Assembly (NCBI GenBank): GCA_963707915.1
Contig: OY970178.1
Span: 1,408,001-1,472,000, forward strand
Direction: 5' to 3'
From: Candidatus Eiseniibacteriota bacterium
Lineage (GTDB): Bacteria; Eisenbacteria; RBG-16-71-46
DNA: 64,000 nucleotides
Shown here: positions 1-64,000 of the stretch, one piece after another
How positions within the stretch are numbered: position 1 is the stretch's first letter
Layout of the letters: each line of letters opens with the position of its first letter
Made by a program: the position numbers and the translations under genes
Notes under the pieces: generated by a model
Database searches by the model: none
Seen by the model: only the letters and a program-made list of their open reading frames with translations
Told to the model about the DNA's origin: nothing

Positions 1-2109
1 GAGTAGGGCGCCTGTCCCGGCATCACGTAGGCCGCCATCACGAGCTCGCGCCCGCGATACTTCAGGGTGACGAGGTCGTCCGCCTGGATGCCCAGGGCAG
101 CCGCGGTGGCAGGGCCCGAGCAGGATGGCGTTGTCCCAGGTGAGCTTGCTCAGGGGTCGGGGCGTCTCCTGCAGCCAGCCATTGTTGGCGAAGCGTCCGT
201 CGTAGGCGCTCGCGTCGGGGCAGAAGACGATCTCCAGGTCGTCCTTCCCCGGCGCGGGGACCGGGGGCGCGGGCTCCGAGAGCGCGCCGGCCAGCCGGTC
301 GAGGGCGAGCGGAGGGTTCTCGCGGGCCAAGGCCGTTCCGGCAAGGATCCCGTCCTGGACCGCCGTCCGCCAGAAGGCCTCGAAGCCCGCGGAGCCGGCC
401 AGGGGCTCGAGCGTCCGCCGGACGATGTCGTACCCGCTCTGCAGGGAGTCCCCGGTGATCGCCGCGAGCAGCTCGATCGGGGTCTTGCCCTCGTAGAGCG
501 GATCGATGAGCGGCTGTACGACGCTGACCGTGCCGTCCCAGGAGCGCGCGTCGCCCCAGGACTCGAGGTAGTGGGCGCGCGGGATGTGCCAGGATTCGCC
601 GCTTCCAGCCAAGACGCGCTGCGCCGTCTCGTCCTGGTAGAGCCCGAGGTGGATCCCGTGCGGGACGCGTCCGAGGGCTTCGCCGAAGCCGAGGTCGACC
701 GGTGCGTCGTAGACCGGATTGCTTCCCAGCAGGAGGAGGGTGTCCACCCTGCCCGCGCGCATCTCCTCGACCAGTGAGCGGAGGGATTCCAGCTGGGAAG
801 GCGGCGCCGGACGGCCCGGGTCGTCGCCGGGCGCCCCTCCCTCCCCTTCCATGGTGAACTGCACGGTCTGCCCCGCGTTGCCCAGGACCTGGTTGACCAG
901 GTGGGCGATGGCGTGGACCTCCGCCGGCTGCCGCGGCCCCACCACGACCACGCCCCGTCCGGCGTGCCGGACCAGGTCCCGCGCCAGGTCCCGAATGAAG
1001 GGCGGCCCCGCGCCCGTTCCCGATCCTCGGAGGCCCGCCAGGACCGGAGCGATCCCCACCGGGAGATGCGTCCCGAGGGAATCGAGCACTTCTGCGGCCA
1101 ACTGCCTTGCCAGGATCGGCACCTGGGAACTGGGAACGGCACGTCGGTGGTCCGCGTTGGCCCCGGTGATCGAGTAGGCGCTCTCGAGCACGTAGAGTCG
1201 GTTCATCCGGCCGGCTTCGGCCCGGCGCCCCCGGGCGAACTCCCTCGCATGCCGCACCGCCGCCGGATGCTCGTACAGGAAGTCGGAATCGAGGGCGACG
1301 ATCAGGTCCGCCCGCTCGAGATCGAGCTGGACGCGATAGGGCCGTCCGAAGGCAATGCGGGCCCCGGCCCGCTCCCGGTCGCGCGAGACCGGCTCCCACT
1401 CGCACCACCGGGCGCGGGGGAAGAGCCGCAGGAACCGCGCGCGCATCTCCGCGAGGCTGAGGGAGGAAGATTCCTCGCCCAGGACCGCGAGCCCCTCCCC
1501 GTCCCGGGCCCGCAGCGCGGAGAAGTGGGCTCCGGAGAAGGCGGTGAAGTCGTCCCAGGTCGCGGGGAACCGTTCGTCCCCCTGGCGGCGCATCGGCGTC
1601 TGGCTGCGATCGGGATCGTAGAGACCGAGCACGCTCGCCTGGGCGCGGGCATCCGCCGCGCCGCCGCTGATCGGGTGGATCGAGTTCCCTTCCACCTTGA
1701 TCGGCCGCCCGTCGTAGCTGGTGACCAGGAGCCCGTGGGCGACGCCCCCGAGCTCCATGGCGGTCGCGTACTGCTGCGGAACGCCGGGGATCCGGTTCTC
1801 CGGTCGGTGAGCGAAGGGAAGGATGTTCTGGCGGGGCCAGCGGCACCCGGCCAGCCCGGCCAGGCACAGCGACGCTCCCATGAGCTGCAGGAATCCCCTC
1901 CGGGAGTGGAGGTTCTCGGGCTCTTCGGCCTGGGGCGGGAATTCGCGTTGAAATCGCGCGCGGAATCCGGGCGACCCGGCCAGCTCGTTCAGGCTCCGCC
2001 AGTAGGCGCGGCCGACGAGGGCGGGTCCGTCCAGCGCGCCCCTCGCCGGGGCGGCTTCCGCCGGGCGGCTTCCCGTCTCCCCTTCCCGGTCGTCGTTCAG
2101 CGGTGACAT
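1..2109 (-). CDS. actB: Alternative complex III subunit B (Tat-variant molybdopterin oxidoreductase-like / Fe-S fusion), 5' part; runs off the left edge; +1 frameshift near nt 112-117
   Basis: Manual translation from ATG at 2109 gives YWRSLNEL...SRRGFLQLMGASLCLAGLAGC (Tat plus lipobox-like), DGRPIKVEGN, HYLESWGDA and DGRFANNGWLQETPRPLSKLTWDNA. After LGP the homologous sequence (ATAAALGIQADDLVTL...MPGQA) continues in another frame. Lies directly downstream of actA. Confidence 0.9.
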   Translation of the reverse strand, partial: MSPLNDDREGETGSRPAEAAPARGALDGPALVGRAYWRSLNELAGSPGFRARFQREFPPQAEEPENLHSRRGFLQLMGASLCLAGLAGCRWPRQNILPFAHRPENRIPGVPQQYATAMELGGVAHGLLVTSYDGRPIKVEGNSIHPISGGAADARAQASVLGLYDPDRSQTPMRRQGDERFPATWDDFTAFSGAHFSALRARDGEGLAVLGEESSSLSLAEMRARFLRLFPRARWCEWEPVSRDRERAGARIAFGRPYRVQLDLERADLIVALDSDFLYEHPAAVRHAREFARGRRAEAGRMNRLYVLESAYSITGANADHRRAVPSSQVPILARQLAAEVLDSLGTHLPVGIAPVLAGLRGSGTGAGPPFIRDLARDLVRHAGRGVVVVGPRQPAEVHAIAHLVNQVLGNAGQTVQFTMEGEGGAPGDDPGRPAPPSQLESLRSLVEEMRAGRVDTLLLLGSNPVYDAPVDLGFGEALGRVPHGIHLGLYQDETAQRVLAGSGESWHIPRAHYLESWGDARSWDGTVSVVQPLIDPLYEGKTPIELLAAITGDSLQSGYDIVRRTLEPLAGSAGFEAFWRTAVQDGILAGTALARENPPLALDRLAGALSEPAPPVPAPGKDDLEIVFCPDASAYDGRFANNGWLQETPRPLSKLTWDNAILLGPCHRGCPGHPGGRPRHPEVSRARARDGGLRDAGTGALL

Positions 2110-2747
2110 GTGTAGCAATCCGTCGATGGGTTGATGTCATTGAGCCGGCGCAAGCGCCGGCCCTCGGTGAGCTGATCCCCGCCCGGGCGGTAGTCCATCT
2201 GGGTCACGGCCTCGACCGGCCGGAGGTGCTTCTCCGGGCGGCGGTGGCAGTCCAGGCACCATCCCATGGTCAGGGGCTGGGCTTGATAGACCACCTCCAT
2301 CTTGTCCACCCGGCCGTGGCAGGAGACGCATCCCACGCCCCGCGTGACGTGCACGCTGTGGTTGAAGTAGGCGAAATCGGGGAGGTCGTGGACCTTGACC
2401 CACGGGATCGGCAGGCCCGAGGCGAAGCTCTCCCGGACCGGGAGCAGCTTGGGGCTCTGCGCCCGGATCTGGTAGTGGCAGTTCATGCAGGTCTGGGTCG
2501 GCGGGACGGCGGCGTATCCGGCCTTCTCCACCGTGTTGTGGCAGTAGCGGCAGTCGATCCCCAGGTCCCCTGCGTGCAGGGCGTGGCTGTAGGCCACGGG
2601 CTGCGAGGGCTGATAGCCGACGTTCGTCGTCCGGCCCGAGAGCCCGTAGACGGCCAGGACGACGACATAGAGCAGGCCCCCACCCAGCAGCACCGTGGCG
2701 AGGGGACGGATTGAATTGGTCCACTTGGGGAACAGGTAGCTCGGCAT
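2097..2747 (-). CDS. actA: Alternative complex III pentaheme cytochrome c subunit A
   Basis: N-terminal TM helix; GYQPSQPVAYSHALHAG; five CxxCH (CRYCH, CMNCH, CVSCH, CLDCH, CYTCH); LPDFAYFNHSVH; LTMGWCLDCH. Confidence 0.92.
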   Translation of the reverse strand: MPSYLFPKWTNSIRPLATVLLGGGLLYVVVLAVYGLSGRTTNVGYQPSQPVAYSHALHAGDLGIDCRYCHNTVEKAGYAAVPPTQTCMNCHYQIRAQSPKLLPVRESFASGLPIPWVKVHDLPDFAYFNHSVHVTRGVGCVSCHGRVDKMEVVYQAQPLTMGWCLDCHRRPEKHLRPVEAVTQMDYRPGGDQLTEGRRLRRLNDINPSTDCYTCHR

Positions 2748-3221
2748 CTCCCGGTATCTTCGCCGCTCGTGGCCGCGAGCGGCGCAAGCAATCCCACTTC
2801 CCATCGGGGAACACGTTCTCGCTCCGAGGCCCGCCCGTTCGGCGGCCGCGACGAATCCACGGCCCCGGACCCGAACACGGCCCGGGAGGGCCTACCCGTT
2901 GCGGGCGGAGCCTAGCACCGGGCTCGGGGCCTATCCACTAGGAATGTCCGTAGCTCGGGGCGACGCCCGCCGCGGTTCCCGCCGGTGCGGGTTGGTGCGT
3001 GGAAGCCCCGGCGTTCGTCTGCCCCAGAGCACGGGAGCCCCAGCTCCACTGGCCTCGCGTCGCCACAACGCCCGGCCACGGCGTGGGCGCGGACATCGCC
3101 GGGAGCAGTCCCGCGCGTACGGAGGCGAATGCCAGCTTCGCCGCGTGTCCGGACCGGAGTACGATCATGGGACAGTCCTCCTGTGGCCCAGCACCTTCGC
3201 ACCTGAACGGGGGTCGTCGAC

Positions 3222-4910
3222 ATGCGCGTCCCGACACGGATCCGCGGCTTCATCGCGGCGCTCGGCCTTGCCTGCGTCCTCGCCACCCCCGCTCTCGCCG
3301 ACTGGTCCGAGCAGGGCGTGGCGCTCGGGACCCTGTCGCACCCGTTCAGCTACGATCGCGCGACGCTGATGCACGACACCGGCGGGGCGTTCTTCGTGTG
3401 GCTGCCGTACTGCTTCGGGCCGCAACTCCTGCACCTCGATGCGGAGCAGACGAACGCATGGTTGTTCGGGTCACCCCTGTCCGGCGTGTCCACGGCCTGT
3501 GCCTGGGGCCCCGCCGTGGCACTCGACGGAAGCGGGGGCCTGTTCGTGCTCGAGGCATCGCCCTCGACCCGGCTCCACCACGTGCAGTCGTCAGGGTCGC
3601 AGGACTGGGGTGACCCGGCGAATGGGCTCTGGTTGTACGAGGGCAGCCTGGGTGTGGACCTGGTCGCTGACGGGAGTGGCGGCGCATGGGGCGCGTGGAA
3701 CGCGGCCGGGGGCGTGCGGCTGCAGCACTGGCTGGCAGGCGGCGTGGTGGCTCCCGGGTGGGGCCCGGCGGGGCGGCTGTTCCCTGGCGGCATGCTCCCG
3801 GCGCTCGCCAGCGACGGCACGGGCGGCGTCCTGCTCTTCTTCGGCACCACGTCCGACCACCACGCGCACGTGACGCGCGTGCAGGCGGATACCACGATCG
3901 CCCCGGGCTGGACGGCGGCGGGGCTCGTGCTCGGCGACTTCTCCGTCGAGGCGATCTTCGGCTTCCACGTCGTGCTCCTGCCGTCGGGCGGTGAGCGCTG
4001 GATCGCGATCTGGCCGCGCAGCGGCAACCCCACCTGCAAGTCGGCATGGGCCAGGCGCTTCCACTCCGACGGCACGCTCGATCCGGCGTGGTCCGGCGGC
4101 GCTCCGCTGCCCCTGGTGACGCGAGTGGAGGATGATTCGTACCCGGGCTCCATGGGAACGCGCACCCCACCCGCCACGTTCTCGGACGGCGCGGGCGGCT
4201 TCCATCACGTGTGGGCGGACACGGCGACCGGGATGCCGCGCTGGTTGCACGTCGGGGCCAGCGGCTACGCGCCGGGCTTCGGCTCGAACGGCATCTCCCC
4301 GCTGCGCACCGGGGACGCGCTCGCCAGCTACGGCAACTTCGTGGCCGCGCCCTCGGACAACGGGGGCCTCGTGTTCGCGTGGGACGACGTCGCGGCCGGC
4401 CGCGCGCCGGGGGTCCGCCTGCGCTGGCTGATGCCCGACGGCACCGACGACCCCGCCGCGCCCGACACGGGCCGGGTGATCCCGGGCACCGACTCCCTGT
4501 CGCACGTCTGGGGGCTCGACGCGGATGGCCTCGGGGGCGTGTTCCCGCTGTGGTCGACCCAGGGACCGTACTCCGGAGACAAGACCTTCCTCATGAACCA
4601 CATGGGTCGCGCGCCCTACGCGGCGGACGTGCCGCCGCCCGCGCGCGTGCCGGCGCTCACACTGGCGGCGCCGCGGCCGACGCCCACGCGCGGCGCGCTC
4701 GACGTGCGCTGCACGCTGGCGGGCCGGGCCCCCGCGACGCTCACCCTGTTCGACGTGAACGGGCGGCGGCTGCGGGAGGTCACGCTGCAGGGTGCGGGCG
4801 ACCACGTGGCGCGCCTCGACCCGCGGGGCGACCTGCCGACGGGCGTCTACCTGCTGCGGCTGACGCAGGGTCGCGAGTCGTGCACGACGCGGGCGGTAGT
4901 GCTTCGCTGA
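3222..4910 (+). CDS. Secreted repeat (probable beta-propeller) protein with C-terminal T9SS-like/FlgD-Ig-like domain
   Basis: Signal peptide (...LATPALA/DW); about 8 repeats of DGxGGxxxxW; C-terminus PRPTP...LFDVNGRRL...LPTGVYLLRL...RAVVLR. Confidence 0.75.
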   Translation: MRVPTRIRGFIAALGLACVLATPALADWSEQGVALGTLSHPFSYDRATLMHDTGGAFFVWLPYCFGPQLLHLDAEQTNAWLFGSPLSGVSTACAWGPAVALDGSGGLFVLEASPSTRLHHVQSSGSQDWGDPANGLWLYEGSLGVDLVADGSGGAWGAWNAAGGVRLQHWLAGGVVAPGWGPAGRLFPGGMLPALASDGTGGVLLFFGTTSDHHAHVTRVQADTTIAPGWTAAGLVLGDFSVEAIFGFHVVLLPSGGERWIAIWPRSGNPTCKSAWARRFHSDGTLDPAWSGGAPLPLVTRVEDDSYPGSMGTRTPPATFSDGAGGFHHVWADTATGMPRWLHVGASGYAPGFGSNGISPLRTGDALASYGNFVAAPSDNGGLVFAWDDVAAGRAPGVRLRWLMPDGTDDPAAPDTGRVIPGTDSLSHVWGLDADGLGGVFPLWSTQGPYSGDKTFLMNHMGRAPYAADVPPPARVPALTLAAPRPTPTRGALDVRCTLAGRAPATLTLFDVNGRRLREVTLQGAGDHVARLDPRGDLPTGVYLLRLTQGRESCTTRAVVLR

Positions 4911-4962
4911 GGGCGGCGCTCGCGTTCCCCCCAAGCCACGTCGCGTCGAGTGGCGGGTTCCC

Positions 4963-5991
4963 CTACACCACCAGCATCGCGTCGCCGTACGAGTAGAAGC
5001 GGTAGCGCTCCGCCACGGCGTGCGCGTAGGCGCGGCGCAGCAGGTCCTCGCCGGCCAGAGCGGCCACCAGCAGCAGCAGGGTGGTGCGCGGCAGGTGGAA
5101 GTTGGTGAGCAGGGCGTCCACCGCGCGGAACTCGTAGGGCGGCAGGATGAACTTGCGCGTCCAGCCGCGCGCGGCGGCGAGCTTCCCCGCGTTCGCGTCG
5201 CAGGCCGACTCGAGCGCGCGCACCGCGGTGGTGCCCACCGCCACGATACGCCCGCCCCGGGCCCGTGCCGCCCCGAGCGCCGCGGCGGCCGCGTCGTTCA
5301 CCTCGAACCACTCCTCGTCCATCGCGTGCTCGCGCGGGTCCGCAGCCGAGATCGGGCGGAAGGTCCCCGGCCCGACGTGCAGCAGCAGCGGCACGGTCGC
5401 CACGCCCTGCGCGGCGAGCGAGTCGAGCAGCGGCCGGCTGAAGTGGAGTCCCGCGGTGGGCGCGGCGACCGCGCCATCCACGCGCGCGAAGACGGTCTGG
5501 TAGCGCTCGCGGTCGCCGGGATCGGGCGGCCGGTGGATGTAGGGCGGCAGCGGCACGCGGCCGTGGGCCTCGAGCGCCCGGTCGAGATCGCCGGCCACGA
5601 CGCGCACCACGCGCTCGCCCTCGGCCCCGATCTCGACCACTTCGAGCGCCAGGTCGCCGGCCGCGGTCGTCAGCACCTCCCCGGGCGGGGCCTTCTTCGC
5701 GGGCTTCGCCAGCACGCGCCACCGCCCGCCGGGCTCGGGGCGCACGACCAGCAGCTCGACGTGGCCGCCGCTCGCGCGCCGCACGTCGATCCGCGCGGGC
5801 CGCACGCGGGTCTCGTTCAGGGCGAGCGCGTCGCCGGGCCCGAGCCAGCGCGCCAGCTCCGCGATGGCCGAGTCGTGCAGCGCGCCGGTCGCGCGTTCGA
5901 CCACCAGCAGGCGCGCGTCCTCGCGGCGCGCGGCCGGGTGCTGCGCGATCAGCTCGGACGGCAGGTCGTAGTCGAGGTCTTCGAGGCGCAC
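4963..5991 (-). CDS. queA: S-adenosylmethionine:tRNA ribosyltransferase-isomerase
   Basis: DYDLPSELIAQHP, PLPPYI, YQTVFA, AAPTAGLHF, LHVGPGTF, TNFHLP, YRFYSYGDAM. Confidence 0.97.
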   Translation of the reverse strand: MRLEDLDYDLPSELIAQHPAARREDARLLVVERATGALHDSAIAELARWLGPGDALALNETRVRPARIDVRRASGGHVELLVVRPEPGGRWRVLAKPAKKAPPGEVLTTAAGDLALEVVEIGAEGERVVRVVAGDLDRALEAHGRVPLPPYIHRPPDPGDRERYQTVFARVDGAVAAPTAGLHFSRPLLDSLAAQGVATVPLLLHVGPGTFRPISAADPREHAMDEEWFEVNDAAAAALGAARARGGRIVAVGTTAVRALESACDANAGKLAAARGWTRKFILPPYEFRAVDALLTNFHLPRTTLLLLVAALAGEDLLRRAYAHAVAERYRFYSYGDAMLVV

Positions 5992-6025
5992 GGAGAGGCT
6001 CTCGCTGGGGAAGGGGCGCCCGGGA

Positions 6026-7114
6026 TCAGGAGAGCGGAAGCTCGGGCTGGCTCTCGCCCGGGCCGGCGGCGTCGCCGGGCGGCTTGATGCCGAGGTGCTC
6101 GTAGGCCAGCGCGGTGGCCTCGCGCCCGCGGGGCGTGCGCTTGAGGAAGCCCTCCTGGATGAGGAACGGCTCGTAGACCTCCTCCAGCGTCCCGGCCTCC
6201 TCCCCCACGACGACCGCGAGCGTGCCCAGTCCGACCGGCCCGCCGCCGTACTTGTGGATCAGCGCCTCGAGCAGGCGACGGTCCATCTCGTCCAGCCCGC
6301 GCTCGTCCACCGCGAGCATCTCCAGCGCCTCGCGCGTCACGGGCAGCGTCACCTTCGCGTCGGCCCGCACCAGCGCGAAGTCGCGCACGCGCCGCAGCAG
6401 GCGGTTCGCCACGCGGGGCGTGCCGCGCGCGCGGCGGGCGATCTCGCGGGCGGCGTCGGCGTCGGTCTCGACCTTGAGGATGCCGGCCGAGCGCCGCACG
6501 ATGCTGGCCAGGTCGTCGACGCCGTAGTAGTCGAGCCGCATGGTGACGCCGAAGCGGGCGCGCAGCGGCGCGGAGAGCAGGCCGGAGCGCGTGGTGGCGC
6601 CGACCAGCGTGAAGGGCTCGAGGTTGAACTTCACCGAGCGGGCGCTGGGGCCGCGGTCCAGCATGATGTCGATGGTGAAGTCCTCGAGCGCCGGGTAGAG
6701 GTACTCCTCGACCACCGGGCTCATGCGGTGGATCTCGTCCACGAACAGGATGCCGCGCGGCCGCACGTTCGTGAGCAGCCCGGCCAGGTCGGCGGGCCGC
6801 TCGATCACCGGCCCCGAGGTGTGCGAGATCTCGACCCCCAGCTCGTGCGCCAGGATCGACGCCAGCGTGGTCTTGCCCAGCCCCGGGGGCCCGTGGAACA
6901 GCACGTGGTCGAGCGCCTCGCCGCGGCGCTTCGCGGCCTCGATGAAGATGCGCAGTTGCTCCTTCAGGCCCGGCTGCCCGACGAAGTCGTCGAGCACCAG
7001 CGGGCGCAGTCGCTGTTCCTCCTGCAGGTCCTCGGGCAGCACGGCGGGATCGGCGATGCGGTCCTGGTGCGGGACCGCCACCGGGGGTGGCGTACGGCTT
7101 TCGCGCGGGCTCAC
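6026..7114 (-). CDS. ruvB: Holliday junction branch migration ATPase RuvB
   Basis: LRP...[40 protein letters not shown]...RTPRGR; GTG start overlaps the ruvA stop. Confidence 0.97.
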
Positions 7115-7743
7115 GGCTTCTCCTTGCCGGCCGCCGACCGGCCCAGGAGGGCGAGGGCACGGCGGATCAGCTCGTTGACCGACAGCGACTCGTCGGTGCC
7201 CGCGGCGCGTCGCACCGCCTCCTGGGCCTCCCCGGCGCCGCACCCGAGGGTGCGCAGCGCCGCGACGGCGTCGTTCCAGCGCTCGGAGCGCGGCAGCACG
7301 CCACCCTCGGCCGCGGGCTCCGCACCGCCCGCCACCGGGAGCGCCTCGAGCTTGTCCCGCAGCTCCACCACCAGCCGCTCGGCGGTCTTCTTGCCGATGC
7401 CGGGCACGCTGGTGAGCATCCCCACCTGCTCCTCGCGGATGGCGCGGCGCAGCGCCGGCGGCCGCAGCCCCGAGAGCACCGCGAGCGCGAGCCGCGGGCC
7501 CACGCCGCTCACGCCGATCATCAGGTCGAAGAGCTCGAGCTCTTCCGGCTCGGCGAAGCCGAACAGCAGGAGCGCGTCCTCGCGCACGATCTGGCGCGTG
7601 CGCAGGAACACCGGCTGGCCCGCCGCCGGCAGTCCCGCGGCGGTGTGGCTCGAGACCTGGACCAGGTAGCCGACCCCGCCGGCCTCCAGCACGCAGGCGC
7701 CCGGCGTCCGCTCGAGCAGGGTGCCGCGCAGCGCGGCGATCAT
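7111..7743 (-). CDS. ruvA: Holliday junction DNA-binding protein RuvA
   Basis: [51 protein letters not shown]. Confidence 0.96.
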
Positions 7744-8282
7744 CGCTTCGCCCGGCCCTGGAGCAGCGCTTCGAGACTCCGCGCCGCGGCCGTCATGGCG
7801 CGCGCGGGTTCGCTGCGGCGGGCGCGCTGCAGGTGGCAGATGGCGGCGCCGAGCGCGTCGGAGGCGTCGGACGCGAGGGCGCCCTTCAGGCCGAGCAGGC
7901 GGCGCACCATGAAGGCGACCTGGTCCTTGGAGGCCGCGCCCGAGCCGGTGACGCTCAGCTTGATCTCGCGCGGGCTGTACTCGGCGATCGCCAGGCCGCG
8001 CTGCACCGCGGCCACCAGCAGGGCGCCCCGGACGTGGCCCAGCACCAGGGTCGAGCGCACGCTCTCGTGGTAGAACGCCTCTTCGATGACGACCGCGTCG
8101 GGCTGCTGCTCCTCCATGACCTCGCCGGCGCGCACGGCGATGGCGTGCAGGCGGTGGGCCAGGTCGAGGCGGGCCGGCGGGGCGAACACCCCGTGCGCGA
8201 GCGCGCGGAACGCGCCGCCGTCGCGCTCGACCACACCGTAGCCCGTCCGCCGGCTGCCGGGGTCGAGGCCCAGCACCTTCAT
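7740..8282 (-). CDS. ruvC: Crossover junction endodeoxyribonuclease RuvC
   Basis: [46 protein letters not shown]. Confidence 0.96.
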
Positions 8283-8316
8283 GGCCTCCGTCCCCTCCCT
8301 GACTCCGCGCCGGGGG

Positions 8317-9063
8317 TCAGCGCGAGAGCTTCGCCATCAACTCGTCGGACATGCTGAAGTTGGCGTAGACCTTCTGCACGTCATCCTGGTCTTCGAGCAG
8401 GTCCACCAGCTTCAGCAGCGCCTCGGCATGCTTGTCGCTGACCGGGACCAGCTGGCTGGCGATCTTGGTGAGCTCGGCGCTCTGGGTCGGCACCGACTTC
8501 GCCGCCAGCGCCTCCTTGACCGGCTCGAGGTGCGAGGGCGGGGTCAGGATCTCGTAGGTGTCGCCCTCGCTGACCACGTCGTCGGCGCCGGCCTCCAGCA
8601 CGAGCTCCATCAGGGCTTCCTCGCCCATCGCCGCCTTGTCCACGATGATCACGCCGCGCGGCTTGAAGAGGTAGGAGACGCTGCCGGCCTCCCCCAGCGC
8701 CGAGCCGAGCTTGGTGAAGATGTTGCGGATCTCGCCCGCGGTGCGGTTGCGGTTGTCGGTCGCCACCTCGACGAGCACGGCCACGCCGCCCGGCCCGTAC
8801 CCCTCGTACTGGGTCTCCTCGAAGTGCACGCCCTCTTCCAGGCCGGCCCCGCGGGCGATGGCGCGCTCGATGTTGTTCGCCGGCATGTTGACCGACTTCG
8901 CCCCCGCGATCGCGGTGCGCAGCCGCGGATTCATGTTCGGGTCGGGGCCGCCCCGGGCCGCGAGCGTGATCTCCTTGATGTACTTGGAGAACACCTTGCC
9001 GCGGGCCTGGTCGGTGGCGCCCTTCTTACGCTTGATCGTCGCCCATTTTGAGTGGCCGGACAT
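8317..9063 (-). CDS. yebC: YebC/PmpR family protein
   Basis: MSGHSKWATIKRKK, YEGYGPGGVA, TDNRNRT, LEDQDDVQKVYAN; upstream of ruvC as usual. Confidence 0.96.
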   Translation of the reverse strand: MSGHSKWATIKRKKGATDQARGKVFSKYIKEITLAARGGPDPNMNPRLRTAIAGAKSVNMPANNIERAIARGAGLEEGVHFEETQYEGYGPGGVAVLVEVATDNRNRTAGEIRNIFTKLGSALGEAGSVSYLFKPRGVIIVDKAAMGEEALMELVLEAGADDVVSEGDTYEILTPPSHLEPVKEALAAKSVPTQSAELTKIASQLVPVSDKHAEALLKLVDLLEDQDDVQKVYANFSMSDELMAKLSR

Positions 9064-9081
9064 GGCTTCCGGGAGCAGCGC

Positions 9082-11178
9082 CTAGCCGGCGCTCGCTCCT
9101 GCCTCCTTCTCGGCTCGCGCCGCGGCGATGACCTTCTCGGTCAGCTCGCGCGGCACTTCCTCGTAGTGAGAGAACTTGGCCGAGTGCATGCCCCGGCCCT
9201 GCGTGAGCGAACGCAGATGCGTCGCGTACTTGTAGATCTCCGAGGTCGGCGCCAGGGCCCGGATGACCTGGTGGGCGGCGTCCGACTCGGTGCCGAGGAT
9301 CTTGCCGCGCCGCGAGGAGAGGTCGCCCATCACGTCACCGAGGAACTCCTCGGGCACGCGGACGGCGATCTCCTCGATCGGCTCGAGCAGGATCGGGTTG
9401 GCCTCCAGCATGACCTGGTGGAAGCAGGTCTCGGCGGCGATCTTGAACGCCATCTCCGACGAGTCCACGTCGTGGTGCTTGCCGAAGTAGAGCGCGACCG
9501 CGACGTCCACGACCGGGTAGCCGGCGACCGGGCCCTTCTCCATGCCGGCGATGACGCCCTTCTCGACCGCGGGAATGAACTGGTTGGGCACCACGCCGCC
9601 CTTGACCTCGTCGAGGAAGGCGAAGCCCTCGCTGCGCTTGCGCGGCTCGACCCGCAGGTGCACCTCGCCGAACTGGCCCCGCCCGCCGGTCTGCTTCTTG
9701 TGCCGGTACTCGCCCTTGGCCGTGCCCCGCACGGTCTCGCGGTAGGGCACGCGCGGCCGCTGCAGCAGGACCTCGACACCGAAGCGCTTCTTGAGCCGGT
9801 CCACCATGACGTCGAACTGCAGGTCCCCCATGCCGGTGACGAGCGTCTCCTTGGTGCTGACCTCGTAGGCCCGGCTGAAGGTGGGGTCCTCCTCGTGCAG
9901 GCGGTTGAGCCCCTGCGCCATCTTCTCCTCGTCCCCCTTGCTCTTGGGCCGCACGCACTCCGCGGTCACCGGGGTCGGGAAGTCGGGCGGCGCGAGCAGG
10001 ACCGGCCGCGCCTTGTCGGCCAGCGTGTCGCCGGTGTGCGTCTCGCGCAGCTTCACCGCGGCCACGATGTCGCCGGCCGGCGCGCTCTTGCACTCGAGGC
10101 GCTCCTTGCCCACCAGGTAGTAGAGCGTGCCGGTCTTCTCCGACCGGTTGCGCGTCGTGTTCGCGAGCTCCTTGCCGGCCTCGAGGTGCCCGGAGTAGAC
10201 GCGCACCAGCGAGAGGTCGCCGAGGTGCTGCTCGGAGAGCGTCTTGAACACCATCGTCGCCACCGGCTCGGCCGCGTCCGTCTTGCAGACGACCTCCGCG
10301 CCGTTCGCCGTGCCCTTCACCGGCGCCACGTCGAGCGGCGAGGGCAGCAGGTCCACGACCTCGTCGAGCAGCTCGCGCACGCCCTGGTTGTGGTAGGCCC
10401 CGCAGCAGAACACCGGCGAGAGGTCGCGCTGGACCACGCGCAGCGTGAGGCCCCGGCGGATCTCCTCGACGGTGAGCTCACCGGTCTCGAGGAACTTGTT
10501 CATCAGCCCCTCGTCGCCGGTGGCGGCCTCCTCGAGCAGGTGGGTGCGGGCCGCGGCGACCTCGCTCGCCATGTCGCCGGGGATGGGCGCGGCCTCGCTC
10601 TTCTCCTCCATGCCCTTGCCGGAGAAGGTCCACGCCTTGTTCTCGATCAGGTCCACGATGCCGTGGAAGCTCTCGGCCTGGCCGATCGGGAGCTGGACCG
10701 GCACCGCGTTGATGCCGAGCTTCTCGCGCAGCGAACGCACCGCCGCGCCGAAGTCGGCGTGCTCCTTGTCCATCATGTTGACCGCGACCAGGACCGGGGT
10801 CTTCTCCTGGCGCACCACCTCCCAGACCACCTCGGTGCCCACCTCGACGCCGCTCGCCCCGCGCACCAGGAGGATGGCGGAGTCGGCCACGCGCAGCGCG
10901 CTGTAGACGTCGCCCACGAAGTCGGGGTAGCCCGGGGTGTCGAGCAGGTTGATCTTGTGCCCCTGCCACTCGAACTGCGCCAGCTTGAGGTTGATGGTGA
11001 TCTGGCGCTGGAGCTCGTCGGCGGCGTAGTCGAGCAGCGTGGTCCCGTCCGCGACGCGGCCGAGCCGGGTGGTCGCTTTCGCGTTGAACAGCATCGCCTC
11101 GGCCAGCGACGTCTTGCCGACACCGTGGTGCGAGACCAGAGCGACATTGCGGATCTGAGCGGTGGTGAACTCCTTCAA
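9082..11178 (-). CDS. fusA: Elongation factor G paralog (EF-G2/FusA2 type)
   Basis: IRNV...GKT, DTPGYPDF, HKKQTGGRGQFG, HDVDSSEMAF, LRSLTQGRG. Divergent G motifs and a location outside the str operon indicate the secondary paralog. TTG start. Confidence 0.92.
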   Translation of the reverse strand: MKEFTTAQIRNVALVSHHGVGKTSLAEAMLFNAKATTRLGRVADGTTLLDYAADELQRQITINLKLAQFEWQGHKINLLDTPGYPDFVGDVYSALRVADSAILLVRGASGVEVGTEVVWEVVRQEKTPVLVAVNMMDKEHADFGAAVRSLREKLGINAVPVQLPIGQAESFHGIVDLIENKAWTFSGKGMEEKSEAAPIPGDMASEVAAARTHLLEEAATGDEGLMNKFLETGELTVEEIRRGLTLRVVQRDLSPVFCCGAYHNQGVRELLDEVVDLLPSPLDVAPVKGTANGAEVVCKTDAAEPVATMVFKTLSEQHLGDLSLVRVYSGHLEAGKELANTTRNRSEKTGTLYYLVGKERLECKSAPAGDIVAAVKLRETHTGDTLADKARPVLLAPPDFPTPVTAECVRPKSKGDEEKMAQGLNRLHEEDPTFSRAYEVSTKETLVTGMGDLQFDVMVDRLKKRFGVEVLLQRPRVPYRETVRGTAKGEYRHKKQTGGRGQFGEVHLRVEPRKRSEGFAFLDEVKGGVVPNQFIPAVEKGVIAGMEKGPVAGYPVVDVAVALYFGKHHDVDSSEMAFKIAAETCFHQVMLEANPILLEPIEEIAVRVPEEFLGDVMGDLSSRRGKILGTESDAAHQVIRALAPTSEIYKYATHLRSLTQGRGMHSAKFSHYEEVPRELTEKVIAAARAEKEAGASAG

Positions 11179-11324
11179 ACGACACCTCCCCGCCAGCGCG
11201 GATCGTGCGGCAATCGTGGGAACTTGCTCGGAGGGAAATGCAAGCCGTGTTGACCGTAAGGCTTTGCGGCGATGGAAACTACCATCCCGTTCGAGAACCG
11301 GTCAAGCGCGCGCGGGCCGCGCGC

Positions 11325-13058
11325 TCAGCGCACCTCGAGCCGGTAGGGCAGGATCGCGAGCGGTTCCCCCGCCGGGAAGCGCTCGACGGTGGCCCACGCC
11401 CGCAGCATCGGCGGCAGCGTGAGCGCCGCGTCGGCCTCGGCATCTCCGCTGGCCAGGCCGTCGACCACGCGCTCGAGGAACGAGCGCCGGACGCGCGGGT
11501 ACAGGTCGACCACCAGTTCCTCGCCCTGCGGGATGCCCGCCCGGGCCCGGGCGGCCTCCAGGGCCGCCTCGAGGCCGCCCAGCCGGTCCACCAGGCCGCG
11601 CGCCAGCGCCGCCTGCCCGGTCCAGACCCGGCCCTGCGCCACCGAGTCCACCGCGGCCTCCGGGAGCCGCCGCCCGAGGGCCACGCGGGCGACGAAGCCG
11701 CGGTAGAAGCTCTCGAGGTTGCGCTCGAAGAGCGCCGCCTCCTCCGGGGTGAAGTCACGGTAGGGCGAGAGCATCGCCGCGTGACGGCCGCGGGAGACCA
11801 TCTCGACGTTCAGGCCGAGCTTGCGGTACAGGCCGAGGATGTTGAACTTCCCGCCGTAGATGCCGATCGAGCCCGTGACGGTCGCGGGCGAGGCCAGGAT
11901 GCTGTCGGCCGCGACGGCGAAGTAGTAGCCGCCCGAGGCGGCCACGTCGGACATGCTCACGATGACGGGCTTGACCACCCGGCAGCGCTGGACCTCGCGC
12001 CAGATGTCGTCCGACGGGCCGGTCATCCCGCCCGGGCTGTCGATCCGCAGCACGATCGCCCGGATGGCCTTGCGCGTGCGGGCCTGCCGCAGCGCCTCGA
12101 CCACCGTCTCCGAGCCCAGGTCGGCGTCCTGCCCCGGCAGCTGCCGGCTGTGGCCGTCCACGATCGCCCCCTCGGCGACCACCAGCGCCACGCGGCTCCC
12201 GCGCGAGGGCTCCGGCAGCCCGGCGAGGTAGCGGGCGAAGGTCACGGCGGGCAGCCGCCGGCCGCCGCGGCGCAGCGCGAGCGTGTCCACCTCGGTGTCG
12301 TAGAGCAGGGTGTCGAGCAGGCCGCGACGACGGGCCTCCACCGCGGAGAACGGGCCCTCATCGATCAGCCGGGCCACCGAGGCGCGCGCCAGGTGGCGCG
12401 CGCTGCCCACGCTGTCGAGCAGCGCCCCGAAGAGGCCGTCCAGCAGGGCGTCGAGGTCCGCGCGCGCCTCGGGCGACATGCCGGTGCGCATGTAGGGCTC
12501 GGTGCCGGACTTGAAGCGGCCGACATGGACGAAGTTCGGGCTCACGCCGAACTTGTCGAACGCGCCCCGGAAGTAGGTCGCGGTGGCCACCAGGCCGTCG
12601 AACTGCAGCTCGGCGGTGGGGGCCATGGCGACCTTGCCCGCGGCCGTGGCCAGCAGGTACTCGCGGTCTCCTCCGCCGGTGATGCTGGCGTACACCGGCT
12701 TGCCGGTCTGCCGGAAGCGCGTCACCGCGTCGCGCACCTCGCCGATCTTCGCCCAGCCCCAGTCCAGCGAGCCGATGTGCAGGACGAGCCCGCTCACCTG
12801 GTCGTCGTCCGCCGCGTGGCGCAGGGCGCGCAGCACGTCGTAGGTGGTGTAGCGGGCGCGCCGGCGCGGGCCCAGGAACAGCGAGCGCGCCGGGGGCGGC
12901 CCTTCCGAGAGCGTCGCGGGGACGTCGAAGACCAGGACCGCCGGCGCGGAGAGCCGCGAGGCCGCCGAGTGGCGCAGGTTCAGGGCCACCAGGAGTACCA
13001 CGAAGCCGAGCAGCGCTCCGGCGAGCACGAACGCGATGACGCCGCGGCGGGTGGACAT
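11325..13058 (-). CDS. sppA: Signal peptide peptidase SppA (long, 67K type)
   Basis: N-terminal TM; GRFKSGTEP (Lys), LRIDSPGG, SMSDVAASGGY (Ser), TGSIG, AQGRVWTG. Confidence 0.93.
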   Translation of the reverse strand: MSTRRGVIAFVLAGALLGFVVLLVALNLRHSAASRLSAPAVLVFDVPATLSEGPPPARSLFLGPRRRARYTTYDVLRALRHAADDDQVSGLVLHIGSLDWGWAKIGEVRDAVTRFRQTGKPVYASITGGGDREYLLATAAGKVAMAPTAELQFDGLVATATYFRGAFDKFGVSPNFVHVGRFKSGTEPYMRTGMSPEARADLDALLDGLFGALLDSVGSARHLARASVARLIDEGPFSAVEARRRGLLDTLLYDTEVDTLALRRGGRRLPAVTFARYLAGLPEPSRGSRVALVVAEGAIVDGHSRQLPGQDADLGSETVVEALRQARTRKAIRAIVLRIDSPGGMTGPSDDIWREVQRCRVVKPVIVSMSDVAASGGYYFAVAADSILASPATVTGSIGIYGGKFNILGLYRKLGLNVEMVSRGRHAAMLSPYRDFTPEEAALFERNLESFYRGFVARVALGRRLPEAAVDSVAQGRVWTGQAALARGLVDRLGGLEAALEAARARAGIPQGEELVVDLYPRVRRSFLERVVDGLASGDAEADAALTLPPMLRAWATVERFPAGEPLAILPYRLEVR

Positions 13059-13183
13059 GGAGGCTGCCTCCGGAGAACGGGGATGGTGGACGGTCCGCAG
13101 AGTCTACGCAGGTCCGCGAGGAAGTAAAGGCCGCACCGGTCGGCGGCGCGGCCGCGCGGCGCCGCGCCGGGTGCGCGGGCGCT

Positions 13184-13828
13184 CTACCGCTCCCGGGGGC
13201 CGGGCCCCATGGCGCGGTGCGTCAGGCGGCGCGCGGCGAGCGTCAGCCGCAGGCTGGTCTCGTACTGCCCGTCACGGAACGCCCGCGACGCCTCCTCCTG
13301 CAGGACGGCGGCGCGGGCCAGCGCATCGCCCACCGGGGGGCCGAGGACGCGACCGCGCCTCGCCGGCCCCGGCGGTCCGCCCCTCGCCGGCCCCGGCGGC
13401 CTGCGCCATGCGAGCCCCGGCGGCTCGTTCGCGCGCGCGAGCACCTCGTCCGTGCGGCGCAGGGCGCGCTCGGTGAACTGCTGGGCGGTCTCCTCCATGC
13501 CGCACAGCCGCAGCGCGCGCAGGCACCGCTCGCGCGCGCCCATCGTCATCTGCAGGGCGCCGAGGTAGCGTCCCGCTTCTTCCGCGCGCCGGGCACGCTC
13601 CTGCATCTCGACGGCCGCGCGCAGCAGCGCCCGCGCCCGAGCGTCCCGGCACTCCGCGACGCGCGGCCCGGAGCGCTCCAGCAGCTCGCCCGTGCGGTCC
13701 CACTGATCGCGCAGGCGCTCCCGCCCCGGCAGGCCGCGCTCCGGCGCCGGGCCCTGCGACCACCCCGTCGCGGGGCACAGCGCGAGCACCGTCAGCGCGA
13801 TCAGGAACGGCCGCATCCGCAAACGCAT
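13184..13828 (-). CDS. Hypothetical exported helical protein with internal duplication
   Basis: GGAGG RBS before ATG at 13828; signal peptide MRLRMRPFLIALTVLALCPATGWS; two similar helical segments. Confidence 0.6.
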   Translation of the reverse strand: MRLRMRPFLIALTVLALCPATGWSQGPAPERGLPGRERLRDQWDRTGELLERSGPRVAECRDARARALLRAAVEMQERARRAEEAGRYLGALQMTMGARERCLRALRLCGMEETAQQFTERALRRTDEVLARANEPPGLAWRRPPGPARGGPPGPARRGRVLGPPVGDALARAAVLQEEASRAFRDGQYETSLRLTLAARRLTHRAMGPGPRER

Positions 13829-14143
13829 CGTCGCATCCCCCTCCGGGACCGCTCCCGGCACACTGCCGGCGCGCCCATGCCGCACTCCGAGCTGACGCAG
13901 CCCGCGTGCCGGACCGACCCGGCGGAGTCGACCACGAACATCCCGTTGCGCGCAAACAGCTTGGTGAGCGAACCGGGATGTCCGCGTCCGCCGGACCGCC
14001 GCCCGACCGGCCCGCGCGGTACGCCCCGGAGCCCCGGGTGCCCGGGACCGGCCACCCCGCCGGCCCGGGAGCGCCCGCGGCCGCCGTGGTCGGCCGCCCT
14101 CCAGGGCGGGCGTGGAGGCCATCCGCCCTGGCCTGGGCACACA

Positions 14144-16025
14144 ATCGGGTAGGCGGGGTCGTTACCGGCCCCGCCTCCCACACCACCGTACGTGCCGTTC
14201 GGCATACGGCGGTTCAAGCTGAGCGCGCAAGGCGCCGGTGTTCCTCGACGAAGCTCACGAGACCAAGTTGACGCAGGGTCAGGACCGGAACGGCGGCGTT
14301 CATGTGGCTGGCCCCGGCATTCCACCACGGGCCCCGGCCATTACCAGCACCGAGGCGTGCGTGTTCCGCGGTCAGACCACGGCGGCGAAGTTCGTCGAAC
14401 CGGGTGCGGCCCCGCTTCCACTGCCGCCACAGCACGGCACGCAGTTTCCGCCGCAGCCACTGGTCCAGTTCTTCGAACACGTTGCCGACCTGGCTCAGCC
14501 GGTAGTACGCCGTCCAGCCCCGGATGATGGGGACGAGCGTCGCGATGGTGTCCTTGAGGCGGCGGCCCCGGGCGGCCCGGAACGTGGCTCGTAGCTTGTC
14601 CTTCAGTCGTTGAACCGACCTCCGGGCGACCTTGAGCTTCGCTTCGCGGTCCACCGTGAACGAGTAGCCGAGGAACGTGCGGTCCCACGGCCTCGCCACC
14701 GCGCTCTTGTCCCGGTTCACCTTCAGCCGGAGCCGCTTCGTGAGGAAGCCCTCCAGCGACGCCATTACCCGCTCGCCCGCCGCCTGCGACCGCACGTACA
14801 CGTTGCAGTCGTCGGCATAGCGCACGAAGCGGTGTCCCCGTCGCTCCAGTTCCTTGTCCAGCTCATCGAGCAGGATGTTGGACAGCAGCGGTGACAGCGG
14901 CCCGCCCTGTGGCGTGCCCTCCGTCCGGGGTGACGCGACTCCACCCTCCAGCATCCCGGCCCGCAGATAGCAGCCGATCAGCCGGAGCACCCGCTTGTCC
15001 TTCACCCGCCTCGCCACGAGTCGCATCAGCACGTCGTGGTTCACCGTGTCGAAGAACTTCGCCAGGTCCAGGTCCACCACCCACCGGTAGCCCGCCGCGA
15101 TGTGTTCGCGGGCACGCACGACCGCGTCGTGCGCCCCGCGTCCCGGCCGGAAGCCGAAGCTCGCGTCCGAGAACGTCGGGTCGAAGATGGGGGTAAGCAC
15201 CTGATGCAGCGCCTGTTGGATCATCCGGTCCAGCACCGTCGGGATGCCGAGCATGCGCACGCCGCCGCCGGGCTTCGGGATCTCCACCCGTCGCACCGAT
15301 TGCGGGCGATACGTACCGCCCAGCAGCTCCTGCCGGATGCGCGGCCAGTGCTCGCGGCAGTATGCCCCAAGCGCTTCGACGGTCATCCCGTCCACGCCCG
15401 GCGCACCGCCGTTCGACACCACCCGCGCGTGCGCCACCGCCAGGTTCTCGCGGCGCAGCACTTCGTCGATGAGACTCCGAGCCTCGTCCCCGGCTGCTCC
15501 GCTGCGTGCCGCGTGTGCTTGACGCTCCGGTTCCGGTACCTCGGCGGTTCCGCCGCCTGCCTCCCGGACCGGCTCGGGCTTCCCAGCCCTCGTTCCTGCG
15601 TCTCCTTCACGTCGCGAACCCATCGGTCCGGTTCGGCTCCTCTGGTTCGGCCCTTCGCGGGTGTGCGCCCCGCTACTATGGCCTCGGCTGACTCCTCGCT
15701 CCGTTCGGGGCCGACTGCTCAGCCGAACGTCACCCTTTCGGGCGTGAGGCGAGGTCTCCCCGGGTATGACGCGTGACTTTCGCTCCATCCACCCGTCGCA
15801 TCTACGCCGGCACGTTCCGGATGACTTCGGGCTTCGAGTCTCTTTGCCCTCTCGCCCACCTGCCGTCGCCTCGTATGCGCTTCGTGTTCCTCGGGCCGGA
15901 GCTTTGCCTCGGGCTTCCTTCCCACCCCGCCTCGCGGCGACGCAGTTGCCTCCGGCTAACGGTTCCCGTCATCAGGGTCCGTAGAGGACTTCCACCTCCA
16001 AGTCATCGCGCCCTGCCGGGCGCAC
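14144..16025 (-). mobile_element. Group II intron, bacterial class C (IIC), about 1.88 kb
   Basis: 5' end GTGCGCCCGGCAGGGCGC at 16025; domain V/VI GAACCGCCGTATGCCGAACGGCACGTACGGTGGTGTGGGAGG...CCTACCCGAT ends at 14144; CGC catalytic triad in a short DV; inserted right after a rho-independent terminator, which is the IIC hallmark. Confidence 0.95.
14214..15623 (-). CDS. ltrA: Group II intron reverse transcriptase/maturase (no endonuclease domain)
   Basis: GAPGVDG, RMLGIPTVLDR, FGFRPGR, DLAKFFD, GTPQGGPLSPLLSNI, RYADD, maturase X domain GWTAYY; start codon uncertain. Confidence 0.95.
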   Translation of the reverse strand: MGSRREGDAGTRAGKPEPVREAGGGTAEVPEPERQAHAARSGAAGDEARSLIDEVLRRENLAVAHARVVSNGGAPGVDGMTVEALGAYCREHWPRIRQELLGGTYRPQSVRRVEIPKPGGGVRMLGIPTVLDRMIQQALHQVLTPIFDPTFSDASFGFRPGRGAHDAVVRAREHIAAGYRWVVDLDLAKFFDTVNHDVLMRLVARRVKDKRVLRLIGCYLRAGMLEGGVASPRTEGTPQGGPLSPLLSNILLDELDKELERRGHRFVRYADDCNVYVRSQAAGERVMASLEGFLTKRLRLKVNRDKSAVARPWDRTFLGYSFTVDREAKLKVARRSVQRLKDKLRATFRAARGRRLKDTIATLVPIIRGWTAYYRLSQVGNVFEELDQWLRRKLRAVLWRQWKRGRTRFDELRRRGLTAEHARLGAGNGRGPWWNAGASHMNAAVPVLTLRQLGLVSFVEEHRRLARSA

Positions 16026-16060
16026 AAAGAAGAAGCCCCGGCGCATGGCGCCGGGGCTTC
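16026..16060 (-). terminator. Rho-independent terminator of the rrn operon (also the intron target)
   Basis: GAAGCCCCGGCG-CCATG-CGCCGGGGCTTC hairpin followed by TTCTTT, just after 5S. Confidence 0.9.
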
Positions 16061-16069
16061 GAACAGTAC

Positions 16070-16186
16070 TGGGGCGGCGACCTACTCTCCCACCCGGTCT
16101 CCCGGGCAGTACCATCGGCGCTGGAGGGCTTAACTTCTCTGTTCGGTATGGGAAGAGGTGTGACCCCTCCGCCATTGCCACCCCAA
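16070..16186 (-). rRNA. rrf: 5S rRNA
   Basis: CCCATACCGAACAGAGAAGTTAAGCC...GCCGATGGTACT...GGGAGAGTAGGTCGCCGCC; ends approximate. Confidence 0.96.
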
Positions 16187-16245
16187 TCAGGACGACAACC
16201 AGAACACGAGACGCGGGTACACATGCAGCGCGTTAGTAACATAAA

Positions 16246-19246
<3,001 letters not shown>

Positions 19247-19446
19247 GAAAATATTACTAAGGCGCTACTGTGTTTACCCAGCGTCTCGTATTCGGTTGTC
19301 AAAGATCGATGCACGATCCAGCTGCCGGCGGTGCCGGTGCCGGATCGTGTGCGCCCGCGGCCCGCCCCTTCATCGGGACGGCCGGACGGCGCCAAGATCT
19401 ATCGAGGCCGCCCCGGCTTGCGCCGCGGCCGACCCTCTCTCTGTTC

Positions 19447-19522
19447 TGGTGGAGATAGCGGGGCTCGAACCCGCAGCCTCCGGCTTGCAAAGCCGGCGCT
19501 CTCCCAATTGAGCTATATCCCC
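19447..19522 (-). tRNA. tRNA-Ala(TGC)
   Basis: GGGGATATAGCTCAATTGGGAGAGCGCCGGCTTTGCAAGCCGG...TTCGAG...CTCCACCA in the 16S-23S spacer. Confidence 0.97.
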
Positions 19523-19580
19523 GGAGCATGATCAGCAGACCGTCCCCGGCGCAGCCAGGTCCAGCCGTGGGCCATCAAGT

Positions 19581-19657
<77 letters not shown>

Positions 19658-19910
19658 ACACCTTAGCAACGACTGCCGAGGCGATTCATCGTGAGGCGGC
19701 CCGGGTCACCCCGTCCACCTCGCTCGTGATCGGCCCTCGACGGGCCCGAGCCTGGCCGAGCCTGGCGGGATGAATCGAGCCCGGCCGGCGTACCGGCCAG
19801 GCTCTTCCCAGCCCCAGGATCCAGAAAAGAGAGAATAGCGCGCGAGTCTGAAGAACCCGGGAGGTTCGACCTAGGATGTGCCACCCGGCGAACCGGGCGA
19901 CAGGTCTCCC

Positions 19911-21470
<1,560 letters not shown>

Positions 21471-21609
21471 TGAAAATTCGGAGATCATGCGATGGACCGA
21501 AGCCCACTCGCATGGATCATTAGCAAGGAAATGAAACCGACTCCCACGCCAAGAAGCGCGTGAGGTCGGGACCTCGCACGGGCCTTCAGTAAGTTCGCGC
21601 GCTATTCAA

Positions 21610-21622
21610 TTTTCAAAGAGCG
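21610..21622 (-). promoter_or_regulatory. rrn leader boxA antitermination element
   Basis: CGCTCTTTGAAAA followed by GAATAGCGCGCGA, which is complementary to TCGCGCGCTATTC in the post-16S spacer (processing stem). A second boxA-like GATCTTTGACAA precedes 23S near 19296-19307. Confidence 0.7.
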
Positions 21623-21664
21623 AAGTTATCTACGCGCCTTCTCCAAGGGAAAAGGCGGACGGGG

Positions 21665-21694
21665 AATCTAGCCTTCGGATGGGGTACAAGTCAA
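21665..21694 (-). promoter_or_regulatory. rrn promoter P2 (sigma70-like)
   Basis: TTGACT-N18-TAGATT upstream of the 16S leader. Confidence 0.6.
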
Positions 21695-21735
21695 GTACTA
21701 TCGATTCCGGAGGACATCTTCCCTGCAGCCGTGGC

Positions 21736-21764
21736 AATGTAGCCGACCCAACCACGCTTGTCAA
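21736..21764 (-). promoter_or_regulatory. rrn promoter P1 (sigma70-like)
   Basis: TTGACA-N17-TACATT. Confidence 0.75.
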
Positions 21765-21874
21765 CTGGGGGTCCACCCGGCTTCCCACCGAGCTCAAACG
21801 CCCGGCCAAGCGGTGTCCTGCCAACGGGTTGGCGGCCTCACCGCCGCCCCGGCGGCCGGCTCGTCAGGGCGGAT

Positions 21875-23134
21875 CTAGGGGCGAAAACGCTTCATCCGCC
21901 GCCCCGCGCGCACCACGAACTCCCTCGCCAGGTCGAGCGGGTGCGTCAGCGCGGTCACCTTCTCGCCGTCCACGCTCACCGCGCGCTGCTCGACCAGGCG
22001 CCGCGCCGCGCTCTTCGAATCCGCGATGCCCGCGGCGACGAGGACCTCGACGATCCCCGCGATCGGCGCGTGCCCGAGCGCCTTCGCCAGCTCGGCCGGG
22101 CCGAACTCCTCGAGGTGTTCCGGCGTCTCGCGCCGGCTGAACTGCGCTTCGAAATCACGCTGCGCGACGTCCGCGGCGGCGGCGCCGTGGTAGATGCGAG
22201 CGATGCGGTGCGCGAGCCGCTTCTTGATCGACATCGGGTGGACCGCGGCGTCCGCCAGGTCGCGCTCCACCGCCACGAGCTCGTCCTCGTCAGCGTCGGT
22301 CACGAGCCGCCAGTAGAGGCCCATCACCGCGTCGGGCAGGCTCATCACCTTGCCGTACATGTCGCCGGGCGCGTCCGCGACGCCGACGTAGTTGCCCAGG
22401 CTCTTGCTCATGCGCTGCACGCCGTCGAGCCCCGGCAGCACCGGCAGCGTCATGGCGATCTGCGGCGGCTGGCCGTGGATCTCCTGCAGCACCCGCCCCA
22501 CCAGCAGGTTGAACTTCTGCTCGGTGGCGCCCAGCTCCACGTCCGCGCGGATCGCCACTGAGTCGTAGCCCTGCATGATCGGGTAGAACAGCTCGTGCAG
22601 GCTGATGGGCTGCTGATCGCGCATGCGCTTGGCGAAGTCGTCGCGCTCGAGGATGCGCGCCACCGTGTACTGCGAGGCGAGCCGCATCACGCCCATGAAG
22701 TCCATGACCGAGAACCACTCGCCGTTGCGGTGGACCTCGACGGGGAGGCGCGGCGCCGCCGGCTCCGGGTCGAGCACGCGGAAGAACTGCTCGAGGTAGG
22801 TGCGCGCGTTGGACTCGACCTCGGGCTGCGTCAACTGCGGCCGCACCTTGCTGCGGCCGCTCGGGTCGCCGACCATGCCGGTGTAGTCGCCGACGATGAG
22901 CACGACCTGGTGGCCGAGGTCCTGGAACTGCCGCAGCTTCCGCAGGCCCACGGTGTGGCCCAGGTGGATGTCCGGCGCCGTGGGGTCGAATCCCTGCTTG
23001 ACGCGCAGCGGGCGGCCCTCGCGCGCGCCCAGGCGCAGCCGCTCGAGCAGCGTGCCGGCCTCGGGCAGGATCTCCACCGTGCCGCGGGACAGCAGGGCCA
23101 TCTGGTCGTCGGGGCTCATCGCTCGCGGGCTCAT
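21875..23134 (-). CDS. tyrS: Tyrosine--tRNA ligase
   Basis: [27 protein letters not shown] (KMSKS-like), C-terminal S4 domain. Confidence 0.96.
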
Positions 23135-23252
23135 GGGTTCTCCTTGGCGTTCGTCGGCATCTCGGCGCGGATTCTAGAGTGGCCACCGCGCGGCGGCAAC
23201 CGGCGCCGCGCCGCGTTGCAGGACGGTGCCAAGCGTTCTAGGCTCCCGGGCC

Positions 23253-25421
23253 ATGCGGACCCCCCGGAAGCTCGCCTCGATGGAACAGGCGGCCGTGAGC
23301 GTGGCCCACCGGTTCCCCTGGCGGCTGTTCCTCTCCATCGTCGTGGTCGCCGTCTTCGGCGCGGCCGGCGCCACCTTCGGCGTGGTCCAGTGGCTGCGCC
23401 GCGACCTGCCTTCGCCCGAGCAGGTCACCACGCTCCAGACCCCGGTCAAGACGACGGTGTACGACGTGCGCGGCCGGGTGCTCCACGAGTTCTACAAGGA
23501 GAACCGCTCGCCGGTGGCGCTGCGCCGGATCCCGCGCAACCTCGTCAACGCCACGCTGGCGACCGAGGACCGGAGCTTCTACGACCACTGGGGCGTGGAC
23601 CTGTGGGGGATCGCGCGTGCCACGGTCAACAACGCGATGCACCTGCACGCCATGCAGGGCGGCAGCACCATCACCCAGCAGCTGGCCCGCAACCTGTTCC
23701 TGACCCACGAGCGCACGCTGACCCGCAAGCTCAAGGAGGTCGCCCTCGCCATCGAGCTGGAGCGCGATTACTCGAAGGACCAGATCCTGGAGATGTACTT
23801 CAACCAGATCTACTTCGGGGAGGGTGCCTACGGGGTGGACGCGGCGGCGCGCACCTTCTTCGACAAGCCGATCCAGCAGCTCACGCTTTCCGAGTGCGCG
23901 CTGCTCGCCGGGATCCCGGCGAACCCGAGCCTCTACTCCCCGCGGCGCCGCGCCCGGGCCGCGCTGGCGCGGCGCGCCAAGGTGCTGCGCAACATGCTGG
24001 AGACGCGCGCCATCACGCAGGTGGAGTTCGACCGCGCCACGGGCGAGCCGCTGGGGGTCACGGCGGCCCGCTGGAGCAACGACCGCGCGCCCTACTTCGT
24101 CGAGATGGTGCGCCTGCACCTGGACGAGCGCTACGGCTCCAACGCGGTCTACGAGGGCGGGCTCAAGGTCTGGACGACGCTCGACATGGACCTGCAGCAG
24201 ATCGCCGAGCGGGCCCTCGACCGCCAGCTGTCCGCGCTCGAGACCGAGTTGAAGCCGCGCTTCACGCGGGCCGGGTTCACCCCGCACCAGGCGCCGGTCG
24301 CCGGCACCCAGCAGAACACCCCCTACCTCCAGAGCGCCTTCGTGGCGCTGGACACGCGCAGCGGGCAGGTCCGCGCGCTGATCGGCGGCCGCGACTGGAA
24401 CCAGAGCAACTTCAACCGCGCCGTGCAGGCGCAGCGGCAGCCCGGCTCGTCGTTCAAGCCCTTCGTCTACACCGCGGCGATGGACAACGGCTTCAAGCCC
24501 ACCGACATCGTGGTGGACGCGCGCGTCTCGTTCCCGGGCGGGGCGGACGGCAAGCCCTACGAGCCGCGCAACTACGACCACCAGTACCGCGGGCCGGTCA
24601 CGTTGCGCTACGCGCTGCAGCAGTCCATCAACATCCCGACCATCAAGCTGCTGCGCCAGGTGGGCGTGGCCCAGGTGGCGAGCTACGCGCGGCGCATGGG
24701 GATCATGAGCCCGCTCGGCCAGAACCTCTCGCTCGCGCTCGGCAGCAGCGAGGTCAACCTGCTCGAGTTGACCGCCGCCTACGCGGTCTTCGCCAATCGC
24801 GGCATCCGCAACGACCCGATCCTCATCCTCAAGGTCGAGGACCGGGCCGGCAACGTCCTCGAGAAGAGCGCCCCGCGCCCGGTGGAGGTGCTCTCCGAGG
24901 AGACCGCCGCGGTGATGACCTCGATGCTGCGCAGCGCGCTCGACCACGGCACCGGCTACTCGGCGCGCGCGCGCGGCTTCACCCTGCCCGCGGCGGGCAA
25001 GACGGGCACCATGGACGAGTACATGGACGCCTGGTTCGTGGGCTTCATCCCGAGCATGGTCGCCGGCGTATGGGTGGGCTACGACGACAAGCGCGTCATC
25101 GGCCCCGGCATGACGGGCGCGCGCGCGGCGCTGCCGATCTGGACCGACTTCATGATGGAGGCGACACGCGGCCGGCCGGCGGAGGACTTCCCCGAGCCGG
25201 TGGGCATCGCCACGCGCCTGGTGTGCACGGAGAGCGGGATGCTGGCCACCGACGCCTGCCCGCACGTCACGAACGAGAACTACAGCGTCGGCTCGGAGCC
25301 GACCGAGTACTGCACCCAGCACCCGGGCGCGCCGCTCGATCCCACCTCCCCGGAGATCGTGCCGCCGCCCGACGAGGCGCCCTCGGACGCCTCCGAGCCC
25401 CCGGCCCCGCCACCCCGCTAG
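23253..25421 (+). CDS. mrcA: Class A penicillin-binding protein (PBP1A family)
   Basis: TM anchor; [29 protein letters not shown]; transpeptidase [16 protein letters not shown]. Start may be 23253 or 23280. Confidence 0.93.
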
Positions 25422-25543
25422 GCGCCCGGCCGGGAACCCGGGCCCGAGGCCGGCCCCCGGCCTTCCCGCCCGGGCCGGCTTTCGCTAGAGTGGGGGTCCA
25501 CAGTCGCGACAGGGCCGCCTGGTCCGCGTGTGAAGGGAGCCCC

Positions 25544-27095
25544 ATGTCCGACGACAAGCGTCTCGCCGACCTCCGTGACCGCAAGCGCCGCCTCCTCGAC
25601 GGGGGCGGGCGCGAGAAGATCGAGAAGATCCACGCCCAGGGCCGGCTCTCCGTCCGCGAGCGGGTCACCGCGCTCTGCGACCCCGGCAGCTTCACCGAGC
25701 TGGGCGTGTTCGTCACCCACCGCTGCACCGACTTCGGGATGGAGCAGCGCAAGGTCACCGGCGACGGCGTGGTGTGCGGCGCCGGCCGCGTCGACGGCCG
25801 GCAGATCTACGTCTTCGCGCAGGACTTCACGGTCTTCGGCGGCACGCTGTCGGAATCGAACGCCCGCAAGATCTGCGACGTGATGGACCTGGCGCTGCGG
25901 ACCGGCGCGCCGCTGATCGGGCTGAACGACTCGGGCGGGGCGCGGATCCAGGAGGGCGTGGCGAGCCTGGGCGGCTACGCCGAGATCTTCTACCGCAACA
26001 CGCTCGCCTCCGGGGTCGTGCCGCAGATCTCGGCGATCTTCGGCCCGTGCGCCGGCGGCGCGGTCTACTCCCCCGCCATCACCGACTTCATCCTCATGGT
26101 CAAGGAGACCAGCCACATGTTCGTCACCGGCCCGAACGTGATCAAGGCCGTGACCAACGAGGAGGTCTCGTTCGAGGAGCTGGGCGGGGCGCTGCACCCA
26201 CAACTCGCGCTCGGGCGTCGCCCACTTCGCCACCGAGGACGACCTCGACTGCATCGCCACGATCCGCCGGCTGCTCTCCTACCTGCCCCAGAACAACGCC
26301 GAGGACCCGCCCGTGACGGCCTCCGCGGACGACCCGGAGCGGCGCGACCCCGAGCTCGCCACCATCGTCCCGGCCGAGCCGAACCAGCCCTACGACATCA
26401 AGGCGGTGGTCACCCGCGTGATGGACCAGGGCTCCTTCCTCGAGGTGCACGAGCACTTCGCGAAGAACCTGGTGGTCGGCTTCGCGCGGCTCGACGGGCG
26501 GAGCGTCGGCGTCGTGGCGAACCAGCCGAACGCGCTGGCCGGGGTGCTCGACATCAACTCGTCGGTCAAGGGGGCCCGCTTCGTCCGCTTCTGCGACGCC
26601 TTCAACCTCCCGCTCGTGACCTTCGAGGACGTGCCCGGCTTCCTCCCGGGGACGGCCCAGGAGTGGGGCGGGATCATCCGCAACGGCGCGAAGCTGCTCT
26701 ACGCCTACTGCGAGGCCACCGTGCCCAAGCTCACGGTGGTCACGCGCAAGGCCTACGGCGGCGCCTACGACGTGATGAGCTCGAAGCACATCCGCGGCGA
26801 CTACAACGTGGCCTGGCCGTCGGCGGAGCTGGCCGTGATGGGGGCCGACGGGGCGGTCCAGATCATCTTCCGCCGGCAGATCGAGGAGGCGGCCGACCCC
26901 GCGGCGGAGCAGAAGCGCCGCGTCGCCGAGTACAACGAGACCTTCGCCAATCCCTACGTGGCCGCCTCGCTGGGCTACCTGGACGACGTCATCGAGCCCA
27001 CCGAGACCCGGCCCCGGCTGATCGCCGCGCTGCGCATGCTCGAGAACAAGCGGCAGACCCGCCCGCCGAAGAAGCATGGCAACATCCCCCTCTAG
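25544..27095 (+). CDS. pccB: Acyl-CoA (propionyl-CoA) carboxylase carboxyltransferase subunit; +1 frameshift at about 26195
   Basis: [37 protein letters not shown] in one frame; [29 protein letters not shown] in the next. Removing one C from CTG-C-ACC restores [15 protein letters not shown]. Confidence 0.9.
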
Positions 27096-28636
27096 CCCCG
27101 CCGCCCGCCGTTCGCCGGGCCCCCTGGCGGGTCGCCGCGTCCTGGTGGCGAACCGCGGGGAGATCGCCTGCCGCATCCTGCGCGCCGTCCGCGAGGAGGG
27201 CGCGCTCGGCATCGCCGTCTACTCCGACGCCGACCGCAGCGCGCTGCACGTGAGCCTGGCCGACGAGGCCCACCGCATCGGGCCGGCCCCGGTGGCCGCA
27301 GAGCTACCTCGACGCGGATGCCATCCTCGCGGCGTGCCGCAGCTCGCGCGCCGAGCTGCTCCACCCCGGCTACGGCTTCTTCGCCGAGAACGCGGACTTC
27401 GCCGAGGCGGTCGAGCGCGCCGGCATCATCTGGGTCGGCCCGCCCCCCGGCGTGATCCGCACCATGGGCGACAAGCTCGCGGCGCGGCGCACGATCGAGG
27501 GGACCGGCGTGCCGCTGGTCCCGGGCACCGGGGCGCTCCCGGCCGACCCGGAGGTCGCCCACGCCCGCGCGCTGGAGCTCGGCTACCCGGTCCTCGTCAA
27601 GGCCGCCTTCGGCGGCGGCGGCCGCGGCATGCGGCGCTGCGCCGACCGCGCCGCGCTGGTCGCCGCGCTGGACCTGGCGCGCCAGGAGGCCGCCCGCGCC
27701 TTCGGCGACGCCACGATCTACCTGGAGAAGCTCATCCCGCGACCGCGCCACATCGAGATCCAGGTCCTGGCCGACCGCCACGGCAACGTGATCCACCTCG
27801 GCGAGCGCGAGTGCTCGATCCAGCGCCGCCACCAGAAGCTGCTCGAGGAGAGCCCCACCCCCGCGCCCTTCCCCGGGCTGCGCGAGCGGATGGGCGAGGC
27901 GGCGGTGGCGATCGCGCGCGGCGTCGGCTACGTGAACGCCGGCACCATCGAGTTCCTGGTGGACCCCGAGGGGCGCTTCCACTTCCTCGAGATGAACACC
28001 CGCCTGCAGGTCGAGCACCCGGTGACCGAGCGGGTGGTCTCGTTCGACATGGTCCACCGCCAGCTGCGCATCGCGATGGGCGAGCCGCTCGACCGCCGGC
28101 AGGAGGACATCCGCTGGCGCGGCCACGCGATCGAGTGCCGCATCAACGCCGAGGACCCGGAGCACGGCTTCGCCCCCTCCACCGGGCGCATCGTCGCCCT
28201 GCACCTGCCGGAGGGCCCGGGCGTGCGCAACGACGTCGGCATCATGGTGGGCAGCGAGGTCGGCGCGCACTACGACCCGCTGCTCGGCAAGCTCATCGTC
28301 TGGGCGGAGAATCGCGAGGAGGCGATCGCCCGCGCCCTGCGCGCCCTGCGCGAGTACCGCGTCGCCGGCGTGCAGACCAACATCCCGTTCCACCGCTGGC
28401 TGCTCACCCACCCGCGCTTCGCCCGCGGCGAGACCGACACCGCGTTCCTCGAGGAGGAGTACCGGCCCGACGCGGTGGCCCGCGACCGCGAGGAAGTGAC
28501 CGCGATCGTGGCCGCCGCCTGGGCCGCCTACCACGCCGCCCCGGCGCGCCCGGACCCGCGGCCGGCCGCGGCGGGCTCGGCGTGGCGGCAATCCGGGCGG
28601 CCGGGCGCCGCGGGAGGATCGACCGGATGGCGCTGA
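27076..28636 (+). CDS. accC: Biotin carboxylase subunit; +1 frameshift at about 27299
   Basis: [12 protein letters not shown], then after the shift SYLD...[44 protein letters not shown]. Confidence 0.9.
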
Positions 28637-29210
28637 GCGGCGGATGGCGCGAGTACCTGGCCGTGGTCGGCGACCGGCAGCGGCTGGTCCGCATCGAACC
28701 GGAAGGCGAAGACCTGCGGCTGCGCATCGACGGCGAGGAGTTCATGGTCGGCTGCGAGACCACCGTGGGCGGCGAGCTGTGCCTGCTGATGAACGGGCGC
28801 CCGCAGGTGCTCCACGTGCGCTCCGAGGCGCCCGGGCGGTACCGCGTCTCGCTGGCCGGGGGCGAGACCCTGGTCGAGTTGCGCGACCCGCTGGCGGCCC
28901 GGTTGGCGTCCGCGGCCCCGGGCGCGACCATCCGCCAGGCGCGCGAGATCGAGATCCACGCGCCCATGCCGGGCGTGGTGTTCGCCGTGCATGCGCGCGA
29001 GGGCGACGAGGTGGCGGCGGGCACGCCGCTGGTCGTGCTCGAGGCCATGAAGATGCAGAACGCCCTGGCGAGCCCGGCCGCCGGCGTCGTCCGCCAGGTG
29101 CGGGTCGCGCCCGGGCAGACGGTGGACGGCGAGGCGCTGCTGGTGGTGCTCGAGCGGCTCGACCTGCCGCGCGCGCCGGGCGCGGCCGCGCCGCCCGAAG
29201 GGGGAGCGAG

Positions 29211-29214
<4 letters not shown>
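28627..29214 (+). CDS. Biotin carboxyl carrier protein
   Basis: APMPG...LEAMKMQN biotinylation motif; overlaps the neighbouring genes. Confidence 0.88.
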
Positions 29215-30849
<1,635 letters not shown>

Positions 30850-30901
30850 CGGCCACCCGGGGCTCGGGCCGGAGCCCCGGGAGCATTCCCGGAAGGGGAC
30901 C

Positions 30902-31300
30902 ATGAAGATCGATCACATCGGGATCGCCGTCGCGGACATCGAAAGCGCCATGGCGACCTACGCCGGCGCGCTCGGGTTGCGGCCCGGGCCGGTCGAGGAG
31001 GTCGCGGGCCAGGGCATCCGTGCCCACCACCTGGCGGTCGGAGAGTCGCAGATCGAGCTGCTCGAGTCCCTCGACGAGGGCTCGGCGGTGGCCCGCTTCC
31101 TCGCCCGGCGGGGCCCGGGCATCCACCACATCGCCTTCGCGGTGGAGGACTTCGACGGCGCGCGGGCGCGGTTGATCGCGTCGGGGAGCCGGCCGCTCGG
31201 CGAGCCGTCGGTGGGCGCCGGCGGGAAGCGGATCCAGTTCTTCGACCCGCGCTCCACCGGCGGCGTGCTCATCGAGATCTGCGCGAAGGGGACCGCGTGA
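30902..31300 (+). CDS. mce: Methylmalonyl-CoA epimerase
   Basis: [28 protein letters not shown] (VOC fold) in a mutase operon. Confidence 0.92.
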
Positions 31301-32124
31301 CGGACATCGGCGGCATCCAGGTCGGCATCCACGACCACGGCTTCTACCGGCTCGACGGCGGGGCGATGTTCGGCTCGGTCCCCCGGGCGATCTGGTCGGG
31401 CCTCATCCCGCCCGACGGCGACAACCGCATCCGTCTCGCCACCAACTCCCTCATCCTCGAGACCGGCGGTCGGCGCTTCCTGGTGGACGTCGGCTGCGGG
31501 GACAAGTGGACCGACAAGCTGCGGCGCATCTACGGCGTCGACCCGGTCGCACCGGTGCCCGACGCCGCGAGCGTCACCGACGTCATCCTGACGCACCTGC
31601 ACTTCGACCACGCGGGCGGCATCTCGCGCTTCGTCCCGGGCACCGCGGGGGAACTCGAGCCCGCCTACCCCGGCGCGCGCGTGCACCTGCAGGAGGCCAA
31701 CTGGGACGTCGCCCGCGCCCCCGGCCCGCGCGAGCGCGCGAGCTACCTGCCCGAGAACGTCGCCGTGCTGGAGCGGGCCCCGCTCGTGCTGGCCCGCGGC
31801 AGCGCCGAGCTGGTTCCCGGGCTGTGGGTGCACCGCTCCGACGGGCACACGCGCGGGCTGCAGTGGGTCGAGATCCGCGGCCAGGGCGCGACCGTCGCCT
31901 TCCCGAGCGACCTGATCCCGACCTCGCGCCACCTGCCCGTCCCTTACGCGATGGGCTACGACATGCACGTCGAGCTGCTGCTGGAGGAGAAGGCGGAGTT
32001 CCTGCGCCGCGCGGTCGCCGGGGACTGGATCGTCGTGTTCGTGCACGACCCGGACGTGCCGGCGGCGCGCATCCGGGTGGACGAGCGGGGGCACTATGCG
32101 GTCCGTGAAGCCGTCGCGCTGTGA
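31297..32124 (+). CDS. MBL-fold metallo-hydrolase (YtnP-like)
   Basis: LDGGAMFGSVP, THLHFDHAGG, GHTRG, MGYD, HDP. Confidence 0.88.
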   Translation: MTDIGGIQVGIHDHGFYRLDGGAMFGSVPRAIWSGLIPPDGDNRIRLATNSLILETGGRRFLVDVGCGDKWTDKLRRIYGVDPVAPVPDAASVTDVILTHLHFDHAGGISRFVPGTAGELEPAYPGARVHLQEANWDVARAPGPRERASYLPENVAVLERAPLVLARGSAELVPGLWVHRSDGHTRGLQWVEIRGQGATVAFPSDLIPTSRHLPVPYAMGYDMHVELLLEEKAEFLRRAVAGDWIVVFVHDPDVPAARIRVDERGHYAVREAVAL

Positions 32125-32163
32125 GCCGCGCGTGACGCGCGGCCGCTCGGAGGGCCGCCCCGC

Positions 32164-33148
32164 GTGAGCGGCGCCCCCACGGTCGGGCGTGGGCTCGACG
32201 CGGCCCTCTGGGAGGCCTTCTCCCGGGGCAGCCGGGTGGCCTGCGCGCGGCTCATCAGCCTGGTCGAGGACCGGCCGGACCTCGTCCCGGAGATCCGGGA
32301 CCACCTGGCCCCGCGCCGCGGCGGCGCGATCCGCGTCGGCATCACCGGCCCGCCGGGCGTGGGCAAGAGCACGGTCACCGCCGCGCTCGCGCGCCGCTCG
32401 CTTGCGGCCGGCCACACGGTCGGCGTGATCGCCGTGGATCCCTCGAGCCCCTTCACCGGCGGGGCGTTCCTCGGCGACCGCGTGCGCATGCAGGGGCTGA
32501 TCGGCGACGACCGCGCCTTCATCCGCTCGATGGCGAGCCGCGAAGGCCACGGCGGCCTCTCCCCCGCCACGCCTCACGCGGCCGAGGTCTTCGACGCGTT
32601 CGGGATGGACCGCATCTTCATCGAGACCGTCGGGGTCGGGCAGGCGGAGCTGGACGTGATGACCTGCACCGACCTGATCGTGCTCGTGCTGCAGCCCGGC
32701 ACCGGGGACGTCATCCAGGCCCTCAAGGCCGGCATCATCGAGGCCGCCGACCTGCTGCTGGTCAACAAGTCCGACCTGCCGGGCGCCGAGACGCTGCTCG
32801 ACTCGCTGCGCTTCCTCTACGAGATCGGCGGCCGTCCCGGGGACGTCGCCGCCCCGCCGGTGCTGACCGCCTCCGCGCTCCAGGACCAGGGCCTCGACGA
32901 GGTCTCCGCCGGGATCGAGCGGTTGATCGAGCAGCACTCCACGTCCGGGCGGTTCCGCGACCGGCAGCGGCAGCGGCTCGAGGCGGACCTCAAGGCCGCG
33001 ATCCAGCAGGACCTGTGGGAGCGCTTCTCGGGCCTGACCGACGCGCCCGCGCGATTGCGGGCCGCGGCGGAGGCCCTGCTCGACGACGGCCGATCGCCCT
33101 ACCCCTTCATCCGCGCCATCGGCGCCCGTGTCCGAATGGAGATCGACG

Positions 33149-33162
<14 letters not shown>
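32164..33162 (+). CDS. meaB: Mutase-associated GTPase MeaB/ArgK
   Basis: GITGPPGVGKST, AVDPSSPFTGGAFLGDRVRM, ETVGVGQ, VNKSD. Confidence 0.94.
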
Positions 33163-34801
<1,639 letters not shown>

Positions 34802-34850
34802 TCGTAGCCGATCCTCGCCAGAGGGCGATCATCCGCGAAGGGAGCGCACG

Positions 34851-35258
34851 ATGGGCGTCGAGAAGATCAAGGTCGTCATCGCGAAGCCGGGGCTCGACGG
34901 CCACGACCGCGGGGCCAAGGTGGTCGCGCGCGCGCTGGTCGAGGCCGGGATGGAGGTCGTCTACCTCGGCCTGAGGCAGACGCCGGAGTCGGTCGTCAGC
35001 GCCGCGATCGAGGAGGACGCCGACGTCATCGGCCTCTCGATCCTCTCGGGCGCGCACATGACGCACTTCGTCCGGATCAAGCAGTTGATGGACGAGAAGG
35101 GCCTCGGCGACCGCCTGCTCACTGGCGGCGGCATCATCCCCACCGCGGACCAGGAGAAGCTGACCGCCCTCGGCGTGGGCCGCGTCTTCGGTCCCGGCGA
35201 CGACCCGCAGGCGATCGTCGAGTACATCCGCGGGTGGCACGCGGGGCGGAAGGGGTGA
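34851..35258 (+). CDS. Cobalamin-binding small subunit of acyl-CoA mutase
   Basis: [10 protein letters not shown] (DxHxxG), [14 protein letters not shown]. Confidence 0.93.
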
Positions 35259-35341
35259 GCGGGCGCCGGGGCTGACTCCGCTGCCAGAGTCGGCGCACGG
35301 CTTCGGGACGCGAAACGCGGAGCGGGACCTCGACGGCGGTC

Positions 35342-37777
35342 CTAGTTCAGGAGCACGACCCGGCGCGCCGCGCTCGTCCCGGGGCCGACGAGCCGGACGA
35401 AGTACACGCCCGCGCCCAGCCTTGCGCCGGAGTCGCTGACACCATCCCAGGAGGCCACCCCGGCCCCGCCCGGGCTCTCGCGGTCCACGAGCCGCCGCAC
35501 CCTGCGACCGCCGGCATCGTAGACGTCCAGCCGCACGCGGCCCGCGCGGGCGACGGAGTAGCGCACCGCGATCGACCCGCGCGCGGGGTTCGGCACCGGC
35601 TGACCGATGAAGCCCGCGAGCACGGGTGGCCCGCCGTCGTCCACGGCGGCGGCCGTGCTCCATTCGAGCGCAAGTACGTCGGCGAAGTAGAATGAGCCGT
35701 CGAATCCCCCGCAGACCAGCATGCGGTCCCGTACCGTGTCGTAGGCGGCGCCGTGCGAGACGCGCGCGTTCGGCAGCGTGCCGGTGGGCGCCAGTTGCGT
35801 CCACGCCGGCGTACCCGAGAGCGCGAGCGCCCAGACATCGTCGTAGGCGGCACCCGTGATGCCGTCGTTCCCCCCGAAGACGATCATGCGATCGCGCACC
35901 GGGTCGTAGATCGCCGTGTGCGCCCTGCGCCCGATCGGCGGGGTGCCGGTGGGCGTTATTGCCGTCCAGGTCGGCGTGTCCGAGAGCGAGAGCGCCCAGA
36001 CGTCGTTCAGGTAGGCGCCGGTGGCGCCTTCGTTCCCGCCAAAGACGATCATGCGATCGCGCACCGGGTCGTAGATCGCGCTGAGATACGTCCGCGCGCC
36101 CGGCGGCATCGCCGAAGGCGCCAGCAATTGCGTCCACGCCGGCGTGCCCGCCAGCGGGAGAGCCCAGACGGAGTTGCCCGGACCGGGGAAGAGGATCATG
36201 CGATCACGCACCGGGTCGTAGATCGTGCTGTGGGCATAGGATCCGCCCCACGGCACGGACGTCGTTTGCGTCCAGGCCGGAGGGTCGGTCAGCGACAGCA
36301 CCCAGACGTCGGTCAGAAGGACGCCAAAGGCGTCGAGCCCACCGGATATGACCATGCGCTGGCGAAGGGGATCGTACATCGCGGAGTGGAGCCAGCGCGC
36401 GCTCGGCGGCGTGCCGGTCGGAGCCTGCAGGCTCCAGCCCGGTTCGGAGCCGAGCGACAGGGTCCAGACGTCGTTCGGATACGTGTAGGACCCCGGGCGA
36501 CCACCGAATACCACCAGCCGGTCGCCGACCGGGTCCGCGATCATGCTCGCCCCCGTGCACTGCCTCGGGCCCAGGCGGGTCCAGGTCTGGGGGTCCGCCA
36601 GGGAGAACGCCCCGAAGTCGTCGAGGAACTGGGAACTGCCCCTGCCGCCGAACACCACCATCCGGTCGCCAGCCGGATCATAGATCGCGGCGTGGTCGTA
36701 GCGCGGGAGGATGCACCCGTCCGACGGAACGCAGACGGACTGCTGCAGCGTCGTCCAGGAGGGCGGGTCCGCCAGGGACAGCGCCAAGGTGACCACGTAG
36801 ACCACCGAGGAGCTGCGTCCACCGAAGACGACCATGCGATCCCGCACCGGGTCGTAGACCGCGACGGTCGCGTAGCGCCCGCTGGGACTCGTGCCGGACG
36901 GCGTCACCACCGACCAGGCGGGTGCGCCCCCGAGCGACAGCGCCCAGACGTCGTTGAGATCGGCCGACCCGGTCGTCCCCCCGAAGAGCACCATGCGATC
37001 CCGGACCGGATCGAAGATCGCGCTCATGAATCTCCGGGCGACCGGCGGCGTGCCGGTGGGCGACAACTGGGCCCAGGCTGGCGTCCCCGCCAGTGACAAC
37101 GCCCAGACCTCGTTGTTCAGCGGCTCGCCCCCGAACAGGACCATGCGGTCGCTCCCCGGATCGTAGACCCCCACCTGCGCGCACCGGCCGCCCGGCGGCG
37201 TGCCGGTCGGAGCGAGTTGCGTCCAGGTCGGCGGATCCTCCCCCAGCGAAAGGGCCCAGACGTCGGCGAGGTAGAGCCCGTCACCACCCTGCCGGGTCCA
37301 TCCTCCGAACACCAGCAGGCGATCACGCACCGGGTCGTAGACCGCGCTGTGGCCCCGGCGGACGGGCGGCGGGGTCCCCGCGGTGACCAGCGGGAGGCAA
37401 CGCGGCGGCCCCGCCAGGGGCAACACCCACACGTCGTTGAAGAGCGTGGTCTCGGCGACCGCAGACCATCCCCCGAACACGATCATGCGCTGGCGCACCG
37501 GATCGAAGGTGGCGCTGTGCCGTGCGCGTCCGGAGATGGTCAGCCGGGTCCACCCGCCATCCGCCTCGGTCGTTGTCGCCGCGCGCGCGGCGCGGGAAAC
37601 TGTTGCGCGGGAGATCGCGCCCCCGACCGGCGGCGCCCAGTCCTCGGAGAAGGCCGCCGCCCGCCCGGGCAACGAATCCGCGCCCCCCTGGGCGTGGACG
37701 GGTCCCGGGATCGCGAGCGCGAGGACCAGGGCGGGAAGGAACCGGGGGACTGGATGGATGCGCCGAGACCATCTCAT
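35342..37777 (-). CDS. Secreted Kelch-repeat protein (12 repeats) with C-terminal FlgD-Ig/T9SS-like domain
   Basis: Signal peptide ending VHA/Q; 12 copies of R..H.A.YDPVRDRM.VFGG...DVW.L.L; C-terminus PVPNP...VYDAGGRRVRRL...WDG...GVYFVRL...VVLLN. Confidence 0.85.
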   Translation of the reverse strand: MRWSRRIHPVPRFLPALVLALAIPGPVHAQGGADSLPGRAAAFSEDWAPPVGGAISRATVSRAARAATTTEADGGWTRLTISGRARHSATFDPVRQRMIVFGGWSAVAETTLFNDVWVLPLAGPPRCLPLVTAGTPPPVRRGHSAVYDPVRDRLLVFGGWTRQGGDGLYLADVWALSLGEDPPTWTQLAPTGTPPGGRCAQVGVYDPGSDRMVLFGGEPLNNEVWALSLAGTPAWAQLSPTGTPPVARRFMSAIFDPVRDRMVLFGGTTGSADLNDVWALSLGGAPAWSVVTPSGTSPSGRYATVAVYDPVRDRMVVFGGRSSSVVYVVTLALSLADPPSWTTLQQSVCVPSDGCILPRYDHAAIYDPAGDRMVVFGGRGSSQFLDDFGAFSLADPQTWTRLGPRQCTGASMIADPVGDRLVVFGGRPGSYTYPNDVWTLSLGSEPGWSLQAPTGTPPSARWLHSAMYDPLRQRMVISGGLDAFGVLLTDVWVLSLTDPPAWTQTTSVPWGGSYAHSTIYDPVRDRMILFPGPGNSVWALPLAGTPAWTQLLAPSAMPPGARTYLSAIYDPVRDRMIVFGGNEGATGAYLNDVWALSLSDTPTWTAITPTGTPPIGRRAHTAIYDPVRDRMIVFGGNDGITGAAYDDVWALALSGTPAWTQLAPTGTLPNARVSHGAAYDTVRDRMLVCGGFDGSFYFADVLALEWSTAAAVDDGGPPVLAGFIGQPVPNPARGSIAVRYSVARAGRVRLDVYDAGGRRVRRLVDRESPGGAGVASWDGVSDSGARLGAGVYFVRLVGPGTSAARRVVLLN

Positions 37778-37940
37778 GGTGCCTCCGAGGATGAGGCCCA
37801 GACGGACCGTTGGGGCGCGAGCGAGAGCCGCGCCGGACCCTATTCTACACCCTGGAGCCACCGCTTCCATCACCGCTCTGCCCCTGCGGCCGCCGGCTGG
37901 CCACGGTCGGGTCGCTCGCCGCCCCTCCCGCGCCCCGCCC

Positions 37941-39083
37941 CTACTCCGCCAGCAGCGCCCTCGCGATGACGACCCGCTGGATCTCCGAGGTGCCCTCGTA
38001 GATCTCGGTGATGCGCTGGTCGCGGTAGAGCCGCTCCACCTTGTAGTCCTTCATGTAGCCGTAGCCGCCGTGGATCTGGAGCGACTTGTGGCAGACGCGG
38101 TGCGACATCTCCGAGGCGAAGAGCTTGGCGATGGCGGACTCCTTGGTGTGCTTCTGCCCGGCGTCCTTCATCCCGGCGGCGCGGTAGAGCATGGTCTTCG
38201 CCACCTCGACGTCCACCGCCATGTCGGCCAGCATGAACTGCAGCGCCTGGAAGTCGGCGAGGTGGTGGCCGAACTGGCTCCGCTCCTTGGCGTACTTCAC
38301 GGCCTCGTCCAGCGCGGCCTCGGCGATGCCCACGGCCTGCGCCGCGATGCCGATGCGCCCGCCGTCGAGCGTGGCCAGCGCCACGTTGAGGCCCTTGTTC
38401 TCGGTCCCGAGCAGGCTGCCGGCCGGCACGCGGCAGTCGGTGTAGACCATCTCGGTGGTGCTCGAGGTGCGGATGCCGAGCTTGTTCTCGTGCTTGCCGA
38501 CCGCGAAGCCGGGAACGTCGCTGCGCAGCAGGAACGCCGAGATGCCCTTGGCGCCCTTGCCCGGGTCGGTCTGGAAGAACGCGATGACGACGTCGGCGAA
38601 GCCGCCGTTGGTGGTGAAGTTCTTGGTCCCGTTCAGCACGAACGATTCGCCGTCGCGCACCGCGTTCGCGCGCAGCGAGCCGGGATCGCTGCCCGCGCCG
38701 GCCTCGGTCAGCGAGAAGGCGCCGAGCCACTCGCCGCTGGTCAGCTTGGGCAGGAACTCGCGCTTCTGCGCGTCGGTGCCGAACTTCATGACGGCGTCGT
38801 TGACCAGCGAGTTCTGCACGGACACCGCCACCGCGGTGCCGGCGTCCACCTTGCTCAGCTCGATCATCGCCCCGACGTACGCCACCGCGCCCAGCCCGGT
38901 GCCGCCGAACTCCTCCGGCACGGTCATGCCGAGGAACCCGAGGTCGCCCAGCTCGTGGATGGCCTCGAGGTTGCACTCCTGCTTCTCGTCCAGCGCTTCG
39001 ACCTTGGGCGCGAGCGTCTGCTCGGCGAACTTCCGCGCCTCGTCGAAGACCATCCGCTGCTCTTCGGTGAATTCGAAGTCCAT
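37941..39083 (-). CDS. Acyl-CoA dehydrogenase (short/branched-chain type)
   Basis: FSLTEAGAGSD, LNGTKNFTTNG, LDGGRIGIAAQ, QIHGGYGY, IYEGTSEIQR. Confidence 0.94.
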   Translation of the reverse strand: MDFEFTEEQRMVFDEARKFAEQTLAPKVEALDEKQECNLEAIHELGDLGFLGMTVPEEFGGTGLGAVAYVGAMIELSKVDAGTAVAVSVQNSLVNDAVMKFGTDAQKREFLPKLTSGEWLGAFSLTEAGAGSDPGSLRANAVRDGESFVLNGTKNFTTNGGFADVVIAFFQTDPGKGAKGISAFLLRSDVPGFAVGKHENKLGIRTSSTTEMVYTDCRVPAGSLLGTENKGLNVALATLDGGRIGIAAQAVGIAEAALDEAVKYAKERSQFGHHLADFQALQFMLADMAVDVEVAKTMLYRAAGMKDAGQKHTKESAIAKLFASEMSHRVCHKSLQIHGGYGYMKDYKVERLYRDQRITEIYEGTSEIQRVVIARALLAE

Positions 39084-39127
39084 GGTGGTGCTCCCCCGCG
39101 GCCGGATGGAGTGGTTGGAGTCTCGGA

Positions 39128-40432
39128 CTAGTCCAGGCGTTCGATGATCAGTTGCGGGGCCGCGGCCGGCCCGTCGCCGATGCGGAAACAGGCCCGGGCG
39201 CGCTCGACCGCGCCCGCGTCGTCCTTCGCCAGGTGCAGCTCGGCGAGGACGTCCCCGGCGGCCAGGCGGTCGCCGATGCGCCGGCGGACCATCAGGCCCA
39301 CGCGCGGGTCCACCTCGTCCTCCTTGGCGCGCCGGCCGCCCCCGATGCCCACCACCAGCTCGCCCAGCGCGAAGCTGTCCACCGCCTCGAGCACGCCGGC
39401 GCGCCCGGCGGTGACGGGCAGCACGACCGGGGCCGCGGGCATGCCGCCGGCGCGCTCGACACTGGCGGGATCGCCGCCCTGCGCGCGCACCATCTCGACG
39501 AAACGTTCCCACGCGGCGCCCGAATCGAGCGCCTGCTCCGCGCGCTTCGCGGCCTCGGCCACGGTCGCCGCGCCCGAGAGGCTCAACATCAGCGCCGCGA
39601 GTTCGAGCGTCAGCGCGCGCACGTCGGCGGGACCGCCGCCGCGCAGCACGGCGATGGTCTCGGTCACCTCGAGCGCATTGCCCACCGCCACGCCCAGCGG
39701 CTGGTTCATGTCGGTGACCCGCGCGGCCGCCTTGCGGCCGAGCGAGCGCGTGACCGAGATCAGGCGGCGCGCGAGGTGGACGGCGTCCTCGCGGGTCTTC
39801 ATGAACGCGCCGCTGCCGCACTTGACGTCGTAGACCAGCGCGCCGGCGCCCTCCGCCACCTTCTTGCTCACGATGCTCGGCACGATGAAGTATTCGCGCT
39901 CGACCGTGGAGGTCACGTCGCGCAGCGCGTAGATCAGGCCGTCGGCCGGCGCCAGGTCGGGCCCCTGCCCGACCATGACCACCCCGATGCGGCCGAGCTG
40001 GGCGCGCATCGCGTCGGGCTCGAGGAAGGTGCGGAAGCCGGGGATGGACTCGAGCTTGTCGAGCGTGCCGCCGGTGTGGCCAAGCCCGCGCCCCGAGACC
40101 ATCGGCACCAGCACGCCGCAGGCAGCGACCAGCGGCGCGAGGATCAACGAGATCTTGTCGCCCACCCCGCCGGTCGAGTGCTTGTCGGCCGACGGCCGGC
40201 CGAGGTCCTGCCAGTCGAAGACCCGCCCCGAGTGCAGCAGCGCCAGGGTCAGCGCCTCGGTCTCGGCCTCGTCGAGGCCGTTCAGGTAGGCCGCCATGAG
40301 CCACGCGCTCACCTGGTAGTCGGGGATCTCGCGACGCAGGTAGGCCGCGATGAACTCCCGCACATCGGCGGCGGCGTGCACGCGGCGGTCGCGCTTGGCG
40401 CGGATGAACTCGCGGGGGTCGAGCTGCGGCAT
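39128..40432 (-). CDS. pdp: Pyrimidine-nucleoside/thymidine phosphorylase
   Basis: DKHSTGGVGDK, SGRGLGHTGGTLDKLESIPG, DVKCGSGAFMK. Confidence 0.95.
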   Translation of the reverse strand: MPQLDPREFIRAKRDRRVHAAADVREFIAAYLRREIPDYQVSAWLMAAYLNGLDEAETEALTLALLHSGRVFDWQDLGRPSADKHSTGGVGDKISLILAPLVAACGVLVPMVSGRGLGHTGGTLDKLESIPGFRTFLEPDAMRAQLGRIGVVMVGQGPDLAPADGLIYALRDVTSTVEREYFIVPSIVSKKVAEGAGALVYDVKCGSGAFMKTREDAVHLARRLISVTRSLGRKAAARVTDMNQPLGVAVGNALEVTETIAVLRGGGPADVRALTLELAALMLSLSGAATVAEAAKRAEQALDSGAAWERFVEMVRAQGGDPASVERAGGMPAAPVVLPVTAGRAGVLEAVDSFALGELVVGIGGGRRAKEDEVDPRVGLMVRRRIGDRLAAGDVLAELHLAKDDAGAVERARACFRIGDGPAAAPQLIIERLD

Positions 40433-41385
40433 CAGTAGCCCTTCCCTTCGTTCTTCTCGCCCCGCACGATCTTCACACCGGCGGAAGCGCCGATGCGGGT
40501 GGCCCCGGCCGCGACCAGCGCCTCGGCGTCCTCCTTGGTGCGCACTCCGCCCGAGGCCTTCACGCCCATCTCGGGCCCCACGGTCTCGCGCATCAACTCG
40601 ATGTCCTCGACCGTGGCACCGCCGCCGGCGAAGCCGGTGGAGGTCTTGACGAAGTCGGCGCCCGCGGCCTTGGCCAGGCTGCAACCCATGATCTTCTCCT
40701 CGCGGGTCAGCAGGGAGGTCTCGAGGATCACCTTGACCAGGGCCTTCGGCGCGGCGGCCTGCACCACGCCGCGGATGTCCTGCTCGACCAGGGCGTAGTC
40801 CTTGGACTTCATCGCCCCGATGTTGATGACCATGTCCACTTCCTCGGCGCCCTGCTCGACCGCGCGGCGGGTCTCGTACGCCTTGACGTCGGGCGCGTGC
40901 GCCCCGGAGGGGAAGCCGATCACCGTGCACACCTTGGCCGCGCTGCCCTTGAGCAGGTCGTGGCAGAGCGGCACCCACACCGGGTTCACGCACACCGAGG
41001 CGAAGCTGAACTGCGCCGCCTCCTGGCACATCTTCTCGATGTCCGCGCGCGTCGCGTCGGGCTTGAGCAGGGTGTGGTCGATGAGCGAGGCGAGCCCGTC
41101 CGAGCCCGGGGAGTACCCGGTGGTCGCGACCACGCGCGAGGCGCCGGCCTCGTGCAGGGCGCGGGTGTGCTCGGGCCCGCTCGAGGTGGAGACGCCGAAC
41201 AGCCGGTAGCGGTCGGCGGTCGCGGGGTCCGCGTCCTGCACCGCGTGGGTCGCGCGCCAGGCGGCCGCGTCGCGCGGCGCCGCGGGGGGGCTCCCCGCGC
41301 CCGCGGCGGGCGCGGGCCCGCCCTTCAGCGCCTGCAGCACCTGCCGGGTGATCAACTCGACCAGGTCATCGCGTTCGCGGCTCAT
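40432..41385 (-). CDS. deoC: Deoxyribose-phosphate aldolase with about 95-aa N-terminal extension
   Basis: [50 protein letters not shown]. Confidence 0.95.
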
Positions 41386-41786
41386 CACTTCCTCAGGTCG
41401 GCGAGGTTGAAGGCGCTCGGCAGCAACTCGGCGAGCTTGCGCTTGAGGATGTGCCCGCGTGCGTCGCGCCAGTAGACCCACATGTTGGGCGCGAACTCGT
41501 GCAGCACCTGGCGGCACGAGCCGCAGGGCGGTGCGCCGCGGCCGTCGCGGGCGGTCACGGCGATGGCGGCGAAGTCGGTCACGCCCTCGCTCACCGCCTT
41601 CCACACCGCGTTGCGCTCGGCGCAGATGGTGAGCCCGTAGGAGGCGTTCTCCACGTTGCAGCCGAGGTAGACGCGGCCCTTCTTGGTGAGCAGCGCCGCG
41701 CCGACCGCGAAGCGCGAATAGGGCGCGTAGGCGCGCTTGCGCGCCTTCACCGCCTCCGCCATCAGCGCCTTGGGGGTCATGCTCAT
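41385..41786 (-). CDS. cdd: Cytidine deaminase
   Basis: [35 protein letters not shown]. Confidence 0.95.
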
Positions 41787-42949
41787 GAGCGCACCTCCTT
41801 GAGGAAGCTCCGGCCGGACGCGGACCACGCCACGCCGAACGCCTCGGCGATGGTGGCCGCCACGTCGGCGGAGGTTTCGCGCGTGCCGAGGTCGGCGCCT
41901 GCGCGCACGCGCGGGCCCGCCCCGAGCAGCAGCGCATACTCACGGGAGTGGTCCGTGCTGACGTCGGTCGGATCGTTGCCATGGTCCGCGGTGATCAGGC
42001 ACATCTCGTCGCTCCTCAGGTGGGCCCGCAGCTCCCCGAAGCGCTCGTCGAACTCCTCGAGCGCGCGGGCGAAGCCGATGGGATCGCTGCGATGGCCGTA
42101 CTGCTGGTCGAAGTCCACCAGGTTGGCGAACACCAGGCCGCGCCCGCTCCTGCGGACCAGCCCGGCCAGGGCCTCCTGCCCCTCGGCGTTGCTCTTCGTG
42201 TGCAGCGACTCGCTGACGCCGCGGCCCGCGAACAACTCGTCCACCTTGCCCACGGTGACCACCGGCTCGCCCCGCGCGACCAACTGGTCGAGCAGCGTGG
42301 GCTTCGGGGGCTCGAGCGAGAAGTCCCGCCGCCGCGGGGTGCGCCGGTAGTTCCCGGGCTCGCCGGTGAAGGGCCGCGCGATGACGCGGCCGACACCGTG
42401 CTCGCCCTCGAGCAGCACGCGTGCGCGCCGGCAGGCCTCGTAGAGCTCCTCGAGCGGCACGGTGTCCTCGTGCGCCGCCACCTGGAAGACGCTGTCGGCC
42501 GAAGTGTACACGATGTACCGGCTGGTCCGTTGGTGCTCCTCGCCGTAGCGCGCGATGACGTCCGTGCCGGAGCCCACGACGTTCGCCATCCAGCCGCGGC
42601 CGACCCGCCGGACCCAGCGGTCGAGCAGCGCGTCCGGGAAGCCCTGCGGGTAGGTCGGGAAGGCCCGCTCGGTGATGTGCCCCGCCAGCTCCCAGTGCCC
42701 GACCGTGCTGTCCTTGCCCTTGGAGAGCTGTCCCACGCGGCCGCGCGCCCCGGCCGGGTCCGCGACGGCGCGCACGCCCGGCAGGTCGAGCAGGCGCCCG
42801 AGTCCCAGCTTCTCGAGCTGCGGGAGCCGGAGCCCGCCGGCCGCCTGCGCCACGTGCAGCAGCGTGTTGGTGCCGACGTCGCCGTACTCGGCCGCGTCCG
42901 GCAAGGCTCCGACCCCGACCCCGTCCAGGATGATGAGGAAGATACGCAT
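41783..42949 (-). CDS. deoB: Phosphopentomutase
   Basis: [55 protein letters not shown]. Confidence 0.95.
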
Positions 42950-42952
42950 GTC

Positions 42953-44230
42953 CTAGCCCCGTTTCGCCGCGATCACGGCCTCGTTTCGCATCCGGAAATG
43001 GTCCGCGGCCTGCTCCACCCATTCGGCGCGCTCCCCCACCAGCGAGGTGAGCTTCACCGGCCGGCCCCCGCGCACGTAGATGCGCGTCACGCGCTTGCCG
43101 ATGGTGCACATGATCTCGTAGGAGAGCGTCCGGCTGCCCGCGGCGACCTCCTCGAGCGGGAGCGCGGCTCCGTCCTGTTCGCCGAAGAGGACCACGTCGT
43201 CGCCGACCTGCGCATCGGGGACCGCCGTGAGGTCCACCATCGTGAGGTCCATCGTCACGCGCCCCACGATCGGCACGCGCCGGCCCCGCACCAGCATCTG
43301 GCCGTGGTTCGAGAGCAGCCAGGAGTAGCCGTGACCGTAGCCCACGGCCACCACCCCCATGCGCATCGGCCGCGCGGTGACGTAGGAGCGGCCGTAGCTC
43401 ACCGGCGTTCCGGCGGGCAGATCGCGGACCTGGACGACCCGGCTCTTGAAGGACATCACCGGCGCCAGGTCGGGGTTCGCCCGGGCGTGCGGCGGGCGGT
43501 GGCCGTAGGCGAGAAGGCCGACGCGCACCCAGTCGAAGCGGGCCTCGGGCAGGTTGACGGTGCCGGCGCTGTTGGCCGCGTGCAGCCGCGGCGCCTGGAT
43601 CCCGCGGGCGGCCAGCCGCTCGGCCAGGGCACGAAAGCGGCGCACCTGGTCCTCGGCGAAGGTGAGGTCCTCCGCGTCCGCGTCGGGGAAGTGGGTGAAC
43701 AGGCTCGCGAGCCGCAGGCCCGGCAGCGCGGCGAGCGTGCCGAGGAAGCCCTCGGCCTCGAGCTCGGAGACCCCGGTGCGTCCCATGCCGGTGTCGACCT
43801 CGACGTGGCAACGCACCGCGCGGCCGGTGCTCACCGCCTCGGCCGAGAGCGCGCGGGCGAAGGCGAGGTCGCACACCGTGGGGTCGAGCCCGTGCGCCAC
43901 GGCCTCGCGGATCTCGCTGGGCAGCAGCGGGGAGAGCGCCACGATGGGCAGCCGGCAGCCGGCCTGGCGCAACTGGATGCCCTCGTGGAGCGTGGCGACG
44001 CCGAGGCACGCCACGCCCTCGGCCCCGGCCGCCTCGGCCATCTCGACCGCGCCGTGGCCGTAGGCGTCCGCCTTCACCACGAGCAGCAGGCCGCGCGCCG
44101 CGTCGGCGGAGGGGCCCGCCGGGGCGCCCGCGCCGGGCGTGGCCAGGCCGACCAGTGCGCGCACGGCGCGCAGGTTGGCCGTGAAGCGGTCGAGGTCCAC
44201 CTCGACCCAGGTCGAAACGGGCATTCCCAT
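42953..44230 (-). CDS. alr: Alanine racemase
   Basis: VVKADAYGHG (PLP Lys), VDTGMGRTG, HAANSAG, VSYG, GRVTMD, YE. Confidence 0.95.
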   Translation of the reverse strand: MGMPVSTWVEVDLDRFTANLRAVRALVGLATPGAGAPAGPSADAARGLLLVVKADAYGHGAVEMAEAAGAEGVACLGVATLHEGIQLRQAGCRLPIVALSPLLPSEIREAVAHGLDPTVCDLAFARALSAEAVSTGRAVRCHVEVDTGMGRTGVSELEAEGFLGTLAALPGLRLASLFTHFPDADAEDLTFAEDQVRRFRALAERLAARGIQAPRLHAANSAGTVNLPEARFDWVRVGLLAYGHRPPHARANPDLAPVMSFKSRVVQVRDLPAGTPVSYGRSYVTARPMRMGVVAVGYGHGYSWLLSNHGQMLVRGRRVPIVGRVTMDLTMVDLTAVPDAQVGDDVVLFGEQDGAALPLEEVAAGSRTLSYEIMCTIGKRVTRIYVRGGRPVKLTSLVGERAEWVEQAADHFRMRNEAVIAAKRG

Positions 44231-44364
44231 GCGGATCCCCCGGCGGAAGGCGCAGGTGCGCCACGGAAGTTGCGTAGCATAGGCAGCCGTCTGCAAGCGC
44301 GCAAATGGCGGCGCCGCCCGCGCTCGCGTTGGCCGCCCGCAGGCCCCTCCGCTATGCTGCGGCC

Positions 44365-45201
44365 ATGAGCGATCCTGGAGCCACCGAGCGCGAGTCGAAG
44401 GCCTTCTCCGACCTGGTCGCGGTCTGCCGCAAGCTGCGCGGGCCCGAGGGCTGTCCGTGGGACCGCGAGCAGACCCTCGAGAGCATGACGCCCTACCTGG
44501 TCGAGGAGGCCGTCGAGTCGGGCGAGGCCATCGGCTCGGGCGACGTCGAGCACACCACGGAGGAACTGGGCGACCTCGCCTTCCTCGCCCTGTTCTGCAT
44601 GGAGCTGGGCGGCGAGAAGGGCGGCCCGGGGATCGCGGAGGGCTTCGAGCGCGCGGCGGCCAAGCTCATCCGGCGGCACCCGCACGTCTACGGCGGCGAC
44701 GCGATCCAGGACGGCGAGTCCGCCTACCGCCAGTGGCAGGAGATCAAGCAGGGCGAGAAGGGCGGCGCCGACGGCCCGGCGTCGCTGCTGGGCGAGCAGC
44801 CGAAGGGCCTGCCCGCGCTGGTCGCCGCCTACCGCATCCAGGAGAAGGCCGGGGCGGTCGGCTTCGACTGGCCCGACTTCTCGGGGCCGCTCGCCAAGGT
44901 GCACGAGGAACTGGGCGAACTCGAGCAGGAGCTCGGCCGCGACACCGACCCGGCCCTCGCGCGCGAGGTCGGCGACCTGCTGTTCGCCGTCGTGAACCTG
45001 GCGCGGCACCTCACCATCGATCCCGAGCGCGAGCTGCGCGCCGCCTCGCGCCGGTTCCGCGAGCGCTTCCAGCACATCGAGCGCGCGCTGACCGCCCAGG
45101 GCCGCAGCCCGGTCGACGCCACGCTGGCGGAGCTGGACGCGTTGTGGGAGGAGGCCAAGACCATGGACCCGCAGCCGCGCAACCAAGGAGAACCCCGATG
45201 A
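44365..45201 (+). CDS. mazG: Nucleoside triphosphate pyrophosphohydrolase MazG
   Basis: GCPWDREQT, EELGDL, KLIRRHPHV, GFDW, EVGDLLF, WEEAK. Confidence 0.94.
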   Translation: MSDPGATERESKAFSDLVAVCRKLRGPEGCPWDREQTLESMTPYLVEEAVESGEAIGSGDVEHTTEELGDLAFLALFCMELGGEKGGPGIAEGFERAAAKLIRRHPHVYGGDAIQDGESAYRQWQEIKQGEKGGADGPASLLGEQPKGLPALVAAYRIQEKAGAVGFDWPDFSGPLAKVHEELGELEQELGRDTDPALAREVGDLLFAVVNLARHLTIDPERELRAASRRFRERFQHIERALTAQGRSPVDATLAELDALWEEAKTMDPQPRNQGEPR

Positions 45202-45491
45202 CCGAGAACCCCTCGCACCAGGCCGCGCTGTTCCTGCAGTTGCTGCTGGGGCTCCAGCAGAGCGGCATGATGGCACTCGGCAAGCTGATGAATCCGATCA
45301 GCCGCAAGATCGACAAGAACCTCGACGCCGCGCGCGACACGATTGACACGCTCGCGGCGCTGGAGTCCCGCACCCGCGGCAACCTCGAACCCGACGAGGC
45401 GCGCGTGCTCCAGCAGGTCCTGACCGAGCTGCGCATGAACTACCTGGACGAGGTGAAGAAGGCGGCGGCGCCGCCGGAGAGCGGAGCCTAG
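45198..45491 (+). CDS. DUF1844 family protein
   Basis: ALGKLMNP...NLDAARDTIDTL..L..RTRGNL..DE..VL...LTELRMNY. Confidence 0.8.
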   Translation: MTENPSHQAALFLQLLLGLQQSGMMALGKLMNPISRKIDKNLDAARDTIDTLAALESRTRGNLEPDEARVLQQVLTELRMNYLDEVKKAAAPPESGA

Positions 45492-45521
45492 CGGTCGCGG
45501 CGCTGATCCGCCGACGGCGGA

Positions 45522-46787
45522 TCAGCGCCGGGCGGCCTCGCCCGTGCGTCCGGCACCGACGCCGCCGGCCAGCGCGTCGGAGGCACCGCCGGTCGGGGCC
45601 CGGCTGCCCGCGGCCGGCCGCGTGCCCGGGCCTCCCGCCAGCGCGGTCGGGGCTTCGGCGGCGACGTCGTGGCACTGGTCGCAGCCGACCGCGGTCACGC
45701 CCCGCCCCGCGGGCCAGACCAGCCCGAAGGCCTCGTTCGAGCCGTGCGCCTTGTGGCAGGTCAGGCAGAAGACCCCGTTACGGGCGGCATCGACCACGCG
45801 CCCGCCGGCATAGTCCGTCGCCCCGCGCACCACCACGCGGGCGCGCGTGGTGCCCTCGAAGCCCGAGCCGTGCCCGCGCGCCCAGTGCGCCGCGGCCGTG
45901 GTCTCGCGCCGGTCGCCCTGCGCGATGGAGTTGGTCGCCCCGTCCTGGCTGTCGTACGAGGGGTGCCGCTCGTGCCGGCCGTCCCCGTCCGGGTCCTGGG
46001 CCTGGGCGCCGCTGAGGCGATCGTGGCAGTCCACGCAGAGCCTCGACGCCTCGCGCAGGTCGTCGGTGTCGAGCGTGCCGTACGAGACGCGCGCCGCCTC
46101 GTAGCGCCGCATGCCGATCGCGGCCGGGTCCACGAACAGGCCGAGCGGCGGCGTGGCGCTGGGGTCGCCCGCCAGCCTCAGGTTGCGCGCGACGGAGTTG
46201 CCGTGCGGATCGTGGCAGTCGATGCAGGTGAGCAGCCCGCTGCCCGCGCCGGTCCCGCGCACGCCGTGTCCCAGGGCGTGGCCCTTGCGGCTGCGCACGT
46301 CGCTGGGCCCGAAGAATCCCGCCGAACGGTCCGCGAGGCCGTTGGCGTCGTCGCCGACGACGTCGGGGACGCCGGCCTGGTTGTCGTGGCAGGAAAGGCA
46401 CAGATCGAGCGGGTCGGCCTGGCGCAGCATGTACGGGTTCGGGGGCGGCTCGGACGCGCCGAACCCCGCCACCTCGGCGTCGGCCACCCGGCGCGGGGCG
46501 CTGCGCGAGGCGCTCCCGAACAGGTGACAGTCGGCACAGTCGACCTGGCCCCGCACATGGTGCCGCGGCTCGGCGTCCCCGAAACGGAGGCCCGTCGTCG
46601 CGGGCCCCGGGGACACGCCGCGCGGATCGCCGCCGCTGCGACCGTCACCCGAGCGCGCCGCCCCCGGCAGGAGCGCCACGATGCCGAGCAGCACGGCGGC
46701 GACCGCCGCACGGCGGCGGGACCCCGGCCGCGCGCTGGGTGGACGAAGCGAGGAGGCGGGGGGCAGCGATCCCGGGAGGCACTTCAT
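45522..46787 (-). CDS. Exported hexaheme cytochrome c, OmcS-like motif architecture
   Basis: Signal peptide; six CxxCH (CADCH, CLSCH, CIDCH, CVDCH, CLTCH, CDQCH); AGGAGG RBS before ATG at 46787. Confidence 0.85.
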   Translation of the reverse strand: MKCLPGSLPPASSLRPPSARPGSRRRAAVAAVLLGIVALLPGAARSGDGRSGGDPRGVSPGPATTGLRFGDAEPRHHVRGQVDCADCHLFGSASRSAPRRVADAEVAGFGASEPPPNPYMLRQADPLDLCLSCHDNQAGVPDVVGDDANGLADRSAGFFGPSDVRSRKGHALGHGVRGTGAGSGLLTCIDCHDPHGNSVARNLRLAGDPSATPPLGLFVDPAAIGMRRYEAARVSYGTLDTDDLREASRLCVDCHDRLSGAQAQDPDGDGRHERHPSYDSQDGATNSIAQGDRRETTAAAHWARGHGSGFEGTTRARVVVRGATDYAGGRVVDAARNGVFCLTCHKAHGSNEAFGLVWPAGRGVTAVGCDQCHDVAAEAPTALAGGPGTRPAAGSRAPTGGASDALAGGVGAGRTGEAARR

Positions 46788-46936
46788 ACCTCCTGTTATC
46801 GGGCCGCGCGCGCGCGACTGCAGCGCGAATGCGCGCGGACCACGCGGGTCCACGCGCATTGCGCGATGCACGAGCGGTCGTGCATTCCCACCGGTCGCCG
46901 CCGGGGCCCGCGCCCGGCGGCGGGGGCCGCCCTACG

Positions 46937-48121
46937 CTAGACCGCCTGCAGCACGGCGCACTTCAGGTAGTGCGTCTCCGGCACCGCGAGCAGTTGCGGG
47001 TGGTCGGGCGACTCGGCGCGCCACTCCACCACGCGGAACGGCCGATGCGCGGCGCGGGCCGATTCGAGCAACACCTGGTGGAACAGCGCGTCGTCGAGGT
47101 GGTGGCTGCACGAGCAGCTCACCAGCACGCCCTCCTCCTCGAGCAGGGCCATGGCCGCGCGGTTGAGCTCGCGGTAGGCCCGGGCGCCGGCCGCCAGGTG
47201 CTTGCGCGACTTGACCAGCGCGGGCGGGTCGAGGACCACGAGCCCGAAGCGCTCCCCCGCCCGCTCGAGCTGGCGCAGCACGTCGAAGACGTCGCCACGC
47301 CGCAGGCCCACGCGGTCGGTGAGGCCGTTGCGCTCGAGGTTGCGCGCGGCGGCGGCGAGCGCCGGCTCCGACGAGTCCACCGCGAGCACGGACGCCGCTC
47401 CCCCGCGCGCGGCGTGCAGCGCCCACTCGCCCTGGTAGCAGAACAGGTCGAGCACGCGCTTGCCGGCGGCGCGCGACTCGGCGACGCGGCGGTTCATCCG
47501 CTGGTCGAGGAACAGCCCGGTCTTCTGGCCGTGCAGCAGGTCGGCCTCGACCTGGAAGCCCTCGAGCCCGACCTCGACGCGCTCCGGCACCTCGCCCCAC
47601 CAGATGCCGCGCTCGAGCGGCAGGCCCTCGAGCGTGCGCAGCGGCGAGTCGGCCACGCGCACCACCCCGCGCGGCGCGAACACCCGCTCGAGCGCCTCGC
47701 GCACCATGTCCTGGCGCAGCTCCATGCCGAGCGTGAGCACCTGCACCGCGAGGTGCTCGCCATAGCGGTCCACCACCAGGCCGGGCAGGAAGTCCGACTC
47801 GCCGTAGACCACGCGCACCGCGCGCTCGCCCGGCAGCGCGGCCTCGCGCAGCCGCACCGCCCGCTCCATGCGCTTCACGAAAAGGTCCACGTCGACCTCG
47901 TCGCGCTTGCGCGTGACCAGGCGCGCGCAGATCAGGCTCTGCGGGTTGTAGTAGGCGCGTCCCAGGAAGGCGCCGCGGACGTCGGCCACCTCGACCAGGT
48001 CGCCGGGCGCGGGCGCGCCCTCGAGCGTGGCCACCTCGTTGCTGAAGATCCAGGGGTGCCCCCCGCGCACGCGGCGGTCCTGGTTCTTGCGCAGCACGAG
48101 GCGCTTCGTCGCGGTGGTCAT
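46937..48121 (-). CDS. rlmI: RlmI-family SAM-dependent rRNA methyltransferase
   Basis: GHPWIFSNE (PUA), ESDFLPGLVVDRY, GQKTGLFLDQR, VLDLFCY, VLDPPA, PETHYLK. Confidence 0.9.
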   Translation of the reverse strand: MTTATKRLVLRKNQDRRVRGGHPWIFSNEVATLEGAPAPGDLVEVADVRGAFLGRAYYNPQSLICARLVTRKRDEVDVDLFVKRMERAVRLREAALPGERAVRVVYGESDFLPGLVVDRYGEHLAVQVLTLGMELRQDMVREALERVFAPRGVVRVADSPLRTLEGLPLERGIWWGEVPERVEVGLEGFQVEADLLHGQKTGLFLDQRMNRRVAESRAAGKRVLDLFCYQGEWALHAARGGAASVLAVDSSEPALAAAARNLERNGLTDRVGLRRGDVFDVLRQLERAGERFGLVVLDPPALVKSRKHLAAGARAYRELNRAAMALLEEEGVLVSCSCSHHLDDALFHQVLLESARAAHRPFRVVEWRAESPDHPQLLAVPETHYLKCAVLQAV

Positions 48122-48136
48122 GAGGGGTCTCCGATG

Positions 48137-49042
48137 TCAGGCGCGCGGCCCGCCGGCGCCGGGGCTCGCGAGCGCGAGGCCGATGAGCCGGTAGGCGAGG
48201 CGCGCGGCCAGGAAGTCCGAGGCGACCTGCCCCGGGATGGGTGCCAGCTCCACGATGTCGAAGCCCACGATGCGCGAGCGCGCGGCCGCTGCGCGCAGCA
48301 GGTCCACGGCCTCGTACCAGTCGAGGCCGCCGGGCTCGGGGGTGCCGGTCCCGGGCAGCACCGACGGGTCGAGCGCATCGAGGTCGAAACTCACGAAGAC
48401 CGTGTCGGTCAGCGCCGCGAGGATGGGCTCGCGGTCGCCTCCCAGCGCGCGGAGCGCGCGCGGGCTCCAGATCGGCGCCGGGTGCGCGCGCAGGTGGACG
48501 GCCTCCTCTTCGCTCATCGAGCGGATGCCGACCGACACGGCCGGGCAGCACTCGCGCACGCGGCGCATCACGCAGGCGTGGCTGTAGGGCGAGTCGAGGT
48601 AGGAATCGCGCATGTCGGCATGCGCGTCGAAGTGGAGCACCGAGAGCCCGCCGAAGCGGCTCGCGGCCGCCCGGACCGCGCCCGCGGTGATGCTGTGCTC
48701 GCCCCCCAGGACGGCCGGCAGGCGGCCCTGGTCGAGGATCCAGCCCACGGCGCGCTCGACGCGGGCGGCCATGGCTTCCGGGCCCAGCGCGGTGGGTTCG
48801 ACCTCGGGGAGCGTGTGGATGCCCTCGCGATAGGTCGCGCCCAGCTCGTCGTCCCAGAGCTCCATGTTCTGCGACGCGGAGAGGATGGCGCGCGGGCCCC
48901 AGCGCGTGCCGCCCTGGTACGTGGTGCTGAAGTCGTAGGGCACCGGCAGCACGACCGCGCGCGCGCGCTCGAGCGAGGCGAACTCCTCGTCGAGCCCGCC
49001 GAAGTTCGGGGGCAGTCCGGTCGGCCAGTCGGGTCGTTCCAT
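48137..49042 (-). CDS. speB: Agmatinase
   Basis: GGEHSIT, FDAHADMRD, SHAC, SFDLDALDPS..PGTGTPEPGG. Confidence 0.92.
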   Translation of the reverse strand: MERPDWPTGLPPNFGGLDEEFASLERARAVVLPVPYDFSTTYQGGTRWGPRAILSASQNMELWDDELGATYREGIHTLPEVEPTALGPEAMAARVERAVGWILDQGRLPAVLGGEHSITAGAVRAAASRFGGLSVLHFDAHADMRDSYLDSPYSHACVMRRVRECCPAVSVGIRSMSEEEAVHLRAHPAPIWSPRALRALGGDREPILAALTDTVFVSFDLDALDPSVLPGTGTPEPGGLDWYEAVDLLRAAAARSRIVGFDIVELAPIPGQVASDFLAARLAYRLIGLALASPGAGGPRA

Positions 49043-49212
49043 GCGTCCTCCCTCGCAGACACGTCGGGCCCTGACCGGCCGGATGCCGGATCAGGGCCCG
49101 CGATGATGGGACGTCCTGCCAGGTGCGTCGCGGCGCTTCCGGCCGCGACGCTCCGGCGCTCGGCCCGGGCGAGCCGGGATGCGCCGTTCAGATCTCTGGG
49201 GACCCCTTCCCG

Positions 49213-49440
49213 TTACCGCTCTTCGTCGATCCCGTCGACTTCGTCGAGGTCGTCCTCGTCGTCGTCGTCGTACTCCTCTTCGTCGAACTCGTCGTCGAAC
49301 TCGTCGTCGTCCTCGTCTTCGTCGAGATCCTCTTCTTCGAGATCGTCGTCGAAGAGCTTGTCGTCCTCGTCGTACTTGTCGACTTCGTCGTCCGGGATCG
49401 GACCGAAGTCGTCGTCGGGAATGCCCTTCTTCTTGGTCAT
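49213..49440 (-). CDS. Small, extremely acidic hypothetical protein (75 aa)
   Basis: GAGGGAG RBS, ATG and GAC/GAG-rich codons; 46 of 75 residues are D/E by hand count. Confidence 0.7.
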   Translation of the reverse strand: MTKKKGIPDDDFGPIPDDEVDKYDEDDKLFDDDLEEEDLDEDEDDDEFDDEFDEEEYDDDDEDDLDEVDGIDEER

Positions 49441-49558
49441 GACTCCCTCAGGCAAGAGCCCTGGCGTGACCCACGCGCCATCATGGTGATTGCGTCCCGA
49501 TGACGCGCATTCGAGACCCGGCAGCCACGAAACGGCACCCGGGTGAAAATGCACCGGC

Positions 49559-49586
49559 AGTATACGGAGCGCGCCCCTGCCGTCAA
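49559..49586 (-). promoter_or_regulatory. Sigma70-like promoter for the acidic protein-speB-rlmI unit
   Basis: TTGACG-N16-TATACT in an otherwise very GC-rich intergenic region. Confidence 0.6.
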
Positions 49587-50009
49587 TGAGAAATCGAGAC
49601 GCTCCAAGGGCAGGCCGGGCAAGCGGTTGAGGCGGACCCGGCCGCTGGCTCCGGGAAGGCAGTCCCGCCCGGAGGGCTGGAACGCCGGCCCGGAGCGGGG
49701 CTCCCGGCGGCGGCCGGGGCGGAACCGGCGCACCGGGAAGGGCCCACCGGGCAGCGAAGACGGCCGGCGGGAGCCGGCTTCACCGGTCCTGGCGGGCACT
49801 CGAGGCAGATCCGGCAGCAGTCGAATCCGGCGCTCCGTGGCGAAGACGATGCCACGAATCGGCAGCCAGGCGGCTCGATCGTGCCGCGAGACCAGCAAGA
49901 GGTGCCCCGGCAACCGGAGTCCGCTACTCTCGCGCGCATGGCCGCAGCAAACCCTGCACCAGGGGCTGGGCGATCGGGGCCGAGGGCCGGCCGGCGCTCG
50001 CCCGACCGG

Positions 50010-52112
50010 ATGCTGGCAAGCGAGTCACGCCGAGGCGGAAGCAACGAGCTCGGCGGTCTGCCCACGACCGCTGCGGGCGGCCGTCTGCGGCACTTGCCGT
50101 TGGCGCTGGTCCTGGTCGTGGCCGCGGCCGCTGCCCTGAGGCTTTGGCACATCGCCGCCGACCTGCCTGACTTCCTCGAGGAGGCGGCGCCCTTCCGTAC
50201 CGCCTGGGAGATGTGGAGCCCAACGGGAGGACGGACCGACTGGAACCCGCACTCATTCATCTATCCATCGCTCACGATCTACTTGCACCTCTTTCTGCAG
50301 AAGCTGGGCTATTGGTTCGCCGAGCTCAGCGGCACGGTCCATTCACCTGCCGACTGGTGGGTGCTCTACCAGGCCGATCCCACGTCCGTCGTGCTGCCCG
50401 CACGCTATCTGCATGTGGCCTGCGGCGCCGCCACGGTCGCGCTCACCGGCGTGATTGCCGGGCGCCTGCGCCGCGGGGCAGGCATTCCGGCGGCGCTGCT
50501 GGCTGCGTTCAGCCCGACGCTGCTCGGCACGTCGCGCCTGATCTACACGGACACACTGATGACGACCCTCGCCCTGGCTGCGCTCGAGCGCATGCTCGCC
50601 TGGCACGAGCGTGGCGGCAGGGCCCGGCTGGTCGCCGCAGTCGCCTTGATCGGGCTCGCGGCGGGTGCCAAGTACCCCGGAGCGGCGGTGCTCATTCCTC
50701 TGGCCTGGCTGCTGTGGGACCGCGGCAGGGAGCAGGGCCTGGCACTCTGGCCACTGGCAGTTGTGGGCGCGGCGGCAGTCTTCCTGCTCACCACGCCGTA
50801 CGCGATCTTCGACTTCGCCGCGCTCGAGCGTGACCTGATCACGAACGCGATCCACGTTGCGGGTGGGCACCTGGGCCAGTCCACGGTGGCCGCACCCGCG
50901 TCCTATCTGGGCCAGTTGCTGCACGACGTCGGTCCTGCCGGGCTGGCACTGCTCGTGGCCTCCGCCGCGCTGTTCGCCGTCCGGGATCCCCGCCGCTCGG
51001 CAACACTCGCCGTCTGGCTCTTCCTACTGGCGTTCCTTGTGCCGATGGCGGTGGCCCGCTACGCCTCCGCCTACTACCTGATTCCGGTGGTGCCCGCCGC
51101 GGCCGCGCTCGTTGCCGCGGCCGCGCTCGAGCTTCCGCAGCGGTTCGCGCCGGAGCGACAGCGGGTGCTGACTGCGGGGCTGCTTGCCGTGCTGTTGGTG
51201 CCCGTGCTCGTCATCGGCACTCGATCAGCGGCGGCCAGTGCCGGTTCCACGCAGGTCGAAGCCCGGCGTTGGCTGGAGGCGCATCTTGCGGGCCGCGAAC
51301 TCGTGCTCGCGGAAGCCTGGGGACCTCGGCTGTTGTTGGTGAACGAGTACCTTTCCGTGCGGGCGAGTCCGTCCTTCGCTGCCGCAAGTTGGGAGGTGCA
51401 GCAGCGCTATGTCAGCCGGCGCTCCTTCCATGTCGTGGTGTTGCCACTCACGGTGGCCGGGAGTGTTGCCAGTCGCCTCGCCGCGGCAAACGGCGAGCCG
51501 CGGGAGGTCGCGGTGTTCCCCTCGACGCTCGACATCAACGCCATCGCCTACGATCCTCGCCTCTTTGCGATGGCGGACCGGGTCGTAACGAGTGGCGCGG
51601 TGCGGAATCGCTTCGAGGCGGACCCGGAGCGCTTCACGGACGAGTGCCGGCTCTACAGGCTGTTGGACTCGACGGCGACGGTGGAGGCACGCTTCGAGCC
51701 TCACGACGGCGTTGCTGGACCGGTCGTCACCGTGTACTTGCTCGGGCCGCTGGCGCACGCAGCCCTTGCTGCCGCAGGACCACTGCCGCCTCTCTGGTGG
51801 GCGGAGAAGATCCCCGAGAGCTATCGCCGCGCCGTGACCGTGCTCCTCCAGGCTCCGTGGGAGAGCGGTGCCGCGCCGCGCGCAGACGGCACGGCCCCCC
51901 TGTGGGTGCGGAGCCTCGCCGGGGTCTACCAGGATCGTCTGCGACCATTCGCGAACGACTTGGCCACGAACCTCGTGGACCTGGGCCGCTGCGACGCAGC
52001 ACAGCCGCTCGTGGAGGGCACGCTGCTCGTATCCCCACGCGATCCACAGGCGAACAGGCTCTACGAAGCCTGCACCTCGCAACCGGCCCCGTCGTCGCAG
52101 GCGACGCGATAG
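50010..52112 (+). CDS. GT-C fold membrane glycosyltransferase (ArnT/PMT, GT39/GT83-like)
   Basis: ALRLW..LP..L-EE acidic loop, NPHSFIYPSL, GLAAGAKY, FLLTTPY, many TM helices, soluble C-terminal domain; start uncertain (49881-50010). Confidence 0.75.
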   Translation: MLASESRRGGSNELGGLPTTAAGGRLRHLPLALVLVVAAAAALRLWHIAADLPDFLEEAAPFRTAWEMWSPTGGRTDWNPHSFIYPSLTIYLHLFLQKLGYWFAELSGTVHSPADWWVLYQADPTSVVLPARYLHVACGAATVALTGVIAGRLRRGAGIPAALLAAFSPTLLGTSRLIYTDTLMTTLALAALERMLAWHERGGRARLVAAVALIGLAAGAKYPGAAVLIPLAWLLWDRGREQGLALWPLAVVGAAAVFLLTTPYAIFDFAALERDLITNAIHVAGGHLGQSTVAAPASYLGQLLHDVGPAGLALLVASAALFAVRDPRRSATLAVWLFLLAFLVPMAVARYASAYYLIPVVPAAAALVAAAALELPQRFAPERQRVLTAGLLAVLLVPVLVIGTRSAAASAGSTQVEARRWLEAHLAGRELVLAEAWGPRLLLVNEYLSVRASPSFAAASWEVQQRYVSRRSFHVVVLPLTVAGSVASRLAAANGEPREVAVFPSTLDINAIAYDPRLFAMADRVVTSGAVRNRFEADPERFTDECRLYRLLDSTATVEARFEPHDGVAGPVVTVYLLGPLAHAALAAAGPLPPLWWAEKIPESYRRAVTVLLQAPWESGAAPRADGTAPLWVRSLAGVYQDRLRPFANDLATNLVDLGRCDAAQPLVEGTLLVSPRDPQANRLYEACTSQPAPSSQATR

Positions 52113-52238
52113 CCGACGATGCTCCGTCGACTGCCCGAGGGAGGGCGAACACGCGACGACGCCTGATCAGGGAGTCATGACGAAAGCTTCTCCCCTCGGT
52201 AGACAGTTGTTGCTAGGATTTCCCGGTGGAGGGCTGAC

Positions 52239-52332
52239 ATGATCCGGACTGCTACGCCGTGGATAGCATGGATGAGGACCAGGCTGCTTGGGCGGCGCTC
52301 CTATGCACTTGCATTGGTCTTATGCATCAGTG
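52239..52332 (+). pseudogene. 5' fragment (31 codons, signal-peptide-like) of a secreted-protein gene cut by IS3
   Basis: GGAGGG RBS then ATG, MIRTATPWIAWMRTRLLGRRSYALALVLCIS, ending exactly at the IS terminal repeat. Confidence 0.55.
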
Positions 52333-52371
52333 TGAACCGCGCCGGGTTCTCCGGAGAGCTCCGGACTTGAG

Positions 52372-53600
<1,229 letters not shown>

Positions 53601-53650
53601 GACTCCATCCTCTCAGGCAATGGAGCCTCCGGGAAACCCGGCGCGGTTCA

Positions 53651-54955
53651 GATCGGGAGTTTGGGCTGCCCGACACGGTGGACAGGATCTACGCGGGGTG
53701 GTGGAAGTACGCGGGAGCAGCCTGGGGCCGGCGGCGGTGGGTGGTGGCTCAGGACCAAACCGGCCCCAGGACCTGGTACTCGGACACGGCGCACATCTGG
53801 CACAACCGCGACCTGACGTGGTGGGATGCGGGGGATCGGGGGGTGGCGGTGGCGCCGCTGACCGACACGACCGCGTTGTTGGTAACGGCGGGGCGCGGCT
53901 CGTCGCTGCGTTGGAGCCTGCTGGAGGGCGATGCCTGGGTGAGTGGTGACCGTATACCCGGTTTGGACGGCCTCGGTAATCCGCAGGCACCTTGCCTGCG
54001 CCGGAGTCCGAGCGGGGCGCTGTGGCTGGGCTGGAGCACGGACCAGGCTTATGTGCAACTGGCGACCTTCGGGGACGGGACCTGGAGCTACGCGGGCAGG
54101 CTTGAATGTACCGCGAAGCCGGTGCCTGGTTACTACTTCTCGAAGGTCATCCGATTGAGCCGCGACGACTGGGAGTTGCCAGTGGTGTTCTGGTTCGAGC
54201 ACAACTCGGACGCTGCGTTCACTGGCTCGGCCTACGTCTCGGTGCCAAACGACTCGGGCTATCCAGCGGGGGAGTACTTGCCTGGCAGTTGGGGTGGCGC
54301 CAGTGGCGATGTCGTCCGGGACCGCAATGGCGACGTCTGGGTGGCGTGGCGGGAGGAGTTTGATGGGATGTTCTGGACCCATAGTTTCACTCGAGCGACC
54401 TGCAGCGCGCCGGAGATGCGCCGGCGCGGGCACTCGCTCTTGGTGACCTGGCAGCTCTCGGAGCCAGCGCCCGAGACTTGGTGGGCGGTGGAGCGGGCCC
54501 GAGACTGGGAGCCGTTCGCTGAGGTGGCCCGGGTGCGAGCGGGCGCCACCGCGGAGATGTCCTGGGCCGACCCCGACCGTGAACGCGGACCCGTGCGCTA
54601 TCGGATCCGGCGGGAGTGCCTGGACACGCGCTACCGGTGGTGGAGCGGGGAAGCCCGCTGGCCAAAGCAAAGCCACAGGCCGCTGGGGCTGCGGCTGGCG
54701 GGCTGGCCCTCACAGGGCACGGTGGCGTTCGACGTGGAGGAGGCGGCCGCGGGGCCGCTGGAGATCGCGCTCTACGATGTCGCGGGGCGGCGGGTCTTGC
54801 GGCGCAGCGAAGCGGTCAACGCGACCGGCCGCCTGAGCTACCGCCTGGATCTCAGCGGCGCCGACCGACTGGTCGGCAGCGGGGTGTACTTCCTCAGCGT
54901 CCGCGACGCCTCCGGGGAGCAGGCGGAGACCGCGAAGATCGTCGTTCTCCGGTAG
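53651..54955 (+). pseudogene. 5'-truncated secreted protein, paralog of 60079..62112, with T9SS-like C-terminal domain
   Basis: The frame is open from the IS end (DREFGLPDTVD...), matching FGLPDTLG of 60079..62112; ends SGVYFLSV...KIVVLR. Confidence 0.75.
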
Positions 54956-55135
54956 TACGTTCACGTTCCCGGAAGATCCTGCTCTTCGATCGCCCGATTG
55001 AGGAGCAGAAACCCGGTCGGGCTCGGGGTCAGGATCACACTCGCTGGCGGCCTCGCGTGCTTCCGCGGCCACCGTTGTGGACTTCAGCCACGTGAATCGC
55101 GTCGAGATCGAGGGACCGAACGTGCCTCTGGCAAA

Positions 55136-55164
55136 GTGGGGCCCGAGAGATTCCCGGGCCCCAC
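55136..55164. terminator. Hairpin between convergent genes
   Basis: GTGGGGCCCG...CGGGCCCCAC inverted repeat just past the stop of 55192..59862, followed by TTT on the minus strand. Confidence 0.5.
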
Positions 55165-55191
55165 CAGAACCACTCCTCATCCGGCCTGCGG

Positions 55192-58100
55192 TTACTTCAC
55201 GAGGATCATCTTCCGTTGGGCTTGGAAGGCACCGGCCTGCAGTCGGCAGATGTACATGCCCGCCCGCACCCGGCTGCCGCCCGCCATGCGCCCGTCCCAG
55301 GTGCTCTGATGGTAGCCGGCCGGGTAGACGCCGTCGGCCAACTTGGCGATCCGCCGCCCCTGCAGGTCAAAGACCTCCAGCCGCACGCTCGAGGGCCGCG
55401 GCAGATCAAAGCGCACGAGCGTCATCGCGGTCACGGGATTCGGCTGGTTCGGGTGCAACGCGAACTCGGTCGGCAGAGGGTTGGCCGTGGCGCGGGCTTC
55501 CATCGCGGCTTGGGCCCTCGAGAGCTTGGCCCGCTTCGACGTTCGCGCCCCCCGCAGGACCAGGAAGGCGTCGCGCTTGAGGCCTTGCTCGGCCGGCTTC
55601 AGCTCGTAGGTCAGCACGACCGACTCGCCCGTCTGAACCGTCATGCCGCCGGCCTCGGCCGAGGCCAGCAACGTCGTCGCGTCCCCCTGCGTGGAGTGAA
55701 CCGCCGAGCTGGGAGCGAGCGGCGACAGCGACTCGAGCTTGACCGGCTTCACCCAGGCCAGGCGCCGCACCTCGCACTCCTGGTGGAACAGCAGGCGCGC
55801 CGCGTTGGCATCGAGCGAATCCACCACGAAGGCGTACGAGCCGGCCCGTGGACGCAGGTGCTCGACCGTGGTCCACTCGTCTTTGCCGGCAGGTACCTGG
55901 ACCTCCACACCCCCGGAGTCCTGGGCGGTGCCGCGACCGGCGAGCTCCACCAGGAGCGCTTGGCCGGTAGCTTCCTTCTCTGCCAGCGTCACCTCCCAGG
56001 TCGTCCCGGTCGCGACCATGCGCGAGTCCTCGCTCGAGTCGATCACCGCCGAGAGCGACTGCTGCCCGTCGGTCAGCGCGTAGACCGAGGCAGCCTCCCC
56101 CAACAGCAACTTGCCCTTGCAGGTGAAGGCCTGGACGTCCGCCTTGTGATCCACCACGGCCAGGCCGGCCAGCTTCACCGCCAGCGCCGCGCTGCCGGGA
56201 TAGCTCAGCCTGACCCGGGCCACCGAATCACCCGCGGCGATCGGGGTCCGCAGCGCGTAGACGTCGGTCACCGGCGCGGTGGTCGTAGCCTGCTCCAGCA
56301 CCGAGTTCTCCAGGTGCCAGCCCATCTCGCCCCCGCCCTGGGCCATCAGGTCCTCGGTGTTGCATTCCTTGATCTTGGATCCGCTGCAGGTGGTCTTGCC
56401 GCTGGCGACGTTGCTCAACGCCGACCAGTGCCCGGCGTCGTCCTGGGTCTTGACCGCGAAGTAGTACCAGGTGCAAGCCGAGAGCGTGCCGTTGGGCGCC
56501 AATGCGCATTCCAGCGTGCCCGACTCCCCCGGTGCTCCGGTCGCCAGGGTGTCGCAGGAGAAGAAGTTGCCTTCGGTGATCGTGCTGGTGGAGTAGGCCA
56601 CTCGCGAGCGACAGGCCGTCCCAGTGAGGCTGTCGTCGCCGGGTGCCACCCAGCCCACCGCGGCTGAAGTGTGCCCCATCTCCGGCACCACCTCGGACGC
56701 GGCCGGGCGCAGGCTGTCGGGCTCGATGGCGATGCGGATGACCTTCTGCGCCACCCCGCCGGAACCGTCCAGCGCCCGGACGACGACGAAGTGCTCGCTG
56801 CCCGCCGGAGGATTCGGCCAAGAGAACTCGCCCGCGGCGGACAGACTCGCCCCACTCGGCAGGTAGGCCGCCGAGAAGGTCACACCCTCGCCATCCGGAT
56901 CTGTGGCCGAGTAGGTCTGGGTCAAGGTCTGGTTGCAGGATCCGGCGAGGACCGTGTCCCGGGGGGCGTTGACGAAGTACGGGGCGTGGTTCCAGCTCAC
57001 CTGGCCGACGTAGATGTCGGAGGCCGAGCCGATGGCATGCTCGTCGGACGCATAGGCAATCCGGGTGCCGTCGTAGGACCAACGTGGGTCGCTGTAGATA
57101 GCGTTGCGCTGCTGGAACTGGGGTAGCGGCAGGCGCTGCAGCGTATCGCGTAGCGCGATGCGACGGAACGGCGTCGTTACGAGACTGTCGTAGCCCGCCG
57201 GGAACGGGTAGCTATCGTGATCCAACCACATGCACTGCTTGCGACACGACACAGCATCAGCCTGCTCAATGACGATCGACCCAGAGCCGCGATGCAGGTC
57301 GAACGAATGGGTGCTCGCGATCGGTTCGGCCATTGCGGTGGCTGCCTCCAACATGCCGCCGTCGGTCCTCACTCGATAGAGGCTGTCCCCGCTCGAGAAC
57401 CACACCCACCTCCCGGCCGGCCCCCAACGCAGCGACACGATCGCATTGTGCGGCGAATGAAACTCTGCAAGCACGGTGTCGCGTTGCCCCGTGAGATCGA
57501 TTCGGCGCACCTGTTGTACGCCGTCGCACTCCTCACCGACGGAGTGTGGCAGGCACAACACATAGGCGACCTGCTGGCCGTCGGGCGAGAAGGCCGGATC
57601 GCTCACGCATCCCGCGTTTCCATGGCATGTGAGCCATCTCGTCTCCTGGGTCACGACATTGTGGATGGCGATGTCCGTGTACGGGAAGAGATCCCGCGCA
57701 CGGTCCATTCGGTAAGCCACCCAATCTCCCCGCGGGGACCAGTCTGCCTGATCCTGGCTCCGAGAGGCTTCTGGTTCCAACAATGCTGTGGTCCGGCCAG
57801 ATAGAGACGTTGTGTAGATCTGGCTTCGACCCGACAGCCTACGCGTGTATGCCAGTTGGTCGCCATCTGGCGAGAAGGAAGGCTCCCGCACCAGGTCGTT
57901 CGACAACCAATCCAGCCGGACGGGGTTCTGTGCCGCGAAGGGGGAATAGCGCAATCCCAGCCCAAGTCGGTAACTGGCGACCTCCTCGTAGGAGTTCAGT
58001 TGACTCTCGGTGTAGTACTGGCTGCGGCCGTCCGCCATGCTCAAGACGACCACCACAGCCTTGACCCCATCGCCGAACCCCGGCACAACCACATGCAGTG

Positions 58101-59862
58101 CCACTGCCCCAGCACTATCCACATCAGTCCACTGCGGCTCGATCACTACCGAGGCCCACTCCGGATGTGCCCAGAGCGGTTGGGGAACGCCGTTTATGCT
58201 CTGTTCGCGATAGCCAATCGCTGAGGCGAACAGGCGGCCCTCTCGCCACTTGTAGTCGCCGCACCACGTCGACGCGGCCTTCACGCCGATACTGTCCACG
58301 TAGACGGTGATGGCCAAGTCCTGTCCCGTCCGCTGGCTCGTCGGGTCGCTGCGGACGATCCAGTACTCCGATCCGAACGGTTGCAAAACCAGCGGGTAAC
58401 TGACGGAGTTGTAGCTACGCTCGTCGCGAAGAACGGTGTCACGCGTCCCATATCGGTCAGACAGGGTGACTTCGGGGGGCACAATGATGACATGATCAGA
58501 ATCACGGCAGTTACCCGTCTCTGGGAATGCTTGCCACGCGCCCACCTGCCGAGCCGGCGAGAAGTTGGGATCGACCTGGTACCCATACTGGTGTTGCGCC
58601 AGCGCGGGGTTGTTCACGTAGTTGGCAATGCGCCAGTTGTGCAGGAGCAACGCGAACCGCAGCGTGTCGTTGATCTCTGGGAAGTAGGTTGCACACGTCG
58701 CACAGGAGTCATCATTCAGCAGATCGCGCAGGGTCGACCACGAGGCATTCTCCCGCGTTGCCCAGCGATGTAGCAGGTCGTCCTGAATGCCGGAGAGCGT
58801 CGCTGAGGTGTCCGCGCCGCGGAAGTCGTAGGCGAGGTAGGCGGCGAACAGGCTCCTGCCCTGGTAGTTCTGGCCGAAGTACCGCAGATTGCTGCATCCA
58901 TCCAAGGCGCCCGGCCCGAAATGCTGATCGTTCACGGTCAGAGGCCAAGTGTAGGCCATTGGGAACCTGAGTTCCGGCGTCTGATTGCCTGCAACCGCCT
59001 CCGCGCCGGCCGAGAACATCTCCCCGAGCGCGTTGTCTCTAGTTGTCCCAGGCAGCGAATGGCGGAACTCGTGAGAGAACCGCAAACACTGCAGGCTGTC
59101 AGGATTCGTCCAATCGTTCCCGGTCGTGTCTAGTCGGCGCGCCCCGAGGGGGCTCTCGACCATGATGGAGTTGCTGTGCATCACAGCAGTATCGGCAACG
59201 GCATGCCCGGTGGTCGAGTCCTCTTCGCCGCTGATGAACATCGACGGGTACTGCCCACCGTAGTCCAGCGGGTGATGGTTAAGGGAATTGTTTGGGTCGT
59301 GCCAGATGCGGTCACGGTTCCACAGGTAGACGTCGACATGTGAGCGGTCGCTCAAGTTGTAAGGTGGTATGGCGTCCTCACCGTCCTGCGCCGGGACGCC
59401 CTCCGTGTTGAGGCCGACCACCATGGCACTGGAATCACGCGGGTCAATAGGGTCATACGCTTGCCCGTGGCCCGGGCTACGGAAGTACTCGTAGAGCCAC
59501 CGGATCTTTGAGTACGGCGCGCCAAATGGATTGGTGCCGGTCAGCCCCACTAGTGAGTGCGCGTAGTTCCACAGCGTGTTGTCGAGGGCCTCAGACCGCC
59601 ACACCACGCTAGAGTCTATGTTCATCTCGTCCCACATCAGCTCGAGGTCCCGGTACCTGAGGCTTTGGTAAGGCTGATCAGCTCTCCAGGCTCTGAACGC
59701 ATGTGGTCCCGAGTACTCTGGGTACAGCACTGTGTTGCTGGTCGTGCCTTGGACGAAGGCGGGTGATGCGTCGCGCGTCGTGTCAGCCTGGCCGAGGGAA
59801 CTGAGGATCAGGGCCAAGGCGGACAAGGCCATCATGATGGTCCTGCGGCTATACGGCGTCAT
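55192..59862 (-). CDS. Large secreted multidomain protein: putative gluzincin metallopeptidase, TolB/PD40 propeller, Ig/FN3, FlgD/T9SS-like C-terminal domain
   Basis: Signal peptide MTPYSRRTIMMALSALALILSSLGQA; HEFRH...GE; PSFSPDG, WSPRG, FSPDG, WSYDG repeats; NHAP...ATDPDGE; WVAPGDD...YYFAVKT.D; NQPNP...VFDLQGRRI...WDG...GMYICRL...KMILVK. Confidence 0.8.
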   Translation of the reverse strand: MTPYSRRTIMMALSALALILSSLGQADTTRDASPAFVQGTTSNTVLYPEYSGPHAFRAWRADQPYQSLRYRDLELMWDEMNIDSSVVWRSEALDNTLWNYAHSLVGLTGTNPFGAPYSKIRWLYEYFRSPGHGQAYDPIDPRDSSAMVVGLNTEGVPAQDGEDAIPPYNLSDRSHVDVYLWNRDRIWHDPNNSLNHHPLDYGGQYPSMFISGEEDSTTGHAVADTAVMHSNSIMVESPLGARRLDTTGNDWTNPDSLQCLRFSHEFRHSLPGTTRDNALGEMFSAGAEAVAGNQTPELRFPMAYTWPLTVNDQHFGPGALDGCSNLRYFGQNYQGRSLFAAYLAYDFRGADTSATLSGIQDDLLHRWATRENASWSTLRDLLNDDSCATCATYFPEINDTLRFALLLHNWRIANYVNNPALAQHQYGYQVDPNFSPARQVGAWQAFPETGNCRDSDHVIIVPPEVTLSDRYGTRDTVLRDERSYNSVSYPLVLQPFGSEYWIVRSDPTSQRTGQDLAITVYVDSIGVKAASTWCGDYKWREGRLFASAIGYREQSINGVPQPLWAHPEWASVVIEPQWTDVDSAGAVALHVVVPGFGDGVKAVVVVLSMADGRSQYYTESQLNSYEEVASYRLGLGLRYSPFAAQNPVRLDWLSNDLVREPSFSPDGDQLAYTRRLSGRSQIYTTSLSGRTTALLEPEASRSQDQADWSPRGDWVAYRMDRARDLFPYTDIAIHNVVTQETRWLTCHGNAGCVSDPAFSPDGQQVAYVLCLPHSVGEECDGVQQVRRIDLTGQRDTVLAEFHSPHNAIVSLRWGPAGRWVWFSSGDSLYRVRTDGGMLEAATAMAEPIASTHSFDLHRGSGSIVIEQADAVSCRKQCMWLDHDSYPFPAGYDSLVTTPFRRIALRDTLQRLPLPQFQQRNAIYSDPRWSYDGTRIAYASDEHAIGSASDIYVGQVSWNHAPYFVNAPRDTVLAGSCNQTLTQTYSATDPDGEGVTFSAAYLPSGASLSAAGEFSWPNPPAGSEHFVVVRALDGSGGVAQKVIRIAIEPDSLRPAASEVVPEMGHTSAAVGWVAPGDDSLTGTACRSRVAYSTSTITEGNFFSCDTLATGAPGESGTLECALAPNGTLSACTWYYFAVKTQDDAGHWSALSNVASGKTTCSGSKIKECNTEDLMAQGGGEMGWHLENSVLEQATTTAPVTDVYALRTPIAAGDSVARVRLSYPGSAALAVKLAGLAVVDHKADVQAFTCKGKLLLGEAASVYALTDGQQSLSAVIDSSEDSRMVATGTTWEVTLAEKEATGQALLVELAGRGTAQDSGGVEVQVPAGKDEWTTVEHLRPRAGSYAFVVDSLDANAARLLFHQECEVRRLAWVKPVKLESLSPLAPSSAVHSTQGDATTLLASAEAGGMTVQTGESVVLTYELKPAEQGLKRDAFLVLRGARTSKRAKLSRAQAAMEARATANPLPTEFALHPNQPNPVTAMTLVRFDLPRPSSVRLEVFDLQGRRIAKLADGVYPAGYHQSTWDGRMAGGSRVRAGMYICRLQAGAFQAQRKMILVK

Positions 59863-60078
59863 GTTGCGGCCTCCGGGCATGACACGGCGTGCTGCAGGCC
59901 AGCCCATTGCGGGCGCGCCCAGCATGTTCACTGACGTTCAGGCGCTTGGCGGTCGCGAGGTGCGGCGTGAGAGGTGGAGCGGACTTCATGGCCCCAGCGT
60001 GGATCGCGTTATGGTATGATGTCAAGAGAGAAGTGACCTGCGCTGGGTGCGAGTTGAAGCAAGTGACGCGGCGGCAGC

Positions 60079-62112
60079 ATGATGACTCGATGGAGGCATG
60101 CGATAGTGAAAGCTATGTCAGGCGTGCCGCGGGGGTTGCGCAGTGCACATTGGGTCGGAATCGTTGTGCTGGCAATTGCAGTGGCTGGTGGAGCTCTACC
60201 CTATGTTGAGAGTTGCTGGGCGCTGAGTCCCGGGCGAAGCTGGACCCCTGTGGACACCACGAAGGTCGCTGGGCACACACACCTGTTCCCCGACCGCGTT
60301 GAGCTGGATTCGCTTGGGACGCCTCTGGTGTTTGCGGCGCTAGCTGGGGGCATTGGACGGGGCACTTGTGCCCTGAGTTGGGCGGACTCCGTTTGGGCGC
60401 CGCGCGCAGAGCTGGGCTACGGCGTCGGTCCGATCAAGCAGGTCGTGTCGCTCGGGGCTGGTCATGGCCTAGTCTGGTCGACCCTGGGGGCCGTGGAGGT
60501 CCCGGGTGTCGGCACTGAGGTGCATCTGGTGATGTCGAGGTTTGGACCCGGAGGGTTTGGGCTGCCCGATACGCTGGGCCTGATCCGCGCCGGCTTCTGG
60601 CTCTACGCCGGCGCAGTCGCGGGCCCTAGGCGCTGGGTAGTGGACGACGACGGCACGGTGCAATTGTTTGCGTGGTACTCGGACTCGTCGCGGGTGTGGC
60701 ATCGGCTCGTGCTGCCGTGGGGACAGGGCGCCGGTGACTTCGGGGTGGCGGTCGCACCCCTGGACGACAGCACCGCGGTGGTGGCCTACGCGAGTCGGTG
60801 GCCAACGCCGTTGCGCTGGGGCTTGCTGCAGGGCGACACCTGCGTGCTTGGCGGTGACGTGCCCGCGCCGGCTGGCGATGGTATCTCATGTTCCCCCAGC
60901 TTCCGCCGAAGCCCGAGCGGGGCGCTATGGCTGGGCTGGAGCACGGACTATCCCTATGTGCGGTTGGCGAGATACCGGGATGCAGCGTGGGGGGACACAG
61001 CCACGCTTCAGCCTGGCGCTGGCCTGCCGCGGGATAGGTACGCGTCTAGAGGCTTGTGGCTAAGTCGCGACACTTGGGAGTTGCCGACGGTGATGTGGGT
61101 CCTCTTCGACACGTACGGCGGCTGGACCGGCTCGATCTACGTCAGCGTGCCGGATGATGCGGGCTTTCCTGTGGGCGAGCTTGTGCCGGGCAGCCTGGGC
61201 GGTGACTATGGCGACGTGACGCGCGACCGCAACGGTGACGTCTGGGTCGTATGGGAGACCGAAGGCGACGGGATGTTCTGGACGCACAGCTACACCCGGG
61301 CCACCTGCAGCGCACCGGAGGTGAGCAGTCGGGGGAGCGCCCTGTCCGTGTCCTGGAAGCTCTCGGAGCTGGCGCCTGAGACCTGGTGGGCGGTGGAGCG
61401 CGCGCGGGACGGGGAGCCGTTCTCGGAGGTGGCCCGGGTGCGAGCGGGCGCCACGACCGAGATGTCATGGGCCGACCCCGATCCGGAGCCCGGGCCTGTG
61501 CGGTACCGGATCCGGCGCGAGTGTCTGGATTCGCGCTATCAGTGGTGGGGTGCGGAAGACGGGTCTACGGCGGTGGAGGTGTCGCTGGTGAGCGCGCAGG
61601 CCAGCCCGGGTCAAGTGCGGCTGACGTGGCATTCCTCGCAGGACAGCATGGCGGCGACGGTCTATCGGTGCGAGGCAGGAGCGGCGTGGAGCGTGGTGGG
61701 CAACATCGAGTCGGACGGGACCGGACAGCTGGTGTACGAGGACGATCAGGTGTCGTCGGGCGCGCGATACGGGTACCGGCTGGGCGTGGTGGACCAGGGT
61801 CGTGAGGTGTTCGTGGGCGAGGCCTGGGTGGACGTGCCCTTGGCAGCGGAGCTGGCCCTGGGCGGCGTGCGGCCGAATCCTGCGTCAGGGGAGCTTGCGG
61901 TGGAATTCTCGCTGCCCGACGGCGCGCCGGCCCGGCTGGAGGCGTACGACCTGGCCGGGCGGCGGGTGGCGGTGCGCGAGGTCGGCCCGCTGGGCGGCGG
62001 GAGCCACGTGGTGAGGTTGGGCGAGAGGCGGCGGCTGTCGCCGGGCGTATACCAGTTGCGGCTGTCGCGGGGCGAGCGTGTGCTCACGGCGCGGGCGGTG
62101 GTCGTCCGCTGA
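60079..62112 (+). CDS. Secreted protein with FN3-like modules and T9SS-like C-terminal domain
   Basis: Signal peptide; two W...Y.Y Ig/FN3-like modules; VRPNP...YDLAGRRV...PGVYQLRL...RAVVVR. Start may be 60115. Confidence 0.78.
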   Translation: MMTRWRHAIVKAMSGVPRGLRSAHWVGIVVLAIAVAGGALPYVESCWALSPGRSWTPVDTTKVAGHTHLFPDRVELDSLGTPLVFAALAGGIGRGTCALSWADSVWAPRAELGYGVGPIKQVVSLGAGHGLVWSTLGAVEVPGVGTEVHLVMSRFGPGGFGLPDTLGLIRAGFWLYAGAVAGPRRWVVDDDGTVQLFAWYSDSSRVWHRLVLPWGQGAGDFGVAVAPLDDSTAVVAYASRWPTPLRWGLLQGDTCVLGGDVPAPAGDGISCSPSFRRSPSGALWLGWSTDYPYVRLARYRDAAWGDTATLQPGAGLPRDRYASRGLWLSRDTWELPTVMWVLFDTYGGWTGSIYVSVPDDAGFPVGELVPGSLGGDYGDVTRDRNGDVWVVWETEGDGMFWTHSYTRATCSAPEVSSRGSALSVSWKLSELAPETWWAVERARDGEPFSEVARVRAGATTEMSWADPDPEPGPVRYRIRRECLDSRYQWWGAEDGSTAVEVSLVSAQASPGQVRLTWHSSQDSMAATVYRCEAGAAWSVVGNIESDGTGQLVYEDDQVSSGARYGYRLGVVDQGREVFVGEAWVDVPLAAELALGGVRPNPASGELAVEFSLPDGAPARLEAYDLAGRRVAVREVGPLGGGSHVVRLGERRRLSPGVYQLRLSRGERVLTARAVVVR

Positions 62113-62334
62113 AGGAACCACGCTTGGCGGCGCCTGGGCTCGCTCAGGCGGCCGCTTCTGCTTGGACCTTGGGTCCAAGTTCCTCGAGGCGGCGGATGCG
62201 AGCGCCCTGAGCCCAGGGCGGCTAGGGAATGAAGCTCCTCAAGGTTCCCTGATCTGCCAAGTCACAGGATCGCCCCAGCAGGCTGTAACCCACGGGGGCG
62301 ACGTGCAATAGCGTGGCTTGATGTCTTCTGTGAG

Positions 62335-62411
62335 TGGCGGGGTTGACGGGACTCGAACCCGCGACCTCCTGCGTGACAGGCAGGCGTTCTAACCAACTGA
62401 ACTACAACCCC
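62335..62411 (-). tRNA. tRNA-Asp(GTC)
   Basis: GGGGTTGTAGTTCAGTTGGTTAGAACGCCTGCCTGTCACGCAGGAGGTCGCGGGTTCGAGTCCCGTCAACCCCGCCA. Confidence 0.97.
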
Positions 62412-62557
62412 GCGGGAAAGGGCCGCTGATGGCCCTCGAGCCGCGGAACATTACCCGCGGCGTGCCCATGGTGTCAATCCACGGCCGGCAGGACTCCCGG
62501 CGGCCATCCCGGCGCCGCGCCGGGGCCCCGGGCCAGGGCACCCGCCCATTGCCGGCC

Positions 62558-63895
62558 TTAGTAGAGCCGCTCGATCCCGATGTGGGGGTAGTAGTGCTCC
62601 AGGATGTCCTCGGCCCTGGATCCGGCGCGGGCCATGCCCAGCGCGCCCGTCTGGCACAGGCCCACGCCGTGGCCGGAGCCGGCCCCGCTCACCACGACCT
62701 CCATCGCCCGACCCGTGACCGGGTGGCGCCGCACGTCGATCTTGAACAGGGTGGAGCGCAGGATGGCGTCCGGGTTCCCGCCGCGGCGCAGCACCCCGCG
62801 GATGGCGTAGGCGGGGATCGTCACGTCGCCGGTCGAGGTCCGCACCCGCAGCCGCCAGACCCGGCCCGAGCGCGAACGCGCGTCGGCCCGCACGTCCACC
62901 AGGTCGCCGAGTCCCGCGGCCGGCAGCCGGAGCTTGAGCGCGGGGCCGAAGCGCTCGAGGTTGTCGAGGAACTCCTCCTCGCTCCAGCGCTCGCGCCAGC
63001 GGAACTGCGGCGAGGACGCGCAGTACTCGCCGCCCGGCCGGCCGTCGCGGACGCTCCCGAGGTAGGGCAGCGCCGCGGCGGGCCACGCCTCCCAGACCTC
63101 GGCGCTGATCCCGCCGCAGGTGGAGCAGTAGTTGGCGCGGATGGGCTGCCCGTCGAAGAGCGCCACCTTGCCGAACGTCTGCTCGACGCACCGGGTCGCC
63201 AGCGGGCGCTCGGTCTCGACCGGGCCGTAGACCTGGTCCTCGACCGTGCCGTACAGGTCGAAACCCTCGCTCGCGCGGCGCCCACGGTAGAAGAGCGTGT
63301 AGGAGCGCGCCGCGATCGCCTGGGCGCGGCCGGCCTCGACCAGGTCATCGGTGAGCCCGCCGATCTCGCCCGGCACCACGCCCAGCAGGTAGGTGTCGAG
63401 CGGGAGCTGGTCGGCGAGCGTGAGCTTGCCGCGCGGGTTGAGGAAGACCTTGAACGTGCCGCGCCAGGACTTGCCGTTCCAGCGCAGCAGGCCGCGCCGC
63501 GCGGTCACCCAGAGCGTGTCCGAGCGCGCGATGGGCAGCAGCGACACCGGGACGCTGCCCCGCCCGAAGCGCATGCCGGTCGCCGCGGCGCCCACCTTGA
63601 CCGGGCTCGAGATCGCCGGGAAGTCGGTCACGCCGGGGGCGCCGAGCCCCAGCGCCTCCCCGTCGATCACCAGGCTGTCCACGTCCCACGCCAGTCCCAC
63701 GCAGATCGCCGCCCCATGCTCGAAGCGCCCGGGTGCGGGCGTCCCGGCGAGCGGCGGCGGCGGCGCGGCCGGCGGCTCCGCGGGCACCGTCACCGGTGGC
63801 GGCGGAGCCGGGCGTGGCGGCGGCAACGGGGCGCACGACGCCGCGAGCAGCGACAGCGAGAGCCCGGCGGCGGCGGCACGAAGACCCGTCCTCAA
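62558..63895 (-). CDS. SpoIID/LytB-domain lipoprotein (lytic transglycosylase-like)
   Basis: Lipobox LAASC; YLLGVVPGEI, AQAIAARSY, DQVY, GSGHGVGLCQTGA, ILEHYYP; TTG start. Confidence 0.9.
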   Translation of the reverse strand: MRTGLRAAAAGLSLSLLAASCAPLPPPRPAPPPPVTVPAEPPAAPPPPLAGTPAPGRFEHGAAICVGLAWDVDSLVIDGEALGLGAPGVTDFPAISSPVKVGAAATGMRFGRGSVPVSLLPIARSDTLWVTARRGLLRWNGKSWRGTFKVFLNPRGKLTLADQLPLDTYLLGVVPGEIGGLTDDLVEAGRAQAIAARSYTLFYRGRRASEGFDLYGTVEDQVYGPVETERPLATRCVEQTFGKVALFDGQPIRANYCSTCGGISAEVWEAWPAAALPYLGSVRDGRPGGEYCASSPQFRWRERWSEEEFLDNLERFGPALKLRLPAAGLGDLVDVRADARSRSGRVWRLRVRTSTGDVTIPAYAIRGVLRRGGNPDAILRSTLFKIDVRRHPVTGRAMEVVVSGAGSGHGVGLCQTGALGMARAGSRAEDILEHYYPHIGIERLY

Positions 63896-64000
63896 CGCAG
63901 GATCCCCGGCGTGATGTGCCCGAGCACGACCGGGTGCGCCGCTCCGGTGGCGCTGGGGACGTTGCCTGCCAGGCCGCAGAGCGTCTGGTGCGCCAGGAAG
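63892..64000 (-). CDS. anmK: 3' end of anhydro-N-acetylmuramic acid kinase (partial)
   Basis: Manual translation FLAHQTLCGLAGNVPSATGAAHPVVLGHITPGILR* fits the AnmK C-terminal N.PS.TGA..VLG motif; its stop overlaps the SpoIID start. Confidence 0.75.
   Translation of the reverse strand, partial: FLAHQTLCGLAGNVPSATGAAHPVVLGHITPGILR

Follow-up and report, generated by a model that had tools for sequence, protein, structure and literature searches.

A His16-less OmcS-fold cytochrome from Eisenbacteria, apparently reduced from a seven-heme subfamily: a candidate accessory electron carrier

The cytochrome gene and its genomic setting

The window, that is, the whole 64,000-nucleotide stretch of Candidatus Eiseniibacteriota DNA analysed here, contains at 45522-46787 on the (-) strand a gene for an OmcS-fold hexaheme c-type cytochrome of 421 aa (P0001), as judged from the reading frame (421 codons plus stop), a family profile, and a structural model. 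All other P0001 features located below are likewise on the (-) strand. The GC3 of the gene is 0.94, with values of 0.95-0.98 in the neighbouring genes, and its start codon is plausible because orthologues start at the equivalent Met. Following an Arg-rich start, the N-terminus shows a single hydrophobic segment, picked up in windows that begin at residues 26-34, helical at residues 27-37 in the AlphaFold2 model and with no Cys after it. This helix suggests Sec export, residues 27-41 (46665-46709) being the likely signal peptide core according to the model and the hydrophobicity. A promoter and terminator scan around the gene gave 0 sites, and a search of sequencing runs with P0001 listed no RNA run and four DNA rows with small shares.

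The six CxxCH motifs (C84, C130, C188, C251, C341, and C369 in a motif scan) are the same six, in the same order, as those described in the first-pass annotation, and are held in three H...CxxCH..H...CxxCH repeats, with the third-position His absent from repeat 1 only. Heme 1 would be attached at CADCH (C84-H88; 46524-46538) and heme 2 at CLSCH (C130-H134; 46386-46400). The motif of heme 3, CIDCH (C188-H192), is followed by H195, the putative distal ligand of heme 1 (46203-46226 with the motif), and that of heme 5, CLTCH (C341-H345), by H348, the putative distal ligand of heme 3 (45744-45767). Heme 4 has CVDCH (C251-H255) and then D256 (46020-46037 with the motif), a position occupied by a second His in the seven-heme relatives (CxxCHH), and heme 6 has CDQCH (C369-H373; 45669-45683). 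The other probable distal ligands are H77 for heme 2 (46557-46559; equivalent to OmcS His2, with His in 113 of 120 aligned homologues and gaps in 6), H170 of RKGH for heme 4 (46278-46280), and H275 of RHP for heme 6 (45963-45965), the latter two being His in 120/120 homologues. Thus, P0001 has five OmcS-equivalent distal His residues, namely H77, H170, H195, H275, and H348. In this three-repeat layout, the distal ligand of an odd heme would be the His that follows the odd heme one repeat later, and covariation of position 187 with 350 fits a location of H348 near heme 3. Just before H275 lies a DPDGDG loop (265-270; 45978-45995), a DxDxDG-type motif that we take to be a candidate calcium site; this loop occurs in 112 of 157 subfamily rows vs 1 of 69 outgroup rows.

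The P0001 gene follows genes for an RlmI-type methyltransferase and an arginase-family protein and converges on DUF1844 and MazG genes; it is an orphan among housekeeping genes and is not part of an osc-type cluster, in which barrel and lipoprotein genes would accompany it. In congeners, rlmI adjoins the DUF1844 gene with nothing between them in all six examined (of seven). The only paralogue in the host genome (G000; C1:3117747-3118820; 27% identity) keeps the linking motif as CSDCHVMH. It belongs to a region (C1:3,102,491-3,121,589; L001-L002) in which a His16-bearing OmcS-like hexaheme heads a multiheme cluster. The cluster further encodes cytochromes with 9, 42, 10, and 6 hemes, an LpoB-like lipoprotein, and an NHL propeller, has two large genes that lack annotation, and is adjoined by a cytochrome c assembly gene; barrel genes are probably among its members. 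A search for paralogues retaining CxxCHxxH, proposed at first reading, has therefore found one in a putative porin-cytochrome cluster of the same genome, at a distance of 1.66 Mb from the P0001 gene. Two further large multiheme clusters of G000 (C1:2,604,900-2,621,900 and 2,647,400-2,655,300) encode 13-, 19-, 9-, 8-, 18-, and 9-heme, and 20- and 23-heme proteins, respectively, some of these genes being located, by eye, beside Rieske/cytochrome b and NrfD look-alikes.

The presence of ACIII in the window had also been read in the first-pass annotation as a hint of extracellular electron transfer. The ACIII genes, namely a five-heme gene at 2097-2747 and a 1063-residue Fe-S gene that runs off the left end of the window, are followed by SCO, COX2, COX3, and COX4 and lie ~43 kb from the P0001 gene. 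Such an order of ACIII and oxidase genes is the arrangement of ACIII-oxidase respiration. ACIII was therefore rejected as evidence for extracellular electron transfer, that evidence being instead the putative osc-like cluster elsewhere in the genome. The ACIII cluster and the cytochrome c oxidase genes after it (window 1-2747; G000 C1:1,394,900-1,410,750, L165) show actC, actD, and oxidase subunits apparently split over frames, probably by assembly indels. Other features of the window, all on the (-) strand, are an IS3-like transposase pair at 52372-53600 and a group II intron reverse-transcriptase-like frame at 14214-15461, both recognised by eye, and a short, extremely acidic Asp/Glu-rich frame at 49213-49440, upstream of the arginase-family gene.

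OmcS relationship and descent within a seven-heme subfamily

As a single sequence searched with phmmer against the PDB, P0001 gave nine weak matches, OmcS not among them; in Pfam and NCBIfam it has paired-CXXCH and generic multiheme matches only, and an atlas search returned only paired-CXXCH clusters (best 0.93), none with a named function. A profile of 120 homologues of P0001 finds OmcS (6EF8) in the PDB with an E-value of 8.3e-9, one built from 60 hexaheme paralogues covers OmcS residues 1-346 (E 9.6e-28), and a comparison of both profiles gives a full-length match (E 6e-59). Furthermore, the AlphaFold2 model of P0001 (mean pLDDT 77; 212 residues at 90 or above) was compared with 48,161 chains by VIA-align, and its best match is 6EF8 (Z 13.3, rmsd 3.7, 245 aligned residues, 24% identity), with the alignment spanning model residues 75-376 and chain residues 1-407; the runner-up, MtrA, reaches a Z of 5.8. 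Foldseek with the same model against the PDB gave nothing at an E-value of 0.001 or better, OmcS not being among the four rows returned. The membership of the OmcS family proposed at first reading is thus borne out, and the best structural match is to OmcS and not to another multiheme fold. By homology and by the fold of its predicted structure, P0001 is an OmcS relative.

The loss of the OmcS His16 position, also claimed in the first-pass annotation, is seen directly in the alignment. Residue 16 in the printed sequence of 6EF8 is His, three residues after the first CxxCH, and is aligned with Gly91 of P0001 (46515-46517), the first heme motif of which reads CADCHLFG; the column has His in 91 of 120 homologues. 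His16 was reportedly identified by Wang et al. in 2019 as the OmcS residue that ligates the heme of the neighbour. The neighbour's ligand of heme505 is accordingly taken here to be His16, and hence to correspond to the Gly91 column of P0001, an assignment that fits the three-repeat layout. In the description of OmcS in PMC6584659, 11 of the 12 axial His residues come from the subunit's own chain, and heme505 takes one from a neighbour. The loss of His16 does not, by itself, forbid a filament because OmcZ is described as polymerising without an inter-subunit His (PMC9473688).

Canonical hexahemes have exactly six conserved distal His residues, and His16 is kept in 68 of 69 of them, L022 being the exception. 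The 60/60 seen in the hexaheme alignment overstates this conservation, as the alignment comprises 60 of 65 rows, with a duplicate of the host paralogue, two near-duplicates, an unrelated c7-like row, and the His16-less L022 dropped; the count of 68/69 is free of that row choice. Among lower-ranking 50% representatives, 97 of 104 have His16, the other seven being fragments without heme 1. The exceptional gene (L022:9069-10220, (-) strand) encodes a canonical-type hexaheme with a 21-residue tail and a long branch, and is convergent on a seven-heme gene. In the subfamily of P0001, His16 is absent from 30 of 173 rows, with at least nine changes on the tree. The loss is not a one-off design because it recurs in the subfamily, and sequencing error is ruled out by P0003-P0011, which come from other assemblies and also lack the His.

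Most close homologues of P0001 carry a seventh heme motif. Of the 120 aligned, 102 have an extra CxxCH between H170 and heme 3 (loop 171-186 of P0001, 46230-46277, from which the motif has been lost), 101 have CxxCHH at heme 4, and 92 have a His in the N-terminal extension. The first two features go together: among 112 rows with heme 1, both are found in 94, the extra motif only in 1, the second His only in 0, and neither in 17, and on the tree they change jointly on 6.3 of 7 independent pairs (p 0.03). The second His of CxxCHH is a heme ligand in cytochrome c3, and in these proteins it likely ligates a side heme located beside heme 4. P0001 is without the seventh CxxCH and the CxxCHH but falls inside the seven-heme clade, nesting among seven-heme rows with a clade support of 99 (FastTree, with canonical hexahemes as the outgroup; the 173-row subfamily tree was built after removal of the His16 loop, the seventh-heme loop, and the CHH column). 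The six hemes of P0001 are therefore a return to six and not the OmcS state. Thus, as read from the sequences, P0001 is a secondarily reduced member of the seven-heme subfamily that has lost His16, the seventh heme, and the second His of CxxCHH. The first-pass OmcS reading stands with respect to family and fold, and had not anticipated the descent from a seven-heme form or the recurrent loss of His16.

The seventh heme changes 8 times among the 173 subfamily rows, and its loss and that of His16 are unlinked on independent pairs (p 0.5-0.6). Two orthologues at the same site dissociate them, L103 having lost His16 and kept seven hemes, and L108 having kept His16 while its seventh motif decayed. 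A role of His16 as the ligand of the seventh heme was accordingly rejected.

Subfamily records come from Eisenbacteria, Zixibacteria, Planctomycetota, Armatimonadota, Ignavibacteria, Krumholzibacteriota, Gemmatimonadota, Glassbacteria, Fibrobacteraceae, Spirochaetota, Thermoanaerobaculia, Poribacteria, and Nitrospinota. Among 59 subfamily loci, 24 include a hexaheme paralogue, at most 1.5 kb away in 21; of the 29 loci with 5 kb on both sides, 10 are without another multiheme gene. A canonical His16-bearing hexaheme gene with a seven-heme paralogue directly after it, inside multiheme clusters, was observed in L013, L026, L027, L029, L033-L035, L040, L043, L049, L054, L056, L061, and L064, these being candidate pairs of subunit and end-piece. 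L042:7905-10314 is a tandem of two seven-heme OmcS paralogues, and L075:5418-7736 is a 14-heme frame in which an OmcS-like hexaheme appears to be joined to the usual following multiheme gene, possibly by fusion or read-through.

Heme 5, the interface regions, and possible functions

Heme 5 of P0001 is presumably the site that a neighbour completes in OmcS, a mapping based on the reported role of His16. The first-pass annotation had counted five distal His residues for six hemes and had named spare His residues as possible sixth ligands; the five are present, the count ignores H301 of AHW (45885-45887), and the remaining spare residues, H272 apart, are not conserved. H76, H174, H306, M120, and M226 were rejected as ligands of heme 5 on this ground, H76 being found in 24 of 120 homologues (mostly Tyr or Phe at that position), H174 in 19 of 120, and H306 below the 8% cut-off. 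H272, within the DxDxDG loop, is found in 99 of 120 homologues and is lost in P0008-P0015. H301 is an extra, near-invariant His (118 of 120 homologues; 28 of 30 His16-less rows), and might either supply the sixth ligand of heme 5 or cap a helix. A structural role would fit the replacement of H301 by Asn in eight His16-bearing rows and by Phe or Tyr in two His16-less rows, and also the HW pair seen in 13 canonical-type, His16-bearing hexahemes, the relatives of which vary at that place. Covariation with an 11-class alphabet, in alignments of 248 rows (Meff 177) and 414 rows (Meff 342) and of a kind that cannot place an invariant His, puts the H301 helix at the heme 5-6 end (303-334, rank 4-5; 298-374/375, rank 38-43). 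We judge the chance that heme 5 is open or solvent-bound to be slightly short of even; ligation by H301 of the same chain, a possibility raised by conservation of that residue, is somewhat less probable, and completion by the His of a partner is rather unlikely.

The gene is under purifying, somewhat relaxed selection. The dN/dS values against L102, L103, and L108 (Nei-Gojobori, GC-rich DNA) are 0.33, 0.46, and 0.36 for the whole gene and 0.26, 0.43, and 0.29 for the core, with 0.15-0.35 in neighbouring genes, and identity to same-site orthologues is 55-61% vs 72-88% for the neighbouring genes. A reading of P0001 as a pseudogene was rejected on the dN/dS values. Divergence is greatest outside the heme core. 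The loop after heme 1 (89-116; 46440-46523), tentatively assigned to the donor face, has an identity of 0.24 across the 15 His16-less rows compared, with 0.23 in the N-terminal extension, 0.33 in loop 171-186, and 0.46 in loop 256-274; the same four regions show identities of 0.38, 0.31, 0.50, and 0.65, respectively, in 31 His16-bearing sister rows, in a comparison of clades that differ in depth. Core-block identity is 0.64-0.76 in the His16-less rows vs 0.60-0.72 in the sister rows, the best-kept His16-less blocks being 341-375 (0.76) and 275-340 (0.69), and the median root-to-tip length is 2.55 in His16-less rows vs 2.37. A Gly/Ala/Pro-rich tail of 48 residues after heme 6 (45525-45668) is predicted by the model to be disordered. 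The median length of the tail after heme 6 is 4 residues in canonical hexahemes (n=68), 6 in the His16-bearing subfamily (n=143), and 22.5 in His16-less rows (n=30), figures in which some proteins may be cut by contig ends; tail length and His16 loss are not significantly associated on independent pairs (p 0.5). The Pro/Gly/Ala-rich tails reported at both ends in the first-pass annotation are real and fall in low-confidence parts of the model, where pLDDT is below 50 for residues 1-23, 46-50, 92-96, and 383-421.

A count over 61 genomes, which are related and in many cases incomplete, found the canonical paralogue in 15 and a subfamily copy in 7, all 7 among the 15. The 46 genomes without the canonical paralogue gave 0 subfamily matches, two of them having weaker, unclassified OmcS-like matches. 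Among the seven are the two other His16-less cases, L084 and L085. This co-occurrence may reflect only a shared origin in one gene cluster. A subfamily copy was not found in 8 of the 15 genomes with the canonical paralogue, including a congener with an rlmI that is 96% identical, and P0001 is therefore taken to be dispensable for wire building. The roles as a cap, a nucleator, or part of a heteropolymer suggested in the first-pass annotation may apply, but a function essential to assembly is made less probable by the isolated location of the gene and its scattered distribution.

The explanation of P0001 to which we give an even chance is that of an exported, non-polymerising accessory electron carrier that works beside the canonical OmcS-like system and is derived from a seven-heme paralogue. 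It is favoured because the protein has no linking His to donate, has a decayed interface loop, and is optional with the canonical system. P0001 would be exported by Sec and loaded with six hemes, five of them bis-His-ligated as in OmcS; without His16, it would not clamp onto a preceding subunit, and interfaces no longer in use would be marked by the tail of 48 residues and by the decay of the loop that follows heme 1. Electrons would then pass between partners in the periplasm or at the surface through the uninterrupted chain of six hemes, with P0001 monomeric or transiently bound. This explanation is tempered by the dN/dS of P0001, which is above the 0.15-0.35 of its neighbours.

P0001 could instead be a decaying orphan paralogue, under relaxed selection, losing its features stepwise, heading to gene loss, and playing a minor carrier role at most. 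The unlinked and repeated changes of His16 and the seventh heme, the empty site in 6/6 congeners examined, divergence faster than that of neighbouring genes, and the gain and loss described for Geobacter omcS-like genes (PMC12977616) all agree with decay. However, dN/dS is well below 1, the frame is intact, the full-length clade rows have all six motifs and the five distal His residues, the losses are restricted to defined modules, and the root-to-tip length is only slightly greater in His16-less rows, so that decay appears an unlikely account. A role at the chain end is given a similarly low probability: P0001 would accept His16 of the canonical paralogue at an open heme 5, and would start or tip the filament at its own heme-1 end. 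Its accepting heme 5-6 end is indeed the best kept, co-occurrence with the canonical paralogue is 7/7 (L084 and L085 included), 21/59 subfamily loci have a hexaheme paralogue no more than 1.5 kb away, and PMC13712944 asks whether there are subunits for initiation and termination. Set against these points are the orphan gene 1.66 Mb from the cluster, the failure to find a copy in 8/15 canonical-gene genomes (including the congener with the near-identical rlmI), the 48-residue tail at the very end that would accept a subunit, and an identity to the paralogue of only 27%. Least probable, and in our view quite improbable, is that P0001 still homopolymerises, through H301, H272, or H76 across the interface or, as in OmcZ, through protein contacts alone. 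The complete OmcS heme core, the conserved spare His, and the precedent of OmcZ, which needs no inter-subunit His (PMC9473688), would allow it, and a borderline covariation of 90 with 367 (rank 45, z 5.2) could mark a head-to-tail contact in the subfamily; that signal, however, is close to the noise level and is contributed for the most part by His16-bearing rows, H76 and H272 are variable as described above, the loop after heme 1 is decayed, and both ends of P0001 carry extensions. The accessory carrier thus remains the preferred reading.

Comparison with known systems

In the passages of the papers that it covered, the literature search turned up neither a seven-heme nor a His16-less subfamily of OmcS; a survey of OmcS homologues reportedly published by Shen et al. 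in 2025 may mention them. The existence of OmcS homologues outside Geobacter, and of paralogues of unknown role, is already in print (PMC10954620, PMC12977616, PMC13194489). The proteins compared here form a natural OmcS-fold series, with six hemes and His16, with seven hemes, His16, and an extra His, and without His16, the side heme, or both, and so offer ready-made tests of the role of the linking His. The series also offers a possible soluble monomer with the OmcS fold for electrochemical and structural work. P0001 stands at its reduced end and may matter little to the host. For annotation, the series is a warning that a six-heme OmcS match need not be a wire subunit.

With OmcS itself (GSU2504, Geobacter sulfurreducens, PDB 6EF8/6NEF), P0001 shares the fold, the order of the heme motifs, and the five distal His positions. 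It differs in the Gly at the His16 position, the extra H301, ~30 extra residues between the signal and the His2 equivalent and 48 after heme 6, the descent from a seven-heme form, and the orphan gene. OmcT, OscC (GSU2501), OmcJ, and the osc operon provide OmcS-like paralogues of unknown role beside a canonical subunit, as with P0001, and OmcS paralogues are likewise described as duplicated, gained, and lost (PMC12977616, PMC13194489). Compared by description, OmcT, OscC, and OmcJ are hexaheme, and P0001 lies outside a cluster and in a distinct clade. OmcZ (G. sulfurreducens, PDB 8D9M) resembles the subfamily only in how it works, with an off-axis heme such as the seven-heme relatives would carry and ligation entirely within the chain; its fold is described as unrelated (PMC9473688), it is not among the four chains reported by VIA-align, and P0001 is without the side heme.

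The question of how filaments end is raised in PMC13712944, in which no co-operonic candidate was found for OmcE, and in which a hypothetical anchor is described as the subunit fold with one extra His and a hypothetical tip as that fold with heme exposed to a greater extent. Members of the seven-heme subfamily combine an additional His with an additional heme, and their genes, often co-operonic, form tandems with canonical omcS-like genes across many uncultured phyla. Because it fits the anchor and tip descriptions on paper and is often co-operonic, it is the most interesting lead from this analysis. It is conceivable, although we consider it unlikely, that seven-heme OmcS paralogues are end pieces of OmcS-type nanowires: His16 would dock the paralogue on the last subunit, H301 would halt growth by closing heme 5 of the same chain, and an exposed exit would be provided by the seventh heme. 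P0001 would then serve at the opposite end, as an initiator or a tip, or would be a shuttle that has been released and is fully closed. The anchor and tip of PMC13712944, however, were proposed for OmcE, and P0001 is without the docking His, with H301 as a candidate ligand.
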